In this document: piece by piece, positions 1-31,048 of the stretch | How positions within the stretch are numbered: position 1 is the first letter of the stretch | How the letters are laid out: each line of letters begins with the position of its first letter | Assembly: GCF_003334385.1 (NCBI RefSeq) | Contig: NZ_QOWN01000054.1 | DNA: 31,048 nucleotides | Source of the DNA: Escherichia coli | Lineage (GTDB): Bacteria > Pseudomonadota > Gammaproteobacteria > Enterobacterales > Enterobacteriaceae | Direction: 5' to 3' (one strand) | The notes under the pieces: model-generated | Seen by the model: only the letters and a program-made list of their open reading frames with translations | Database searches by the model: none | What the model was told of the DNA's origin: nothing | Made by a program: the position numbers and the translations under genes

Positions 1-9300: not shown

Positions 9301-10365
9301 TTAGCGGTGATACTGTTCAGACAGTCGATGCACTGCCTCCACGAACACGCCAGCATGTTCTGGCGGCACATCCTGATGAATGCCGTGACCAAGGTTAAAG
9401 ACATGACCTTCGCCGTGACCGAAACCTGCAAGTATAGTCGCTACTTCTTCTTCAATGCGGGCAGGCGGCGCGTACAGCATCGACGGATCCATATTACCCT
9501 GCAACGCGACTTTATTGCCCACACGGCGGCGCGCATCGGCGATGTCCGTTGTCCAGTCGAGGCCCAGCGCATCGCAACCGGTTTCTGCCATGGCTTCCAG
9601 CCACTGTCCGCCGCCTTTGGTAAACAGCGTGACCGGTACGCGGCGACCGTCGTTTTCACGCAGTAAACCATCAACAATTTTATGCATGTAATAGAGCGAG
9701 AACTGTTGATAATCGCGCCCGGTAAGCACGCCGCCCCAGGTGTCGAAAATCATCACTGCCTGAGCACCGGCTTTAATCTGCGCATTCAGATACAAAGTGA
9801 CGCTTTTCGCCAGTTTATCGAGCAGAGCGTGCAGCGCCTGCGGATCGGCATACATCATTTTTTTGATCACGGTGAAGGCTTTGCTGCTGCCGCCTTCCAC
9901 CATGTAGGTCGCCAGCGTCCACGGGCTGCCGGAAAAACCAATCAGCGGCACTTCGCCTTTCAGTTCGCGACGAATGGTACGCACCGCGTTCATCACGTAA
10001 CCCAGTTCATCTTCCGGGTCCGGAATTGGCAGTTTATCGACGTCAGCTTTGCAGGTGACTGGCGAGGTAAAACGCGGACCTTCTCCGGCTTCAAAATAGA
10101 GCCCTAACCCCATCGCGTCCGGCACGGTGAGGATATCGGAAAAGAGGATCGCCGCATCCAGCGGGTAGCGACGCAGCGGTTGCAAAGTCACTTCGCACGC
10201 CAGCTCGGCGTTTTTGCACAGCGACATAAAATCGCCTGCCTGGGCGCGCGTGGCTTTATATTCCGGTAGATAGCGACCCGCCTGGCGCATCATCCATACT
10301 GGAGTGACATCAACGGGCTGGCGCAGCAGCGCCCGCAGATAACGATCGTTTTTAAGTTCGGTCAT
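9301..10365 (-). CDS. hemE: uroporphyrinogen decarboxylase
   Basis: 354-aa [39 protein letters not shown]..., recognised as HemE. Confidence 0.97.
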
Positions 10366-10404
10366 TTTGGCTGTTCCTTAGTGCGTCAGGCGGTCAGTGT
10401 ATCA

Positions 10405-11178
10405 TCACTCATACTCTGCCCGACACATCGCCACCGTATCTTCTATCAGACGGCGCGCTACGGTGCCGGGCGGCGGGAGTAACGGCAAATCGTCATAGCG
10501 ATACCAGTTCGCCTCGAGCAATTCTTTCGGGTCGATCACGATGTCGCCGCTGTCATATTCCGCCATAAACGCGGTCATTAAAGACTGAGGAAACGGCCAC
10601 GGCTGAGAAGTCACGTAACGCAAGTTTTTAACTTTAATTCCGCTCTCTTCCATCACTTCCCGCGCGACTGCCTGCTCGAGGGTTTCGCCCACTTCGACGA
10701 ATCCGGCAAGTACTGTATGGACACCGTTACGATGGCGGGTATGCTGGGCGAGGAGGATCGAATCATCGCGACGGATGGCAACAATAATGCAGGGGGCGAT
10801 TTGCGGGTAGTAACGCTCACGGCAATGGCTGCACAGCATCGCCCATTCGGTTTTGCTCGGATACATTTCATGCCCGCAGTAACCACAGTATTTATGCGAT
10901 CGGTAAAACTCCGCCAGTTGTACGCCTCGTCCGGCCAGTTGAAACAGCCCAACATCGAGATCAATGACCTGACGTACCGACCCCATATCGTGACGCCGCT
11001 GCTGTTGTACTAACCAAACAGGTTCCCCCTGCCATTCGCCGATTTGTAGTGCGCGCTGACCCACAAGATCGAAATTTGCCGCTTCGCCATATGGCAATTC
11101 TCCCTTCGGCAACCATAATTTTTGTTCATGGCTGACGACCCACCAGCCGTGATCTAATTTTTCAATTATACGATCCAT
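10405..11178 (-). CDS. nudC: NADH pyrophosphatase / RNA NAD-decapping Nudix hydrolase
   Basis: 257-aa ORF with zinc-ribbon cysteines (CGYCG...CSHC) and a Nudix box ([22 protein letters not shown]). Confidence 0.95.
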
Positions 11179-11272
11179 AGCTCTTGCACTACCTTTGCAT
11201 CACTGGCATGTTTAACATGGTTTTTACATTTCTCACTGAGCAGTTTTTGAATACAAACTTGCGGAGTCAATC

Positions 11273-11749
11273 ATGCTTAACCAGCTCGATAACCTGACGG
11301 AGCGCGTCAGAGGAAGTAACAAACTGGTTGATCGCTGGCTACATGTACGTAAGCATCTGCTCGTGGCTTACTACAATCTGGTTGGCATTAAGCCTGGCAA
11401 AGAATCGTACATGAGGCTAAACGAAAAAGCCCTTGATGATTTTTGTCAGAGCCTGGTCGATTACTTGTCTGCCGGACATTTCAGTATTTATGAGCGCATT
11501 CTTCATAAGCTGGAAGGCAACGGGCAACTCGCGCGCGCCGCGAAGATTTGGCCGCAACTCGAAGCCAATACTCAACAGATTATGGATTACTACGATTCCA
11601 GTCTGGAAACCGCCATCGATCATGATAATTACCTTGAGTTTCAACAGGTTTTATCTGACATCGGCGAGGCGCTGGAAGCGCGCTTTGTGCTGGAAGATAA
11701 GCTGATTCTGCTGGTGCTTGACGCCGCCCGCGTCAAACATCCTGCTTGA
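11273..11749 (+). CDS. rsd: regulator of sigma D (anti-sigma70 factor Rsd)
   Basis: 158-aa ORF MLNQLDNLTERVRGSNKLVDRWLHVRKHLLVAYYNL..., divergent from nudC. Confidence 0.95.
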   Translation: MLNQLDNLTERVRGSNKLVDRWLHVRKHLLVAYYNLVGIKPGKESYMRLNEKALDDFCQSLVDYLSAGHFSIYERILHKLEGNGQLARAAKIWPQLEANTQQIMDYYDSSLETAIDHDNYLEFQQVLSDIGEALEARFVLEDKLILLVLDAARVKHPA

Positions 11750-11805
11750 GTTCTGCGCTGTTAACGCGTAATTTACATTCAATGCCCCATTTGCGGGGCT
11801 AATTT

Positions 11806-11890
11806 CTTGTCGGAGTGCCTTAACTGGCTGAGACCGTTTATTCGGGATCCGCGGAACCTGATCAGGCTAATACCTGCGAAGGGAACAAGA
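11806..11890 (+). promoter_or_regulatory. TPP riboswitch (THI element) aptamer in the thiC leader
   Basis: CTTGTCGGAGTGCC...CTGAGA...GGAACCTGATCAGGCTAATACCTGCGAAGGGAACAAG carries the conserved THI-box motifs with P1 closed by CTTGT/ACAAG; the expression platform continues to the thiC ATG at 11982. Confidence 0.85.
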
Positions 11891-11978
11891 GTTAATCTGC
11901 TATCGCATCGCCCCTGCGGCGATCGTCTCTTGCTTCATCCGTCGTCTGACAAGCCACGTCCTTAACTTTTTGGAATGA

Positions 11979-13876
<1,898 letters not shown>

Positions 13877-13877
<1 letters not shown>

Positions 13878-14512
13878 TGTATCAGCCTGATTTTCCTCCT
13901 GTACCTTTTCGTTCAGGACTGTACCCGGTGGTGGACAGCGTACAGTGGATCGAACGTCTGTTGGATGCAGGCGTACGTACTCTCCAGCTACGCATCAAAG
14001 ATCGGCGCGATGAAGAGGTGGAAGCCGATGTCGTGGCGGCAATTGCGCTGGGCCGCCGCTATAACGCGCGATTGTTTATCAACGATTACTGGCGGCTGGC
14101 GATCAAGCATCAGGCGTATGGCGTCCATTTGGGGCAGGAAGATTTGCAAGCCACCGATCTCAATGCCATCCGCGCGGCAGGCCTGCGGCTGGGCGTTTCG
14201 ACACATGACGATATGGAAATCGACGTCGCGCTGGCAGCACGCCCCTCTTATATCGCGCTGGGACATGTGTTCCCGACGCAAACCAAACAGATGCCTTCTG
14301 CACCGCAGGGGCTGGAACAGCTGGCACGGCATGTTGAGCGACTGGCGGATTATCCCACCGTGGCGATTGGCGGTATCAGTCTGGCACGCGCGCCTGCGGT
14401 GATAGCAACGGGTGTCGGCAGTATCGCCGTCGTCAGCGCCATTACTCAAGCCGCAGACTGGCGTTTGGCAACGGCACAGTTGCTGGAAATTGCAGGAGTT
14501 GGCGATGAATGA
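13877..14512 (+). CDS. thiE: thiamine-phosphate synthase
   Basis: ORF track starts at GTG 13874; I prefer ATG 13877 ([11 protein letters not shown]..., 211 aa), overlapping the thiC stop (TGATG). Confidence 0.92.
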
Positions 14513-15260
14513 CCGTGACTTTATGCGTTATAGCCGCCAAATCCTGCTCGACGATATCGCTCTGGACGGGCAGCAAAAACTGCTCGACAGCCAGGTGCTG
14601 ATTATCGGTCTGGGCGGGCTGGGTACACCTGCTGCGCTGTACCTGGCGGGCGCTGGCGTCGGGACGCTGGTACTGGCAGATGACGACGATGTGCATTTAA
14701 GCAATCTGCAACGACAAATCCTCTTTACCACTGAAGATATCGATCGCCCGAAATCGCAGGTCAGCCAACAGCGACTGACACAGTTGAATCCCGACATTCA
14801 ACTGACAGCATTACAACAACGGTTAACGGGTGAGGCGTTAAAAGATGCGGTTGCACGGGCCGATGTGGTGCTCGACTGTACCGACAATATGGCGACTCGC
14901 CAGGAGATTAATGCCGCCTGCGTGGCACTCAACACGCCGCTTATCACCGCCAGCGCGGTCGGATTTGGCGGTCAGTTGATGGTACTGACGCCGCCCTGGG
15001 AGCAGGGGTGTTACCGCTGCCTGTGGCCAGATAACCAGGAGCCAGAACGCAACTGCCGCACGGCGGGCGTGGTTGGCCCGGTGGTCGGGGTTATGGGCAC
15101 TTTGCAGGCACTGGAAGCCATTAAGTTATTAAGCGGTATAGAGACACCTGCGGGAGAACTCCGACTGTTCGACGGTAAATCGAGCCAGTGGCGCAGCCTG
15201 GCGTTGCGCCGCGCCAGTGGTTGCCCGGTATGCGGAGGAAGCAATGCAGATCCTGTTTAA
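14505..15260 (+). CDS. thiF: ThiS adenylyltransferase (E1-like, ThiF/MoeB family)
   Basis: Start taken at [15 protein letters not shown] (251 aa); GxGxxG nucleotide-binding motif (IIGLGGLG); overlaps the thiE 3' end by 8 nt. Confidence 0.92.
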
Positions 15261-15444
15261 CGATCAAGCGATGCAGTGCGCCGCCGGGCAAACTGTTCAC
15301 GAACTACTGGAGCAACTCGACCAACGACAAGCGGGCGCGGCTCTGGCGATTAATCAGCAAATCGTCCCGCGTGAGCAGTGGGCGCAACATATCGTGCAGG
15401 ATGGCGACCAGATCCTGCTTTTTCAGGTTATTGCAGGGGGTTGA
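15244..15444 (+). CDS. thiS: sulfur-carrier protein ThiS
   Basis: 66-aa ORF from [11 protein letters not shown] ending in the diagnostic C-terminal GG; overlaps the thiF 3' end by 17 nt. Confidence 0.9.
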
Positions 15445-15445
15445 A

Positions 15446-16216
15446 ATGTTACGTATTGCGGACAAAACGTTTGATTCACATCTGTTTACCGGCACAGGGA
15501 AATTCGCTTCTTCACAACTGATGGTGGAGGCGATCCGCGCTTCCGGCAGCCAGCTGGTGACACTGGCGATGAAACGTGTCGACTTGCGCCAGCACAACGA
15601 CGCTATCCTCGAACCGCTTATCGCGGCGGGTGTGACCCTGCTGCCAAATACATCCGGGGCGAAAACAGCGGAAGAAGCCATTTTCGCCGCCCATCTGGCT
15701 CGTGAAGCGTTAGGCACAAACTGGTTAAAATTAGAGATTCACCCTGACGCCCGCTGGCTGTTGCCCGATCCCATCGAAACCCTGAAAGCCGCCGAAACGC
15801 TGGTACAACAGGGATTTGTCGTGCTGCCTTACTGCGGGGCCGATCCGGTATTGTGTAAACGTCTGGAAGAAGTCGGCTGTGCAGCGGTGATGCCGCTCGG
15901 CGCGCCGATTGGCTCGAATCAGGGACTGGAAACCCGCGCCATGCTGGAGATTATTATCCAGCAGGCCACAGTGCCGGTGGTTGTCGATGCTGGCATCGGC
16001 GTTCCCAGCCATGCCGCGCAGGCGCTGGAAATGGGGGCCGACGCGGTGTTAGTGAATACGGCGATTGCCGTCGCGGACGATCCCGTCAACATGGCGAAGG
16101 CATTTCGTCTGGCGGTAGAAGCAGGCCTACTGGCACGTCAGTCCGGACCGGGCAGCCGCAGTTATTTTGCTCATGCCACCAGCCCGCTGACCGGATTTCT
16201 GGAGGCATCGGCATGA
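15446..16216 (+). CDS. thiG: thiazole synthase
   Basis: 256-aa ORF from [20 protein letters not shown]; the ORF-track entry 15188..16216 is an upstream extension in the same frame; the ATG lies 1 nt after the thiS stop. Confidence 0.95.
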
Positions 16217-17346
16217 AAACCTTCAGCGATCGCTGGCGACAACTGGACTGGGACGACATCCGCCTGCGTATCAACGGCAAAACGGCTGCTGACGTAGAGC
16301 GGGCGCTAAATGCCTCGCAACTCACCCGCGACGACATGATGGCGCTGTTATCGCCTGCCGCCAGTGGCTATCTGGAACAACTGGCCCAACGGGCGCAGCG
16401 TCTGACCCGTCAGCGATTTGGCAACACAGTTAGTTTCTACGTCCCGCTTTATCTTTCCAATCTTTGCGCTAACGACTGCACGTACTGTGGATTTTCCATG
16501 AGTAATCGCATCAAGCGCAAAACGCTGGATGAAGCGGATATTGCCAGGGAAAGTGCCGCTATACGGGAGATGGGCTTTGAACATCTGCTGTTAGTCACTG
16601 GTGAACATCAGGCGAAAGTGGGGATGGATTACTTTCGTCGTCATCTCCCTGCCCTTCGTGAACAGTTCTCTTCACTACAGATGGAAGTGCAACCGCTGGC
16701 GGAGACGGAATACGCCGAGTTAAAGCAACTTGGTCTGGATGGCGTGATGGTTTATCAGGAGACATATCACGAGGCGACTTATGCCCGCCATCATCTGAAA
16801 GGCAAAAAACAGGACTTCTTCTGGCGGCTGGAAACGCCGGATCGGCTGGGGCGTGCGGGGATTGATAAGATAGGCCTCGGCGCGCTAATTGGCCTTTCCG
16901 ACAACTGGCGCGTTGACAGCTATATGGTTGCCGAACATTTGCTATGGCTGCAACAGCATTACTGGCAAAGCCGTTACTCTGTCTCCTTTCCGCGCCTGCG
17001 CCCGTGTACTGGCGGCATTGAGCCTGCGTCGATTATGGATGAACGCCAGTTAGTGCAAACCATCTGCGCCTTCCGACTGCTTGCACCGGAGATTGAACTG
17101 TCACTCTCCACGCGGGAATCACCGTGGTTTCGCGATCGCGTTATTCCGCTGGCGATCAATAACGTCAGCGCCTTCTCGAAAACGCAGCCAGGTGGCTATG
17201 CCGATAATCACCCCGAGTTGGAACAGTTCTCACCGCACGACGATCGCAGACCGGAAGCGGTTGCTGCCGCGTTAACCGCTCAGGGTTTGCAGCCGGTATG
17301 GAAAGACTGGGACAGCTATCTGGGACGCGCCTCGCAAAGACTATGA
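16213..17346 (+). CDS. thiH: 2-iminoacetate synthase (tyrosine lyase, radical SAM)
   Basis: 377-aa ORF with [10 protein letters not shown] radical-SAM motif; start overlaps the thiG stop (ATGA). Confidence 0.95.
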
Positions 17347-17594
17347 GACGGAATGTAAGAACGTAAATTTATTCCGAGCCGCTACGGAAGATGAAAAACG
17401 CAAGGTTGTTGAAAGCGTTGTGTTTTTTTATGGTAGTGCCGTCAGCAGGAATGTTGTCCAGGGCGAAAAGCTTCTTCCTCGTTTCGCCCTGCCTTTCTTA
17501 AAAATTCCGTAATGCAAAGTCTGAAGCCATCGCCTGTTGAGCAATGAAAGAGATCTGATTGTAAGAGAGTAAATACTCAACTATGATAGAGACG

Positions 17595-17757
17595 AAAATA
17601 AGAACACATGTTCTCATCTTCCAGGATGCAGCAGACTGAAGAAATTCAGACATCCCGCAACCTGCGATTATCGCAAGGTCAAGGCAAAGTCCGGTAATGG
17701 CGTTCTGAATACCAGAGATAATTCTCTGGCGAAACCCACCTTAAGGTGGGTTTTGTT
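17595..17757 (+). ncRNA. sroH: putative small RNA in the thiH-htrC spacer (consistent with sroH)
   Basis: Sigma70-like promoter TTGTAA-17bp-TATGAT (about 17559-17587) and, about 160 nt downstream, an intrinsic terminator; no ORF of 60 aa or more. Position matches my recollection of sroH; strand and ends are inferred, not verified. Confidence 0.4.
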
Positions 17758-17760
17758 ATT
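17732..17760 (+). terminator. intrinsic terminator (stem AAACCCACC/GGTGGGTTT plus T-tract), preceded by a second hairpin at about 17712-17729
   Basis: Perfect 9-bp GC-rich stem with TTAA loop followed by TTTTGTTATTTT; overlaps the htrC stop codon on the opposite strand. Confidence 0.55.
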
Positions 17761-18295
17761 TTGAGGGCTGAGGAAGCTGCTTATTTCTCAATAAGTTGTA
17801 GGCAATGGTGAAAAATTTCACTGATTTACCTTTCTGTTTTTCAGAAATGGGATAAGCGCTAGTTACATGCAAACGGAGTTTTTTCTTTTCCCTGAAAGCC
17901 CTGAACGCAACAAAGTAAAATGCCTTATCTCCTCCGTCTAAGTCCACCTCAATCACGGCATAGCTACCATACCCGGCATGAATAACGTTGCTTTCTGGCA
18001 GCGCCAAAATAGTTCTTTTTAAGTGTGTGCGCGCTAAGTTATAACGGTGCTGGCAGAAGGGACGAGATTCTTTAGGCGCGTGGTACATTAACGATTGTTT
18101 TTCTTCGTTCGTCTGATGTTCATAATCTTTTGTGAAGCAGTGAAGAGAGTAGGTAACCCAAAAGCGATACTCTAAAGGCTCTTTGCCCTCATGATGCTGA
18201 ACGTAGACAGCCTGATGAGCATCAAGAAATGATAAATCACGAATATCACCATCCGGATGTCCAAAAGGTCGCCACTTTTCCACTTCCTGTTTCAT
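17756..18295 (-). CDS. htrC: HtrC/YjaZ heat-shock-associated protein of poorly defined function
   Basis: 179-aa ORF MKQEVEKWRPFGHPDGDIRDLSFLDAHQAV..., located just downstream of the rpoC terminator. Confidence 0.85.
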   Translation of the reverse strand: MKQEVEKWRPFGHPDGDIRDLSFLDAHQAVYVQHHEGKEPLEYRFWVTYSLHCFTKDYEHQTNEEKQSLMYHAPKESRPFCQHRYNLARTHLKRTILALPESNVIHAGYGSYAVIEVDLDGGDKAFYFVAFRAFREKKKLRLHVTSAYPISEKQKGKSVKFFTIAYNLLRNKQLPQPSK

Positions 18296-18461
18296 TCTCG
18301 TTCCTTAAGAAAGTTACACAGGAATAGTATCGAATCCTTGCCGAGTTTGACTCAATTAGTTCAGTCAGTTTCAGGATATTAGTCATCTCTACATTGATTA
18401 TGAGTATTCAGAAATTCCTTAAATATTCTGACAAATGCTCTTTCCCTAAACTCCCCCCATA

Positions 18462-18487
18462 AAAAAACCCGCCGAAGCGGGTTTTTA
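18462..18487 (-). terminator. rpoC intrinsic terminator
   Basis: Minus strand reads AAACCCGCTTCGGCGGGTTTTTTT: GC stem, GAAG-type loop, T7 tract, about 20 nt after the rpoC stop. Confidence 0.8.
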
Positions 18488-18507
18488 CGTTATTTGCGGA
18501 TTAACGA

Positions 18508-21500
18508 TTACTCGTTATCAGAACCGCCCAGACCTGCGTTCAGCAGTTCTGCCAGGCTGGCAGATGCGTCTTCTGCAGTCACCTGCGGTGCAGCCGGAGC
18601 TTCACCCGCAGCACGGCGACGCATACGATCCTGGTGGTACGCGTAACCGGTACCTGCCGGGATCAGACGACCCACGATAACGTTCTCTTTCAGGCCGCGC
18701 AGTTCGTCGCGTTTGCCCGCAACGGCTGCTTCGGTCAGCACGCGAGTGGTCTCCTGGAACGATGCCGCGGAGATGAAGGACTCGGTTGCCAGAGACGCTT
18801 TGGTGATACCCAGCAGATCGCGGGAGTAAGTTGCACCCACTTTGCCGTTCGCTTCCAGTTCGCGGTTTGCGATCTTGACGCGAGAGTATTCAACCTGTTC
18901 GCCTTCCAGGAAGTCGGAGCTACCCGCGTTAACGATGGTAGCTTTACGCAGCATCTGACGAACGATAACTTCGATGTGTTTATCGTTAATCTTAACGCCC
19001 TGCAGACGGTATACGTCCTGTACTTCGTTAACGATGTAACGAGTAACAGCATGAACACCACGCAGACGCAGAATGTCGTGCGGCGCTTCCGGACCGTCGG
19101 AAATTACGTCACCACGTTCTACACGTTCACCTTCGAACACGTTGAGCTGACGCCATTTCGGAATCATCTCTTCGTACGGATCGCTACCGTCTACCGGGGT
19201 GATAACCAGACGACGTTTACCTTTGGTTTCTTTACCGAAGGAAACGATACCGCTGATTTCAGCCAGGATTGCCGGCTCTTTCGGACGACGTGCTTCGAAC
19301 AGGTCCGCAACGCGCGGCAGACCACCGGTGATGTCCTTGGTACCGCCGGATTCCTGCGGAATACGCGCCAGGGTGTCACCAGAGCTGATCTGTACGCCAT
19401 CTTCCAGCTGAACAATCGCTTTACCCGGCAGGAAGTACTGCGCTGGCATATCGGTACCTGGGATCAGAACGTCGTTACCCTGAGCATCAACGATTTTCAG
19501 TGCCGGACGCAGATCTTTACCACCTGCGGTACGTTCTGCGGAATCCAGAACCACCAGCGAAGACAGACCGGTCAGTTCGTCGGTCTGACGCGTAATGGTC
19601 TGGCCGTCGATCATGTCAGTAAAGCGTACAAAACCGCTTACTTCGGTGATAACCGGCATGGTGTGCGGGTCCCAGTTTGCAACGGTTTCGCCGCCAGCAA
19701 CCTGTTCGCCATCGCCTTTCGCCAGTACCGCACCGTAAGGTACTTTGTAGCTTTCTTTAGTACGACCGAATTCGTCGATCAGTTTCAGTTCAGTATTACG
19801 GGAAGTGATAACCAGTTTACCGCTGGAGTTCACAACCGACTTCACGTTGCTGAGCTTGATGCTACCTTTGTTTTTCACTTGGATGCTGGATTCAGCAGCC
19901 GCACGAGATGCCGCACCACCGATGTGGAACGTACGCATGGTCAGCTGTGTACCCGGTTCACCGATGGACTGTGCCGCGATAACACCGATTGCTTCACCCT
20001 TGTTGATGATGTGGCCACGCGCCAGGTCACGACCGTAGCAGTGCGCACATACACCAAAGTCGGTGTCACAAGATACAACAGAACGTACTTTAACCGCGTC
20101 GACAGAGTTCTCTTCCAGCAGGTCACACCACTGTTCGTGCAGCAGCGTGTTGCGCGGAACGAGGATATCAGCAGTACCCGGCTTCAGAACGTCTTCAGCA
20201 GTTACACGACCCAGTACGCGATCGCGCAGCGGCTCTTTAACGTCACCACCCTCGATAACCGGAGTCATCATGATACCTTCATGGGTACCACAATCGTCTT
20301 CGGTAACCACCAGGTCCTGCGCCACGTCAACCAGACGACGAGTCAGGTAACCGGAGTTCGCAGTTTTCAGTGCGGTATCCGCCAGACCTTTACGAGCACC
20401 GTGGGTGGAGATGAAGTACTGGAGTACGTTCAGACCTTCACGGAAGTTCGCGGTGATTGGCGTTTCGATGATGGAGCCATCCGGCTTCGCCATCAGACCA
20501 CGCATACCAGCAAGCTGACGAATCTGTGCCGCAGAACCACGCGCACCGGAGTCGGCCATCATGTAGATGCTGTTGAAGGAAACCTGCTTCTCTTCCTGAC
20601 CGTCACGGTTAATCACGGTTTCAGTTTGCAGGTTATCCATCATCGCTTTGGATACACGATCGTTCGCCGCAGCCCAGATATCGATAACTTTGTTGTAGCG
20701 TTCGCCCGCAGTTACCAGACCAGACTGGAACTGCTCCTGAATTTCAGCAACTTCTGCTTCTGCCTCGGAGATGATTTCGTGTTTCTTCTCCGGGATGACC
20801 ATGTCATCGATACCAACAGATGCACCAGAACGCGCTGCATAGGCGAAGCCGGTGTACATGATCTGGTCCGCAAAAATAACGGTCGGTTTCAGACCGAGAA
20901 TGCGGTAGCAGGTGTTCAGCATTTTGGAGATTGCTTTTTTACCCAGCGCCTGGTTGACGATGGAGTAAGGCAGACCTTTCGGTACAATCATCCACAGAAT
21001 GGCACGGCCAACAGTCGTGTCTTTCAGGCTGGTTTTCGCTACTAATTCACCGTTAGCATCTTTTTCATACTCGGTGATACGCACTTTAACGCGCGCATGC
21101 AGAGAAGCCAGACCAGAGCGATACAGACGTTCTGCTTCTTTCGGGCCAGTCAGCACCATGCCTTCGCCTTTGGCGTTAACACAGTCACGGGTCATGTAGT
21201 ACAGACCCAGTACAACGTCCTGAGACGGAACGATGATTGGTTCGCCGTTCGCCGGGGACAGGATGTTGTTGGTAGACATCATCAGCGCACGCGCTTCCAG
21301 CTGGGCTTCCAGCGTCAGCGGTACGTGAACAGCCATCTGGTCACCATCGAAGTCGGCGTTATATGCCGCACAAACCAGCGGGTGCAGCTGGATAGCTTTA
21401 CCTTCGATCAGTACCGGTTCAAATGCCTGGATACCCAGACGGTGCAGAGTCGGTGCACGGTTCAGCAGTACCGGGTGTTCGCGGATAACTTCGTCCAGGA

Positions 21501-22731
21501 TATCCCAAACGACAGCTTCTTCGCGCTCAACCATTTTCTTCGCAGCTTTAATGGTGGTAGCAAGACCACGCAGTTCCAGCTTGCCGTAGATGAACGGTTT
21601 GAACAGCTCCAGTGCCATTTTCTTCGGCAGACCGCACTGATGCAGACGCAGGTATGGACCTACGGTGATTACAGAACGACCGGAGTAGTCAACACGCTTA
21701 CCGAGCAGGTTCTGACGGAAACGACCCTGTTTACCTTTGATCATGTCGGCCAAAGATTTCAGAGGACGCTTGTTAGAACCGGTGATCGCACGACCGCGAC
21801 GACCGTTATCCAGCAGGGCGTCTACCGCTTCCTGCAGCATACGTTTTTCGTTACGTACGATGATGTCCGGCGCAGCCAGATCCAGCAGACGTTTCAGACG
21901 GTTGTTACGGTTAATGACGCGACGATACAGATCGTTCAGGTCAGAAGTCGCGAAACGACCACCATCCAGCGGAACCAGCGGACGCAGATCTGGCGGCAGT
22001 ACCGGCAGAACGGTCAGGATCATCCACTCTGGTTTGTTACCAGACTGAACGAACGCTTCCAGCAGTTTGATACGCTTGGTCAGCTTTTTACGCTTGGTTT
22101 CGGAGTTGGTTTCGTTCAGCTCTTCACGCAGCTGTTCGCACTCTTGCTCCAGATCCATGCTCTTCAGCAGAGCCTGGATTGCTTCCGCCCCCATCTTCGC
22201 GTCGAATTCGTCACCGAACTCTTCCAGCGCGTCCAGATACTGCTCTTCAGTCAGGATCTGCTGACGTTCCAGGTTGGTCATACCGCCTTCGATAACCACA
22301 TAGGATTCAAAGTACAGTACGCGTTCGATATCGCGCAGCGGCATATCGAGCAGCAGACCGATACGGGACGGCAGCGATTTCAGGAACCAGATGTGCGCAG
22401 TCGGGGAAGCCAGTTCGATGTGGCCCATACGCTCACGGCGTACTTTAGTCTGGGTCACTTCAACGCCGCACTTCTCACAGATGACGCCACGGTGTTTCAG
22501 GCGCTTGTACTTACCGCACAGGCACTCGTAATCTTTTACCGGCCCAAAGATACGGGCGCAGAAAAGGCCGTCACGTTCTGGTTTGAACGTACGGTAGTTG
22601 ATGGTTTCCGGCTTTTTAACTTCACCGAAAGACCATGAACGGATCATGTCTGGCGAAGCCAGAGCAATTTTGATCGCATCAAACTCTTCGGTTTTAGTCT
22701 GCGCTTTCAGAAACTTTAATAAATCTTTCAC
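18508..22731 (-). CDS. rpoC: DNA-directed RNA polymerase subunit beta'
   Basis: 1407-aa ORF with zinc-binding cysteines and the NADFDGD catalytic motif. Confidence 0.98.
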
Positions 22732-22807
22732 GGATTTGCTCCCGTCGGAGTTAGCACAATCCGCTGCCGGGTTTTAACCCGACAGCAGTGACCTGTTTGA
22801 GCGAGAA

Positions 22808-31048: not shown

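Follow-up and report, generated by a model that had tools for sequence, protein, structure and literature searches.

The small RNA gene sroH and its neighbouring protein gene yjaZ (htrC) form an ancient, horizontally mobile two-gene RNA-protein module that was found from Escherichia coli to cyanobacteria and appears to be new. The module was analysed in a stretch of 31,048 nucleotides of E. coli DNA (contig NZ_QOWN01000054.1, referred to here as the window), and the positions of its features are listed in Table 1. The RNA itself is the already known E. coli small RNA SroH; what appears new is its partnership with yjaZ. In the literature searched, no link of sroH with yjaZ or with toxin-antitoxin biology was found, and neither the multi-helix fold nor the breadth of the family was described there. 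The preliminary description of this DNA had treated the RNA as a stand-alone element of the spacer. Instead, it proved to be genetically locked to the neighbouring htrC/yjaZ, and the behaviour of SroH is not that of a free-standing riboregulator of the core genome.

Identity, strand and fold of SroH

In the window annotation, the genes thiCEFSGH lie on the plus strand with the thiH stop at 17346, and are followed on the minus strand by yjaZ and then rpoC. The spacer of 409 bp that had been described between thiH and htrC was confirmed as 17347-17755, ending at the yjaZ stop codon (17756-58). The covariance model of Rfam family RF00372 (sroH) matched 161 nt of the plus strand over its full length (model positions 1-161 of 161, E 1e-49), above the gathering threshold of 80 bits. 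The non-coding plus-strand unit of about 160 nt that had been proposed from the sequence is thus sroH, co-directional with thiH and convergent with htrC/yjaZ. The RNA is said to come from the RNomics screen of E. coli by Vogel et al. in 2003. The predicted fold of the 165-nt RNA has a free energy of -58.5 kcal/mol, with z = -6.05 relative to shuffled sequences.

SroH is listed in catalogues of E. coli sRNAs, and its function has been described as unknown (PMC5389530, PMC6172242). Primary and processed species are on record, with the 3′ end of the primary transcript polyadenylated by PAP I (PMC5389530), and sroH was scored as lost in the B2 and D groups and in some Shigella (PMC3318445). Binding of kbl mRNA to SroH was detected in vitro by EMSA (PMC6172242), and SroH was enriched in Hfq PAR-CLIP, though termed "not an established Hfq target" in that study (bioRxiv 10.1101/2020.06.29.178624). 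From the enrichment and the kbl binding, SroH may have, or may have acquired, host targets.

The promoter boxes and spacing given for sroH in the preliminary description are present, while the label "near-consensus" was generous for a promoter with 9 of 12 matches. The Rfam 5′ end of sroH (17594) is 7 nt past the -10 box. The promoter was the sole match of a promoter scan of 17300-17900, against 0.7 expected in shuffled sequences, and is therefore not significant by itself; it is validated by promoters found on the same strand at the equivalent position among about 40 homologues examined. In about 22 of 40 loci, a sigma-70-type promoter is placed so that 8-9 nt separate the end of its -10 box from the GGAUG of helix P1. 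The RNA begins at P1 rather than with a 5′ leader in most species, and the promoter of E. coli and a few other lineages lies about 30 nt further upstream than in most loci.

The structure of the RNA was examined in an alignment of 38 homologues. Across the helices, 99.2% of cells were paired, compared with 37-46% in slid controls, and 22 of 32 pairs had changed on both sides. The covariation score was 0.453 against 0.185 in shuffles, and none of 500 shuffles reached 0.453. Changes on both sides were found in all four pairs of helix 2, in the P1 region; the covarying pairs of other elements are given in Table 1. The preliminary description had also raised the case that the real sroH might map to the opposite strand. 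The helix cells contained 69 G-U against 4 A-C combinations, which places the fold on the sroH strand and not in the 3′ untranslated region of yjaZ. Together with the promoters on the same strand, these counts uphold the plus strand and rule out a functional RNA formed by the yjaZ 3′UTR on the opposite strand.

Two tandem hairpins ending in a T-tract had been noticed in the sequence, and both were recovered as covarying elements, P3 and the Rfam-annotated terminator P4. The P4 stem consists of AAACCCACC and GGTGGGTTT and is followed by TTTTGTTATTTT. A simple terminator scan missed P4. TRF found no tandem repeats in 17500-17800, the RNA being a single-copy multi-helix fold, and no tRNA-like features were found in the RNA.

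Table 1. Positions of the features of the sroH-yjaZ locus in the window
Feature	Position	Strand	Remarks
sroH-yjaZ cassette, 945 bp	17511..18455		23-nt filler in its place in E. coli genomes without the cassette
sroH promoter	17559..17587	+	-35 TTGTAA 17559-64, 17-nt spacer, -10 TATGAT 17582-87
sroH RNA (RF00372)	17594..17754	+	201.1 bits; own covariance model R1, 169.5 bits over 17594-17758
P0, lineage-specific 5′ leader hairpin	17594..17621	+	predicted folds; AGAACAcaTGTTCT (17601-17614) is the apical stem; sequence not conserved
P1	17624..17655	+	GGAUG 17624-28 pairs with CAUCC 17651-55; invariant internal loop CAGCAGA
P1b, inner stem of P1	17636-40 with 17645-49	+	CUGAA pairs with UUCAG; from alignments
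Junction helix	17656..17702	+	CGC 17656-58 with GCG 17700-02; 3 of 3 pairs covary
P2, variable hairpin inside junction helix	17660-67 with 17671-79	+	ACCUGCGA with UCGCAAGGU; stems differ between species, complementarity kept (read from alignments)
Small hairpin inside junction helix	17683-91	+	GGC-AAA-GUC; G-U pairs on the sroH strand (read from alignment)
Invariant CCGGUAA inside junction helix	17691-97	+	
Invariant single-stranded block UUCUGAAUA	17703..17711	+	conserved in the 38-sequence alignment
P3 hairpin	17712..17729	+	CCAGAGA, loop UAAU, UCUCUGG; 6 of 6 pairs covary (helix 5)
Intrinsic terminator P4 and interrupted U-tract UUUUGUUAUUUU	17730..17762	+	stem 17732-53; 7 of 11 pairs covary
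yjaZ (htrC), protein partner of the RNA	17756..18295	-	179 aa, basic, pI 9.3
yjaZ upstream region (promoter and leader)	18296..18455	-	inside the cassette indel

The 3′ end of the RNA is an interrupted U-tract, UUUGUUAUUU(U), and the yjaZ stop is 0-22 nt away from it. In 18 of 46 loci, E. coli included (17756-58, complement), the stop falls exactly within the U-tract. An invariant 3′ UUA that would always be the complement of the yjaZ stop codon was considered and rejected, as this is true in these 18 of 46 loci and the UUA belongs to the interrupted U-tract. On the yjaZ strand, UUCGCC and not a U-tract comes after the shared hairpin, so in the convergent layout yjaZ transcripts probably read through antisense into sroH.

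Linkage of sroH to yjaZ and distribution of the module

Comparison with the L002 spacer located the cassette junctions in E. coli: positions 1-164 of that spacer correspond to window positions 17347-17510, and positions 188-239 to 18456-18507. The cassette holds nothing beyond sroH with its promoter and yjaZ with its upstream region, and has no convincing terminal repeats at its ends. The whole spacer was present in 3730 of 5426 complete E. coli genomes, and elsewhere rpoC was found directly after thiH. The two genes were detected in almost the same number of these 5426 genomes (sroH in 3740, yjaZ in 3738; 69%). At an identity of at least 99%, 3734 records were obtained for the RNA against 2943 for the yjaZ coding sequence, so conservation is higher in the RNA. 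Strain MB15 carries an IS1 inside sroH together with a frameshifted yjaZ.

A simple scan of the yjaZ upstream region did not find a sigma-70 consensus. Genomic SELEX of four minor sigma factors listed a site between rpoC and yjaZ (PMC5493296). A shared motif, TTCTGAATAC, upstream of yjaZ (18404-13) was found in the window only and in 0 of 40 other loci, and was thus rejected as a chance occurrence.

Homologues of YjaZ showed a patchy distribution in Enterobacterales, Aeromonas, Pseudomonas, Marinomonas, Psychrobacter, methanotrophs, Thiomargarita and many cyanobacteria, with more distant relatives in Burkholderiales, Legionella, Deinococcus and Acidobacteria. With the Rfam sroH model, a match convergent to and abutting yjaZ was obtained in all of the 10 closest loci; at the gathering score, 2 of 20 further loci passed and none of the cyanobacterial ones. 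R1, our covariance model built on a hand-curated structure, found the RNA beside yjaZ in 48 of 48 testable protein-first loci, namely those with readable downstream DNA (37/37 genome loci, 4/4 plasmid loci and 7/7 variant-1 viral contigs). These were full-length matches of 72-170 bits, located 0-22 nt from the yjaZ stop.

The RNA-first scan of metagenomes used the invariant motif UUCUGAAUA and returned 93 hits, of which 91 were true RNAs, one gave no room for the test and one was a chance match. Beside 79 of the 91 RNAs a yjaZ gene was found, 76 convergent and adjacent and three in tandem. The other 12 were orphan or remnant RNAs, several of them still followed by the last yjaZ codons. Orphans thus occurred for the RNA (12/91) and not for yjaZ (0/48), with a Fisher p value of 0.008 from samples that are non-independent and differently ascertained. 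RNA-only copies were covered by the E. coli counts and the metagenome motif scan. In L037 and in the Proteus plasmid L063, the RNA was kept beside a disrupted yjaZ. An asymmetry with orphan RNAs and without orphan yjaZ is that expected of a toxin-antitoxin pair, and MB15, L037 and L063 point the same way.

In four loci, L030 (Thiomargarita), L090, L113 and L139, the RNA precedes a YjaZ-family ORF that has the same orientation. In the latter three, the gap between terminator tail and ATG is only 24 nt and holds a Shine-Dalgarno sequence. In the tandem layout there is no space for a separate promoter. E. coli YjaZ and the L090 protein share 31% identity (E 1e-26).

Next to distant YjaZ-like proteins (26-37% identity) lies a second variant of the RNA, in the same convergent position and with the same helix order. 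It was found in Pseudomonas, Pantoea, a second Erwinia copy, Vibrio, Pseudoalteromonas, Pasteurellaceae and Thermosynechococcus. In a structure-blind MAFFT alignment of this variant, 96.5% of cells were paired and 21 of 32 pairs covaried; no Rfam family covers it.

Across more than 59 loci no third conserved gene or protein antitoxin was found. The flanking genes were unrelated at each locus and often belonged to toxin-antitoxin or defence systems; they include GlgA, TRAP transporter genes, ParB, UmuC, a HipA-like protein, a PIN protein, an anti-phage dCTP deaminase and HigBA. YjaZ homologues were located on 559 plasmids, mainly of Klebsiella, which supplied the majority, Enterobacter and Serratia; 288 of the 559 are conjugative. 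For the ColE1-type plasmids of 2,462 bp in E. coli, Klebsiella and Proteus, the module is practically the sole cargo, and in the E. coli plasmid of this size yjaZ is the only annotated coding sequence, with the RNA adjoining it. htrC had earlier been listed merely as miscellaneous ColE1 cargo (PMC5864857). A P1-like phage-plasmid also has the module, near HigBA and flanked by tail genes.

YjaZ and the possible action of SroH

YjaZ is soluble with a confident globular model, and the median pI of its family is 9.2. The gene is listed as uncharacterised and the htrC designation has been retracted (PMC11551758). None of 96 YjaZ members matched in the Pfam-A library searched, and precomputed annotation places the family in PF27200. 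No match of YjaZ was found in PADLOC, PHROG or the phage collection, and no sequence match in the PDB. The best structural neighbours of the YjaZ model are the toxins of RelBE, HigBA, YefM-YoeB and ParDE, at the level of a weak fold match, and hhalign against a RelE/ParE toxin gave a probability of 0.4%. The RelE/ParE-like toxin fold predicted by the model is a lead, not an established result.

We tentatively favour the reading that SroH may act in trans on YjaZ as an RNA-antitoxin-like partner, with type III-like logic and an optional antisense layer. Transcription of SroH would start at a sigma-70 promoter and stop at a terminator of its own, and the RNA would bind in trans to YjaZ, a basic protein of RelE/ParE-like predicted fold, thereby neutralising or gating it. 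In the convergent layout, yjaZ without a terminator of its own would give an antisense transcript into sroH as a second layer of control. On plasmids and genomic islets, the module could thus serve in addiction, stress or defence. The identity, strand and fold of SroH, its inheritance together with yjaZ, the mobility of the pair, the two gene layouts and the orphan asymmetry were observed, and RNA-protein binding, the toxicity of YjaZ and any RNase activity are what we infer for this scheme.

Action in trans is suggested by the tandem loci, which have no antisense overlap, and by the invariant loops, which are unexplained by pairing to yjaZ mRNA. Pairing of SroH with the ribosome-binding region of yjaZ was rejected, with duplex energies of -37.1 kcal/mol for cognate against -37.4 kcal/mol for non-cognate pairs (p = 0.76). 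Short complementarity to the body of the yjaZ mRNA, of the RalA type, was likewise rejected, the longest stretches being equal to those of shuffled controls. The main counter-evidence to the antitoxin reading is the weak fold match and the viability of K-12 sroH deletions, which, as cited in PMC5389530, are sensitive to envelope stress only. From this viability, YjaZ is not lethal at native expression without the RNA. The negative PADLOC and PHROG searches, the Hfq PAR-CLIP enrichment and the binding of kbl mRNA also count against this reading.

Among known systems, type III toxin-antitoxin modules (ToxIN, CptIN, TenpIN/AbiQ) share with sroH-yjaZ a non-coding RNA gene with its own terminator beside one protein gene, the association with plasmids and phages and the patchy distribution, and the four sroH-type tandem loci have the same order of promoter, RNA, terminator, Shine-Dalgarno sequence and protein gene. 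They differ in that the sroH-type RNA, at about 135 nt, folds into several helices as a single copy and is not a tandem-repeat array, that the window and most sroH-yjaZ loci are convergent, and that the YjaZ model resembles RelE/ParE and not the ToxN/MazF-type endoRNases. In the type I systems par/fst RNAI-RNAII of pAD1 and txpA/RatA and bsrG/SR4 of B. subtilis, the antitoxin is an sRNA encoded opposite the toxin gene, and the convergent units have one terminator region. The convergent units of sroH-yjaZ share a terminator region in the same way, whereas YjaZ is a soluble basic protein of 179 aa and not a short hydrophobic peptide, the SroH body outside the overlap is conserved and structured, and the tandem loci have no overlap. 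The type II modules RelBE, HigBA, YefM-YoeB and ParDE supply the best structural neighbours of YjaZ and have a similar mobile, plasmid-borne lifestyle. Unlike them, sroH-yjaZ has no protein antitoxin or third gene, and YjaZ is twice the size of their toxins, with an extra N-terminal region and without a sequence-level relationship. RF00372 itself agrees with the window RNA in the full-length 201-bit match, the strand and the position between the same genes; the Rfam model, however, marks only the terminator as paired and misses most members found here.

It is conceivable, although we think it somewhat unlikely, that the module defines a new class in which a single-copy multi-helix RNA directly neutralises a RelE-fold effector without repeats or a protein antitoxin. 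Such a class would range from Enterobacterales to cyanobacteria and be widespread on plasmids, phage-plasmids and islets, with at least two co-diverged variants and two layouts. If the RNA is the antidote or partner of a RelE-fold protein, the range of RNA antitoxins would widen beyond the repeat-based type III, and, if true, a function would be available for the YjaZ-family genes on 559 plasmids. The two orphan annotations, sroH and yjaZ, are joined into one genetically testable hypothesis. In K-12, phenotypes of sroH may depend on yjaZ, and both genes are missing from about 31% of E. coli strains.

The alternative that SroH is a cofactor, scaffold, guide or substrate of a non-toxic YjaZ ribonucleoprotein, acting in stress adaptation or as a defence effector and required by YjaZ rather than antagonising it, is unlikely in our view. 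The linkage, the co-divergence and the invariant loops fit it equally, YjaZ is basic, and the viable K-12 deletion (PMC5389530) fits a cofactor better than an essential antidote. However, neither partner should be useful alone under such a model, and orphan RNAs were found but no RNA-less yjaZ; moreover, the structural neighbours of YjaZ are toxins, and plasmid cargo and the tandem layout with its read-through terminator are hallmarks of toxin-antitoxin modules.

It is decidedly improbable that SroH is a conventional trans-acting sRNA, possibly associated with Hfq, which acts on host mRNAs such as kbl and envelope-stress genes and is linked to yjaZ by accident. This reading can draw on the Rho-independent terminator with its U-tail, on the Hfq PAR-CLIP (bioRxiv 10.1101/2020.06.29.178624) and kbl EMSA (PMC6172242) results, on the envelope-stress sensitivity of the deletion (PMC5389530), and on accumulation in stationary phase, where the Northern signal of SroH rises (bioRxiv 10.64898/2025.12.22.696124). 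Yet accident cannot explain why the two genes are strictly inherited together across phyla, plasmids and viral contigs, nor why they diverged jointly into two variants, and the loops are invariant between E. coli and cyanobacteria, whose host targets are wholly different. Overexpression of SroH, in addition, left biofilm and motility unaffected (PMC4606813), and the PAR-CLIP authors' own wording on Hfq, cited above, also speaks against it.

A purely cis-antisense, type I-like regulator working by transcriptional interference or RNase III-dependent decay, with no contact between RNA and protein, is very improbable. Most loci are convergent with shared 3′ ends, the yjaZ stop being so near the RNA tail (0-22 nt), and with UUCGCC on the yjaZ strand the yjaZ transcripts should read through sroH, all of which would suit it. 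Against this, the RNA is fully conserved in the four tandem same-strand loci without overlap, and orphan RNAs persist after yjaZ loss. Antisense action would leave the sequence unconstrained, but from E. coli to cyanobacteria the loops and junctions do not vary, and the stems covary. The trans-acting, antitoxin-like partnership with YjaZ tentatively favoured above accommodates the antisense transcripts as its optional second layer.

The palindrome and short ORF of the 5′ leader

The perfect palindrome AGAACAcaTGTTCT (6+6) pointed out in the preliminary description is present at exactly the position given there. The same description took it for the site of a dimeric regulator, and this was not supported. 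Palindromes of this kind are at chance level: a 6+6 palindrome with a spacer of 0-4 nt occurs in 38% of random sequences of 409 bp, and the window has 17 of the 6+6, spacer-2 type against 7.8 expected. AGAACAcaTGTTCT had no second copy in the palindrome hit list of the window, is absent outside Escherichia, and lies inside the transcript (+8 to +21) in a hairpin stem. In six other long-leader lineages, unrelated leader sequences were predicted to fold into a similar single 5′ hairpin. AGAACAcaTGTTCT is thus explained as the stem of the 5′ leader hairpin, which is rebuilt from unrelated sequence in other lineages. An operator at 17601-14 for a dimeric transcription factor controlling sroH, a reading that is independent of the others, has in its favour the perfect palindrome at +8 to +21 of the transcription unit; given the chance level, the single copy, the restriction to Escherichia and the better fit as a leader-hairpin stem, we regard it as highly improbable.

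The proposal that the locus encodes a 29-aa protein (17608-17697, MFSSSRMQQTEEIQTSRNLRLSQGQGKVR) and that the "sRNA" is its mRNA can be practically dismissed, since the ORF exists in E. coli but has no evident Shine-Dalgarno in the sequence, the frame from the conserved AUG ends in the homologues after 4-50 codons with unrelated residues (median longest ORF 19.5 aa), and the substitutions track base-pairing and not codon structure.

RNA variant 2 and tandem loci

At loci L040-L059, YjaZ-like genes that are only distantly related (26-37% identity) are followed by a second type of the yjaZ-associated RNA, variant 2, which is covered by no Rfam family. Its helix order is the same as in variant 1, the sroH-type RNA that accompanies YjaZ homologues, and its covariation is strong; of the invariant blocks CAGCAG and CGGUAA, only GGUAA is kept. 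In sroH these two blocks resemble the 530-loop sequence of 16S rRNA, GCCAGCAGCCGCGGUAAUAC. The 530 loop is a decoding-site element near the binding place of RelE-type toxins; the likeness of the sroH blocks to it is possibly a coincidence. Both variants were found in the one genome of Erwinia sp. S63 (loci L005 and L050): variant 2 is chromosomal and lies beside a tRNA, and a 1.7-kb contig carries variant 1. This is compatible with an absence of cross-reaction between them.

At four loci, one from Thiomargarita (L030) and three from metagenomes, the RNA and yjaZ are arranged in tandem, in the order RNA, its terminator, SD and yjaZ, the same layout as that of type III TA loci. The P1b loop of the Thiomargarita RNA is enlarged by an insertion of about 95 nt.

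Orphan RNAs and apparently broken partners

The metagenome contigs also yielded orphan or remnant RNAs without yjaZ (L123, L131, L097, L138, L141/L155, L127/L132, L145, L166, L079 and L101), and some of these loci retain the final ~20 nt of the gene. The ORF beside the orphan RNA of L141/L155 contains DLFSGCGG, a motif that is typical of cytosine-C5 DNA methyltransferases.

IS1 lies in the thiH-rpoC spacer of E. coli MB15 (L076, 3001-4477), where it interrupts sroH behind nt 87 in a genome whose annotation marks yjaZ as frameshifted, and in that of strain 504838 (L003, 2637-3334), where it sits in a cassette-less allele. On the 2,462-bp Proteus plasmid pB1022 (L063; 1148-1967), the annotation divides yjaZ into two CDS fragments (1148-1501 and 1565-1810), and the RNA is intact (152 bits); the protein gene may have decayed with the RNA kept, or the split may be a sequencing error.

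Surroundings of the module and other features of the window

In four hosts unrelated to one another, tRNA genes stand some 260-400 nt upstream of yjaZ, which suggests that the module inserts beside tRNA genes. In the window, both hairpins that follow thiH are located just left of the cassette boundary (17510/17511), and read-through from yjaZ on the minus strand could also end at the first of them.

Among the matches listed, no E. coli RefSeq record has an annotation under the sroH match; the unannotated E. coli sroH nonetheless scores 201 bits with the Rfam model. The TPP riboswitch is ordinary and expected. Other RNAs were seen near two of the comparison loci, a P1-type C4 antisense RNA at L042 and a PAGEV RNA at L044.

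Coordinates of features in the window and at the comparison loci
Feature	Position	Strand	Remark
TPP riboswitch	window 11801-11901	+	Rfam RF00059, 74.8 bits; upstream of thi operon
Terminator-like hairpin and T-run after thiH	window 17391-17436		T-run hairpin near 17400-17436
Second hairpin after thiH	window 17459-17491		perfect 10-bp inverted repeat CAGGGCGAAA/TTTCGCCCTG
Invariant blocks CAGCAG, CGGUAA	window 17629-17635 and 17692-17697		
Match to Rfam RF00630, 'Pseudomonas sRNA P26'	window 27090-27151	-	74.5 bits; ribosomal-protein/rpoB region
Variant 2 RNA, example	L047:3544-3743	-	
Tandem RNA-yjaZ loci	L030:2640-3525; L090:923-1632; L113; L139		same strand for RNA and yjaZ
tRNA genes upstream of yjaZ	L011:2535-2616; L050, L053, L057: about 2650-2743

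Follow-up and report, generated by a model that had tools for sequence, protein, structure and literature searches.

Engineered intergenic hairpins, as in tunable intergenic regions and 5' stabilising hairpins, can be of arbitrary sequence, are placed just upstream of the ribosome-binding site (RBS), and isolate the decay and translation of the neighbouring genes. Protection of mRNA by intercistronic hairpins is also an established mechanism in natural operons, with malE-malF and papBA as described cases (PMC5927463). Here we consider a hairpin in the spacer between rpoB and rpoC of Escherichia coli, the genes for the catalytic core of RNA polymerase, where it is understood only in part how the β and β' subunits made from one 8-kb message are kept equimolar.

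Our full-text literature search returned no paper on the rpoB-rpoC hairpin and no functional study of it; the sequence and S1-mapping papers of 1980-87 lay outside that search, and hairpins in this spacer were presumably remarked on in the early 1980s. The palindrome itself could be seen as soon as the operon sequence was available. What is new is the comparative case, made up of compensatory evolution, sense-strand specificity, fast turnover of the stem, recurrence across orders, and an adjacent invariant hairpin masking the Shine-Dalgarno (SD) sequence of rpoC.

The rpoB-rpoC junction and its hairpin

The window, by which we mean the whole stretch of 31,048 nt that was analysed, is E. coli chromosome. 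The 351 bases around the hairpin match E. coli chromosomes at 100% identity and are present in 5421 of 5426 complete genomes, whose annotation assigns them to the end of rpoB and the beginning of rpoC. The junction was also found in two plasmid-typed records of the E. coli collection and was absent from 5 of the 5426 genomes, and in strain SCU-124 rpoB is annotated as a frameshifted pseudogene and rpoC is replaced by a truncated "hypothetical protein"; all of these are probably artefacts of assembly or annotation. Other elements recognised in the window are the sRNA sroH (201 bits; 17594-17754, plus strand), antisense to yjaZ and downstream of rpoC, and a TPP riboswitch (74.8 bits; 11801-11901, plus strand) upstream of the thi operon.

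Both rpoB and rpoC are on the minus strand, and therefore the mRNA is the reverse complement of the window. The rpoB coding sequence (22808..26836) specifies 1342 amino acids, as in the RefSeq E. coli annotation, and ends with the UAA stop codon at 22808..22810. It is separated by a 76-nt spacer (22732..22807) from the rpoC coding sequence (18508..22731), which starts with GUG at 22729..22731. The spacer corresponds to 4185274-4185349 in MG1655 and to 4391268-4391343 in SL1344. Read in the direction of transcription, the spacer opens with UUCUCGCUCAAACAGGUCA (22789..22807), which is predicted to be mostly single-stranded and is moderately conserved (pairwise diversity 0.10). The hairpin follows, with its 5' arm CUGCUGUCGGGU at 22777..22788, the loop UAAA at 22773..22776, of which neither sequence nor length is conserved in relatives, and its 3' arm ACCCGGCAGCGG at 22761..22772. 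A linker that is near-invariant in Enterobacteriaceae-like sequences, AUUGUGCUAA (22751..22760), joins this big hairpin to a mini-hairpin, CUCC-GACG-GGAG (22739..22750), in which the rpoC SD sequence (GGGAG, 22743..22739) is paired with an anti-SD-like CUCC. All of these features are on the minus strand.

On the plus strand the hairpin is seen as the inverted repeat GCTGCCGGGTT/AACCCGACAGC at 22763-22786. In the mRNA it forms the stem 5'-CUGCUGUCGGGU-UAAA-ACCCGGCAGCGG-3' (window 22788..22761), with 12 bp made up of 10 Watson-Crick and 2 G.U pairs. A preliminary description of this DNA had reported an inverted repeat in the 76-nt spacer upstream of the rpoC start that could fold in the mRNA, and this is borne out by the fold of the spacer (z = -2.95) and by the compensatory changes described below. 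The repeat that it gave is present, but the extent of 22763-22788 does not hold, nor does the 2-nt loop, which is sterically impossible; the stem is two bases longer at its low-coordinate end and the loop has 4 nt. The "one mismatch" of that description (C/A on the plus strand) was reported because the non-coding strand had been quoted, and in the RNA it is a U.G wobble pair.

The fold of the spacer (22732-22807) has an energy of -28.4 kcal/mol, equalled by 1 of 200 dinucleotide shuffles, and the 12-bp stem is at its core; in isolation, the core hairpin reaches -20.9 kcal/mol (about -21). In a 196-nt context the inner ten pairs of the stem have pair probabilities of 0.85-1.0, and the outer, flanking pairs are weak (0.46-0.47). 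This hairpin escapes an inverted-repeat scan that needs an exact seed of 8 nt, since the seed is broken at the wobble position, and in place of that scan we used a stability scan, in which the energy of each 34-nt window across the 31 kb was calculated. The 34-nt window at 22760-22793 (-22.0 kcal/mol) ranks second in stability among the approximately 31,000 windows of the minus strand, and the plus strand at the same position folds short of -17 kcal/mol. The most stable 34-nt local fold of the whole window is found at 7901-7935, with -22.4 kcal/mol on the minus and -20.7 kcal/mol on the plus strand. The hairpin between rpoB and rpoC is thus confirmed as a real and very stable RNA stem-loop.

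The base closing the loop, 22777, is dimorphic in E. coli. About 46% of the 5421 genomes have U in the mRNA, as in this window, giving 12 bp and the UAAA loop. The other 54% or so differ by one base within the 46-nt query used to find them, and this was a G at 22777 in both of the variant genomes inspected. The G variant forms 11 bp around a GUAAAA loop and is predicted to be equally stable.

Compensatory evolution and recurrence of the hairpin

A degenerate pattern for the N-terminus of RpoC retrieved 66 metagenome contigs with 42 distinct spacers, mostly Enterobacterales-like, and for the analysis of the stem we used the 18 Enterobacteriaceae-like spacers aligning base for base with that of E. 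coli. Within these 18, double-sided compensatory changes were found at 7 of the 12 stem pairs, for example CGGG/CCCG to GGAG/CUCC, or C-G to G-C. Standard pairs occupy 93.7% of the stem cells, compared with 29-58% in controls where the partner was slid by 1-3 columns, and the observed covariation score was reached by 0 of 500 shuffles. A covariance model made from the 18 spacers also aligns more divergent Enterobacterales spacers and those of several other orders. In the model-fitted alignment of 59 distinct sequences, 12 of 12 pairs covary and 95% of the cells are paired, although an alignment of this kind leans towards its fitted structure and is used as support only.

The departures from Watson-Crick pairing in the stem comprise 24 cells with G.U or U.G and 1 with A.C. 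Only the mRNA strand tolerates such a pattern, which argues against a palindrome acting at the DNA level and against a purely mutational, template-switch origin. As far as sequence comparison can tell, this G.U bias and the lack of a comparable fold on the plus strand fit with selection for RNA structure on the sense strand. The competing view is that of a functionless quasi-palindrome, maintained or homogenised by template-switch mutation during replication and tolerated in an otherwise free spacer. The dimorphism of E. coli at the loop-closing base would agree with this, as would a stem evolving faster than synonymous sites, which is expected if template switching brings in paired changes in one step. 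However, template switching gives Watson-Crick pairs on both strands, whereas the wobble pairs and the fold here are strand-specific, the stem is held at approximately 11-13 bp despite its high turnover, and many orders carry hairpins of unrelated sequence in this spacer. We consider a functionless origin improbable.

Almost all of the variation in the 18 aligned spacers falls inside the hairpin. Pairwise diversity is 0.26 in the stem and 0.23 in the loop, which varies freely among relatives, compared with 0.17 and 0.12 at the third codon positions of the flanking rpoB and rpoC sequences and 0.10 in the 5' flank of the spacer. The stem therefore varies more than synonymous sites, and the 29 nt from the hairpin to the start codon (22732-22760) vary far less (0.04). 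This absence of sequence constraint on stem and loop argues against a sequence-specific ligand and in favour of a physical role. It also bears on the idea of a site for a factor that recognises double strands or a particular shape, by which the hairpin would serve for RNase III cleavage, for binding of ProQ or another RNA chaperone, or as an autogenous operator for RNA polymerase subunits. Autogenous translational control of β and β' has been described in the older literature, and the rplL-rpoB spacer of the same operon has what we take to be a known RNase III site. However, neither the sequence of the stem nor that of the loop is conserved, and the 12 bp are well below the approximately 20 bp (about two helical turns) usual for RNase III substrates, so that an RNase III-sized duplex was rejected and a factor site as a whole appears very doubtful.

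To look beyond the close relatives, a protein-anchored scan with one genome per species gave 80 rpoB-rpoC junctions of Gamma- and Betaproteobacteria. Of the species sampled, 57 have a spacer of 40 nt or longer; in 34 of these the fold z falls below -2, and 40 possess a core hairpin at -12 kcal/mol or better, of unrelated sequence, in counts that ignore phylogenetic relatedness. Hairpin content rises with spacer length (Spearman 0.62), and in many Betaproteobacteria the spacer is 10-30 nt long and lacks a hairpin. In 57% of species the main hairpin has its 3' foot 19-32 nt ahead of the rpoC start, versus 34% with random placement (p ~0.001, not corrected for phylogeny), and the distance from the rpoB stop to the hairpin is broad across species. 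In five Enterobacterales-like metagenome loci (L087, L090, L124, L127, and L132), one or two further strong hairpins are inserted after the rpoB stop and ahead of the conserved hairpin, which brings the spacer to 95-145 nt, yet the conserved hairpin keeps its distance of 28-29 nt from the rpoC start. At the level of predicted folds, these comparisons show that hairpins of unrelated sequence have been reinvented repeatedly in the rpoB-rpoC spacer across lineages.

Candidate functions at the junction

With its GC-rich 12-bp stem, 4-nt UAAA loop, and energy of -20.9 kcal/mol, the hairpin has traits of a terminator, and it could be imagined to act as a weak terminator or hairpin-dependent pause that lowers the transcription of rpoC compared with rpoB, or that keeps RNA polymerase in step with the loading of ribosomes. 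Its stability equals that of the rplL-rpoB attenuator in the same operon, and the bases just after the stem form a putative pause-like context, G(-10)/U(-1)/G(+1). However, the tail (AUUGUGCU / GGAUUGUG) has no U-tract, defined as at least 5 U in 8 nt, and the terminator scan made no call here; of 40 analogous hairpins in other species, only 1 is followed by such a U-tract. In or beside the spacer (MG1655 41852xx-41853xx), no RNA 3' end is listed in the E. coli Term-seq tables considered from PMC7815308, which are non-exhaustive and which do include the 3' end of the rplL-rpoB attenuator (MG1655 4180995). On these grounds an intrinsic terminator was rejected. Furthermore, β and β' are required 1:1, and attenuation between their genes would be counter-productive. 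Termination or pausing at this hairpin therefore seems to us very unlikely. Just past the rpoC stop there is a perfect 10-bp palindrome, AAAAACCCGC/GCGGGTTTTT (18463-18486), with an A-run on one side and a T-run on the other, that by its sequence looks like a bidirectional terminator. No plus-strand end is given for it in MG1655 in the same portion of the tables, which indicates that these are not exhaustive.

Several known classes of element were compared with the hairpin and rejected. It does not belong to the REP/BIME or another repeat family, as the 46-nt query has a median of 1 place per genome in the 5421 E. coli genomes and is thus single-copy. Nothing was found at the Rfam gathering thresholds, the only match being rdlD at 13.8 bits (gathering threshold 50, E = 4.5). 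A boxB-boxA Nus site was considered using the gammaproteobacterial boxA consensus GYTCTTTAANA, as given in the material considered from the boxA survey (PMC5725501). The E. coli spacer matches it with 4 mismatches, the mean best match over spacers was 3.5 versus 3.8 in shuffles, and rpoC is not named in the portion of the supplements of that survey that was covered. The hexamer UUUAAC does occur in 10 of the 57 rpoB-rpoC spacers versus 1.5 expected from shuffles (loci L002, L006-L009, L012-L014, L017, and L024), usually as GGUUUAACUCC directly ahead of the SD mini-hairpin, and does not fit the boxA consensus.

Turning to translation, the big hairpin ends 29 nt ahead of the rpoC GUG and does not cover the SD sequence, which is predicted to pair with the local CUCC or with the linker and never with the big hairpin. 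An operator occluding the RBS was therefore rejected. When the big hairpin is deleted in silico, the predicted energy for opening the rpoC initiation region shifts by -0.27 kcal/mol in E. coli and by a median of +0.1 over 26 species. As this is no systematic effect, we also rejected direct control of RBS accessibility. For these reasons the evidence leans against the simple version of an earlier suggestion, that the hairpin modulates the ratio of β to β' translation. Classical translational coupling by a long-range helix between the post-stop nucleotides (UCUCG or GCUC) and the rpoC SD sequence has a probability of about 0 when the 3' coding context of rpoB is given. Such a closing helix is seen in some folds of the spacer taken alone, and since both partners are invariant, covariation is uninformative; this reading was put aside.

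If anything at this junction directly tunes the translation of β', the mini-hairpin is a better candidate than the big hairpin, judging from its conservation and predicted pairing. Its 4-bp stem is invariant in all 18 close relatives, and the SD nucleotides are paired locally with a predicted probability of 0.4-0.7. Among the 62 sampled species whose spacer has 25 nt or more, 12 conserve the motif AACUCC-N3-5-GGAG, and these belong to several gammaproteobacterial orders (Enterobacterales, Orbaceae, Vibrionaceae, Pasteurellaceae, Shewanella, Colwellia, and others). A more elaborate proposal, and in our view a long shot, is that the big hairpin, the near-invariant 10-nt linker, and the SD-sequestering mini-hairpin (AACUCC-N4-GGAG, from Enterobacterales to Vibrionales, Pasteurellales, and Alteromonadales) together make up a dedicated translational operator of rpoC. 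In this case the big hairpin, with its conserved shape, would offer a platform to a standby 30S subunit or to an assembly intermediate of RNA polymerase, and β' would be held 1:1 with β independently of rpoB translation.

The position of the hairpin could also suggest that it uncouples the two cistrons in translation. As an initiation boundary for rpoC, it would stop a terminated 70S ribosome or 30S subunit from sliding from the rpoB stop to the rpoC start and would fix the 5' edge of the rpoC ribosome-binding region, so that β' would be made by de novo initiation only, at the invariant SD/anti-SD module. Three observations are in line with this, namely the clustering of the hairpin foot at 19-32 nt upstream of the rpoC start across lineages, the near invariance of the downstream 29 nt including the SD mini-hairpin, and the start of the hairpin 19 nt after the stop, by which it would stay folded during termination. 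Classical rpoB amber mutants still make β', which suggests independent initiation. On the other hand, the predicted accessibility of the initiation region is unchanged by the in-silico deletion, and short spacers, together with shared ancestry, account for part of the clustering near the start. Our literature search found no experimental data on re-initiation at the rpoB-rpoC junction. On balance we regard a role in uncoupling translation as rather unlikely, though worth keeping in mind.

The reading that we favour, with a probability of roughly 40%, is that the hairpin is a sequence-independent barrier, shielding the ribosome-free RNA of the spacer and separating the decay of the rpoB and rpoC cistrons. 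We favour it because of the stability and uniqueness of the structure within the window, its compensatory evolution, the selection on the sense strand, the lack of sequence constraint, the recurrence, and the position. The hairpin would be a structure-only element of the rplKAJL-rpoBC mRNA, of arbitrary sequence, located just 5' of the region where the 30S subunit initiates on rpoC. It starts 19 nt past the rpoB stop in E. coli, which by estimates of the ribosome footprint is outside the reach of a terminating ribosome. By folding, it would take 28 of the 76 untranslated nt out of the single-stranded pool that is needed by Rho and by RNase E, whether this acts by direct entry or by scanning from the 5' end. 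Exonucleases moving 3' to 5' from a cut in rpoC would be halted before rpoB, and any fragment bearing rpoC would keep a structured 5' region. In consequence, each of the two essential 4-kb cistrons could be translated and degraded independently of the other, and initiation on rpoC would be governed by its own invariant region, of which the SD-sequestering mini-hairpin is part. Among known mechanisms, that of a protective or insulating hairpin between cistrons fits best.

Some of the evidence limits the barrier reading or counts against it. The predicted single-stranded fraction of the spacers is 0.44 versus 0.47 in shuffles, and the longest single-stranded run is likewise little different; with so small a difference, the argument for shielding draws on how stable the structure is, not on how much of the spacer is paired. 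A hairpin is absent from many Betaproteobacteria, and the Term-seq tables considered from PMC7815308 give no RNA 3' end at the hairpin of E. coli. The rpoB-rpoC pair is in the operon set analysed in PMC5927463 and is not in its differential-decay lists, which are not exhaustive; this suggests that the hairpin causes no large difference in steady-state levels in exponential growth. No RNase E site was seen in the Salmonella spacer in the TIER-seq supplements considered, where the list of sites is possibly incomplete. The preliminary description had also offered a processing site as a function, and the evidence leans weakly against the simple version of this, given that the spacer has neither a 3' end in the Term-seq tables considered from PMC7815308 nor an entry for differential decay in PMC5927463.

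Standing beside the SD-masking mini-hairpin, the big hairpin offers a concrete, mutable handle on the insulation of the two cistrons, with respect to decay, Rho access, and translation. Should it be only a generic barrier, it would still be a clean natural example of selection for structure only, in which the stem outpaces synonymous sites and yet remains paired. Its interest would be modest, unless the module of hairpin, linker, and mini-hairpin is a dedicated operator for β' synthesis.

Comparison with known systems

The arrangement at this junction has a certain likeness to the boxB-boxA sites of rrn and lambda, in which a hairpin of variable sequence is followed a few nt later by a conserved U/A-rich motif, here UUUAAC in 10 of 57 species, but the rpoB-rpoC spacer shows no match to or enrichment of the boxA consensus. 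With intrinsic terminators the hairpin shares a GC-rich stem of 11-12 bp and a 4-nt loop, and differs from them by having neither a U-tract nor a listed 3' end.

Closer at hand is the attenuator and RNase III hairpin of the rplL-rpoB spacer, which is in the same transcript, is likewise in an untranslated spacer, and has nearly the same energy (-21.7 versus -22.0 kcal/mol). In contrast to the rpoB-rpoC hairpin, it is followed by a U-run and by a strong 3' end in the Term-seq tables considered (MG1655 4180995). The region of the attenuator also matches an Rfam model, P26 ("Pseudomonas sRNA P26"; 74.5 bits, 27090-27151, minus strand), whereas the rpoB-rpoC hairpin matches none, and the P26 match lies at the same place as the attenuator hairpin GGCTGGTGACT/AGTCACCAGCC (27091-27116) and the 3' end at MG1655 4180995.

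Engineered intergenic hairpins differ in being synthetic and in that they usually flank a designed RNase E site, whereas at rpoB-rpoC there is no documented cleavage site. Among natural elements, that of malE-malF is a multi-copy REP and the rpoB-rpoC hairpin is single-copy. The known protective cases lead to unequal mRNA levels, whereas the rpoB-rpoC pair was part of the operon set analysed and is absent from the differential-decay lists (PMC5927463), and they also differ from the rpoB-rpoC hairpin in that no stable 3' end was found at the latter in the Term-seq tables considered from PMC7815308. In its other properties the hairpin is like the protective intercistronic stem-loops of malE-malF and papBA and those reported by Dar and Sorek in 2018 (PMC5927463): it stands between two cistrons, it is stable and free of a U-tract, it forms in the RNA of the sense strand, and its structure is conserved in enterobacteria.
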